DNA of 43,932 bases from Conidiobolus incongruus B7586. Taxonomy: Eukaryota. Shown here piece after piece: positions 1 to 43,932 of this stretch. The notes under the pieces were generated by a model, which saw only the letters and a list, made by a program, of their open reading frames with translations, did not search any database and had not been told where the DNA came from. How positions within the stretch are numbered: the first letter of the stretch is position 1; the number at the start of each line of letters is the position of its first letter. Made by a program: the position numbers and the translations under genes. Where the stretch lies: positions 1-43,932 of the forward strand of contig JNEM01013818.1 of NCBI GenBank assembly GCA_000697335.1, read 5' to 3'.

Positions 1-949
1 TTTGTTATTATTTAAATTCTATAATATTATTTTCATAAGTTTGCAAGTTTAATAATTTATTTAAAAATATAAATATAAAAAAATAATATAATATATTAAA
101 CAGGCTTTTCAGTACAATATATTTTACCTATCATATGTTATTTAATTTTGAAAATTTTAGGTCTATTATTATCTATTAATATCTATTATTATTTTATTAT
201 TCAATTTTACATGTCAATTTTTATATTCAAAAATAATTCCAAATATCTTTCAATTATTATTAATCCAATTCATAGTAAATAAGGTAGTAAAATGTGATTT
301 TTGATTGATATTTTGGTATTATTGAATATTTATTTAGTTATTAATGATTATAAGGTATTTATCTGAATGTGATAATGTATTATTAGAAAAATATTATACT
401 ATTGAATTTAATTAATTCTTTATTTAAATTTATTTTAATAATCTTTGATTTTTGTCAAATTACCAGCTTGTTAAAAAATTATGATATTAAATATAATTGG
501 GTATTGACATAAATAAACATTTAAGTTATATATATATATATATAATTTCCTGACCTATTTTGATATTTTTATTTATTTAATAATTATAATTCGATATAAT
601 TGTACAATTAAGGTTAATTTTTGAATTTAGTTTGCTATTTTAAATTTATTAGCAAATTTATTATAAATTCAAATTATAAATTCAGGAATGGTTAAAACCT
701 TGAAAATTAAAATAATTTTTTTTACATTATTGACTGACATCGAATCCGAAAATTTGAATCATTCAATAGTATGAAAAATCGAAAGTAATATTTAAAATTT
801 TAGATAAATTGATTGGCTCAAAATAAAATCATTATAATTAAGGAATATGACTTGTATTGAGAAAATCATCTTTAATTTTATTAATCCCTAGTATATTAAT
901 TAATATTTCTTTAAGAATAGATATATATTTGTATACTATAATTAAATAA

Positions 950-3163
950 ATGAGTCCAACACCTTCCTCTGATCGAAAAAAGCGCATTCAGCCAAAGAGA
1001 GCGGGTAGCACACCTTCCAATCACTCCAATAAATTAACTCCCAAATCTACAAAGAGAAAAATTCCTGCTAATAAAATGTCCACCACACCTACAAAAAATG
1101 CAAAATCACAATCAATTACCCATAAATCTGGAAGCAAAAGGTTTATTCAACTTTTTCAATCATAGTTTTTTATTAATCATTACCATAGAAAACAACCTTT
1201 TAAACTCATTGTTTCTAGAGATAATGCGATGTAAGCGTTTTAATTATGAAAAATTAATATTTTAACTCACTTATCAAAGTAGCTCTAAAAAGTCCCCACT
1301 TCCTATAACAAGGAAAAAATTAAAGTACTTTAATATTTAATGTATTATATTTTATACTAATTTTATTTCAGATCTAATTCAGTCATTTTATCTCCAGGGA
1401 ATTTCAGAGTATCTATTACAAAACGTGTTAAGGTGATTCCTCAGACTTCTAAATCAAATTCTCCTGAGCCTGAATTTGACACCTCGATCCTGAAAACACC
1501 CCCTCCTAAAGTTAAGGAACCAGAACCAGACCATGATAGAACCATTATACATTTAGATGGAATGCGTAGCATTGACTTTGATGAATGTATTATTGCTTTA
1601 CTGTGTTCATTGATCCTAAATACTAATATTTATTATAGTGCAACAGAAGCAGGATAAATCCATTTCATTAATTGAGAGTAAATTAAATTTAAATCTTGAA
1701 ATCGCTGAGGAACAATCAGATAGACCCAATCGTACTATTCTCAACCTTGACCACTCAATTGTGCAAAACAGGTCTCAGGTTATATCGCCTACTAAATCAC
1801 TTGGCTCAATACCATACGTTAGTTTCTCGAAACACGAAGCTCTTGAAAGTGACTTTAATTTCATTTGGCCAATTCAAGTGATACTGACTCCTATTTAGAT
1901 TTGCAAAAGGATGAGATTTTAGATGATACCATATCTAACAATAACAATAACAATGATATCAGCATTGATGGTTAGTGACTAACTTTACCTCATTCAATGA
2001 TTTCGAACTAATTTTGTTTCAGATTTAGATTTAGGTCTAGATTCAGCAAATCTGGATGCTCAAACTAAAGAACCCGATTCTCCAACATTAGCACATACTG
2101 AAATATCTCATCCATTAATCCAGGGTAATCCCACTACACAAGTTGAACAAGGTTAGTTTGAAACAGAAAATATTCTTGATGTTATATTAATAATACAATC
2201 ATAGAATCTAATAAATCCTTCACCGGATTTGATAACGTGTTTGATGAAATATCATTGGTGAATGATAAACAAAATGATATTGGCGAACCTGAAGCCACAT
2301 CGAATTTAGATCTGAGTTTTATAAACAACATCTCCTTAAATAATAACCCAATTTCAAACCCCGAGAATATCAATTTAGGTATAGTTGATATTAGAAAGAT
2401 TTCAAAATTAATTAATCTTATTTGATTTAGATGTTAATGTATTTGATACTAGTATCGATAAAGATGTTTCAAAGCCCACTGATATAGCTCTATCTGATTT
2501 GAATGCTAATCATAATACAAATGTTAATGCTATCAATAGTGAAGGTATTTATAAATTTAAATGTCCATATAAACATATTGCTTACAATTTAATTTTTTAG
2601 ACAATCAGATCTCCGATTTAACTCATCAAGCTAATTTGGCACCATTAGATTCTCTCACCATTAACTATCCCAATGCAACAATTCCAGGTATATTTCAATA
2701 GCATTTCTGCTTTATTCTACATTAAACTACAGATATATTTATAAAACTTTTAGATAATAATATACCTTCCACTAATTTATTTGCTGCTAACGGATTTTCT
2801 AATACCTCTAATCAGCCTGATACCCACCAGCATATTGAAGATCCATCCAATTCAGATAATAACGATAACTTTGTCCAGTCTCAAAGTATTCAGTAATGAC
2901 GAAAATACTTTGATATAGATTAAACTCAGAAGAGTATAACCGAATCTTATCTTCATTGTTTGTTTAATCATTTCTAGTGACAACGAAATAGATTCCGATA
3001 TTCAGGAATCGTAGATAGTTGGGAAGAGGAAACAGCTTGTTTGATCTGACAGATCCAAAGGTTTTTAAATCTTCATGTTCTTTTTCATTGCTATTAAACT
3101 TTAATAAACTATTTTTTAAGTTGATGATTTAAACGAGGGTATGGATTTTTTAAAAGGCTAAGG
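950..3163 (+). pseudogene. Multi-exon gene or pseudogene for a low-complexity S/T/P/N/D-rich protein
   Basis: ATG at 950, then a chain of short exons separated by ~50-nt GT-AG introns. There is an apparent frameshift near 1860 and stops after 2890. No recognisable domain. Coding-like sequence resumes after the mariner insertion. Confidence 0.5.
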
Positions 3164-3221
3164 TATAATAAATAATTTAGTAACCAAGTTATTAATTTTG
3201 AAAGTTATATTAATTGTGCTA

Positions 3222-4493
3222 TTACTCTACATTTTTAATAATAGGAATTTTTTGTAATTAAAAATAAATAAATATTTTAATATATGATATATAAAAATAA
3301 ATATATAATATAAATTTAATAGTTTTATTATTAATAACTTTTTGTTATATTTTTAATTAAGATTTAATACTTAAAAAATAATTTTTTTATTAGATTAAAA
3401 TTTAATGTTTTATAAACTAATTAAATTTTCTTATAGAAATTTTTTTATAAGCTAGTTTTTTAATTGCTTAAAGTAATTATAATTATATAAGTTATAATCT
3501 AAAAAATATATTAGATATAGTAGTTTTTTCTAGTTATTTTTAATTAAAAAGTTTTTTATAACTTTAAATTTATGTATTTTATAATTATTATATAAAATAT
3601 TAAGTTATTTTAAATTTATCAAAAACACTAATTAAAAATACTTTTATTTAATAAAACAATATTAAATTTATTATTAATTAATTTTCTATTAAAAATTAAA
3701 TAAAAGTAGTATATACTATTATAATAATTAATATTCATTTATTAATAAAATCTTTATTTAAAGGAATTTATAAAAAAAATTAATTTAACTTAATTTAAAA
3801 TTTTAATTTGTGTTTTAATAAAAGATTATATATAAAGATTTAAGATTTATTAATTATAATTATTTACTATAAAAGTTTAAGCTTTTAATAATATTTTAAT
3901 AAGTTTTATTTAACAATAACTATTTTAACTTTAAGTTTTAGTTAAATTATAAGGTATTTATTTTATATTTTTATTAATTTAATTTAAATTTTAATATATA
4001 TAATATACTTATAAAATTAATATTAAAGTACTTAAATAATTTTTTAATTAAAATAAAAAAGTGTTTTTTAATATATTTTTTTACTTTATTAACAATTAAA
4101 AAAATAATAATTAAAGTTAGTTTTTTAAATTTTAACAAGTTTTAAATAATTTTTCTCTTAACTTTAAAATAATATATTTAATATTAAATTGTTAATTTAA
4201 ATAATATTTTATTATTAAAAACTAATTATAAATTTTAAATAATTTTAAAAGGTTTATAGTTAAATTTTATTAATATTAAAATAAAAAACTTTTAATAATT
4301 ATTATTTAATTTAAACATAATTAAATTAAACAACTAATTTTAATAAGTTAATTTTTTAATCAAAAAAATTATTATATATATATATTTTAAAAATATATAA
4401 TTCCTTATTAACTTTATATATATTTATTTATTTTAAACTAATAATATATTTGAAAAATCAGAAATTAAAAAATTTCCCATTATTTTAAGGTAA
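3222..4493 (-). mobile_element. Mariner DNA transposon, degenerate copy 1 (~1.27 kb)
   Basis: Colinear with 27949-29266. Imperfect TIRs (TTACTCT..AATAATAGGAATTTTTT / AAAAAATTTCCCATTATTTTAAGGTAA). TA at 3220-21 and 4494-95. Extremely AT-rich. Confidence 0.9.
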
Positions 4494-4608
4494 TAAATAA
4501 TTAAACTTGAAACAAAAACAAAAAATCCAAGATAGCTATATTAATTAAAAAAAGTAAAAGTAAAAGTTTAGACTGATGACTTATTTTATAATAATTTCAA
4601 CATTTCAG

Positions 4609-5300
4609 ATTGTAGATTTAGTTATGCTAGACTAGATTCAGATGAGGAATACACTGATAAAGGATTAGATGGGAATCAATCTTTGGTTAAGAATGAGGTT
4701 GATGATTATAAACCTATTAATGAGAATCACTCCATGAATGAAAATACATTGAATGACCTTGAATCTGTTGACAAAGATAATTTAAGTGGCTTTATTGATT
4801 ATAACAAAGATGATGAAAATGATCCTGAATTTATCAATTTATCAAGTGAATTCAAATTAATTATCTATATATTGCTACTATATTTACATATTGAAAGTGG
4901 ATTTGTCTATGAAATCATTCAGTCTTTAAGTTAGCTCTTTTTACTATTATCAAATCCCTTGTGTATAACTATTTTGACTCAACATTTCTAGAAAATATTT
5001 ATTCCTCCCCATCACAAGGTTACATCCATCATTTTAAATAATATGTTAATACATTCAAGGATATGGACCGTTGTATCAAAATGTATAAGCATAGTCTGAT
5101 CCAAAGAAGTATTTGTAATTCACAGTTTTTGATAAAATTTTCGTAAATATAGAGCAATCAAATGATGTATAATTCAATTGGATAATATGTCAAGATCTCC
5201 TTATACATTTCCATCAGAGTATCATAGTGAAATGGTGTACCAAGTTTGTAATCGAGAAAACTATTTTGCTACTTAACAATTTAAACTATCTGGAAAAAAA
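4609..5300 (+). pseudogene. Degenerate coding remnant, acidic; possible continuation of the upstream gene
   Basis: CAG acceptor at 4608 opens the frame that includes ORF 4683-4934 (D/E/N-rich). Stops accumulate downstream. Confidence 0.35.
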
Positions 5301-6970
5301 ATACTATAAACAAACATTGAAGGTAACAGGTAATTAGTTAATTATTTACCTTGATATAATATTTGCTTAGGATGCCGATACTGAAGCATCTACTTTGACT
5401 TACTATATTGGTAGATTTTGCTTTAAACGAACTGATATATATCATAAATTACATCATTATGCAATATTATTTGAAACAAAAGTGTACAATACTATTAATC
5501 GATTCAATTTCTAATGTAGTAAAGATGTGGAAAGTGTGATTTCAAAACTGGAAAGTGATGGAAATATTTCCACAATAAGTACATTATTAGTATATTTATA
5601 CTCTATTAGTTATTCATTCAATTTTGGTGTTATAATGAAATTAAAGTTACAATTGAATTAGCTAATCATTGTTATACTATTGAAAAGTATTAAGTAAATA
5701 TTACATTCTTTGATTAACTTATTCACTTTATCAAGTTTTAACTTTATATACTATGCTGTGATATTTTTTATTTAAACATCCAATTTCCAGTACATTTCAA
5801 TATAACAAATCCCACACATCACTATTTATATAATAAAACCCAATTGCTGCACAAAATTGAATGCCAATTATCAGTAAAAATTTTCTTATATTTATTTGCA
5901 AAATTCAATTAAATCTTTGATACAGTTTATTAAATTATCTGAAAAAGTTGATTTGATATATAAATAGAAATATGAGATTTTGAGTAAATTTATTAATTTT
6001 TTATTATAAAAATTTTAAAACTTTTTAAAATTAGATATTTGTAATTTATTTATATCTTTCGTTTGATAAATTCACCTTCATATTTAATTCAAGCTTATAA
6101 TACTATACTAAAATCAAATAAAATAATAATACTAGTTTTTATAATTGTTAAAATAAATTATTTGGTATTCTAACAGTGATTATTTAAGCTATTTCAATTA
6201 AAAAATATTATATCATTAAACACATGGAAATTTCAAAATTAGAGTTTAATCAAAATATTTGTTATGTGAATTTAAGGTGATAATTAAGCAATTAGTTCGA
6301 CAATCTACATGAAAGGTCAATTGTGATATTGATTAATATTTGTATAATCAATTTTTAAATCAGAATTATATCATTTTTGTGAATGATATTAGACCAATGA
6401 TTGACAGAAGTGCTGATTGTAAAACTATGAAGATTAAGATAATGAGTAATGAAGAATGATTTATTATTGCTATTGTTTTATAGGCCTTCACACTATTGGA
6501 ATTTAATTTTAACTTAATTTTATTAATTTTGCCTTAGAAGAGAATTTTCAAATTTGGTTAATAAATAAATATTTGTCTGTTTTATCAACCAAATAGATTA
6601 TTCATATAATAAAATTTTAAACTCAATTATAATGCTGTGGTTAATTTAAAATTATCCTTTCTTTTTTGACTATATTGTTATGATATATTAACTGACATTT
6701 GTTTAGAAATTTGTGATTCAATTTGATCAAGATGATGTAGGCAAAAAAACACCTGAAACCAAAAAAATTATGAAAATTATCCCATAATAATAAATTCCAA
6801 ACATTTTACATAAAAGATTTATTTCAAAAAATTTCATAAAATCAATGAATTAAAATTATAATATATAAATTAGTTTTAACATCCACAATAATTTTACATT
6901 TATAATTTTATCCCAAGATTTAAATATAGAATCTCATTTTTTATAAATAGACTACTTGTATAAATAAATT

Positions 6971-8494
6971 ATGTCCTCAGTTACTGTTGATAATATCCCT
7001 CGTGATCGAGTTTTAGTTAACTCTGATCATGTCAGCAGAGTATGGATAATAATAAATATAAACACGAAATCATGTACTAATCTTAATTTTATTTTACTTA
7101 GGTTTCTTCTCAAGACTTTCCTCACCAATATTATCATGAAGAAAATTCTTTTGATATAGAGAGCTTTAAAAAAGTAATAATTTTATATTATATCAAAAAT
7201 ATAAAGTTAATTAAAAATTTAGAATGTTAAAATTAAATTAATTGCCGGCAATGATAAAAAATTAGAATTTGATTTCATAGGACTTTCTGAAGCTTTTGCT
7301 AATACAATTAGAAGAATAATGATTGCTGAAGTAATATGAGTATTGAATATATTATTAACAACATAAATAATTAAATACGTTTTTAGGTCCCTACTATGGC
7401 TATTGAATATGTCCGCATTTACAACAATAATGGAATTATTCAAGACGAAGTATTAGCTCATCGTCTTGGTCTCATTCCCATTAAAGCTGACCCCAGGAAA
7501 TTTTATTATAAGAGAAGTAATATATTATTTTTTATAGAAATACAAAAATATTTATATTTTAATAATTAGATAACCCCGAGGATACCAAAAACACTCTTTT
7601 ATTTAATCTTAATGTCGAATGTAAAGTGGATAATGCTAGACATGTTGAGGGTCAAGGTGTTCCTATTATTAATGGCAATGGTAATTCATTTCAAATGAAG
7701 CAAATGTATAAATCTAACAATTACTATTATTTAGTTTACTCTGAGTCTATTAAGTGGCAATCTTTCTTTGATCAAGAAGAAGAGCACAAGGATTCCCCAA
7801 TTGGCGTTGTATACCCAGATATTTTAATCACCAAGATGGTCCCTGATCAAGTAATTAATATTATACAACATCATTATCCACCTTTAATAACCGAATTTTT
7901 AATAGATTATCCATGCCGATTTATTATGCCACAAGGGACAAGGCCAAGATCATATCAAATTCTCCCCAGTTGGTAATGCTACTCTATCTAATTTTCCTTC
8001 CAGTACTAATTTAAATTTTTAGCTACCGCTTTTTATCGTTTAATGCCTGAAATTATTATTCAAAAGCCTATTGAAGGAGAATTAGCACATAAATTCCAAA
8101 GCTGTTTCCCTGCTGGTGTCATTGAAATTGAGAAGAAAAATGGTATTATAAATATATGCTTTTTATTATTTGTAACTTAAACAATTACTATAGGAGTTGA
8201 TACAGCCGTTGTTGCTAACCCCAGATTAGACCGCGTCACCCGTGAAGTCCTTCGTCATCCTGAATTTCAAGATTCCGTTAAATTGACTAGAATTAGAAAC
8301 CATATTATCTGTAAGTTTAAAATCGCACATTTATTTAAATAATATGTATTTATTTAATTATTTTAGTTAATGTGGAAACTGTTGGCAACATGACACCAAG
8401 CGATGTTTTTGAAGAATCTTTGAAAATTCTTAAGAACAAAGCTAGAAGATACTTGGTCAAATTAGAAAACTTAAATCAACCTGACTCTATTTAA
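6971..8494 (+). CDS. RPC40: RNA polymerase I/III shared subunit AC40 (RPAC1), 10 exons
   Basis: Spliced translation gives [68 protein letters not shown] and FNVETVG. Nine GT-AG introns. Stop TAA at 8492-8494. Confidence 0.96.
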
Positions 8495-9207
8495 ACTATA
8501 CATATTAAATTTATGATTAAAAATATTGACATAATCTCCAATTTTGATTCTTCATAATAGTCTGAATTTAATATAATGAAACAATATCAATAATTTATGT
8601 ATGATATTTACAGTACACTAAATATTTTATTTGTAACCCGTAGTAATATTATATGGGTAAATGCCGATTATCTATAATTATGAATTTATCATTTTGACAA
8701 CTTGCAAGCATTCATTCAAATAAGCATTTTTTTGACCAAAAAATATAAAAATATAAATTACAATGATTAATTTGGGACAATAACGTAAAATGTAAATTAT
8801 TGATTTTATTCACAACTCTAAAAATATAAAATGGAACTAGATATGTTTTATTTTATACTATTCCAATATAATCTCAAACACATTATAAGTGTATTCAATG
8901 ACTTTATTAATATACAAATCAATTTATATTATTTTATTTATTTATATTACTTTCACCTTAATAATATTTATATCTAAAAAGTAAAATGCTCAAAGAATAT
9001 AATGACCAAAAACAGTTTAGCTCTTCAGCAATATAACTATATACAGCTATTGGATAAGAATTCATATATAATAGTACAATATGATAAATAGTATATTAAC
9101 TTAATTAATAGCCAGTAAAATAATTATAGATGTAAATCTTATTTATTTTTAATATTGAACTTTTAGATAAATTAGTTCAAATGTTATATTATAGTAAGAT
9201 AACAATA

Positions 9208-11615
9208 TTAATCCACTGTAGGAGATATACTCATAAGAATTTTCAGCCATTCCAAGCCATCAAACGATCCATGTTGATTTTGAATACTTAAAGGACACGG
9301 CCCTGAAGCGAATAATAAACTAGGACACTCTCTTTGCAATTGATGATAATGAAGGTGAAATAGAGTAATCGCATCGGTTGGTACTTTAATCGGCACTGGA
9401 TTCCAATTTAACACCAAACTTTGAGAAAAATTCTGTTTCATTCTTGCAGGATTTGGATGAAAGTTATTTCGAATTTGATCCACTTGATAGGGAAGTAAAA
9501 CTCCAAGCTGTAGAAATAAATCAGAAAGACTGTGTAATATGCTAAGTAAGGTAGAAACCATGGGTGGAATTAACTGATGACAGTGTGGGAAGCCATTATA
9601 GAGTCTTTGGAGTAGGTATGGCATTCTCATAAAGAGGAGTAAAGGTGGTTCAATTTTGTCAGGATGATCTGGATCATAGCTTGTAACCTTGGAAAGTCCA
9701 ATAAAACATTTAGAAAATTGATCCAGAGTAGTGTCAGTTTCAGAGGTAGTGAATTCTCTAGGAGAGAGTAAATTCAATTTTACTTGATGAAGAGATCTAT
9801 TTTGTTGAATAAATCGGATATAATCTGATGGATCCTCTTCTTCACAGATTAAATTCATCTCCCACCAGATATAGTTATTCATAAAAGTTGTAGTTAAAGG
9901 AAGTTTTGAGGTAATTTGAGATTCTGTATCAATAGGCTGACTTTGAGGAACAAGAGCTGAAACAAGAAAAGGCTGCTTGTCAGGATCGGTAAGATTTTCA
10001 GCAGATTCTAGCAAATCCAACATATTATTAGTATTAGGCATTGAAGCTTGAATAAAATCTCGTTTGAATATGTCCCACCCGATAAAATCAGCTTCTGTCG
10101 GAGTAGGTTTGGTAACAGGTGAATCCGACTGTTTATCTTGAAAGATCTGTAATAGGCAGTGTATTGTAAGGTAGTCACCATCTCTTTTAATCATATATTG
10201 ATGCATGAATATATCTTCATCGTTATATGAAGCTTCATCTTGAAACAAATAAAAAGGTTGAGTATAATCAATTAGTTGTTTCAATATATCGTGGCCATAA
10301 GCTTCATCTAAGTCTCTATAGCAAATCCTATGAATACACTGCGTTAAAGGCAAATTGGGATCAAAGTTGGGATTTGATCCTAAATACATATTAATAGATC
10401 TGGATTTAAGATATTTAGGATCTGACCAATGCACTTGGTGAGTAAGATGTGGTGCATTCAATGCTCTACAATAATTAAATCTAGAGAGTACAGTGAGATC
10501 TTTAGATTCCAATTCGTTGTCAATTTTTAATCGTTTTTCAACTATTTCTGATGTAGGTGAACTAGGTTCCTTAATAAGATTGATGCTGTAAAGGTCCCAA
10601 TGAGACATTGCTAATTGCTGAATTTGAGATGGTGCGTCCAGATAACTCATAAAAGTAGTTTCTATCACTCCAAAGCCACACTCCAAGAACTCTTTTTTTA
10701 GTTGAGGAAGTTCGAAATCTTTTTTATATGGACAACAGTTAATGCAAACAGCCTGTATTTCCAATTTAGGTGTATCCCTATTGAATATAATTAGATCAAA
10801 TTAATATACATTCTTATTTAATCAAATACGCTTTCATTTGACCCAAATATTGATTGATTAAATAGTGGTTTAAAAGGACCGTTAGATCTGGTACAAATAT
10901 TGGGGAACTAAAAAATCAGATTAATAAGCGTTATAATGTGTTTGAATATTCGCTATATTTCAAAATACCTAGTATCTTCGACCATTTCTAAACCTTTGAG
11001 TTCTCTGTCTATTTGTTCTTTCGATGCAAGCCTTAAGTATACGATTCTTAATAATTTTAAAGGCTTTCCGTTTTCTTGAATCAAATCAGCTAATAATGAG
11101 CTAATAATATTGTGGAGTAATAAAGGTTGAGGAGAGTTCGAAGGGGTTTTTTCAACGCTTCCCAATGATATAACCTGATTTGCCTTTGAAAACAGTTTAA
11201 TTTATCAACAAAAGAAAAGAAATAAATAAGGTTACTAGAGAATAAGAATTTGGATCTTGCCAATTTATGAAGTTATGATATCCAACATGAAACAGAGCCA
11301 ACTAAAAGTTAATTAGTTGAAATGTTGATATAAAAATGATAAATAAAAATAAAGATTCAAGCTAAGGGAAAAATGTTACCTCACCTTACTCCAACTTGGG
11401 TCAGTAATTTCACTTGTAATTCTAAAATATTCAAGTGATGCTTTTTGTAATTTGGAATAGGGTGGTAAAGTTAAATGAATTTGATTAGCGGTATCATTTT
11501 GTTTAGCAACAGCATTTAACTCATCAATTTGTAAATGCTCTTCAAAAGCTCTAGGACTTCCTTTATCTAATATGATGACAGTACCAACAGTGCTATTTTC
11601 TTGAGGCAATATCAT
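9208..11615 (-). CDS. Probable Integrator subunit 13 / Asunder-like protein, 5 exons, ~719 aa
   Basis: Exons 11615-11385, 11301-11236, 11183-10969, 10907-10830 and 10777-9208 splice in frame. Colinear motifs TVIILD, SLEYFRI, HWDLYS and HQYMIKRDGDYLTIHCL resemble INTS13 TVFVVD, SMEYCRI, HFDLAS and SHMLSSHGGEIFLHVL (recalled from memory). Confidence 0.65.
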
Positions 11616-12048
11616 AATGATGTAATTAAAATTTTCACTAATTAATATTTAGGATATAAGTTGAATATTTTTCTTATTATTTTTCAGCATATAATAATTA
11701 ATATTGATTCTTGTCAAAACTATTAAAATTAAATCATATTATTTTGATGAATATATAATTATGGGAAATTTATTTGAATTTTTATGTTTAAAAAATTGAT
11801 GTTATAGAATATTTTGATATTTTTTATGAATATAAATGTGAAATAAATTATATATAAAGACTATAATAAAATAAATGAGTCAATAGGAGAATTAACCTAA
11901 TTAATTCACTCACACATTCATTAATTCAACAATGATGACGAAATCAAAACCAATTGATTAAAAACAAAAATCAAATATTAGTTGAATACAGAAAGGAGTT
12001 TTTAATATTATATAATCATTTTGTTAAATAATATTAATTGAATTAAAC

Positions 12049-14001
12049 TTATAAAAATGGTTCTAAATTGAATTCTAATGCTGATGCAACGTAGGTGATT
12101 TCAAAATTCTTCAAAACTTGAGGATGAAGAATACCAAAGTGACCAATTTCAATAACTTCAGATGAACTAGTTCTCAAAAGAATCTTGGCAGATCGTCCAG
12201 GGAAGTAGGTTGGGTAATCGGAAGGCTCAATGAAATAACCGGGTCCTGAAGCAGGATTGGATGAAACAAGAGGAACACTAAGCATATCCATTAAACGGTT
12301 TAATTCACCATGGACCAATTCAAATCCACTGGACTTATTGCAGTATACTAAAGCAACATGGCGTTCATTTCTGCAGTTTCTTTCACGAGTGTAATCTTGG
12401 AATGCAACATCTGAAGCTTCGAAAACTTTGATGGGGAGAGCGCTCTTACGATTGGAGTGAATAGTTTTAAGAAGACCAGGAAGTAATGAAGTTCTAACAA
12501 CTTGATATTCAACAGTCTTAGGATTGGCTAATAAGATGGCCTCTTTCTTAGGATCTTCCTTGTTTAAGAAGGCGTAGTTTTCATCATGAGAGCATAAGAT
12601 CAAAGACAAAACTTCTGTCCATCCTCCGAAAGCTAATTCACGACGAACCAAGTCAGACAACTTGTTAATAGGCAATGGCCCGCCAACAGTGTTGGCACCA
12701 GGCATGGTTTTAGCAATTTTGTTGTAACCATAAGCGATAGCAACATCTTCCATAACGTCGCAGGCATGTAAAATGTCACTACGAGTGGGAGGAACTTGAA
12801 CTAAAATTTCTCCATTTTGATCGACTTCGGCTAATAAAGACATACGCTTCAAATAATCGACCATTTCTGAAGGGGTAATGTTAATACCAGCAGCAGCATT
12901 AATGTAATCAGGTTTGACAGTTAATGAGCGTAAAGAGACATCAGGATAGACATGAGTAGCACCATCAGGATAAACAACTTCAACAGGTTCGACAGTAAAA
13001 GGCTCATCACAGTATTTGGCAAACATGGCAACCATTGTATTCAAGACAACTTTAGCTTTGGTCAAATCGGTAGCGGTACATTCAATGAAAACGTTACGAG
13101 TGTTCAATGTAATTTTAGAGTGCTCGCCATTAATGATAGGGGGAAGAGAGCAAACTCTCTTTTGGTTGTCAAAGATGACAGGATAAACAGGGGAATCACG
13201 GATAATGTGCAAGAATTTACCCAAATGACGATCTTTTTCGTAAAATTCCATTAACTGATTTCCATCCATTTCTTGAGTTTGATTCAAAGGAATAAATTTG
13301 ATTTGTTCAGGAGAGAGAGCATTATATTCAAAAGGTCCTTCGATAGTATCCAAGTCATGTGTACCGATAGCGACAAGGGTACGTTTTCTACAGATGTTGT
13401 TATGGAGCTTGTCTTGAAGATCGATGAAGGATTCGTAGCGGCTTTGGGTGAAGGTAATGTTACGAAGGATGGCACCAACGACAAAAGATCTAATTTGGCT
13501 GGTAGAAGGTTGAACTTTAATTTGAGTCAAAGAGCCAGAAGCAGGCTTTACAACCTTCAAAAGAGGAAGAGAAGCGTTGTTTTGGAAAATATTCAAAGCT
13601 TGAGAAATACCCTCAATGCACAAAAGATCGTATCTAAAAATTTCAATTAAAAATAAACGAACTAAATAAATATATAAAAATTTACCTGTTGGCGGGGATA
13701 TCAATTTTTAAAACTGGGCGATCAGATAAACCTTGAGCTTTATCAGCACCAAACTCCTTGGCAGCCATTTCTTGAGGAGTAGTCTATATAAATTTAATTA
13801 AAAATATTGAAATTTGAGTATAAGCTGTAATAGTTACATCTTCTTCTAATTCAATACCGAACTCGAAGCATAATTCACGGAATTCATCAGTGGCTAAAAA
13901 TAATGTTAGTATTGATTAAAATGATGTATATTTACAAATTTACTATAATTCTTTCCAAGAATTTCATAGAGTTCTTGTTTATCAACGTTAACGGTAGGCA
14001 T
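12049..14001 (-). CDS. FRS1: Cytoplasmic phenylalanyl-tRNA synthetase beta subunit, 4 exons
   Basis: Exons 14001-13944, 13893-13838, 13783-13686 and 13633-12049. MPTVNVD..ELCFEFGIELEED..IDIPANRYDLLCIEG, SFIDLQDKLH, RSDILHACDVMEDVAIAYG, RTSLLPGLLKT. Confidence 0.97.
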
Positions 14002-14178
14002 ATTAATTTAACAATAATATTTAAATAAAATAATTATATTATTGATATTTAATAATTGGCTAGTTATGATTGATTTATTGATCAATTATTGTTAATAGTC
14101 ATAGCCTAAAAAGGTATAAATATTTATTTTATTAGAGAATATTAATCGATTATGGGATAAAGCTCTATAATCAAATGT

Positions 14179-14187
14179 ATGAGTCAT
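14179..14187. promoter_or_regulatory. Gcn4/CpcA-type element ATGAGTCAT upstream of FRS1
   Basis: Perfect ATGASTCAT ~180 bp upstream of an aminoacyl-tRNA synthetase ATG. Confidence 0.5.
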
Positions 14188-14713
14188 TTTTAAAAAAAAC
14201 CTATTAAATGTATTTAATAATATTAAATATATTAATACTAATTGTGACATGATGATTTTATAGATAACTTGAACATTACTGATTCAATTAAACTGGTAGT
14301 CATCAATTTTTACCTAAAATTAAGGCAGATACAAATTATCAATTTTTCAAAAGATCATTATAAAATAATGTATTCATTTTACCATTGAATCAATCAGATC
14401 AACTAATGTTATTATGACTAAAAGATATAACTTGATCTATAATCACCAATAGACTTGAGTAATATTAATTCAAACATATGTTGAGCATTATTAAACTTTA
14501 TTACCACATTAACATAATAACTTTTAATTTTAATTTAAATAATTTATATTAATAGATCATTAATGTGTAATAAATATGAATATAAAATAAAGAATCATTA
14601 TAAAAGCTAGAGAGATTAATTAAGGTTTCTATTTATTAAATTAAAATAAATGTTTCATACAATAATTAGAGAAATTAGATTGATGTGATATACTCAAATA
14701 CCAATAAATATTG

Positions 14714-14752
14714 AGTTAAATAGCGCAGTGGTACTGTTAATTCAAAGTTGTG
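14714..14752 (+). pseudogene. Possible tRNA-Asn(GTT) relic
   Basis: A-box-like TAGCGCAGTGGTA joined directly to anticodon-loop-like CTGTTAA and AAAGTTGTG. No T-arm. Confidence 0.3.
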
Positions 14753-15199
14753 CTAATTGTATATCCAAAAGATATTAATATCAATATAATTGAAAGGATG
14801 ATCAAAATAAAATATTTGCCTAAATAAAAAAATTGAGAGGTGATTGTATAGTCTAATTTCACTAGTGTTAATGTGTGTGAAACTAACGATGGATAATGCA
14901 TATACATCCAAATTATTGCCTTGTTAGAGAATATATATGAGAGTTGTTTTTTTAACACATCAATATTTTTCAAATTTCTAATATGGATAAATCCAACCAT
15001 TTAAATCTAATAAAAAATAAATGGATAATTAAAGAACTAATGATTTTTCGGGCAATTACAAATATTACTAGCAGTAAAAAATTGGTTAATCATTTTATCT
15101 GTAATGTTAAGTATTGATAAACGCGCAAAAATTGGATATGTAGCTAAATGTTAAAGAATCTACTATCAGCAAATTTATCAATCAATGAGTTAATTAGTG

Positions 15200-15870
15200 T
15201 TATTTATATATTTTTGATAACGGCAGGTAATTGGTTCCAAAATAAGTGTAACAATGATCAAATGATTAATCTCAAACAAACTAATTCTCAGCATAAACCA
15301 GCGTTTTTTATGGAAAAGACAACCTAATTTTAATTGATATAGTAAACTATTAAAATAATATGAATCATTATATATGAGATACAGTAATATTTAAAAATAA
15401 TATTACCTTAATTCAAAAACAATCTTTGAGATTTGTTAAAGGAACGCGTCAAATCAGGAATCATATAAATATAAATATAATTAAATATAATATTAAGAAA
15501 GTGAAAATTAGCATCGAATACCTTGATATATTGTTCTAACCACTGAGTATTTTTGTAATCTTTCATTGTGAAAGGTTTTTCAAAGCATTTTATTAATTCT
15601 ACAAGAAGCTCTTTTGATGAAATTACTAAATATTAATTGGATATTAAGACATTCAACATAACAATCAGTTATTGAATAGTCATTACCTTCTGGAGGTTTT
15701 TGTTTTAAATTGATAAGATAAAAATTAATATTATTTAAATCACCTTCTTGAAGATGTAAAATTATAACCTTGTAGTTAGTACCTTGTAAATTCTCTAGAT
15801 TATTTAGCCAATGATTAAGCAATATTACACCAAGTAAAGGAACGAATAATGGACTGTCGCGCCAACTTTA
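15200..15870 (-). pseudogene. Degenerate spliced gene remnant
   Basis: Exon-like segments bounded by AAG|GTAAT donors and TTTAG acceptors (e.g. ISSKELLVELIKCFEKPFHNERLQKYSVVRTIYQ). No complete ORF. Confidence 0.3.
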
Positions 15871-17219
15871 GTATGAATATAATTAATCGATCCCAATTAA
15901 ATAAAAATATCAGTAATTATATAGTATATAATATTTACTCTTGGATTAATTCGACCGCTTCTTTATTAATGCGAGTTTAACAAAAAATTATTTCTATCAT
16001 AATTTCAGTTTTTCTAGGCTAAATGAATAATTAATATTAACATTGTACTAAGTTTAATTATAGAAATAATTGCAATTTTTAAAGCGATGATAATAAACTT
16101 TTACAAAAATAATTCAAACGAATCATTATACACATTTTCATTATTTTTATTATTTCGAATACATACAATACACAGCTATATTCAAGTAAAAATTTATTAA
16201 AAACATTTAAAAATTGATAATTATAAATTTTGTTGATTTAATACCATTGAAATTATATAATATCTCTTTAATATTAGAATAAATTCTAAAGAGTACTTGA
16301 AATTTCAATTTAATATTCCCTTCAACAATTATATAGCAGGTTCAATTTTTAATAATTGTCCATATTCTTGTGAGTTATTACAAATTACTAATATAAATCG
16401 AGTTCATGTCTTAGCGACTATGTGTTAAATATATCATCATTTATATTACTAAATAATACACGGATTAAATAAAATATTCCCCAAAATTTTTCTTATGGGA
16501 TTATCATTGAAAACAAATATAATTTCTATTCAATTGAAAAATTTAAATTAATAATCTCTAATATAATCCATTAAATCTGATATCTTTAATACATTAAACA
16601 ATATTGTATTTTGGTTGTATTTTTGCTTGTAATAAGCTTACTGAGTTATTGTTGTATCTATTAATTTACAACTTAGAATACTGTATTAATTAAGCATTGT
16701 TATTTTAATTGATCACCTTATGAAATTGATATTATTTTTAATAATATTACAATTAATGAAATATAATCTAAATATAAATTTACGATTATTTTACATTTTT
16801 TTAAATATTCCTATAAAATTTATATCCTAATTAATCTTTTATACTCTCGAGAAATAGTAATTATACTCTTTTTAATAGGTTTAACCTTTTAATATATTTA
16901 TATTGGAAATGAAAAATCGGAGAGTAATTTTGAAATTATTATTAAATCAAAGTCATTTTTAATTGAAATAGTAATAATCTGAATGATAATGATTCATAAG
17001 GTTTGCCATTTAATAAATTTCAATAAATATCACAAATATTATGGATATCAATATAAATATTCACAAAAATTCACTAGAAGAATGGAAATTTATATTTATT
17101 TATTCTTTTAATAAATGATTATTTGCGATATTTTTATGAAACACAAATGGATGAATTGTATACATTCATAATTGAATAATGATTTTTAAACATGAAATGA
17201 ATACGCCAATGAATTGAAT

Positions 17220-18365
17220 TTACAGATTTTTTGTAACATCCAATAGTTTTGATTCTTCCTCTTGGCTAAGCTCAGATTGAGCTTTGGATTTTTTAGTTTT
17301 GATAGTTTCATCTGAGAGGGAAGGCAAATTTTGGTTTGCAATCATATCGAGAATAGGTGTTGAGATCATGGGGAACAAGTGAAATTTATCTGGATCATCC
17401 ATACTTGCTACTTGTGCATTAAATTGGTCTAAACACTATGGTATTAGTCAACATTGGAAGAAGAATATTAATCCCTTACCATTTACTTGGACTATTTTGG
17501 TATAAATAATTCCACATGCTTTTTGAAAAGTAGGATCTAGACATAACGAGATCAGAGTGACGAGACCAGAAATAGCAATGGATAGACCTTTCCAAAGAGA
17601 GAGTCGATTATCTAACCAACCTGCATGTTTAGCTATGAAATAAATCAAAGGTCCTAGCTGTGTTAATAATGGAGCAATTGGATATAATAAACTTCTTTTA
17701 ATCAACTTTCTGATTCGATTCTTAGCTTCAACAGTCATTTTAGAAATTTCATCGTTGATTTTGTCCAATTGATCTGGATACCTATCGACCTTTTGCCAAA
17801 TTACAATGCAAATAATGGGGCAGTAGACTAGAGAAAGCACTTTTAAACTTCCTATTAAACACCACACTAAAGCTACCGAATAAGGTGAGTCTGAGTCTTT
17901 TATTAAGCATGACTCAGTTTGTGGATCATAGCCAACACTCTGCGTAGCAATGAAAGGTGCAGTTGAAAAAGCCGATATACCAATCAAAGCTATCCAGTAA
18001 TATATTTCTACCCATTTATTAGGCTCAATGTGATGCAATACGATTAATTGTAAATTAAAAGCAATGCCAATGCTAGCTAAACAATAAAGATTATCAAAGA
18101 AGATGATGAGAGAGCTTAACGCTTTGCACCAATTGTTATCCTCCTGTGCTTGTGGTAACAAAAAATTTAGTAAATGAATCACTACATCTGCAATACCTAT
18201 TGCTATGAGAAGTCTTAGAGAGACTCGATCAGTTAATTTTGGGAAATAGATCCTTAGGCCGAATAAACTGATTAATACGGTCACAGCAGACACCATTCCC
18301 AATAAATTAATTAGATTAATTACATTATTATCATCTTTTTGATATCTTCCCTGTTCAACTTCCAT
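17220..18365 (-). CDS. 7-transmembrane GPCR-like protein (Git3/cAMP-receptor-like), 2 exons
   Basis: Seven hydrophobic segments, DRVSLRL after TM1, Cys before TM3 and in ECL2, RSLLYP in TM6, LDPTF after TM7. Intron 17479-17429 joins it in frame to ORF 17220-17402. Confidence 0.85.
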
Positions 18366-19510
18366 CCCTTTTAATTAAAATACTATTGATATAAACGATA
18401 TGAAATATTACTTAAAATGATTATGCTTTTATATACGATCAATGATGTTAGTAAAAACTACTGATCAAAGAGAAAGAATTAAATCAGCATAAAAATCTCT
18501 AATCATAATACATTAGATCATTTTATAAAATATTCTAAATAAATTTAGAAAAAATTTCAAACTTCGGAATTATGAAACATCATAACTATCATAATGAATA
18601 GTATTACTGATAAATGATGGTCATATTAAAATCTTATAATCTTCACTTCAATTATATCATTCATGTAACGAAATCATAATTTGAAACAATTATATACCGC
18701 ATTCGTGTTTCGATTTGAGTTTTGAATTCAGTAAAATTAATAATTTATATTGTTTAATTCTATCTCAATTACCACCTTGAATCAACCAATCAAACTAGAG
18801 TATTCAAATTTAACGAATTTCAAATAGCAAAATTGGGTTAAAACTATAATTATTTTGCTATTTGTTTGGTCAAGCAATATGATATATTTGGAAGATTTGT
18901 CATTCTGAAAATTTGGATTACTATTGTATGTAACTTGAATAAAGGTATACTGCAATGATATACTTCATTATTCTTAATCATAATAAAAATTGATACAAAT
19001 GAACAAATTTAGTTATTTTTTAAAATATTCATGATACTACTGAGTTACATAAAATTATTATAGATACTCAAAAAAATAAATATCAAAATTGAAATATATT
19101 AATTTCATTTATATATATATATATATGACAATTGATTAGAAATATATAAAAATATCAAGAATAGTAAAATTTATATGAATCGATTAATAATAAATTTTAT
19201 TAATGAATATTGGAAAGTATTTATTATTTAGAAATTAAATAAGGTTAGTAGCAGAAAAGTGTAAGCAAATTTAGAAGGATAAAAAAGTATATGGATAGGT
19301 CACATGTTAACTATATACACAAAAGTACAAATAATAGAATGATCACTGCGGGTAGCGATATAAAGCTATTCATAGAAAGTGTTTGATTAAAAAAAAATAA
19401 TATATGTATGGCTTTGGTTTATCCATAGTCCCTCAGCTGTTATATACAGTAAATGTCATTTAGAAATCATTAAAAATACAGCCACAATACGTGATGTATA
19501 AAACAACCGG

Positions 19511-20781
19511 CTATTGAAACATTTCCTTATACATCGCATGTAATTTAGTTGCTGCAACGTCGTTAGATGCTAGGAATACGCCAAAAGCTCTAGCAAATTG
19601 ATTACGATTGTTGATAGCCTGATCGTTAGAAAAGTGAGGATGGTTTCGGGTAAAGTTGTGAAATTCATTCAAAATCCAATTGATATCTGTAGGGCTAGGG
19701 TCATCATACTGAGGTTCTTTAGAATCCATAAAAGGCTGAAAATTGTTATCTATAAGGAATTGATTAGGTGACTGTGTAAACTGTTTTGGTGACTCGGGAG
19801 AAGCAGATCCCTGGAGAAGTGAGAGAAGATCTCTAGATTTTTTAGCCAAATCCTCCTGAGAATGGGGAGGTGATTGAGGGTAGGTGGGTAGTGACTGGTA
19901 TCGAAGTTTTGAAATGGAAGGTTTTTGAAATTCACCATATTGTTGAAGGGAAATTGACGGATCGTAGCTATATTCTCTATTTATATTATTATCTTGATAA
20001 CCTCGACCCACACTTCTAGAAGCTTCCATTTGATGGTCAGAAGCCTCCTCGGCAGTATCAGAATCATGGTAGAGTTTTTTGTTTCTAATACCACTCATAG
20101 TTTTTTTATTTTTGAAATGATTGGCATTTTGCAGTCTTGAAGTGCGGTTGGAAGATGTTCTTTGTGGGTTTCTAGACGGGCTGTACTGCTGAGCTATTGG
20201 TTGTTCAGGAGGTGGCTGGACAATACTCTTACAATGTCTTGAAAACACTGCGGATAGAGCTTGAATATCTGCTTCGTTATAAGTCCATAAGCAGCATACT
20301 TCCACTAAATAGATGATGAGTTAGTATAAAACGTTATTGGCTGAATAATGAATATTATTACTATCTTGATTTCGATACATAACAAACCTATCAGTGATTT
20401 CATATTGCAAGTCACGAGTAAAATATAAACTCAAATTAACAGTATTAAGACGATTTAAAACAAATAAACCAAAGCGGGGTTCAACAGATCTATAGGAATA
20501 AAACATTTAATATAATAAACAATATAGAGTCTCAATAAAACAGTACCTTTCAAAAACAATCAAAGGACCTTCAATTCCTTTACGAACCTAAATAGTAAAT
20601 AAAAATTAACAAATTACAAAATAAGGATGAAAATTGAAAATACCCAATCGCGAGTACCCTCCTTGATACGATATAAAGCGGCATGACTACAAACATAAAG
20701 GATGGAAACAATAGTGGAGTCATATCTCTTTAAAACTTTAAAGTTCAATTGGTTTCTGTATTGATCATCCAAATGTAACAT
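19511..20781 (-). CDS. DCP1: mRNA decapping factor Dcp1 (EVH1 domain plus disordered tail), 4 exons
   Basis: LNFKVLKRYD..SHAALY..W|VRKGIEGPLIVFER|SVEPRFGLFVLNRL..CLWTY matches the Dcp1 EVH1 signature. Confidence 0.92.
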
Positions 20782-21807
20782 TTTCAATTGATTGAAGAAA
20801 AGTTTAATTGTATTTACAAATTCGCGATTTGATCAAATTAATTGATTTTCAATTTGACTTTACTCACCTCAACTATTACCATTTTATTTATTATTCAATC
20901 AATTTCTCAATTTCATTTTATGGGATTGATATTTCATATTTCTATGTTAATATTAAGGTTCAATTTTATAATTGAAATATTATAATCAAAATATCATATT
21001 TATATTAGTAAAACTATGTTTATATTTAAATTGTAATATTTAGATTTTCCTATATAATCATCGTTTCAATTTTATATTTTAAAGTGGTATTTTCACATAT
21101 AATCAATTTAAATTAATATGATTATCAACTCAATTTTTCAATCTGATTAATATAATCATCATTTATTTCAATGATGTATTATCTTATTCAATATCATATT
21201 ACACATCATCAATAAACCTCTTCAATAATCAAGATAAACCATTTATTTATTTTGAATTCTTAATAAAATAATATGGCTATTACGTATGAAATATAAGTTA
21301 AATTACCATATGTTTTACTAATATTATTCATTAAAATATTTTAAAATGTTGATTACATATATCAAGTTTCCAAAAATTAAAAAACTCTTAATAATATATA
21401 TATATAATTCAAATAGTTTGATTAAACTAAAATAAATTAAATATAATTAGATTTAAATGAATAACTGATTGAATAAAAAAGAGTTAAATCAAAATACTAT
21501 ATCTCCCACTTTACTCTGTAAGGTTATCAAGTGAATAGTATTATGAATCGATAAAGATATAGTTAATTGATTTTTATTTTAAAACCACAATATATTTTAT
21601 TTTGTTATTTTGATTAATATCAAATTTCTAAGATATTTTTTTGATTTGATTAAAGTGAGTATAGTTAAAGAGAAGGACTATTTTAGTAATTATAGAATCA
21701 GTCAACACTAATTTAGTTGAAATTCACAAATAATAAAACCCTATTATCCGTCATGATAGTACAAAAATAAACTAGGGAATTCGGGTGGATTAGAGAAGCT
21801 AAAGATA

Positions 21808-23307
21808 CTAATCGGTCCACTCTAGCAACGCTTCATGTATGGAATTTAGGGCTAGAATTCCCATATCAGATTGTATCACACATGAAATATTGATTTCTGA
21901 CGAACCCTGTGAAATCATTTCAATATTGATATTAGCTTTAGCTAAAGTGGCAAACATTTGTGAAGCAATGCCAACCATGTTCTTCATCTGCTGTCCTACC
22001 AAGCTCAAAATGCTGAGATTGGGAATGACGTTGATAGTTCCATATTGTTTTAAAGCTTCAACTGCGTCCAATAGTTCAGGATCATCAGGAGGGAGTGCAA
22101 CGGCCATGGACACGTGAACTTCGCTGGTAGAGATTAAATCGATAACAATGTTGTGTTGATCCAGAATGCTAAAGATATTGGCAAAGAAGTCATGTGACAC
22201 TGATTTCCTATTTGAATGGACATTTAACACTGTAACCTTGTCTTTGAGGGTGACAGCTGTGGGGTGTCTGCGACTGAGATCTGAGCTGTAGCCATTTTGA
22301 AGGAAGAGGGCTTTTGAGGTAGGTGATATGTGCTCATCGAGTGGGTTGGGAATGATGATAGATCCCTGACCAGAGGGGTTTTGTACATTTTTGATTCTAA
22401 TGGGAATGCGGGATCTGATGACTTGATCCATGGTGAATGGATGAATTACTTCAGATCCATAATATGTTAATTCAGCCGCTTCTTCGGGTGTGATGACAGG
22501 CAATAGACGAGCTTTTTTGACTTTGCGGGGGTCAGCAGTGAAGATACCATCAACTTCCTTCCAGATTTGGAGTTCCTTTGCCTTAAGTCCAACTGCAACA
22601 AGAGCTGAAGTCAAATCCGTATAGCCACGTCCAATACTTTTGAGTAAACTTCCAGGGACAGGGCCAAAAAAACCAGTAATCACTGGTATTTTTTCCTCGC
22701 ACTTCAATACTTCTTCAGCAAATTCTTTAGCTAGATAGTCGTAGAAGGGTTGTGTCAAGTTGGAAGGAGTGAATCGATCATTCTTAATCACAGAGTCTAA
22801 GTTGACTACCTTTGCAGGGATTCCAGAGTCTTCTAAAACAGCAGCAATGATTCTACATGATAACAATTCTCCAGATCCAATAATCACATCTTGCGACCTC
22901 GGTGATACTTCCTTGATAGTAGCAAGTGCTGTCATGAATTGGATCAATTGATCGCAATCGCTTTTGAGTTCAGATTCCAATTTTGAAAGAATGGAAGTAT
23001 TTTTGATATATACTTTAGCTGCTGAGATATGATCGGATAAAATATCCTGTATGGTCTGTTTAAAGTGATGGTCAGGTTGTAGAACTTGTTGTGAAGCTAA
23101 AATTAATCGACTCGTAGTTCCTTTAGCTTTGACATCAGTGCTTCTAGCAGAACATACAACGGCAACACGATTATTGATAAGGGCTTCCCTGACAATAGTA
23201 TAACATATAGAGGGTAAAAATTTACCAATACTAGTACCTCCAAATTTCTGAATAACCCAAGGTAAGTGAGGCTGGTTTGTCAATGCCTGAGAACAAGGAG
23301 ACACCAT
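21808..23307 (-). CDS. HOM3: Aspartate kinase, intronless
   Basis: QKFGGTS, VVCSAR, GRGYTDLT, IWKEVDGIFTADPR, ELTYYGSEVIHP, and two ACT domains (ISTSEVHVS, ISQGSSEINIS). Confidence 0.97.
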   Translation of the reverse strand: MVSPCSQALTNQPHLPWVIQKFGGTSIGKFLPSICYTIVREALINNRVAVVCSARSTDVKAKGTTSRLILASQQVLQPDHHFKQTIQDILSDHISAAKVYIKNTSILSKLESELKSDCDQLIQFMTALATIKEVSPRSQDVIIGSGELLSCRIIAAVLEDSGIPAKVVNLDSVIKNDRFTPSNLTQPFYDYLAKEFAEEVLKCEEKIPVITGFFGPVPGSLLKSIGRGYTDLTSALVAVGLKAKELQIWKEVDGIFTADPRKVKKARLLPVITPEEAAELTYYGSEVIHPFTMDQVIRSRIPIRIKNVQNPSGQGSIIIPNPLDEHISPTSKALFLQNGYSSDLSRRHPTAVTLKDKVTVLNVHSNRKSVSHDFFANIFSILDQHNIVIDLISTSEVHVSMAVALPPDDPELLDAVEALKQYGTINVIPNLSILSLVGQQMKNMVGIASQMFATLAKANINIEMISQGSSEINISCVIQSDMGILALNSIHEALLEWTD

Positions 23308-23618
23308 AGTTAGTATTAATTAATTAAACTATATAATAAACATTCAGGTGAAAAAACAATGAAAATAACGTGAGGAAAACACCTGTATTTATGCTCCATT
23401 TGACTGGATTCTACCCACCCCAATGGCAGTGCACTTGCCATTTTCAACAGTTGAATAAGTTAAACTAGATTATTGGATAAAAACAAATTGCGTATTGAAT
23501 AAATATTGGGAATTTGGGCAAGTGATTGGCTATTTATTATCCTAACAAATTTTATCAATTGAAATTTTTATCGATTTTGGAAATCTTCAGCTAATGCATC
23601 ATCCCAATCTCATCCAAC

Positions 23619-23627
23619 TTGACTCAT
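23619..23627. promoter_or_regulatory. Gcn4/CpcA-type element TTGACTCAT upstream of HOM3
   Basis: TGACTCA core ~310 bp upstream of an amino acid biosynthesis gene. Confidence 0.45.
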
Positions 23628-24645
23628 TCAAATGCTATAAGCAAACTGAGTGGTCGTTTGAAACCAAGACGCAATCATTTCTCAATATCAAATGTGAAAT
23701 TAGCTCTATTTTAATAGCAATTTCTCTATCAAGTGATAGTTCACTTCATTATACTATATTTATTGGCATACAAATTAGCAATACATATTAATCAAAATAA
23801 AGAATATTGAAGATCTGATAAAATCAAAATATTCAATTTGATTATATGGGGCAAGTGTTAATCAACAGATAAGAAATGAGAATAGCAATTTGATACGGAT
23901 CAATTTAGTTATCTCCTTATAATGTTTGTCATTTCTAAAATATCTAATACAATCTGATTGTTGATCTTAATACTATTATTGATATACTAACACACTGTTT
24001 ACTTTCACTTAGGACCATTTTGAGTATTTTTTGCGATTGATAAAATTTGAAGATGGTTATCATCTCAAAATTCTAATTAGAATACTATATTTAGAAATAT
24101 CGAACAGTTAATCTTTTCCATTATTTAGTATATCAGATGAATTTAAAAATCTATCACCTAGATTATCTAAAAACAATACTTTTATGATTATTTTGAACAA
24201 ATTTTCTTATGAATTAAACTCCATTCAATTTAAATTGGGTTTTGGGTTTAAACTTGGTATTGATATCAAATTCTTGAAACTAATAATATTAAATTCATTA
24301 GAATTGACTCTCGAGAGTTTTACTAAATGTAGTATGAAGCATTAATTCATTCAATAAATTTCAATTTAATCACGTAATCTATCCTTGGTATGACGCGATC
24401 ACTTTTTAAGTATCAAAAATATTCAAACTGATTTAATTGTATATAATGTATATAAAATATATACATTATATATATCAAAAGAATAATATCTGTTTATTAG
24501 TTCATTATAATTTTTTATCTATATTGGATTTTTTAGATAATTCAATGATAACCCAATTTTTTTAAAAGTTTAAATGATAAAAATCTAAGTGTCAATTTTA
24601 GGATACCCCATAAGGGAATATAAGTATATAGGTGTAGATCATTTT

Positions 24646-24683
24646 AATAATAATAATAATAATAATAATGTTATTATTATTAT
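24646..24683. repeat. (AAT)n microsatellite followed by an inverted (TTA)n tract
   Basis: About 8 AAT units, then G, then TTATTATTATTAT. Confidence 0.7.
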
Positions 24684-25553
24684 GTACATTTGTTGAATTA
24701 TATATATATGTATTGACAAACTAAATAGTATTTTTTAAATTTAAAATACAATAATATTATTAAATTGTTATCTAATAATTCAATGAAGTTAACCTATATC
24801 ACATATCGCAAATGACTAAAACTTAGCAAAAATATTATTCAATTTTCAGATTAACAAATAAAAACATCATTAATAGATAAAAATTTCAATGTATATAAAC
24901 AACCCAAATACTATAATTTTAAAAAAAATACATAGTTTATTGACCAATAATAATTAAAATACAATTTGATTATATTAAAAAATTCGAATAAAATACTAAC
25001 ATTATTTAATGTTACTCTACTTTTAATACTCAAATTTTATATATACAAAATAAATTGTGGATTGAAATTAGCTCTTATATCGATATCTTATAATATCACT
25101 TAACTATTACACTGATAATATTATTTATATTACGCTCAATTCTTAATTGCTATTTTATTTTATATCATATTAATAATTAATACTCAATACACTGAAATTC
25201 TTAAAATGAACTATTATAGTAACTAGATAGGTTTTTTGATAATGAAAATGAAATTATGAAATAAAAATGAACCTGCTGAAAATGATTTAAATGGATTTTT
25301 TTTGAATATAAAAATGATATTAACATAAATAAGATTAGAATCAATTAATTTTAAATAACTAAAGAAAACTAATATTGAAAATTGATGATTAATGAAAAAT
25401 GAAAAGTTAATCACAAGTTATTAAAATTGATATTTAATAATAAAAGTAAATTATAAATCTAACAAAGTTGCGTGGAGAGCGAATAATAATGTAGTAAAAA
25501 TTGACAATTATTTGAATAATATTTAAGTAAAAATATTAAGGAAAATTATTAAT

Positions 25554-25618
25554 GCTGTTTTAGCTCAGTTGGGAGAGCGGCAAACTGAACATCCTGTGTT
25601 TAATCCACGGTTGCGGCA
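25554..25618 (+). pseudogene. tRNA-Phe(GAA) pseudogene
   Basis: TAGCTCAGTTGGGAGAGCG D-arm, CTGAA anticodon loop, CTGTGTTTAATCCACGG T-arm with TTCGA changed to TTTAA. The 3' anticodon strand and variable loop are deleted and the acceptor stem is mismatched. Confidence 0.85.
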
Positions 25619-25739
25619 TTAGTAATAATCTGAATATTTTATTTCCAATAATTATTAATTATGAATTGATTGATCAATCTTGAAATATATTCAAATCAAA
25701 AATGTACTTAAATTGTACAAATACTAACTTTATATATTA

Positions 25740-27112
25740 TTAATTTTCTAATTTTAAAAATGAGAGATCATCAGGATAATCTATAGGTAATCCAGCATTT
25801 AATAAATATTCATCATTCCTATAGCAGTATATCAATGAAAAGAATATATTAAACATATATATTTAATCTTACCAAAATTTAGTATGATGGCGTAAACCTG
25901 AATCACATAATAATGTAACGATAGTATGGTTGGGACCCAACTGTTTAGTCATCTTATAAGAGCCTACAAAATTTAAATCTGTAGAACTACCAATAAACAA
26001 TCCATTCTTTTTGAGGATATATCTAGCCATTAACACAGCTTCTCTATCAGTAACAGTAATGGCATCATCAACGTTGGGTACAACAATTGAAAAGTTTTGA
26101 GTTATCTGTTAATTCCTACACCTTCAGCAATTGCATCAACTTGATGGCGCTTCCGACTACCTTCTTTTTCCAATGGTGAAAAGAAAGTGTTCGCCTTAAT
26201 CTTGTAATAAAGTCCAGAGCCTACGGGATCGACTAGGAGTACTCTGAGCCCCGGCTTACGTTCCTTAATATATTGAGTAATACCAGTCAATGTACCACCA
26301 GTTCCAGCACCCATGACAAAAGCATCGATATTGCCTTTAGTTTGTTCCCAGATTTCAGGACTGGTGTGCTTCAAATGAGCTCTAAAATTATTCAAATTCT
26401 CGAATTGATCAGAAAAGAATCCTTTTGGATCTCCATTAGCCAACTGTTTAGCTCTATTCACAAATTGTCTAGGATCAATAATACTAGCAGGTCTGGCTTT
26501 TCCAATCTTGGCATTCAAACGCTCTAAAGCTATATACTTTTCTTTGACTTGATCGTCTGGCATCACAACCACACATTTGTAACCTTTAGCAAGACATATT
26601 GTGGCGAGGGAAATACCAGTACTTCCGACAGTTCCTTCGTAGACTGTGTATCCTTGGTGTGGGACCAATTTTCCAGCTGCTTCAGCTTCCTCAATGATAT
26701 TGAGGGCAACACGGTCTTTGGCACTATCACCAGGGTTTGAAAACTACTTAAATTCAATTAACAAACTTGATGTATTTGATATTTTATAAAGACTTACTTC
26801 AGCTTTAGCCTAAAAAATTTAAAAATAAATTCATTAATTCAAAATTATATAATATTAATTATTGCTATTTACCAAAATTTCACAGCCTGTCAACTCTGAC
26901 AAACTATTAATCCTAACAAGAGGAGTGTTTCCAATATGATCACAAACACCGTTTCTAACATTATCCTTATCCGCTATAATATCCAACTGTTTAAGTTGTT
27001 GAGTACTATTCCCTTTAAACAAATCCAACAAATATCTAAAACTCCATCCCGTAACGAGTCCCAAACTTAAAAAAATTAAATTTTGACTAATTCTATATCT
27101 AATAGATGACAT
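25740..27112 (-). pseudogene. Cysteine synthase-like gene (MCY1/cys12 type, N-terminal membrane anchor) with a frameshift
   Basis: Exons 27112-26873, 26809-26798 (12-nt AKAE), 26743-25873 and 25818-25740. IGNTPL, NPGDSAKDR, GAGTGGT. One base is missing at ~26104 (GINR*), after which TQNF..DDAITVTD..LCDSGLRH continues in another frame. Confidence 0.85.
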
Positions 27113-27273
27113 TATAGTATTTTTTTAATTAAATTTTAATTTTGATTATTCAATTTCTTTTTTTACTACATTAGCTTGCGGGAAACTAAGAGAGATACAA
27201 AAAGACTGAAAATGAAAGAGTTGGGACAGTGGGTTCACTCAATCTAAAGGATCTCGTGAGAGAGTGAATGTAT

Positions 27274-27666
27274 TTAGTTGATTAAGTGAAATGGTATAGG
27301 AATAGTATCTTCAGCAGTATAAGCGTCATCAATTGCCTCTTCAAAGCTTAAATTACCGGTTTCTAAATTACAAGTGATTAAATAAGCAGATTCTAAATAT
27401 ACTCGAAAAACAATGTGATATGCAACTGGTAATTTGGCCATATGAATTACTTTGATTTTGTGATCTTCAAAGGACATCTTATCAACAATGAATAACACAC
27501 TCTTATTAGCAGGACCTCTATCTTCATCAAGATGATCATTGTAATCGATTATTTCCTCATCTGTAGCATTTAGCATATTAATATAGTGAAATTTAGCACC
27601 TTGTATACCAGGAAGAGCAAAATCATCTTTATAAGGCTGTTAGCTAAAATAAACTTGGATAGTCAT
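27274..27666 (-). pseudogene. DUF6924-like small protein with an in-frame stop at codon 9
   Basis: ATG at 27666 is in frame with ORF 27274-27576, with TAA at 27642-27640. VLFIVD..FRV..CNLETGNLSFEE resembles the DUF6924 C-terminal motif (FVAD..FR..NNLxxANMDFEEF), recalled from memory. Confidence 0.5.
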
Positions 27667-27948
27667 TATTTTAAGTAATAAGATGGTTGTGTCTGATTAT
27701 TCAATTTCGATAATTAACAGTTATTTATAATAGCCAAATTTTAAATGTTAAATATGGGATTATTTGAATAATGAAATTATTAATGAAATCAACAATTTTT
27801 TGAGAGGATAATTTTGTAATTTTTAGGATAGTTGAGCTTTAGTAAAATGGATAAAAGGAAAATGATATAGAAATTATTAAATTATTCAATTATTAAATAT
27901 ATACATTCATTGCAACATTGAACACAGTTTTAATTTATACATTATATA

Positions 27949-29266
27949 TTACTCTGAATTTTTAATAATGGGAATTTTTTGCAATTAAAAATAAATAAAC
28001 ATTTGAATATATGATATATAAAAATAAATATATAATATAAATTTAATAGTTTCTTTTATTATTAATAACTTTTTGCTATACTTTTAACAAAGATCTAATA
28101 TCTAAAAAACAGTTCTTTTTATTAAAAACTGAAATTTGATGTTTTATAAACCAATTAAATTTTCTTGCAAAAATTTTCTTTCTTATAAGCTGGTTTTTTA
28201 ATTGCCTAAAGTAATTATAATCACATAGGTTATAATCAAAGGAATATACTAGATGTGGTAGTTTTTTCTAGTTATTTTTAATTAGAAAGTTTTTTACAGT
28301 TTTAAATTTATGTATTTTGTAATTATCATGCAAAATAATAAGTTTTTTCAAATTATATTGAGAACACCAATTAAAAATACTTTTATTTAAAAAAACAATA
28401 TATAATATATTATTAATTGATTTTTTTTTAAGAATTAAATAAGAATAACATATACTATTATAATTTATTATAATAATTAACATTCACTTATTAACAAAAT
28501 GTTTATTTAAAGGGATTTATAGAAGGGGTTAATTTAATTTAATCTAGCATTTTGATTTGTGTTTTAATAAAGGATTATATATAAAAATCTAAGATTCATC
28601 AATTGTAATTATTTGCTGTAAAAGTTTAAGCTTCTAGTAATATTTTAATAAGTTTTATTTAACAATAGCTACTCTAGTTTTTTTTTAAGCTTTAGTTAAA
28701 TTATAAAGTATCTATTTTATATTTTTATTTATTAATTTTAGTTTAAACTTTAAAATATATAAAATACTTATAAAACTAATATTAAAGTACTTAGATAATT
28801 CTCTAGCTGAAATAAAAAGGTGCTTTTTAATATATTTTTTCACTCTATTTACAATTAAAAAAGTAATAGTTAAAGTTAGTTTTTTAGATTTTAACAGATT
28901 TTAAATAGTTTCTCTTTTAGTTTTAAAGTAATTTACCTAGCAATAAATTGTTAATTTAGATAATACTTTATTATTAAAAGTTGCTTGTAAATTTTAAATA
29001 ATTTTAGAGGGTTTATAGTTAAGTTTTACTAATACTAAAATAAAAAACTTTTGATAATTACTATTTAGTTTAAACATAATTAAATTAAACAACCAATTTT
29101 AAAAAGTTAATTTTTTAATTAAAAAAACTAATATATATATATATATATATATATTAAAAATATATAATTTCCTATTAACTTTATATATATTTATTTATTT
29201 CAAACTAATAATATATTTGAAAAATCAGAAATTAAAAAATTTCCTATTATTTTAAATTCAAGGTAA
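27949..29266 (-). mobile_element. Mariner DD34D transposon, best-preserved copy 2 (1318 bp)
   Basis: ~33-bp imperfect TIRs (TTACTCTGAATTTTTAATAATGGGAATTTTTT), TA on both flanks. Minus-strand relic motifs K*ILYNLT (WVPHEL), IITIDES*I, ILHDN and LPHLVYSFDYNLCD (HPPYSPDLAPSD). 34 residues lie between the second and third Asp. Confidence 0.95.
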
Positions 29267-29429
29267 TAAATAAAAAATTAAATCCTATAAACTATTAATG
29301 TTTATAAGGTTAAAATAGTACATAAACTCTAGATTATATTGTTTTAATAAAATTTTTATAATGAAAAAATTTAGTATAAACTTCAGGAATATCAAAACTA
29401 CTATATGAAGAACTAAAAATATTAAGTCT

Positions 29430-31150
29430 AATTAAAACAGCCTGCTTGTTATTCACCTTGACAAGCATTCTAATGTCTTATACCAGTGCCAAGCTGCTAT
29501 TTGTGCAAATATTCATGAGATTGGAAATATTTCTGTTGATGTATGTTGAAGTTTAGAATATTCAATTAGAGGATTTGTAATTTGATTGCTCTAAAGTAGT
29601 TGCTATTCATTAGGTTATATCCCAACCCAATGAATCAGTATCACTTCAGAAAAAAAGTAATGGTAAATTTTTATTTTCTGATTCTTCAAACATATTATTA
29701 GTTTTATATTTTATATTTTATATAAATTAAATGAGTGAATATATTGTTTTAAGCTGATTATATATACATTCATATAAAATAATTTGAAATTTTTTTATTC
29801 TAATATAATTAAAACTTAACCAAAAACCTTTTAAAATCATTTAAAATATATCAACAGCTTATAAAGATAATGTTTCATTTAAAACTATTAAATATTGCTA
29901 GATTTACTATTTAAAATTTAATAAAATCTAGAAAGCTAATTTTTATAATTACTCTTTCAATAATTGATAAACAAAATATATTAAAAAGCACCCTTTTAAT
30001 TTAATTAAATAGTTATTAAAATATTAAAATTAATTATACAAGTATGATATATATTAAAGCTTAAACTTGGTTAATTAATGATATTATTGAATAAGTATTT
30101 TATTATTTAACAAAAGTTTAGAAAAATATTAGAATATTTATAGCTAAATAAATAAAATTTAATAAAAAACTTAAACTTTTATATTAAATTATTATTTTAA
30201 TAAATTATAAATGTTTTATATAATATTCTATTAAAAATTAAATCAGAATATTAAGTTAAAATAATCTTTCTAAATTTTAAAAAACTATTATTTTATTTAT
30301 AAACAAATATAAAATATTTTATATAAATATTATAATATATATTTTTATTTTGTTCTTGAGAGAAAATTAAACAATAACAAGTTTTATATTTCGTTAAAAT
30401 AATTTTTAAATAGCATTCTTATTCTAATTTAAGAATATTCATTATTTTACATAATAGTTGAAAAATACATAAATTTACATTTATAATAGATATTTTATAT
30501 AAAAATTAATTAAAGCAGCTATTATATTTAGTATATTTACTAGATTACAACTTATGCAACTTTAATTAAAATTATTTTAGATTATTAAAAATATGCTGAT
30601 AAAGAAAATTTTCATATATAAATTTAATTAATTTATAAAATCTCAAATTTTAATCTTTAATAAAGGAATTGTTTTATATGTGTTAAAAGCTTTCCAAAAG
30701 TATGGCAAAAAGTTATCAATAATAAAAAAGAGCATATGCTTTATTTTATGTATTTCATATTAGAATTTATTTTTATTTTTAATTTTAAAAATGTATTATT
30801 ATTTAATTTCTAGAGTAATACTTACATTTCTGAATTTAGCTTTTAATTCAAATAAAATCAAATTGAAAATATCCAAGTCCAATTGTCATTATTTGGAAAA
30901 ATATTAATCAACATTATATCATGAAAAGTTTTGTCACAAGTTATCTGAAACATGGGATGCAATACCTGCTCCTCAACAAAATAAACAATCTCATTGTTAT
31001 TAGGTTTCAAAGTTCTCTTATCTTAATTCAGACTGTCACCAATGCCACTCAAAAATCGTCTTTATTTGGAATATTACAATCAGCAGCTAACAAAATCTAT
31101 TCTTCAGGAATTCTTACCCCAGTGAAATGTTGATTACTTTGATAAAATAA
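29430..31150 (+). pseudogene. Unknown gene remnant interrupted by mariner copy 3
   Basis: Removing 29641-30820 restores one frame VISQPNESV|LTFLNLAF..Y*STLYHEKFCHKLSETWDAIPAP.. with scattered TAA/TAG. An upstream GTATGT..TAG intron is present. Confidence 0.4.
29641..30818 (+). mobile_element. Mariner transposon, more divergent copy 3, inverted relative to copy 2 (~1.18 kb)
   Basis: Colinear with the reverse complement of copy 2 (TTTCTGATTCTTCAAACATATTATTAG; TATTAAAAAGCACC; YLLDYNLCN relic of YSPDYNPCD). Ends AGAGTAA|TA, with TA at 29639-40. Confidence 0.85.
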
Positions 31151-31739
31151 ACTTAGAACAGTTATATGATCGGGATTTTCTACAGGACTTCTTCCCATCG
31201 CCTCAACGCTTGCAGAAATAGTTAAATGGTCAATGAAAATAATAATATTCCCTTCAGCATTTTTATCAACAATAATTTACCAATAATAATTACAACAATC
31301 TACTTTTTATACTATTTTTAAACTCAGCTAATATTATAGTATCAATAATTGATTTAATCAAATACTGGCAAAAAAATTGAGCACTTTCATGTTTTTAAAG
31401 CTCTGAAATTATTAATATAAACTCAATTTAGCCAAATATCTGTCAATTTTAAAATTTTCAAATTATATAATGATAATTAAATCATAATATTTTAATTGAA
31501 GTACCAAAATTAATTTAGTATATATTAGTTATGTCAATTTAAGCCAAAATTATTAACCTAATTCAATCTAATTAATAGTAATCATAATAATATGAGTATT
31601 GTGAATTAAATCAATTATAGACATTTAATAAACTATTAATTATTCATTTACAATAATATAATTAGAAAAATTATTCAAAATATAATATTAATATGTAAAA
31701 CTAAGTTATTGAATTAATTAGTAAGTTAGTTATATTAAA

Positions 31740-33257
31740 TTAGTGTTTAACGGTTACAATGCGGCATTTAGGAGGAAGAGGAGGATTACTGGAGGAGCTA
31801 ACGGGAGAGGAAGTATTTGGTACAACATAAGGTCCAGTAGGGATTGCTGTAGGGCCAGGGGTACTGGATTCTGAAACAAGGTAAGGACCAGTGCTGATCT
31901 TTGTAGTAGATGAGATGTTGGATGATCCTGAAGGTGGTACATTGGAGATGATGGTAATTGACAGGTGATGACTAGTAGGAGATGGTGTAGTTGATGAGAT
32001 GGTAGATGATCCTGAAGGAACTACACCTGAAACAGTGGTGGATGATTGAGGATAGCCATTAGAAGACAAGGCGGTTGATGAAACAATAGTTGATGTGCCT
32101 GATGGCACTACATGTGGAGTAGAGGTTGATGATTGGGGATAACTAGCAGAAGATTTGGTCGTTGGAGCAATGCTTAATGAACTTGATGGGATCAAACTCG
32201 ATATAATGCTAGACTTGCTAGTGGTGGATGATTGGGGATAACCTGTTATAGAAGAGCTAGTGGTAGACTTCTTAGTTGATGGATAAATAGAATTTGATGT
32301 AGTAGTAGGTGATGAAATTTGCGCTAGAGTTGTGGTAGAAATATTTGTAGTTGTAGAAGTCAACGTAGTGAAATGGCTAGGAGATTGGTTACTAGTTGTA
32401 ACAGTGGTAGTGGTAGTAGTAGAAGTAGTAGTAATTGTAGTGGTCACAGCAACTGAAGGATTTTTACTAATAATATCATTAATAAAATCCCTATATAGTG
32501 CGACTTTAGTATAGACCGACGGTAGATCTTTAGTTCCACATCTGGTGCCAAAGCTTACAGTACCAATCAAATAGACGTCATTAGGACTTTGGTGATAAAA
32601 GAGTGGGCCTCCAGAATCTCCCATACAAGGATTCTTCAATCTAGAACCAGCGCAGAGCTGCTTGTCTTTCAAAACTTCACCGGAGCCCAGCCATCTCTTA
32701 TAGCATTCTTGGAAGTTAGCAACCTTAAGATCAGCCTTCTGCAATTGAACAGCTTTTTTGGAATCGACACTGGTGATACCATATCCCATAGCTAGAGCTT
32801 CTGTACCTTCCTTACTAAAGGTACCATCATCCAATTTGACTGCAGAAGGGTTGAATGGGACTGTTCTGCCAGGATCCTGAGGTTTAATCTTAATTAACAA
32901 AATATCATCATAATTGGGATTCTTAGAATCGAAGCCAGGGTGAGCTATCTGATCCTCCGCTACATAAATAATTTCATTATTCTTGTCTGACAAAGTACTT
33001 GTATCTTTGGTGCCACTATTAGCGAATACTATCTTCAAATCGCCTTGATTAGTCGCCTTACAGTGAGCAGCAGTCAATATAAAGTTCTCTGCAATTCTGG
33101 TGCCTGTACAATCCTGTTTGCCGTTGGTGAATATATTGGCTACATAGTTATAGTCATCAGGGTTTTGAACGTCAGTACCTCCAATAATTTCTGGAGCCGC
33201 TGCTACCATTTTGAAGGTAGTCAAAGCAATCACTAATGACTGAATGATTGGATTCAT
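31740..33257 (-). CDS. Secreted S1A (trypsin-fold) serine protease with a long Ser/Thr-rich tail
   Basis: Signal peptide, IIGG mature N-terminus, LTAAHC, DDILL, GDSGGP. About 235 aa of S/T/P-rich tail. Intronless. Confidence 0.95.
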   Translation of the reverse strand: MNPIIQSLVIALTTFKMVAAAPEIIGGTDVQNPDDYNYVANIFTNGKQDCTGTRIAENFILTAAHCKATNQGDLKIVFANSGTKDTSTLSDKNNEIIYVAEDQIAHPGFDSKNPNYDDILLIKIKPQDPGRTVPFNPSAVKLDDGTFSKEGTEALAMGYGITSVDSKKAVQLQKADLKVANFQECYKRWLGSGEVLKDKQLCAGSRLKNPCMGDSGGPLFYHQSPNDVYLIGTVSFGTRCGTKDLPSVYTKVALYRDFINDIISKNPSVAVTTTITTTSTTTTTTVTTSNQSPSHFTTLTSTTTNISTTTLAQISSPTTTSNSIYPSTKKSTTSSSITGYPQSSTTSKSSIISSLIPSSSLSIAPTTKSSASYPQSSTSTPHVVPSGTSTIVSSTALSSNGYPQSSTTVSGVVPSGSSTISSTTPSPTSHHLSITIISNVPPSGSSNISSTTKISTGPYLVSESSTPGPTAIPTGPYVVPNTSSPVSSSSNPPLPPKCRIVTVKH

Positions 33258-34509
33258 ATAAGTTAATTGACTAACTTTAATACAAAAAAGTTATAAATGA
33301 TATTAAATTAAATGTCTAGTTAATATAAATGAATCTTCAATTATAATTGAAGACCAACTAAAATTAAATTAAATTAAAATATAAACCGGATTACAGGGTA
33401 TTAAATAGGTTGATAACGAATGTATAATTATCAAGTAATAGATCACACAAACCTCTCAATTGTAATACTCGAGACTTCAACCTTATTTAAACCCATGAAT
33501 AAAAATTTTGATACCGCTAAAATTAACGCCATTGGCATGAATACATTATCAATCCAATGAAAATACTCGTCTTGTGCATTCAATGAATGTAAAAATTGAT
33601 TTATTTTATGCAGCTAGCTATTTTTTGCAAATTAAAGTACCAGTAAAAACCTAGTAATATGATGTTTTATCATCTATCAACTAATACTTTATTTTGAAAA
33701 TTAACATTATATATCGAATAGATAAAGTTGTATATTTTCTTAGTAAGTATTTATTATCATAAACTACATACAATAGTAACAAACCAATCTCTATACTTTT
33801 AATATATCGCATTAATCACAATAAAAGGAATCTGCTAATCTCCACATTATGACTCATAGTTTATATCCTTGAAATACTATGCTTGATATAAAACTTTTAA
33901 ATTAAGTTGCAATCCATCTAATAAAAGTTTAATAATGTATATTGATTAGTTTCAATAAAAAAAATGCTATTATGACTCGACAATTGATTTCTGTTTAATA
34001 TTTTTAAAATTATTATGTATCATACTATAGATAATTAGGATAACATTAAAGTGAATTGTTTTTAACATTCCTAATCACAAATAAACAGAAAATAAAATAA
34101 TATTTATTTTTATCATATTTTACAATTGATAGATATGATATAATAGTTTGAATATCAAGTACATCAGTATCTAGAACTTGGCAACAAATTAATCGTTAAC
34201 TGAATATTTCAATTAGATCATTAAAGATGCCTGAGTAATTACCAATTTCTATGAAATGCAAAGCACTAAAATATACAAGTTTATTAGTACTTGTGAAAAT
34301 TTCATCAAGTAGTCTTTTTTCTAAGCCATGATTTAATGAATACAAATAAAATGTAAAAGTGATATTATATGGGTATGATTTAATGCAAATTAATTTTGTT
34401 TACAAACATTTTTAAAAAATATTTGAAAAATTTTTATTCTAGATCCTTAGAGAATTATTGATCTTTGAATGATTTTTGCTTATTTTGAATATATAAATAT
34501 AATTTTTCA

Positions 34510-34625
34510 ATTGAATTATATTATTATACAGGCATATTGAATTATATTATTATACAGGCATATTGAATTATATTATTATACAGGCATATTGAATTATATT
34601 ATTATACAGGCATATTGAATTATAT
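34510..34625. repeat. Perfect 26-bp tandem minisatellite, ~4.5 copies
   Basis: Unit ATTGAATTATATTATTATACAGGCAT repeated head to tail with no spacers. Confidence 0.95.
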
Positions 34626-36030
34626 AATTATATATTTATATATTTACATAAATGTTTAAAGTAATTGATCATTAGATAATATATTAAATCCCACTAATAA
34701 TAAAATATTTTAATATATATACCACTTAATATTAGTATTATAATCTGAAATAAACTGGAATTATAGTAATATATGTAACATTTCTATTCATAAAAGTGCT
34801 TGCAATATTAAAGTTTATTTGAAATTAACATATTTAATTTCCCAGTTCACAATTTATCAGAAACTCGAAGTTTTTATCTACATATTTGAATTGGTGAAAA
34901 AGATGATAACATCAATAATAAAGACCAATATTTTTGATTATTATTCCTCTCAAATTTATAATATTTCGATTGTAATTTCAATGCTATTTGATGTTTATAT
35001 CAATTTGATTACCATATTATGTTTACATTAGCTTATATCTGATATTACAAGCGAATAATGAATGTCAACTAGAACTAATAAAGGTTCATATAGATATTTA
35101 TAAGACTTTGATATATATAGTGAGTTGAATAATTATTAAATAATGTAAAATTAATGATATATAATAGCTTCGATATAATCAATGATGTTTATAAATATAT
35201 TAATTTGCGAAATGTACTCAAAAAATTCTCATATTCCAAAGATCACATGATGATAAGTAATTAAAAGTATAAATATGATTATTCTATATATTTTCTTAAA
35301 AAGGTGTAAACATAATATATGGTCCAGTTAATATTTATATAGTTTTTCAAATACTAGACAATAATATTTGAAATAAAATGATTTCGAAAAATATTAATTC
35401 CAAATCCAGAGATAGGTATATAGAGATATATGACTGAAATAAATTTCATTAATATAAATCTTAAAATATGTTGTATAATATGTAATGAATTTAATGTGAT
35501 CTAATATCTAACTTATAAATTAACATTTTAATATATGATGATATAAACTATAGATAAATTTAAAGATATGATATATCGAATTAAATTATTTTTCAATTCG
35601 ATCCATTTTAAATTAATTACAAGTTCAAATCAAATGGTTTTCCAGATATTTTGATGATAAATATCAGTTATTGAAATATTGAAATATATAATATATTATT
35701 ATAAGATTAATAATATATTATATAAATAAATAATTCCAACTTAAAATTTGTAATAATCCATTAATAAATAAATGATAAATCATATATCATATATCATTCT
35801 AGTATAATATTTTATTGATTAAACAAGTTATCAGATATACTAAATAATTTGAAAGTAAATGAAATCAGATAAGAAAATCCAATAATATTATCCCATAAGA
35901 AATGGATTGAAATGAATGTTCAAAATTTGAATTTGAGTGATGTTTCTAAAAATTAACAACATAGCACTTTGCTTAAAAATATTAAATTTAATCAATTTAT
36001 TTTTACTATCAAAGTCAGATATTTTCCAAT

Positions 36031-37565
36031 ATGTTAGGTTTACTCCGTACTAATGTTAAATCAGCTTCCTTATTAAAGGTAATACTTTAAATGTTCTATT
36101 TTATTCGTAAAAAATATATTATCAATTGAACAAGATCAAATTTCATTAAAATAACATTCAATGTGTATTTTATAGCATCTGTTCTTAGAATTTTTAAAGT
36201 TATGAAAAATATTTCATTTCAGGAATAAATTTTAATACAAGCAGTTTTCATCAAACTTTATATGAGAAAAAATTACTCTTTTAAACCATATATAAAAGAT
36301 TAGCTAATATAATTTTCAAAACAATTCATCTAACTCTGAATTCTTATATTAGGGTGCTTTGGCCCGTCAAATGGGAACTGTTGCTTCTCGTGATGCCCTT
36401 CCCTTCACTTCTGTAAGCTAAAATACCTACCTATATATAAATATTGAAATTTAACTCAACAAACCGTATTTATAGTCTTTCGATGGAAACAAGATTGGTG
36501 GAAAATACACTGTTACTTTGATTCCTGGTGACGGTATTGGTCAAGAAATTACCAACTCTGTCAAAACTGTCTTTGAAGCCCTCAAAGTACCCGTTAACTG
36601 GGAACAATTCGATGTTTCTGGTTTCACCCCTGAATCCGATTCCTTATTCAAGCAAAGTATGGAATCCCTTAGACGTAACAAAGTTGGTTTGAAGGGTAAT
36701 AGCATATATTTTAATTTGCTAAATGTAAAATCTAAATTTATATATTTTGTTTTTAGGTATTCTCTACACTCCAGTCTCTCACTTAGATCATGCTTCCTTC
36801 AATGTCACCCTCCGTAAGGATTTAGACATTTTCGCTTCTATTTCCGTTGCTCGTAACTTCCCTGGTTCCCAACCCCGCCATGACAACATTGACCTCGCCA
36901 TCATCCGTGAAAACACTGAAGGTGAATACTCTGGTCTCGAACACCAATCCTATCCCGGTGTCGTTGAATCCCTCAAAGTCATCACCAAAGAAAAGTCTGA
37001 ACGTATTGCTCGTTTCGCTTTCGACTACGCCCTCCAAAACGGTCGCAAGAAGGTCACCTGTATCCACAAGGCCAACATTATGAAGCTCGCTGATGGTCTC
37101 TTCTTGAATTCCTGCCGTCGTGTCGCTGAAGAATACAAATCCAGCGGTATTACTTTCTCTGATATGATCGTCGATAACGCTGCTATGCAAATGGTCTCCA
37201 AGCCCCAACAATTCGATGTCATCATCACCCCCAACTTGTACGGTAACATTTTAGGAAACGTCGCCGCTGCCCTCGTCGGTGGTCCTGGTGTCATCCCTGG
37301 TTCCAACTTGGGTCGCGAATACGCCATCTTCGAACCTGGTTGTCGTCATGTTGGTGCTGATATCCAAGGTAAGAACAAGGCCAACCCCACCGCCATGCTC
37401 CTCTCCTCCGTCATGCTTCTCCGTCACCTCCATCTTGACGCCTATGCCGATAAGCTCAGCCATGCTGTCTTCAGCACCATCCAACATGGTCAAGTCAGAA
37501 CTCCTGATATGGGCGGTAATCACACCACCACTGATTTCACCAATGCCGTCATTGCCAACCTCTAA
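36031..37565 (+). CDS. IDH1: Mitochondrial NAD-dependent isocitrate dehydrogenase regulatory subunit 1, 4 exons
   Basis: Exons 36031-36078, 36353-36412, 36476-36695 and 36757-37565. Presequence MLGLLRTNVKS, IPGDGIG, RENTEGEYSG, HKANIMK. PNLYGNILGN has Asn in place of the Asp residues of catalytic IDH2. Confidence 0.95.
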
Positions 37566-38401
37566 GATGTCGCTTTTGAAGAATAAATATAACATAATGT
37601 TTTTATAGAAACCCAAAAATACAGCAAACCTTTCATATAATTGTTTGTTATAAATATAGTATTGATATTGATCAGTATTATTATACTCTATGATATACTA
37701 TATATTATGAAAATTACATAATTCTCCAATATTATTCTTTTACATCTTTTGAATGTAAATTGATGCAATCAATTAAAGAATCGCTAATATTTTAATTGTT
37801 AATCAGGAGTAGATAATTTATTAATCTAAATTTTAGAAATTGACAAATTAGTTTATGATAATCAAAATACTTTTCATATTTTTAAAAATTAGATAGAATT
37901 TTACTAATAGATAAAAATTATACGTAGAAATAATCATTAATAATCCTGATCCTATCCATCTTTTTTAATATACGAATAATATGAATAATATTTAACCTAA
38001 TTATAAAAATATATTTAAAAATTAAATTTAAAAATGATTTGCTCAAAGATGAGAATGTTAAATGTTTTTTATACATAAATCAATTTATATTCAAGTTTTT
38101 ATCTTAAAGCATCAATGTTAATAGGCTATAAAAATATCTTGATAGAAAAAAAATTGAGTAATTTTTAAAATATGTCCTTTTTGATTTCAATAATATTAAT
38201 GATAGAATCAATTCTATCAATTTTGAAAAATTAATATTTTAGTTATTTTAATGAAAAAATATAAAATATAATTTAACAATAATATTTATTTCAATAAAAT
38301 CATTCATTTAAAGTATACTTAATAATAAATTAATATTTATTCAAAGTAATATCCTCAAAATATAATTTGATTAGTTATATAATTCATTATTACCATGTTC
38401 T

Positions 38402-40966
38402 TTAAAAGCTCCCTCCGCCAACTTTACCACCAAGTGATCCAGATCCCAAAGGTCCATTACTCTGCTGCAGAGGAGGATTTGGAAGAGGTGAGGGATTGCC
38501 AGACTGATTCAAAATTGGGTTAGGGTTAGGACCAGTAAAGTTGTTTAGTTGATTATTAGGAATTCCCTGATTGAAAGGGTTATTGGCACCGATATTTCCA
38601 ATAGAGTTTCCAGGTTGTTGCCAGTTCAAATTAGTGTTAGGGTTAAAATTTAAAGTAGGGTTATTGCTGATGAGTTGGTTTAAATTACCAGGTGCTCCTC
38701 CTCCCAAGTTCATGTTTTGATTGAAGTTGGGTAATTGGTGAGGGTTGGGGTTATTAAAATTGCCAAGATTATTGGAAGGATTGAAGCCGGTTCCAAAGTT
38801 TTGAGGGTTTAAAAAGTTATTAGGGTTTTGAAATTGATTACCTTGAGCGTTGGGATTTCCTCCAAAGCTACTGTTATTAGCGTTGTTGTTGCCCAACCAT
38901 CCAGAAATAGTGGCAAGACTTGTACCAGATCCTGAAATATTATTGAAGTTCTGATTGAAGCTGGGAGTGAATGGATTTGTACCAAAATTATTCAAGTTGG
39001 GGTTAGTACCACCAGGGTTCTGGCTAAAACTGGGGTTCAAAGTATTGGGGTTATTGTAAAAGTTAGGGTTCATGAAGTTTGATGGTTCTTGACCTCCAAA
39101 ATTGAATTGGTTACCAGCATTAAACTGTCCAAATGAAGTATTATTGCTAGGGTTCAAAGCGTTGAAGCGTCCTTGGTTGTGTTGATCATAGTTTTTAACA
39201 CTTGATACTCCTTTGATTGACCTGTGTTCGTCTTTGGAAGATGATCCAAATCCAAATAATGAGGAAGATTGACGCTGTAATTCCTCTAACTGAGTGACTT
39301 GGTCACGGTATAATTCTTTCTGAGCATCAGCAGCGGCTTTATCTACAATTGAAATGGCTGGTTCTTCCTGGAAGCTCTGATTACCTAATGAGGAGATAAG
39401 TCTTTGGATATACTGCTGCTGAGTGGGGAGATTTTCTCCAATGGGACGACCAGTCTTTTGGGAGTGCTTCTGACGAAGAGCAGTTGCAAACGATACAATA
39501 CTGCTATCTAAAAGTTGTTGAGCAATAGGGTCTTTGGTGACATTGCTAGAATTCAAAGGGTTGAGAGTAAGACTCTGCCAGACATATCCCACATCGGCGA
39601 TTTGTTGGACATAGTTAGCCAATTCAACATGATATTGGTTAGTAGAGAGATCAACACTCTGGAGAGGAGGATAGCTGTATCCGAGAAGGACATGGGCGTG
39701 ATCCTTCTTGACAGAAACAGCGAATGCGTCAGCCAAATTGACATCTGGTGCATCGCTCTGAAGAGTGACAACATCAGCATAGGGAGCAAAGTGACGAGCG
39801 CGAGAGATGGCGGCTTCGAGTGTATTGGCATACATATAGTATCCTTCTTGAGAGCGAGGAAGATTCCAATCCCAGAATACCTTATCCAAACCAAGCTGAG
39901 CGGCCAAATCTTTAGCATGATCCAAAGATGTGTTTCTAGTATTTTCCAACCATTGTTCAACCTCTTTAGCAGCTTGTCCGGGTGACTGACCAGCCTTGAG
40001 GCGAATAGCTTGGGCAATAGCGTCACGGTAAGTTAATACATTAGCACTATTCATCCATGAGTTGCGAATAAAGTTCAATTGATCAGGAGTACTAGCACCA
40101 GAAGCTTGAGCTTCGCGAAGAACTTCAGCTAGAGGTCTAGTTGGGACCGTGGCACCCAAAATGTAAGGATGATCACGAGTGTCAAGGTTGCTAGCAACAT
40201 AACCAGCTTGGAGAGATGACAATTTGGCAAAAATCACGGTTTCAGTATCCATAATATCGGATTGGGCACGGAGAGCAACCAAGCGATTAATATGCTGACC
40301 AACAGGATAAAGAACTTTGATATTGGCTTGATTCAAAATGGAGGAATAAGTTTGCTGAGCATCATCCAATTGAATACCGGCAGCACCACGTTCGATCAAT
40401 AGACGTGAGAGACGCATCAAAGAGGGAATATTGGAACCCACAAGGTCAGCGTCAACTACGATAGGACGGTAGAAGTCAACCGGCTCGGGAAGTTCCGATT
40501 CGAATCCAATCTCACTTCTCAAGCGGTGACGTAGCTCAACCTGACGACGGTCAAACCACACCTGGGAGCGGAGAATTTGATCGACTTTGCGGGGTAAAGT
40601 ACTTAATGGGGTTGCTGGAGAGGGAATAGGACTGCTAGGATCACCTTGCGTTTCAACAATCACCTGTTGATTGGAAATGTAAGACAATTCCAAATTCTGC
40701 GTACTGGTAGTGAGGACTTGGGAAGGGTTCCAAGTGTCAAAAGCAACAGTTCCAAGACCCTGGGCTTGGATTCTATTTAAAATCGTCCAAAGTTTTTTGC
40801 TCAAAGGAGCTCCAGCATGCTCAAGTTTAAGTGTGCCTCTCTTGGACACAATAATATCGGCGTTGTAAGGACGACGCGTATGAGTGAAACGATCACTTCT
40901 CCATTTTTGTTCAAGTTGATATACTTGGTTTTTGAAATTATTGCCATCATCTGAAATAAACGACAT
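38402..40966 (-). CDS. Isocitrate lyase-like pseudoenzyme with a C-terminal N/F/G/P/Q low-complexity domain, 854 aa
   Basis: ICL-fold motifs RFTHTRRPY..IVSKRG, RPIVVDAD, ERGAAGI, HINRLVALRAQSDIM, RDHPYILG, PRSQEGYY, FAPYAD. The catalytic KKCGH motif is absent. Intronless. Confidence 0.9.
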   Translation of the reverse strand: MSFISDDGNNFKNQVYQLEQKWRSDRFTHTRRPYNADIIVSKRGTLKLEHAGAPLSKKLWTILNRIQAQGLGTVAFDTWNPSQVLTTSTQNLELSYISNQQVIVETQGDPSSPIPSPATPLSTLPRKVDQILRSQVWFDRRQVELRHRLRSEIGFESELPEPVDFYRPIVVDADLVGSNIPSLMRLSRLLIERGAAGIQLDDAQQTYSSILNQANIKVLYPVGQHINRLVALRAQSDIMDTETVIFAKLSSLQAGYVASNLDTRDHPYILGATVPTRPLAEVLREAQASGASTPDQLNFIRNSWMNSANVLTYRDAIAQAIRLKAGQSPGQAAKEVEQWLENTRNTSLDHAKDLAAQLGLDKVFWDWNLPRSQEGYYMYANTLEAAISRARHFAPYADVVTLQSDAPDVNLADAFAVSVKKDHAHVLLGYSYPPLQSVDLSTNQYHVELANYVQQIADVGYVWQSLTLNPLNSSNVTKDPIAQQLLDSSIVSFATALRQKHSQKTGRPIGENLPTQQQYIQRLISSLGNQSFQEEPAISIVDKAAADAQKELYRDQVTQLEELQRQSSSLFGFGSSSKDEHRSIKGVSSVKNYDQHNQGRFNALNPSNNTSFGQFNAGNQFNFGGQEPSNFMNPNFYNNPNTLNPSFSQNPGGTNPNLNNFGTNPFTPSFNQNFNNISGSGTSLATISGWLGNNNANNSSFGGNPNAQGNQFQNPNNFLNPQNFGTGFNPSNNLGNFNNPNPHQLPNFNQNMNLGGGAPGNLNQLISNNPTLNFNPNTNLNWQQPGNSIGNIGANNPFNQGIPNNQLNNFTGPNPNPILNQSGNPSPLPNPPLQQSNGPLGSGSLGGKVGGGSF

Positions 40967-42223
40967 GATTCAAATTGTTGACTATATATTTAAAGAATAA
41001 ATAATAAGAATAATTGATTTTTCAATGGTTGACTTTGAATGAATCAAACAAAAAATATTGGAATGAATCAGGGATAGCAAGAATGACGTGACAGGTATTT
41101 ATATTCATCACTAATTCTAATTATTGACGTAAATATCAATCCAATTTAAAAAATTATTCAATCATTTTAGCAAAGCCACTTCGGTCACTCAATATCCCTT
41201 TATCATTTATACATTTTCTAAATCAATCCAATTTTTCTATTAATGGGAATAAAATTAAAGAACCAATCAGAGTGGATCATATTATCCCAATTAAATATCT
41301 AAAATTTTAGTATGATAAAATATGAATTTTAAAATCAAGTGATATATTGTTAAAAATGTATCATATTTCTATCAAATATTAAAATCTATAAATGTATAAT
41401 TAGAATAAAAAATTCTTATACAAAATAATTTAATAATTAAAATTATCCCAATATTAATTGCTTAACGATCTAAAATTTAATTAAATTATAAACTAATTAA
41501 TATTTTCATAATCTCCTTTTAAAAAAAGTATTTGATTATTTATTATATTAATTTTTATCATGATAGTTCATTTTCTTATACATTTTATTATATTTTAATT
41601 TGGACTTATATTAAAATTTGTACCATCAATTATTTAATATTGTTTTATTCAATAATTATTTTTATATAAACTATGCTGTAAAACTCCGTCGTTTACAGTT
41701 CCATAGGTTTCAGAGTGGTTCGAAATGATGTTGGGATTAGCATCGTTGGAAGTCAATTTTAAACAAGTAAAAATTGTAAACTCAGAGAGATCTACCTTTA
41801 TTTCTACAAGGGATTAGATGTATTTATATTATAGAAAATGCAACTAAAATATTAATTGCATTTATCAAAGCATCATCTATTAACCTGAACATGCCTAATT
41901 TTATGACTCATATACAACAAACTAAACGTATAAGTTTAAAATTTGATAGAAAATATTTATATTTTTTAATTTTATTTAATTTTATAATATTTGATATATT
42001 ATTATATTAAAATTATATTAATCAAAAATTTTATAGTTAAAAATACTGAAAATATTGTAAATTGAAATTTTTTATTATGTTAAATTGCAATAATATTCTC
42101 AGTAGATTGAATTGATATTAATATTAATATTAAAGCCAAATTAAAAAGACGAAAAAATAAAAAAAATGATAATAAAAATTTATGTATATTAAATATTTTA
42201 GGATGTAATGAACTGCTAGATAA

Positions 42224-42292
42224 GACAGGATGGACGAGAATTTAAGGCGTGTGCCTAGAAATTATATGGGATATCTCGCACTGGTTCGAATT
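42224..42292 (+). pseudogene. tRNA-Ser(AGA) pseudogene
   Basis: GACAGGATGGACGAG..TTAAGGCG D-arm, CTAGAAA anticodon loop, long variable arm GGGATATCTC, CTGGTTCGAAT. The 3' T-stem and acceptor strand are disrupted. Confidence 0.7.
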
Positions 42293-42816
42293 ATCAATAT
42301 GATTTGTTTCCTTGATCCTTGATTCTGTTACGTTTTTGATACATTTTATCTTTTTTTTAAAAAAATTTATATACTATATATAATTAATTTTATGTATCTT
42401 GATAATTATTCTGTGTATAAATTTCAATATTCTAAACATATTCTTCTAACTCTAGAATTAGAAAAATATTGATATATTTACATCTATTATTTCTTTCATA
42501 TTACTTTTATGTATATTGTTACTATAAATTTAAAATTTTAAAAATCAATTGATTTATTGTTATAAAAGCTTATTAATTATAAATTAAAATTATATCAGAT
42601 ATTATATATTTCGATAAAACCGTTCAAGTTGAGATTATTTTGGATAAAATTTGAGTATATAGATTATATTAACTTGAAATCAATTTTATGGAGGAATATA
42701 TGAGGTTATGCGGATTTTATTTAAAAAAATATAGATTTTATGGTTTGTCATGTTGTGGTAAGTAATTTGTAATTTAAAAATTTATAAAATATACAGCATG
42801 GAATTAAAGGATGAAA

Positions 42817-43932
42817 TTATAATGCTTTATAACCTAATATATTAGGCGTATCTTCTGAAAATCCAGTAATCGCTTCCTTAGTACCCATCTTGATCAAAGT
42901 CGAGAGAATATTTCCTGGAACAGTTCCTTCTGCGAGTAAACTAGCGGCCAATCCAGCAATATGAGGACATGACATTGATGTTCCACTTTTGGTTAAGGTG
43001 CCTGTTGGCTTGTTAGCAGTGGAAACAACTCCAACACCAGGGGCCAGGATATCAATACATTTACCAAAGTTAGAGAACCCAGCTTTAACATCATTGATAT
43101 TAGTTGCACCAACTGCAATAACTCCTTTGGCAGTAGCAGGTGACTTTTTACAAGCATCATAGTTATTGTTCCCACCAGAGACAACTACTACAATACCTTT
43201 AGCAATAACTTCTTCAACAACCGTATTGAGAAGCTCGTTGATTGGTTCAAATGAGATACTCATACTGACTACATTTCCTTTAAGACCATTTGCATTCTTA
43301 GCAACCCAGTTGAACCCAGCAATTGCATCACTAGCTGAACCTTTACCCTGATCATTCAAAACCTTAACAGCAATCAAATTCACTTTCTTAGCAACTCCAT
43401 AAGTTTTTGATCCAATAGTACCGGCACAATGTGTTCCATGACTATAGACATCAGTATCTGAATCAGAATGGACATTTGTTCCAAATTTAGCACGACCTTC
43501 AAAATCAGCATGATTAACATAAATCCCACTATCAAGAACATATACATTAATGCCTAATCCTGCATTGGGGTTGTAAATATAGGTAGATTGTGTTGTAGAA
43601 TTTAACTTCTCACGATGAGATATTCTAGCAAGACCCCAAGGAGCATTTTTCTGAACTTCATCTACTTCAGCAATTTGGTCTGGAACGATTGAAACGACAT
43701 TGGGTAATTGTTTTACCTTCTCAAGAGTCTTGACATCCAGAGTAGCAGATATACCATTTAACACAGCATCATATTTATGGTGGATTTCATTGATGCTTGA
43801 TCTATCGACAAATAAATCGGTAACGGAGGCAACATGGCTTTCGAAATCAATACGACTGTTACGATCGAATGCTACAATATATTTATCTTTGATTGATATG
43901 GACTGACTTAGCTGTAAGAATAGTGAAATGAA
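42817..43932 (-). CDS. Subtilisin-like S8A (proteinase K-type) protease; 5' end lies beyond the window
   Basis: The frame is open to the window edge (FISLFLQLSQS..KYIVAF, I9 prodomain). APWGLARIS, VLDSG, HGTHCAG, SGTSMSCPHIAG. Confidence 0.96.
   Translation of the reverse strand, partial: FISLFLQLSQSISIKDKYIVAFDRNSRIDFESHVASVTDLFVDRSSINEIHHKYDAVLNGISATLDVKTLEKVKQLPNVVSIVPDQIAEVDEVQKNAPWGLARISHREKLNSTTQSTYIYNPNAGLGINVYVLDSGIYVNHADFEGRAKFGTNVHSDSDTDVYSHGTHCAGTIGSKTYGVAKKVNLIAVKVLNDQGKGSASDAIAGFNWVAKNANGLKGNVVSMSISFEPINELLNTVVEEVIAKGIVVVVSGGNNNYDACKKSPATAKGVIAVGATNINDVKAGFSNFGKCIDILAPGVGVVSTANKPTGTLTKSGTSMSCPHIAGLAASLLAEGTVPGNILSTLIKMGTKEAITGFSEDTPNILGYKAL

What the first reader, a model, noticed from the sequence alone, without database searches (positions are those of the whole stretch)
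9208..11615. Probable Integrator subunit INTS13/Asunder in a fungus
Seen: a clean 5-exon gene of ~719 aa. Compared from memory, colinear blocks resemble animal INTS13 (~700 aa): TVIILD/TVFVVD, SLEYFRITSEI/SMEYCRIMYDI, FINWQD/LNSWTQ, LAMSHWDLYS/LVQQHFDLAS, HRICYRD/YRISPVD, DGDYLTIHCL/HGGEIFLHVL. Known: Integrator handles snRNA 3' processing and Pol II termination in animals and is absent from yeasts. Inference: this lineage may retain the INTS10-13-14 module or a fuller Integrator complex.
Basis: inference. Interest (0 to 1): 0.7.

Follow-up and report, generated by a model that had tools for sequence, protein, structure and literature searches.

The report
Heavily diverged fungal Integrator subunit 13
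An intact five-exon gene of an early-branching fungus encodes a protein whose first third matches animal Integrator subunit 13, so it is likely a heavily rewritten copy of this transcription-termination subunit, which yeasts lack, although the parts that animals conserve best can no longer be recognised.

Summary
The gene is there as described: minus strand, five exons, GT-AG introns of 52-83 nt, 719 aa. Its only detectable relatives are two Conidiobolus-type proteins (76% identical) that cover exon 5 alone. Pfam, PDB sequence, Atlas and fold searches name nothing. A profile of tool-fetched animal INTS13 proteins aligns end to end over residues 2-260 (the vWA domain). None of 64,000 shuffles, 65 natural ORFs or 10 bacterial vWA proteins reached that score, and three separate thirds of the profile land in order. 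Corrected for about 25,000 families this is E of roughly 0.1. The beta-barrel, the best-conserved part in animals, lands where expected but scores no better than chance; the helical domain and the cleavage-module motif give no signal. Verdict: probably a very diverged INTS13 (about 0.75). Partners and function are untested, because no genome is held. Earlier unchecked notes of this scan already report INTS2, 7, 8, 10 and 14 in other early-branching fungi, so fungal Integrator is not new here; no note mentions INTS13.

The parts
11385..11615 (-). Exon 1 (77 codons): start of the vWA-like domain with the first strand and the EY-RI helix
   Evidence: codon score 0.38 bits/codon; profile columns 1-78 land on residues 2-82, 1 of 300 shuffles as good
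11302..11384 (-). Intron 1, 83 nt, GT-AG
11236..11301 (-). Exon 2 (22 codons), holds W91, which aligns to a near-invariant INTS13 tryptophan
   Evidence: skipping it lowers the profile score from 30.0 to 19.7
11184..11235 (-). Intron 2, 52 nt, GT-AG (a second in-frame acceptor lies 9 nt downstream)
10969..11183 (-). Exon 3 (215 nt), middle of the vWA-like domain; 3' boundary not certain
10908..10968 (-). Intron 3, 61 nt, GT-AG; alternative boundaries are possible
10830..10907 (-). Exon 4 (78 nt)
   Evidence: its last codons are mirrored at the start of P0001
10778..10829 (-). Intron 4, 52 nt, GT-AG
   Evidence: same junction implied by P0001 and by the read-through start of P0002
10585..10777 (-). 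Exon 5, first part: end of the vWA-like domain (residues 198-261)
   Evidence: profile tail lands at residue 260, Z 4.1, 1 of 200 shuffles as good; 86% of positions identical in the three Conidiobolus-type sequences
10033..10584 (-). Exon 5, putative beta-barrel and linker (residues 262-445); position fits INTS13, sequence match not significant
   Evidence: barrel core placed at 322-451 with Z -0.7; 16 of 85 near-invariant animal positions identical
9208..10032 (-). Exon 5, C-terminal region (residues 446-719) and stop codon; conserved between the Conidiobolus-type sequences, probably helical, no charged linker and no detectable CMBM
   Evidence: (low confidence)

Best explanation
The gene encodes a 719-residue protein whose first 260 residues align with the vWA domain of animal INTS13, and it is likely a very diverged INTS13 orthologue with the usual order of vWA domain, beta-barrel and helical domain. 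Shown: intact gene, INTS13-like N-terminal domain, conservation along exon 5 between related fungi. Inferred from the human structures: it would fold as an entwined dimer with a fungal INTS14, which would hang on INTS10, and the dimer would form the tip of Integrator's tail module that pushes on the DSIF clamp and upstream DNA to help release RNA polymerase II after INTS11 cuts snRNA or promoter-proximal transcripts. Also inferred: the barrel loop that binds animal transcription factors and the C-terminal linker and motif that grip the cleavage module appear to be rewritten or lost, so the module would be tethered mainly through INTS10 and INTS15 and would not use the animal factor-binding code.
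For: Reference family fetched by tools and verified: 8 of 8 ORFs tested hit PF10221 at E below 1e-119, one hits PDB INTS13 at E 4e-164, 120 further PF10221 proteins. hmmsearch of a 20-sequence profile on the joined protein: model 13-265 on residues 11-261, 7.9 bits, single-comparison P 5.8e-5, better than 500 of 500 shuffles. Domain-wide alignment of the vWA profile: score 30.0, residues 2-260, Z 7.0-7.6 under five gap settings; 0 of 64,000 shuffles reach it (best 24.6), tail estimate P about 4e-6, and only 13% of shuffles end within residue 300. Three thirds of the profile aligned freely to all 719 residues land at 2-82, 78-150 and 165-260. Controls: 0 of 65 natural ORFs (best 11.4) and 0 of 10 bacterial vWA proteins (Z -1.2 to 1.7). 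11 of 24 near-invariant vWA positions are identical. Pairwise, 34 of 34 references with a whole N-terminal domain (of 41 representatives) score above shuffles, Z 1.9-6.8. Anchor positions 17, 62, 91, 256 against 15, 61, 91, 254 in a mammalian record; length 719 against 712. The barrel core falls freely at 322-451, directly after the vWA match. Mechanism: passages of PMC7347597, PMC11062913, bioRxiv 2024.01.24.576984.
Against: No Pfam family on any of the exon pieces or on P0001 and P0002; no INTS13 among PDB sequence hits at E up to 10; no relative outside Conidiobolus among 1.84 billion representatives. The barrel is the best-conserved region in animals (85 of 173 columns at least 90% conserved, against 24 of 254 in the vWA domain), yet it scores at chance level here (Z -0.7 to 1.1; 16 of 85 identical). 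Helical domain and CMBM: Z about 0. hhalign of exon 5: probability 0.6%, E 0.1. phmmer against 140 references: best E 0.71. In local HMMER mode 1 of 601 controls beat the candidate under two profile settings, and the third setting gave no signal (94 of 601); the best of the three settings was used afterwards. Multiplied by 24,736 Pfam families the tail estimate is E about 0.1 (my arithmetic). INTS14, Ku70, Ku80, INTS6 and M1AP were not available as competing profiles. No partner gene could be sought.
Confidence: 0.75

Rival explanations
1. A chimera or orphaned derivative: an INTS13-derived vWA domain joined to a C-terminal two thirds of other origin, or so changed that the protein no longer works in Integrator.
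For: Signal stops at residue 261 although the downstream barrel is the most conserved part in animals; the segment right after the vWA domain is the least conserved even among the three Conidiobolus-type sequences (56%); no charged linker (at most 12 charged residues per 40, against 15-28 in 32 references).
Against: The barrel core and the helical profile fall in the expected order when placed freely (322-451 and 467-599); the combined vWA-tail, barrel and helical profile on exon 5 gives Z 2.9, 2 of 200 shuffles as good; total length fits.
Confidence: 0.11
2. Another member of the Ku-like vWA-barrel-helical group (INTS14, Ku70, Ku80, INTS6 or M1AP) that resembles INTS13 only through shared ancestry.
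For: These proteins share the architecture (passages of PMC7347597, and PMC11377751); none was tested as a competing profile.
Against: Ku and INTS13/14 share only 7-10% identity (PMC7347597), whereas the N-terminal domain aligns at 19-32% with INTS13 references; the D-x-S-x-S site that human INTS14 uses to bind INTS10 is absent after the first strand (PMC7347597); no Pfam family of any kind was hit.
Confidence: 0.06
3. An unrelated lineage-specific protein; the INTS13 likeness is the best of many chance matches recalled by the first reader.
For: All blind library searches are blank; family-level E is about 0.1 after correction; one block-or-residue shuffle beat it in local mode.
Against: 0 of 64,000 shuffles; match starts at the N-terminus and spans the whole domain with near-identical spacing; three independent thirds in order.
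Confidence: 0.08

Closest known systems
Animal INTS13 / Asunder / Mat89Bb (Pfam PF10221; PDB 6sn1_A, 8pk5_A, 9ep1_A, 8rbx_m)
   Same: About 700-720 aa; N-terminal vWA domain of about 260 residues that aligns end to end with matching spacing and 11 of 24 near-invariant residues; barrel-like and helical regions fall in the same order.
   Different: Below Pfam detection; barrel and linker motifs that are nearly invariant in animals are not kept (16 of 85); the loop that binds animal transcription factors (human 267-279) is not recognisable; no charged flexible linker and no detectable CMBM; the C-terminal 270 residues look ordered and conserved instead.
INTS14 and Ku70/Ku80 (same vWA, barrel, helical architecture)
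   Same: Shared architecture by the literature (PMC7347597, PMC11377751 passages).
   Different: No D-x-S-x-S MIDAS site as in INTS14; sequence likeness is to INTS13; not tested against these profiles.
C. coronatus hypothetical protein CONCODRAFT_79525 (KXN69031.1; P0001)
   Same: 76% identical over exon 5; same last junction.
   Different: The public model is 525 aa and lacks the equivalent of residues 1-194, which carry most of the INTS13 signal; whether its genome holds exons 1-4 was not checked (one search found no protein matching exon 1).

Membership tests
INTS13 (PF10221) | Match to the Pfam model PF10221 above its cut-off | tested here: inconclusive
   No hit on any single exon or piece, or on P0001 and P0002; the joined protein was not scanned against Pfam, and an in-script family profile gave only 7-10 bits, far below the 25-bit cut-off.
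INTS13 (PF10221) | N-terminal vWA domain of the INTS13 type (human 1-256) | tested here: met
   Sequence profile only: residues 2-260, Z about 7, 0 of 64,000 shuffles, 0 of 65 natural ORFs, 0 of 10 other vWA proteins.
INTS13 (PF10221) | Central Ku-type beta-barrel (human 257-389) with its conserved motifs | tested here: inconclusive
   Right position, chance-level score; 16 of 85 near-invariant positions; model of 255-450 has pLDDT 39.6.
INTS13 (PF10221) | Alpha-helical domain (human 413-564) | tested here: inconclusive
   Placed at 467-599 with Z -0.9; all-helical in a low-confidence model.
INTS13 (PF10221) | Flexible charged linker followed by the cleavage-module-binding motif (human 649-694) | tested here: inconclusive
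   CMBM profile Z 0.3 and misplaced; no charged stretch like that of 32 of 32 references. The same test also misses the barrel, so absence is not proven.
INTS13 (PF10221) | Entwined dimer with INTS14 and membership of an Integrator complex | not testable with these tools
   No genome held; no other Integrator gene recognised among the window ORFs scanned.
INTS14 | D-x-S-x-S MIDAS site after the first vWA strand | tested here: not met
   Residues 17-21 do not form the motif; requirement from PMC7347597 passages.
Ku70/Ku80, INTS6, M1AP | Profile match to these families | not tested
   No sequences of these families were fetched; Pfam scans of exon pieces were blank.

The most novel reading that the evidence does not exclude
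This fungal lineage keeps an Integrator tail module whose INTS13 has held on to its vWA domain but has rewritten the surfaces that are nearly frozen in animals (the transcription-factor-binding barrel loop and the cleavage-module tether), a natural experiment that separates the module's core termination role from its animal-specific recruitment role.
Probability: 0.35. Interest if true: 0.65.

Novelty: new variant of a known kind. Interest (0 to 1): 0.42.

Why it matters
Reviews call Integrator absent from yeast or restricted to metazoans (passages of PMC7347597 and PMC9006982). An INTS13 in an early-branching fungus would show that the tail module, not just the nuclease core, predates the animal-fungal split and was lost later in yeasts. 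It also shows how such genes are missed: the public model of the nearest relative lacks the exons that carry the signal, and the rest has drifted beyond Pfam. If the reversed conservation pattern is real, it points to which INTS13 surfaces serve animal-specific regulation.

Tried and rejected
Pfam scans of exons and pieces at E up to 1 and 10: no family. PDB sequence searches with exon 5, the two-sequence profile and exon 1: nothing relevant. HMMER over 1.84 billion representatives: only P0001. Word search with exon 1 among longer proteins: 0 of 43 candidates at E up to 10. Metagenome scan for close relatives: 0 of 250 pattern matches. ESM Atlas: no usable feature hit for P0001 or exon 1; its model of P0001 has pLDDT 0.30. 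AlphaFold2 on exon 5 (pLDDT 32.0) and on residues 255-450 (pLDDT 39.6; strands at 256-265, 321-328, 372-376, 385-396, 399-410, helix 425-442, but helices at 273-302 and 341-357) gave unusable models; fold searches with them gave no match at E 0.001 and best Z 5.2 to unrelated folds, INTS13 not listed; these carry no weight either way. No RNA holder was listed. No Rfam match in the window, so no snRNA gene to inspect. No complex was predicted, since no partner sequence was at hand. No fungal intermediate was recognised among the 15 metagenome loci examined or among the named rows of the best 120 of 1301 hits; the other 1181 were not shown, so fungal PF10221 proteins may exist in public records. 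Eight literature searches listed no paper on a fungal INTS13; PMC8938319 says in passing that Integrator acts in animals and fungi. PMC4406282 and PMC4408249 were not held. No supplement was read; the alignments in the supplement of PMC7347597 may bear on the range of the family.

Full report
Gene. The minus strand carries five exons (11615-11385, 11301-11236, 11183-10969, 10907-10830, 10777-9208) that join to 719 codons and a stop; the four introns are 52-83 nt, GT-AG and AT-rich. A codon model from seven other ORFs in the window scores the five exons positive in frame and the four introns negative in every frame. Intron 3 is the least certain: 12 stop-free splice combinations were found among those tried, one of 704 aa scores better against INTS13, but the disputed stretches have exon-like GC. 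No RNA run was listed. The gene lies between an RNA polymerase subunit gene and a phenylalanyl-tRNA synthetase beta gene.

Relatives. Exon 5 finds one cluster among 5.8 billion proteins: C. coronatus KXN69031.1 (P0001, 525 aa, 76% identical) and an unnamed 535-aa member, P0002. A profile search of 1.84 billion representatives found nothing more. The window therefore comes from a Conidiobolus-like fungus (inference from that name). P0001 begins three residues before the exon 4-5 junction, so the public model lacks the first 194 residues of the model here. Blind searches name nothing: Pfam, PDB sequences, ESM Atlas, and two AlphaFold2 models too poor to use (fold searches).

A direct test. A short-motif scan of metagenome contigs returned 90 loci, among them many INTS13-like ORFs and bacterial chance matches. 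Eight of eight ORFs tested hit PF10221 at E below 1e-119, one matched PDB INTS13 at E 4e-164, and the alignment pulled 1301 proteins, of which the best 120 were listed, all with PF10221. The named rows are animals. From these, 41 representatives below 70% identity were aligned.

vWA domain. HMMER aligns the first 20-sequence profile (positions 13-265) to residues 11-261 at 7.9 bits, P 5.8e-5 for one comparison, above 500 of 500 shuffles. With a vWA-only profile, two build settings gave 6.8 and 9.7 bits with 1 of 601 controls higher, and a third gave no signal; the best setting was used from then on. Aligning the whole 260-column profile with free placement gives score 30.0 on residues 2-260, Z 7.0-7.6 across gap settings. 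None of 64,000 shuffles reached it; the tail estimate is P about 4e-6, and 13% of shuffles end within residue 300. Against 24,736 Pfam families that is E about 0.1, or about 0.01 with the N-terminal position (my arithmetic). None of 65 natural ORFs, 10 of which carry the selecting motif, exceeded 11.4, and 10 bacterial vWA proteins gave Z from -1.2 to 1.7, so the match is not a generic vWA signal. Three thirds of the profile, each free to land anywhere, fell at 2-82, 78-150 and 165-260. Eleven of 24 near-invariant positions are identical and three more are conservative. Anchors sit at 17, 62, 91 and 256 against 15, 61, 91 and 254 in a mammalian record.

The rest. The barrel core lands at 322-451 and the helical profile at 467-599, in the expected order, but at chance-level scores; using all three fungal sequences does not help, and hhalign gives 0.6%. 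This matters, because the barrel and its linker are the most conserved part of animal INTS13: 85 of 173 columns are at least 90% conserved against 24 of 254 in the vWA domain, and only 16 of the 85 are identical here. The segment after residue 261, which in human binds transcription-factor motifs (bioRxiv 2024.01.24.576984, passages), is the least conserved part even among the three fungal sequences (56%). The hand-picked barrel anchors have similar spacing but are not independent evidence. The C-terminal 270 residues are 74-78% conserved among the fungal sequences and lack the charged stretch seen in 32 of 32 references; the hydrophobic minimum overlaps the top of the reference range. The CMBM profile finds nothing, which proves little given that the barrel is also missed.

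Mechanism. Human INTS13 has vWA (1-256), barrel (257-389) and helical (413-564) domains, forms an interlocked dimer with INTS14, and grips INTS4-9-11 through the CMBM at 649-694 (PMC7347597, passages). The dimer is the tip of a tail module anchored through INTS10 and INTS15 and is proposed to displace the DSIF clamp during termination (PMC11062913, passages). The simplest reading is that this protein fills that place in a fungal Integrator, with the animal factor-binding loop and perhaps the CMBM tether rewritten. Only the gene and the vWA homology are shown; dimer, complex and role are inferred, and no genome was available to look for partners.

What is known. PMC7347597 calls Integrator absent from yeast, PMC9006982 calls it restricted to metazoans (passages), and PMC8938319 mentions animals and fungi in passing. 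PMC11377751 (passages) lists the Ku-like paralogues; PMC7471841 (passages) added nothing. Eight searches (listings only for the other papers) showed no paper on a fungal INTS13; two older reviews were not held, and no supplement was read. Earlier notes of this scan, unchecked by me, report INTS2, 7, 8, 10 and an INTS14-like gene in other early-branching fungi, with INTS10 already named in public records; none mentions INTS13. They raise the prior for this reading and lower its novelty.

Verdict. Observation confirmed; interpretation partly supported. Probably a very diverged INTS13 (0.75), against a chimera or orphaned derivative (0.11), another Ku-like paralogue (0.06) or chance (0.08). Interest 0.42.

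Noticed in passing
window 38402-40969 (-): An 855-codon ORF that matches isocitrate lyases over residues 10-490 (E 1e-81) but has the KKCGH loop of the solved enzyme replaced by unrelated residues, followed by about 300 residues rich in N, Q, P, G and F with no Pfam family. That this loop is catalytic is recalled. Possibly an inactive isocitrate lyase with a prion-like tail.
   Followed up: partly
window 31743-33290 (-): Trypsin-family protease with a hydrophobic N-terminus and a tail of about 240 residues rich in S and T; looks like a secreted or wall-attached protease.
   Followed up: no
window 42820-43932 (-): Subtilisin with an I9 propeptide, running off the end of the window.
   Followed up: no
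window 27277-27639 (-): A 121-codon ORF hits DUF6924 above its cut-off (E 1e-5).
   Followed up: no
window 19514-20320 (-) and 4572-4931 (+): Open frames of 269 and 120 codons with no Pfam family.
   Followed up: no
P0001 (KXN69031.1): The public gene model of the nearest relative appears to be cut short at its 5' end, starting at the last codons of the exon 4 equivalent.
   Followed up: partly

What the first reader, a model, noticed from the sequence alone, without database searches (positions are those of the whole stretch)
27949..29266. RIP-like C>T/G>A hypermutation of repeats in an apparently non-Dikarya fungus
Seen: most damage to conserved transposase motifs is explained by transitions toward A/T. 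Examples are TGG>TAG at three expected Trp codons, CAA>TAA, CCT>CTT/TTT and CCA>CTA. Copy 2 TCACATAGGT..GGAATATACTAGATGTGG reads TTATATAAGT..AAAATATATTAGATATAG in copy 1, with CpA and CpT contexts on both strands. I saw no CpG in copies 1 or 2. Length and colinearity are largely kept, and neighbouring single-copy pseudogene DNA (30950-31210) retains G/C and CpG. Known: RIP is characterised in Ascomycota, with RIP-like patterns in some Basidiomycota. Inference: a repeat-targeted mutator or methylation-deamination defence acts in this lineage.
Basis: partly seen in the sequence, partly recalled or inferred. Interest (0 to 1): 0.75.

Follow-up and report, generated by a model that had tools for sequence, protein, structure and literature searches.

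The report
RIP-like transposon mutation in Conidiobolus fungus
In a Conidiobolus-like fungus, far outside the group where the mutational defence RIP is known, copies of a mariner transposon have lost up to two thirds of their C:G pairs almost only by C-to-T changes while a dead host gene next door has not, which likely reflects a methyltransferase-driven defence that mutates repeats.

Summary
Confirmed and strengthened. 27949-29266 is one complete, dead DD34D mariner element (TA target duplications, ~30-bp inverted repeats). Two more copies lie at 3222-4493 and 29641-30818, and thousands of contigs of the family lay on 336 bp of it. The host is Conidiobolus-like (Entomophthorales), not an ascomycete. 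Copy 1 has T/A at 113 of 195 C/G sites of copy 2, against 4 other changes. Family-wide, 62 of 66 variable places are transitions. The copies hold 8-15% GC, below the 21.6% of intergenic DNA. A trypsin pseudogene broken by copy 3 keeps 29% GC and an ordinary damage spectrum (7 of 20 transition-only versus 14 of 16; p=0.002). Targets are CpA and CpT, less CpC, on both strands. One correction: the family lacked CpG already, so CpG absence is inherited. Plain AT decay is rejected. Likely mechanism: a RID-independent, Dim-2-like methyltransferase mutator plus DNMT1 (0.5); true homology-sensing RIP stays open (0.27). Earlier hints in Entomophthorales rested on dinucleotide indices, and a 2025 kingdom-wide screen called all 8 Zoopagomycota RIP-free. 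Limits: one family, one sample, no methylome, enzymes known only from C. coronatus.

The parts
27949..29266 (-). Copy 2: full-length dead mariner (DD34D) DNA transposon, 1318 bp, GC 0.15, terminal inverted repeats, flanked by TA
28034..29086 (-). Transposase frame of copy 2, no frameshift, 15 stops (7 TAG, 7 TAA, 1 TGA); catalytic D163, D254, D289 still read Asp
3222..4493 (-). Copy 1: same family, 84% identical to copy 2, GC 0.08, most heavily mutated; 56 of 85 family C/G sites lost, all by transition
29641..30818 (+). Copy 3: inverted relative to copy 2, more diverged (about 70%, many A<->T changes and deletions), GC 0.13, inserted at a TA inside a trypsin gene
29328..29638 (-). 3' part of a trypsin-like protease pseudogene between copies 2 and 3; control DNA, GC about 0.30, no CpG, normal CpA
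30821..31246 (-).
31743..33257 (-). Intact trypsin paralogue (PF00089), GC 0.40 in the protease domain; reference for the pseudogene and a second taxon marker
21811..23307 (-). Aspartate kinase gene used to place the host near Conidiobolus coronatus (83% identity)

Best explanation
Copies of a high-copy mariner transposon in a Conidiobolus-like fungus have been destroyed by C:G-to-T:A changes confined to the repeats, likely because a Dim-2-like cytosine methyltransferase methylates them at CpA, CpT and CpC and the methylcytosines are then fixed as T at a very high rate, without the RIP enzyme RID. Shown here: repeat-restricted, transition-only, two-strand, non-CpG loss of C:G that drives GC below the local neutral level and kills the transposase without frameshifts (copy 2). 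Inferred: (1) silenced repeats are marked, probably through heterochromatin or RNAi; (2) DNMT1 methylates CpG in and a few hundred bases around them, which would explain the CpG-free family and the CpG-poor flanks; (3) the Dim-2-like enzyme adds non-CpG methylation inside the repeat; (4) 5mC becomes T by enzyme-promoted deamination or failed repair, as in the Dim2-dependent mitotic mutator of Zymoseptoria tritici. Life stage and direct homology sensing are unknown.
For: Spectrum: 113 of 195 vs 4 of 195 (Fisher p=2e-38); 62 of 66 and 61 of 67 variable places in the family are transitions. In copy 1, about 1.1 C>T hits per C:G site against 3-4 private transversions in 243 A/T sites, 65-90 fold. 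GC 0.080/0.152/0.130 vs intergenic 0.216, lowest 1250-bp window elsewhere 0.18. Control pseudogene 7 of 20 damaged conserved codons transition-only, vs 14 of 16, 17 of 21 and 17 of 22 in the copies. Family-polarised context in copy 1: CpA 30 of 36, CpT 20 of 32, CpC 6 of 17. Flank CpG 7 observed vs 19.9 expected (p=0.0008) with CpA not depleted at most flanks. C. coronatus has DNMT1 (KXN74494), UHRF1 and HELLS, with DNMT4/RID and DNMT5 not detected, and KXN73869 sits at the base of the Dim-2 clade (99.9/97) in PMC10538959's tree. Dim2 drives mitotic C>T in repeats in Z. tritici, and N. crassa DIM-2 prefers CpT (PMC8016269). Phycomyces has DIM2 and DNMT1 and methylates TEs in CG and CHH (PMC11258239).
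Against: No methylation data and no enzyme gene from this organism were seen (no genome held). The same paper's table lists Dim2 as not detected in C. coronatus, in conflict with its tree. Z. tritici Dim2 mutates >98% at CpA, whereas here CpA and CpT are both hit. Amselem 2015 found CpA/CpT signatures only in RID-bearing ascomycetes. Non-CpG loss is fairly sharply bounded at the element (GC 0.30 directly beside the inner end of copy 3) and the element ends look spared (6 of 21 vs 102 of 172, p=0.01, cut-offs chosen after looking), which fits homology-directed targeting better than spreading heterochromatin. Reviews describe 5mC as scarce in Zoopagomycota. One family, one sample.
Confidence: 0.5

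Rival explanations
1. True RIP, or a convergent equivalent: duplicated DNA is recognised by direct homology at the sexual or resting-spore stage and mutated in bursts by a dedicated methyltransferase-like enzyme.
For: CpA+CpT signature as in Magnaporthe, Botrytis and Sclerotinia. Damage largely bounded by the repeat, ends apparently spared. Copy 1 carries about 3 times more C>T hits than copy 2 but not more transversions (5 vs 10 private, 11 unresolved, of 26; p=0.0005, or 0.025 away from gaps). C. coronatus has 0 repeats of >=1 kb at 95-100% identity but 555 at 80-95% (PMC12543289 supplement). Index-based RIP signal in Zoophthora radicans, 24% of windows.
Against: [quoted passage not shown] No strand-polarised tracts (52 runs vs 52.7 expected), though repeated rounds would erase them. 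The transversion clock is unreliable: at least one 'private' transversion is a subfamily polymorphism, and in the family-checked region copy 1 has 3-4 and copy 2 none, which fits age. The family reached high copy number. C. coronatus scored no_rip, and its lack of identical repeats may reflect a fragmented assembly.
Confidence: 0.27
2. Passive spontaneous deamination of densely methylated cytosines over a long time, with no mutagenic enzyme activity or repair defect.
For: Copy differences may follow insertion age. CpG loss in flanks points to methylation. Methyl-CpG in mammals mutates some tens of times faster than total transversions (recalled, not from a call), within a few fold of the ratio seen here.
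Against: It needs near-complete methylation of CpA and CpT. The ratio here (65-90 fold) is higher than the recalled value, and A:T>G:C changes are almost absent (1 in 243 sites in copy 1). Mutability depends strongly on the 5' base (C 17 of 17, A 11 of 26).
Confidence: 0.12
3. A cytidine deaminase of AID/APOBEC type edits transposon DNA.
For: 5'-pyrimidine preference (5'C 17 of 17, 5'T 17 of 24, 5'G 11 of 18, 5'A 11 of 26 in copy 1; 57 of 80 vs 56 of 115, p=0.002) resembles CC/TC motifs of APOBEC3 enzymes (recalled).
Against: Both strands are hit equally with no tracts. A cut-and-paste element has no long single-stranded intermediate (established knowledge). No such enzyme was looked for or seen.
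Confidence: 0.07
4. Plain AT-biased decay of an AT-rich element in an AT-rich genome.
For: The genome is AT-rich (intergenic GC 0.216, fourfold-site GC 0.22-0.32) and the family ancestor was only about 26% GC in the region checked (86 of 336).
Against: Neutral decay should approach the intergenic level, not fall to 0.08 (binomial p=5e-39). C>A and C>G changes are nearly absent. The pseudogene, dead at least since copy 3 inserted, keeps GC 0.29 and a mixed spectrum that matches a simulated AT-biased null (35% vs 37%).
Confidence: 0.04

Closest known systems
Repeat-induced point mutation (RIP; RID-dependent, Pezizomycotina), especially the CpA+CpT type of Magnaporthe, Botrytis and Sclerotinia (PMC4352252)
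   Same: Repeat-restricted C:G>T:A on both strands, CpA and CpT preferred, length kept, stops from TGG>TAG; composite RIP index >0 over copies 1 and 2.
   Different: Host is Entomophthorales; no RID detected in the nearest annotated relative; strong 5'-C effect; high copy number; stage and homology sensing untested.
Dim2-dependent mitotic C>T mutator of Zymoseptoria tritici (PMC8016269)
   Same: Non-CpG C>T changes concentrated in repeats; a Dim-2-like protein exists in C. coronatus by one published tree.
   Different: Z. tritici is >98% CpA and an ascomycete that also has RID; here CpT and CpC are hit too, and dependence on the enzyme is not shown.
CpG-type methylation-deamination of TEs in Basidiomycota (Microbotryum, rusts; DNMT1/Masc2-like; PMC4352252)
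   Same: CpG missing from the family and depleted in flanks; DNMT1 present in the relative.
   Different: All scored losses here are at non-CpG sites.
Index-based RIP signal in Entomophthoraceae (Stajich et al. 2024, PMC11105155)
   Same: Same order; same suggestion of RIP outside Dikarya.
   Different: That work used dinucleotide indices without copy alignments, polarity or a neutral control, and its named positives are not Conidiobolus.
mariner/DD34D (Mos1-like) transposons
   Same: About 1.3 kb, TA duplication, ~30-bp inverted repeats, ~350-aa transposase, D-D34-D triad, PHxxYSPD-type motif; Mos1 E=4e-12.
   Different: No close intact relative found (best 20-36% identity, unnamed records).

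Membership tests
RIP | C:G>T:A transitions dominate differences between repeat copies | tested here: met
RIP | Specific to repeated DNA, not single-copy neutral DNA | tested here: met
   one family and one pseudogene control
RIP | CpA (or CpA+CpT) preference | tested here: met
   copy 1: CpA 30 of 36, CpT 20 of 32, CpC 6 of 17; CpA and CpT equal when copy 2 is the reference
RIP | RID/Masc1 methyltransferase present and required | not testable with these tools
   no genome held; not detected in C. coronatus in a published table, which argues against
RIP | Acts premeiotically, in bursts | tested here: inconclusive
   transversion clock and runs test give mixed results; stage needs crosses
RIP | Triggered by homology itself (any new duplication) | not testable with these tools
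   needs an engineered or recent gene duplication; bounded damage is only suggestive
Dim-2-dependent mitotic mutator | Dim-2-class methyltransferase in the genome | tested here: inconclusive
   relative's KXN73869 is in the Dim-2 clade in the tree but absent from the same paper's table; this genome not searchable
Dim-2-dependent mitotic mutator | Non-CpG 5mC on repeats and C>T gain during vegetative growth | not testable with these tools
   no methylome or mutation-accumulation data
CpG methylation-deamination (Basidiomycota type) | Changes confined to CpG | tested here: not met
   0 of 86 family C/G sites are CpG, yet 56 of 85 are lost in copy 1
mariner DD34D | DD34D triad in a Mos1-like transposase | tested here: met
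   D163, D254, D289; homologues carry PF01359, most also PF17906 or other HTH hits
mariner DD34D | Short terminal inverted repeats and TA target duplication | tested here: met
   all three copies
Non-Dikarya host (Entomophthorales) | Neighbouring genes closest to Conidiobolus | tested here: met
   two genes, best-hit evidence, no tree built

The most novel reading that the evidence does not exclude
An early-diverging fungus runs a homology-sensing, RID-free form of RIP, so mutational genome defence either predates the Dikarya or evolved twice, with a Dim-2-like or unknown enzyme as the mutator.
Probability: 0.27. Interest if true: 0.9.

Novelty: new variant of a known kind. Interest (0 to 1): 0.72.

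Why it matters
Whether repeat-directed C-to-T mutagenesis exists outside Dikarya is contested. Stajich et al. 2024 suggested it from indices with 'major caveats'. Badet and Croll 2025 found it unique to ascomycetes and scored all 8 Zoopagomycota, C. coronatus included, as no_rip. This locus gives alignment-level, polarised evidence with an adjacent neutral control in a culturable genus whose annotated member lacks RID. It would separate the mutator outcome from RID, suggest that k-mer screens miss the process in AT-rich genomes, and may bear on why Conidiobolus genomes stay near 40 Mb while E. muscae reached 1 Gb. It makes the origin of RIP testable with one methylome and one mutation-accumulation experiment.

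Tried and rejected
No whole genome is held, so other repeat families and methyltransferase genes could not be searched. The word-indexed protein search with the damaged transposase found nothing; the full HMMER search found only distant intact mariners, unnamed, so origin by transfer from insects could not be tested. No RNA holder was listed. Two runs of another organism laid 0 contigs, which is no evidence either way. The four DNA holders are one sample, probably the window's own source, so they add copies but not an independent organism. The runs test for strand-polarised tracts was negative. The transversion clock was inconclusive. Assembly artefact rejected: 462 and 342 contigs match copy 2 at 99% or more, and the same spectrum appears across thousands of contigs. 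CpG loss as the driver rejected. Three look-ups of earlier scan findings returned nothing. Bewick 2019 and Gladyshev 2017 are not held. A six-frame Pfam survey of intergenic relics was not obtained.

Full report
What is there. A self-comparison of the window finds three copies of one element: 3222-4493, 27949-29266 (the finding) and, inverted, 29641-30818. Each is flanked by TA. Copies 2 and 3 match their inverted ends at 26 and 23 of 32 bases; copy 1 has a deletion in one end. The minus strand of copy 2 is one unbroken frame of 351 codons with 15 stops (7 TAG, 7 TAA, 1 TGA). It matches Mos1 transposase (E=4e-12) and 580 proteins at E<=0.001 in the HMMER search, of which 150 were listed. Catalytic aspartates 163, 254 and 289 give DD34D. 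It is a mariner. In two runs of one sample, 6226 and 4787 contigs lay on 336 bp of it, so the family is multi-copy; copy number was not measured.

Host. Aspartate kinase is 83% identical to Conidiobolus coronatus, with the next hit at 63%. The trypsin's best hit is C. coronatus at 59%, on a contig of the same length, 88,288 bp. NCBI places the genus in Entomophthorales. The species was not determined. It is not an ascomycete.

Spectrum. Copy 2 against copy 1: 133 transitions and 26 transversions in 1265 columns; 113 of 195 copy-2 C/G read T/A in copy 1, 55 on C and 58 on G; only 4 C/G sites changed otherwise. A second aligner gave 108 of 193. Family-wide, 62 of 66 (run X4) and 61 of 67 (run X2) variable places are transitions (40 of 69 rows were shown). 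At 24 listed places copy 2 has A/T where the family has G/C, in 19 of them as the majority in X2; this fixes the direction. On the 85-86 family C/G sites, copy 1 lost 56 (all transitions), copy 2 lost 24 (counted from those listed transition rows) and copy 3 has 58 at A/T (45 by transition; it is more diverged). Copy 1 differs at 8 of 243 A/T sites, 3-4 of them private transversions, so C>T runs 65-90 times faster per site. Depth-weighted family shares favour copies that resemble copy 2 and understate the damage.

Controls. Intergenic DNA (10.9 kb) has GC 0.216 and the lowest 1250-bp window outside the elements 0.18; the copies have 0.080, 0.152 and 0.130. Neutral AT bias cannot push DNA below its own equilibrium. 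Copy 3 sits inside a trypsin gene, whose remains keep GC 0.29 against 0.40 in the intact paralogue. At conserved codons, damage explained by C>T/G>A alone is 14 of 16 in copy 2, 17 of 21 in copy 1 and 17 of 22 in copy 3, using 39 columns from the 102 of 150 homologues of 300-400 aa. In the pseudogene it is 7 of 20 (39 of 50 conserved columns covered, defined from only 6 sequences; Fisher p=0.002), close to my simulated AT-biased null of 37%, whose rates I assumed. Some pseudogene changes may predate its death or come from frameshifted alignment, which would inflate the contrast. The composite RIP index is positive in 5 of 86 windows: 4 on copies 1 and 2, one marginal (0.01) elsewhere, none on copy 3.

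Context. With family-polarised neighbours, copy 1 lost CpA 30 of 36, CpT 20 of 32 and CpC 6 of 17; by 5' base, C 17 of 17, T 17 of 24, G 11 of 18 and A 11 of 26. No family C/G site in the region is a CpG (about 4 expected, P=0.016), so the active element was probably CpG-free already. The two longest CpG-free gaps of the window cover the elements. Five flanks hold 7 CpG against 19.9 expected, though the left flank of copy 1 shows no deficit. CpA is not depleted in most flanks; GC is low in the first 100 bp beside some ends but 0.30 beside the inner end of copy 3. I read this as two layers: CpG methylation that spreads into flanks, and non-CpG mutation bounded by the repeat. That reading is inference.

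Timing. There are no strand-polarised tracts. Transversions polarised with copy 3 are 5 private to copy 1, 10 to copy 2 and 11 unresolved, which does not follow the 3:1 excess of C>T in copy 1. But some are subfamily variants, and in the family-checked region the counts fit age, so this test is inconclusive.

Mechanism. No enzyme gene of this organism could be examined. For C. coronatus, the supplements of PMC10538959 list DNMT1, UHRF1 and HELLS, with Dim2, DNMT4 and DNMT5 not detected, yet their tree puts KXN73869 at the base of the Dim-2 clade at 99.9/97 (supplements searched, part 1 of 3 of the tree file read). Dim2 promotes mitotic C>T at CpA in repeats of Z. tritici (PMC8016269, passages). 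I therefore commit to a RID-independent, Dim-2-like methyltransferase mutator working beside DNMT1 (0.5). Rivals: homology-sensing RIP (0.27), passive deamination of dense 5mC (0.12), a cytidine deaminase (0.07), plain decay (0.04). That a repeat-targeted process of some kind acts here I put at about 0.95.

What is in print. Stajich 2024 (PMC11105155; passages and supplement search) reports index-based RIP in Z. radicans (24.2%) and 2-6% in three others, and says RIP has otherwise been seen only in Dikarya. Badet and Croll 2025 (PMC12543289; passages and supplements) find the signature unique to ascomycetes and score 8 of 8 Zoopagomycota no_rip; three large tables could not be read. Amselem 2015 (PMC4352252, passages) ties CpA/CpT signatures to RID-bearing ascomycetes. 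Chytrids showed no RIP (PMC6572847, passages). RID is documented only in Pezizomycotina, and Conidiobolus genomes carry Tc1/mariner elements in loads that differ by species (PMC5751038, passages). Passages were also read in PMC12387763, PMC11258239, PMC7862722 and PMC13297926. Nine searches showed no alignment-based report for Conidiobolus. The library lacks most subscription papers, Bewick 2019 among them, so absence from print is not proven. The mammalian methyl-CpG rate and the APOBEC motifs are recalled, not from a call.

Verdict. It works like RIP in outcome. It cannot be filed as RIP, because RID, the premeiotic stage and homology triggering are untested and RID appears absent in the nearest annotated relative. 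It is a new variant of a known kind, bearing on a contested question, and limited by one family and one sample. Interest 0.72.

Noticed in passing
window 27949-29266, 3222-4493, 29641-30818: The element is a true mariner (DD34D), a family best known from animals (recalled), in an insect-associated fungal lineage; no close intact relative was found, so transfer from an arthropod host is possible but untested.
   Followed up: partly
window 29328-31246 and 31743-33257: Tandem trypsin-like protease pair: one intact with a long Ser/Thr-rich tail, one pseudogene interrupted by copy 3, with copy 2 just downstream.
   Followed up: partly
window 1000-3100 and 4496-5070: GC-richer (about 0.25-0.31), coding-like but broken DNA on both sides of copy 1, possibly another pseudogene or element that copy 1 interrupted; the right side has no CpG for about 575 bp.
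   Followed up: no
window 38405-40969 (-): Isocitrate-lyase-family protein (PF00463, residues 16-505) with a 300-residue Asn/Gln/Gly/Phe/Pro-rich low-complexity C-terminal extension.
   Followed up: no
window 9208-10800 (-): 530-codon open frame with no Pfam match.
   Followed up: no
window 17448-18374 (-): 308-aa multi-pass membrane protein that looks like a GPCR by eye; only a weak Pfam hit (PF24357, below cut-off).
   Followed up: no
PMC10538959 supplements, C. coronatus KXN73869: A short, divergent methyltransferase placed at the base of the Dim-2 clade in the tree but missing from the paper's presence table; a candidate mutator.
   Followed up: partly
window 29130-29155: A TA microsatellite has expanded in copy 2 relative to copy 1, upstream of the transposase frame.
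   Followed up: no

What the first reader, a model, noticed from the sequence alone, without database searches (positions are those of the whole stretch)
39400..40966. Intact but catalytically dead isocitrate lyase: a repurposed pseudoenzyme scaffold
Seen: an uninterrupted ORF that keeps the structural motifs of fungal long-form ICL, including the inserted domain, while the active-site motifs are replaced. Canonical to observed: YVSGWQ to YISNQQ; DADTGHG to DADLVGS; HIEDQ..KKCGH to QLDDAQQTYSSILNQ (~40330-40372); ARTD to AKLS; WMET to TLQS; YNLSPSFNW to YSYPPLQSV; FITLAG to SLTLNP. Known: the KKCGH cysteine and these residues are needed for ICL/methyl-ICL catalysis, and ICL is a homotetramer. 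Inference: loss of catalytic residues without stops or frameshifts points to selection for a non-enzymatic role, either a structural tetramer or a dominant regulator of true ICL.
Basis: partly seen in the sequence, partly recalled or inferred. Interest (0 to 1): 0.85.

Follow-up and report, generated by a model that had tools for sequence, protein, structure and literature searches.

The report
Dead isocitrate lyase with prion-like tail
This fungal gene keeps the predicted shape of the enzyme isocitrate lyase but lacks its catalytic residues, is strongly conserved in Conidiobolus relatives, and ends in a long prion-like tail, so it likely works as a non-enzymatic hub for protein assemblies rather than as the enzyme that automatic annotation calls it.

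Summary
All seven motif replacements are real, but the gene is longer than reported. One intronless ORF, 40966-38402 (minus strand, 854 aa), joins a long-form fungal isocitrate lyase (ICL) domain (Pfam E 7e-101; model pLDDT 83, Z 43 to a fungal ICL) to a 288-aa, nearly uncharged N/G/P/S/F-rich tail. The protein has no cysteine, and 0 of 5 catalytic residues named in a review remain. Two orthologues (Conidiobolus coronatus KXN69020.1 and P0017) share the replaced motifs. Against P0017 the domain is 504/566 identical with no gaps, the tail 125/288 with many gaps, and codon use resembles housekeeping genes, so this is no decaying pseudogene. Part of the Mg2+/glyoxylate site survives (Y96, S98, D172, D174, T467). 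The C-terminal arm that joins subunits is rewritten (1 of 24 invariant positions kept), which argues against a regulator that mixes into true ICL. Best reading: an ICL-derived pseudoenzyme whose likely oligomeric core presents several prion-like tails as an assembly hub (0.5). Rivals: metabolite sensor, new enzyme. Oligomer, expression, a canonical paralogue and the range beyond Conidiobolus are untested. Nine literature searches showed no description of it.

The parts
38402..40966 (-). Whole ORF, 854 aa plus stop, single exon, no cysteine
   Evidence: GC 0.36-0.52 across the ORF against 0.13-0.28 in the flanks
39269..40966 (-). ICL-derived folded region, aa 1-566
   Evidence: PF00463 aa 15-504, E 6.9e-101; AF2 pLDDT 82.6, pTM 0.83; Z 43.0, rmsd 3.0, 459 aligned to 5e9h_B; 504/566 identical to P0017 with no gap
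40664..40681 (-). YISNQQ in place of YVSGWQ; Tyr96 and Ser98 kept
40433..40453 (-). DADLVGS in place of DADTGHG; both aspartates (D172, D174, Mg2+ pocket) kept
   Evidence: (invariant in 53 of 53 rows)
40328..40372 (-). Replaced catalytic loop: HIED to QLDD, KKCGH to SSILN (aa 208-212, 40331-40345)
   Evidence: identical in all three group members
40217..40228 (-). AKLS in place of ARTD (Arg to Lys248)
39875..40141 (-). Inserted helical domain of long-form (fungal) ICL, about aa 276-364
   Evidence: insert described in PMC6788997 (passages)
39557..39766 (-). Replaced succinate-side motifs TLQS, YSYPPLQSV, SLTLNP (Thr467 kept)
39254..39556 (-). Rewritten C-terminal helical arm, aa 471-571, ending in a predicted long helix (537-571)
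   Evidence: 1 of 24 canonical invariant positions kept in aa 471-560, yet 76 of 90 identical to P0017; helices predicted
38405..39268 (-). Low-complexity prion-like tail, aa 567-854 (N 26%, G 14%, P 11%, S 10%, F 9%, Q 7%; 3.5% charged)
   Evidence: also present in P0017 (315 aa); homologous beyond composition
39152..39178 (-). Conserved short tail motif NQGRFNALN, aa 597-605
   Evidence: identical in P0017; coordinates
38894..38935 (-). Conserved short tail motif SGSGTSLATISGWL, aa 678-691
   Evidence: 11 of 14 identical in P0017; coordinates
38573..38584 (-). NNPF, holding the one NPF motif shared with P0017
   Evidence: that NPF binds EH domains is recalled, not tested

Best explanation
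The gene encodes a conserved isocitrate-lyase-derived protein that lacks the catalytic cysteine loop and carries a prion-like tail, and it likely acts as a non-enzymatic oligomeric hub whose several tails would drive assembly into a cytosolic condensate or bind partner proteins. Shown: ICL ancestry, loss of the catalytic residues, conservation of the rewritten surfaces in Conidiobolus, and the tail in two full-length members. Predicted: the ICL fold. Inferred: (1) an ICL-family gene copy diverged fast, gained the tail, then came under strong constraint again; (2) the core self-associates as a dimer or tetramer as ICLs do, through a rewritten arm of its own; (3) the old active-site face now serves as a binding surface; (4) two to four Phe-studded uncharged tails give multivalency; (5) location is cytosolic, as there is no N-terminal extension and no SKL-type end.
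For: No Cys in P0001, P0002 or P0017. Of Cys191, His193, Glu285, Arg228 and His180, named as catalytic in PMC13692135 (passages), 0 of 5 are kept (I210, N212, Q403, K248, Q199). Of 103 canonical near-invariant positions changed here, 93 have the same new residue in P0017; aa 72-275 are 194/204 identical. Domain 504/566 with 0 gap breaks against tail 132 identities with 16 breaks: the two lineages have been apart long enough for loosely constrained sequence to drift. Stem about 2.2-2.7 changes per site against about 0.12 inside the group. Canonical invariants are best kept in aa 1-70 (7/10), 120-170 (12/18), 217-275 (18/28) and 365-400 (8/13), worst in the loop-bearing stretches 71-119 (8/24), 171-216 (9/31), 401-470 (12/29) and the arm 471-560 (1/24). 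Tail: 36 and 38 N+Q per 80 aa, a 220-residue uncharged run in P0001, 25 and 24 Phe. Codon use ATA 0/40 and CGY 28/36 matches IDH1 plus PheRS (0/44, 24/31), not the other seven ORFs tested (36/210, 15/73; p 0.002 and 1e-8).
Against: Nothing here tests assembly, partners or location. Only three members are known, two of them 495/503 identical, so conservation rests on one deep comparison. The hand-listed ligand positions are not significantly more eroded than other invariant positions (5/20 against 74/163 kept, p 0.097), so loss was not aimed only at catalysis. The kept Mg2+-side residues fit a ligand site or another reaction. The AF2 model leans on an alignment of mostly canonical ICLs (50 of 53 rows). 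The tail is about 8-11% proline, which (recalled) disfavours amyloid; it could be a plain flexible linker for three short motifs.
Confidence: 0.5

Rival explanations
1. It is a metabolite sensor: the kept half-site binds Mg2+ and a small 2-oxo acid (glyoxylate, pyruvate, oxalate) without turnover, and binding changes what the tail or the rewritten surface contacts. This can combine with the hub model.
For: Y96, S98, D172, D174, D202, T467 identical, E>D201 and R>K248 conservative. PrpB's Mg2+ pocket is D60, D87, D89, E117, with Y45 and R160 conserved (PMC11982470, passages); the matching positions here are S116 (lost), D172, D174, D201, Y96, K248 (mapping by motif spacing, partly recalled).
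Against: One of four acidic pocket residues is lost; Gly-Trp after Ser98 became Asn-Gln and His180 became Gln. Kept residues may be structural. No binding data.
Confidence: 0.2
2. It is an active enzyme with a new reaction of the ICL/PEP-mutase superfamily, using Mg2+ and the kept oxyanion half-site but no cysteine.
For: Highest conservation lies in the barrel around the old site (171-216: 45/46; 217-275: 57/59 identical to P0017). The fold is shared with PEP mutase, oxaloacetate acetylhydrolase and dimethylmalate lyase (Z about 23). That PEP mutase works without the Cys is recalled.
Against: The new loop SSILN holds no obvious acid, base or nucleophile; most changes remove charge (E>Q, H>Q, H>N, D>S, K>S). 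The gene has no pathway neighbours except a convergent IDH1-like gene. An enzyme role does not explain the tail.
Confidence: 0.15
3. It is a regulatory subunit that co-assembles with canonical ICL and inhibits, stabilises or relocates it.
For: Helix-rich stretches outside the active site keep many invariant residues; the hydrophobic pattern of the C-terminal helices is still visible. Pseudoenzyme subunits of this kind exist (plant PDX1.2, recalled).
Against: The C-terminal helices that stabilise contacts with neighbouring subunits (PMC13692135, passages) keep 1 of 24 invariant positions and average 9-12% identity to canonical ICLs. Overall identity to the 43 canonical rows is only 28-35%. No canonical Conidiobolus ICL came back, though those searches are lossy.
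Confidence: 0.1
4. It is a decaying pseudogene or a sequencing artefact.
For: 57% of canonical near-invariant positions are changed (104 of 183). No RNA evidence could be obtained.
Against: Open frames of 854 and 881 codons in two lineages, where intergenic composition gives about one stop per ten codons; identical replaced motifs in three independent records; housekeeping-like codon use.
Confidence: 0.02

Closest known systems
Fungal long-form isocitrate lyase (A. nidulans 1DQU, M. oryzae 5E9F, F. graminearum 5E9H, S. cerevisiae 7EBC; Pfam PF00463; TIGR01346)
   Same: Same start position, barrel, inserted helical domain and helix order; 28-35% identity; passes the TIGR01346 cut-off (317.6 against 275.9 bits).
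   Different: No KKCGH, no Cys at all, succinate-side residues replaced, C-terminal arm rewritten, about 290-aa low-complexity tail added.
Fungal 2-methylisocitrate lyase (yeast Icl2, M. oryzae Mcl1, PDB 8Z1R)
   Same: ICL paralogue without the usual ICL role; yeast ICL2 was first titled 'non-functional' and later shown to be a methylisocitrate lyase (reference list and passages of PMC10534831), a warning against calling homologues dead too early.
   Different: Those enzymes keep the catalytic Cys loop (the likely Mcl-type hit P0054 has KKCGH) and are mitochondrial; this protein has no loop and no presequence, and scores lower to 8Z1R than to ICL1 (204 against 278 bits).
M. tuberculosis ICL2 and its split product Rv1916
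   Same: Long-form ICL with an extra C-terminal part (PMC6788997, passages); Rv1916 lacks KKCGH and has no ICL activity (PMC12088919, section 11).
   Different: ICL2 is active and its extension is a folded acetyl-CoA-binding domain; Rv1916 is a frameshift fragment without the barrel. Here the whole barrel is kept, the residues are replaced one by one, and the extension is low-complexity.
Proteins co-opted as assembly scaffolds or inert subunits (fungal HEX-1 and OCTIN, enzyme crystallins, plant PDX1.2); all recalled, none tested here
   Same: An old fold that lost its first job and is kept for assembly or regulation.
   Different: Different folds; no sequence link; none combines an ICL barrel with a prion-like tail.

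Membership tests
Isocitrate lyase family by homology (PF00463) | Profile score above the curated cut-off and ICL barrel fold | tested here: met
   338.8 bits against 26; Z 43.0, rmsd 3.0, 459 aligned to 5e9h_B, on a model built from a mostly canonical alignment
Long-form (fungal) ICL | Inserted helical domain | tested here: met
   Continuous alignment through aa 276-364 to fungal ICLs, broken in short bacterial ICLs; helices predicted
Active ICL or methyl-ICL | K[KR]CGH loop with catalytic Cys and His | tested here: not met
   SSILN at aa 208-212; no Cys in 3 of 3 members
Active ICL or methyl-ICL | His180, Arg228, Glu285 equivalents | tested here: not met
   Q199, K248, Q403; His and Arg mapped by spacing from KKCGH, Glu by a recalled motif
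Active ICL or methyl-ICL | Acidic Mg2+ pocket | tested here: inconclusive
   D172 and D174 identical, E>D201, one Asp lost to S116; binding not testable
Active ICL or methyl-ICL | Homotetramer with swapped C-terminal helices | tested here: inconclusive
   Helices predicted but sequence rewritten; the oligomer state was not established
Active ICL or methyl-ICL | Measured lyase activity | not testable with these tools
   needs an assay
Pseudoenzyme | Enzyme fold kept under selection with catalytic residues replaced | tested here: met
   (protein-level contrast; dN/dS not computed, no orthologue DNA found)
Pseudoenzyme | No catalytic activity of any kind | not testable with these tools
   needs assays; the kept half-site leaves it open
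Prion-like low-complexity domain | N/Q/G/S-rich, charge-poor, spaced aromatics | tested here: met
   36 and 38 N+Q per 80 aa (the threshold of 30 is recalled), 3.5-4% charged, 24-25 Phe; no PLAAC-type score was run
Prion-like low-complexity domain | Forms condensates or amyloid | not testable with these tools
   needs experiment

The most novel reading that the evidence does not exclude
Conidiobolus fungi turned a glyoxylate-cycle enzyme into a structural building block: an ICL tetramer bearing four prion-like tails that forms a lineage-specific condensate or gel, with assembly gated by Mg2+ and a small acid bound in the surviving half of the active site.
Probability: 0.2. Interest if true: 0.85.

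Novelty: new variant of a known kind. Interest (0 to 1): 0.62.

Why it matters
It is a clean, testable case of an enzyme recast for another job: nearly every residue around the old active site was replaced and then frozen, and a prion-like tail was added. It passes the curated 'isocitrate lyase' equivalog cut-off and P0017 is already named isocitrate lyase, so counts of glyoxylate-cycle genes and claims about ICL expression in Entomophthorales (for example the cycling ICL1_2 of Entomophthora muscae) may include such proteins. If the hub reading holds, it would be a new scaffold type in a poorly studied group of insect- and mammal-infecting fungi.

Tried and rejected
Homodimer prediction (aa 66-565, two copies): no verdict, score 0.00, alignment not used; no evidence either way. 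The profile search of 50%-identity representatives could not be run, so the range beyond Conidiobolus is open. No whole genome is held, so a canonical ICL paralogue could not be sought. No sequencing runs were obtained, so expression rests on codon use only. Two metagenome scans for orthologue DNA found nothing, so no dN/dS. The three homologue searches found one close cluster only, but they are lossy: P0003 was part of the query and did not come back. P0018 (40% hit) is a canonical fragment with KKCGH. ESM Atlas: domain nearest to ICL clusters at 0.95; tail no usable hit. Trees (30 of 55 rows, 23 of 55): the group sits on a very long branch next to the other long branch P0054; an AU test rejects a clade with Coemansia ICL at p 0.028, but long-branch pull makes the origin (ICL1 or Mcl) unresolved. 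One search compared alignments sharing rows and is uninformative. A hydrophobic-moment scan did not single out the conserved tail motif as an amphipathic helix. An upstream N-terminal extension is excluded by an in-frame TGA two codons before the ATG (sequence). An intron removing the tail is unlikely: GC stays at 0.37-0.44 and the frame is open in two lineages. Literature: (listings) show no description of this protein or of a full-length ICL pseudoenzyme; one search was for Icl2; subscription journals are not covered. Supplement searches in PMC12387763 (1 file) and PMC11105155 (3 files) found no ICL entry; annotation tables not held may bear on this.

Full report
Observation. The minus strand holds one ORF from ATG 40966 to the stop at 38402-38404, 854 aa. 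GC is 0.36-0.52 along it and 0.13-0.28 in the flanks. Residues 15-504 match Pfam ICL at E 6.9e-101 and pass the TIGR01346 equivalog cut-off (317.6 against 275.9 bits). The best solved relatives are fungal long-form ICLs, aligned in one stretch through the inserted domain.

What is lost. A review names Cys191, His193, Glu285, Arg228 and His180 as the catalytic set of M. tuberculosis ICL1 (PMC13692135, passages). Counting from KKCGH at 189-193 (PMC5430663, search listing) along the alignment gives Q199, I210, N212 and K248; the Glu of WMET (assignment recalled) is Q403. So 0 of 5 are kept. The protein has no cysteine at all, nor have its two relatives. KKCGH is present in 52 of 52 other ICL hits fetched. 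ICL or methyl-ICL chemistry by the known mechanism is therefore excluded; this step is inference from established mechanism, not an assay.

What is kept. Among 183 positions at least 95% invariant in 43 canonical ICLs (55 proteins minus the 3 group members, 4 ICL2-type and 5 under 490 aa), 79 are kept. They include Y96, S98, D172, D174, D202 and T467, with E>D201 and R>K248 conservative. By the PrpB description in PMC11982470 (passages) these belong to the Mg2+/pyruvate-glyoxylate half of the site; one acidic residue is lost (S116). My list of 20 ligand positions (recalled numbering) keeps 5, against 74 of 163 others, p 0.097: erosion is broad, not confined to catalysis. By region, retention is high in aa 1-70, 120-170, 217-275 and 365-400, low in the stretches that carry the active-site loops, and 1 of 24 in the C-terminal arm 471-560.

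Orthologues and selection. The only close cluster found is Conidiobolus coronatus KXN69020.1 (P0002, partial, 90% identical) with a full-length mate P0017 of 881 aa. The window is thus most likely from a Conidiobolus relative (inference). The replaced loop and the motifs at aa 96-101, 172-178, 248-251, 401-404 and 430-437 are identical in all three. Against P0017, aa 1-566 are 504/566 identical without a gap, aa 72-275 194/204, and 93 of the 103 changed invariant positions carry the same new residue; the tail is 125/288 (MAFFT) or 132 identities with 16 gap breaks. The rewritten arm is 76/90 identical. A tree gives a stem of about 2.2-2.7 changes per site and about 0.12 within the group (23 of 55 rows): a burst of change, then constraint. 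Codon use is like IDH1 plus PheRS and unlike seven other ORFs of the window (ATA 0/40, CGY 28/36), which suggests a well-expressed gene. Limits: P0002 and P0017 are 495/503 identical, so this is one deep comparison; no DNA for dN/dS was found; the homologue searches are lossy (one search missed one of its own query rows), so restriction to Conidiobolus is not shown.

Fold. With 12 rows AF2 gave pLDDT 61; with 53 rows, 82.6 and pTM 0.83. The second model matches fungal ICLs best (Foldseek E 4e-38; Z 43.0, rmsd 3.0, 459 residues to 5e9h_B, range 3-528). The old loop is modelled as a hairpin (pLDDT about 72) and the domain ends in a long helix, 537-571. As 50 of the 53 rows are other ICLs, the match is partly by construction.

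The tail. Residues 567-854 are 26% Asn, 14% Gly, 11% Pro, 10% Ser, 9% Phe, 7% Gln and 3.5% charged; P0017's 315-aa tail has the same make-up with more Gln. N+Q peaks at 36 and 38 per 80 residues, and P0001 has 220 residues in a row without charge. The tails are homologous beyond composition (score 442 against a maximum of 174 in 200 shuffles) and share three short motifs, one holding NPF. Neither Pfam nor the ESM Atlas names it. There is no N-terminal extension (in-frame TGA two codons upstream) and no SKL-type end, though many canonical ICLs lack one too.

How it most likely works. A fold whose family is tetrameric (PMC6788997 and PMC11982470, passages), with dead chemistry, frozen new surfaces and an added sticker-and-spacer tail, reads best as a multivalent hub: the core self-associates through its own arm and presents two to four tails that condense or recruit partners (0.5). 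The kept half-site allows a metabolite sensor (0.2), which could gate the same assembly, or a new reaction (0.15); yeast Icl2, once titled non-functional (PMC10534831, passages and reference list), is the caution. A subunit that mixes into true ICL is less likely (0.1), since the helices that join subunits are the most rewritten part. A pseudogene is very unlikely (0.02). That it is not a working ICL and is kept by selection I put at about 0.93.

Known relatives and novelty. It belongs to the ICL family by descent and fails the test for an active ICL or methyl-ICL. Rv1916 also lacks KKCGH and activity, but is a frameshift fragment (PMC12088919, section 11). Nine searches (listings only) showed no account of this protein or of a full-length ICL pseudoenzyme; subscription journals are not covered. 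Two unchecked notes of this scan (e1-9852057, e1-2378675) describe other Cys-less ICL relatives without such a tail, so loss of the loop may have happened more than once; no look-alike of this sequence was on record. Verdict: real, conserved, undescribed in the searched library; a new variant of a known kind (pseudoenzyme). Interest 0.62.

Noticed in passing
window about 36031-37565 (+): Intron-containing Iso_dh gene convergent with the finding, 0.8 kb away; it reads like the NAD-IDH regulatory subunit IDH1 (recalled). IDH and ICL compete for isocitrate, but the adjacency may be chance; synteny could not be checked.
   Followed up: partly
window 9208-10650 (-): 480-aa ORF with no Pfam match at E 0.01 and weak codon bias.
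   Followed up: partly
window 19511-20098 (-): 195-aa ORF, Ser/Gln/Pro-rich, no Pfam match.
   Followed up: partly
window 31740-33257 (-) and 42817-43932 (-): A trypsin-like protease with a long Ser/Thr-rich tail and a subtilisin with an I9 prodomain; probably secreted.
   Followed up: partly
window 17448-18365 (-): 305-aa multi-pass membrane ORF with only a sub-threshold TMD0_ABC hit; looks GPCR-like by eye.
   Followed up: no
window 34510-34632: Intergenic 26-bp tandem repeat, 4.7 copies, 98% matches.
   Followed up: no
P0002 (KXN69020.1): The public C. coronatus model is partial and stops at aa 503, before the arm's end and the tail; its cluster mate P0017 shows the full 881-aa form.
   Followed up: yes
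PMC12262267: E. muscae has a gene named ICL1_2 (DSO57_1030034) that cycles out of phase with most transcripts (passages and supplement row). The name implies a second ICL-like gene; the sequence was not seen, so it may be canonical or of this kind.
   Followed up: partly
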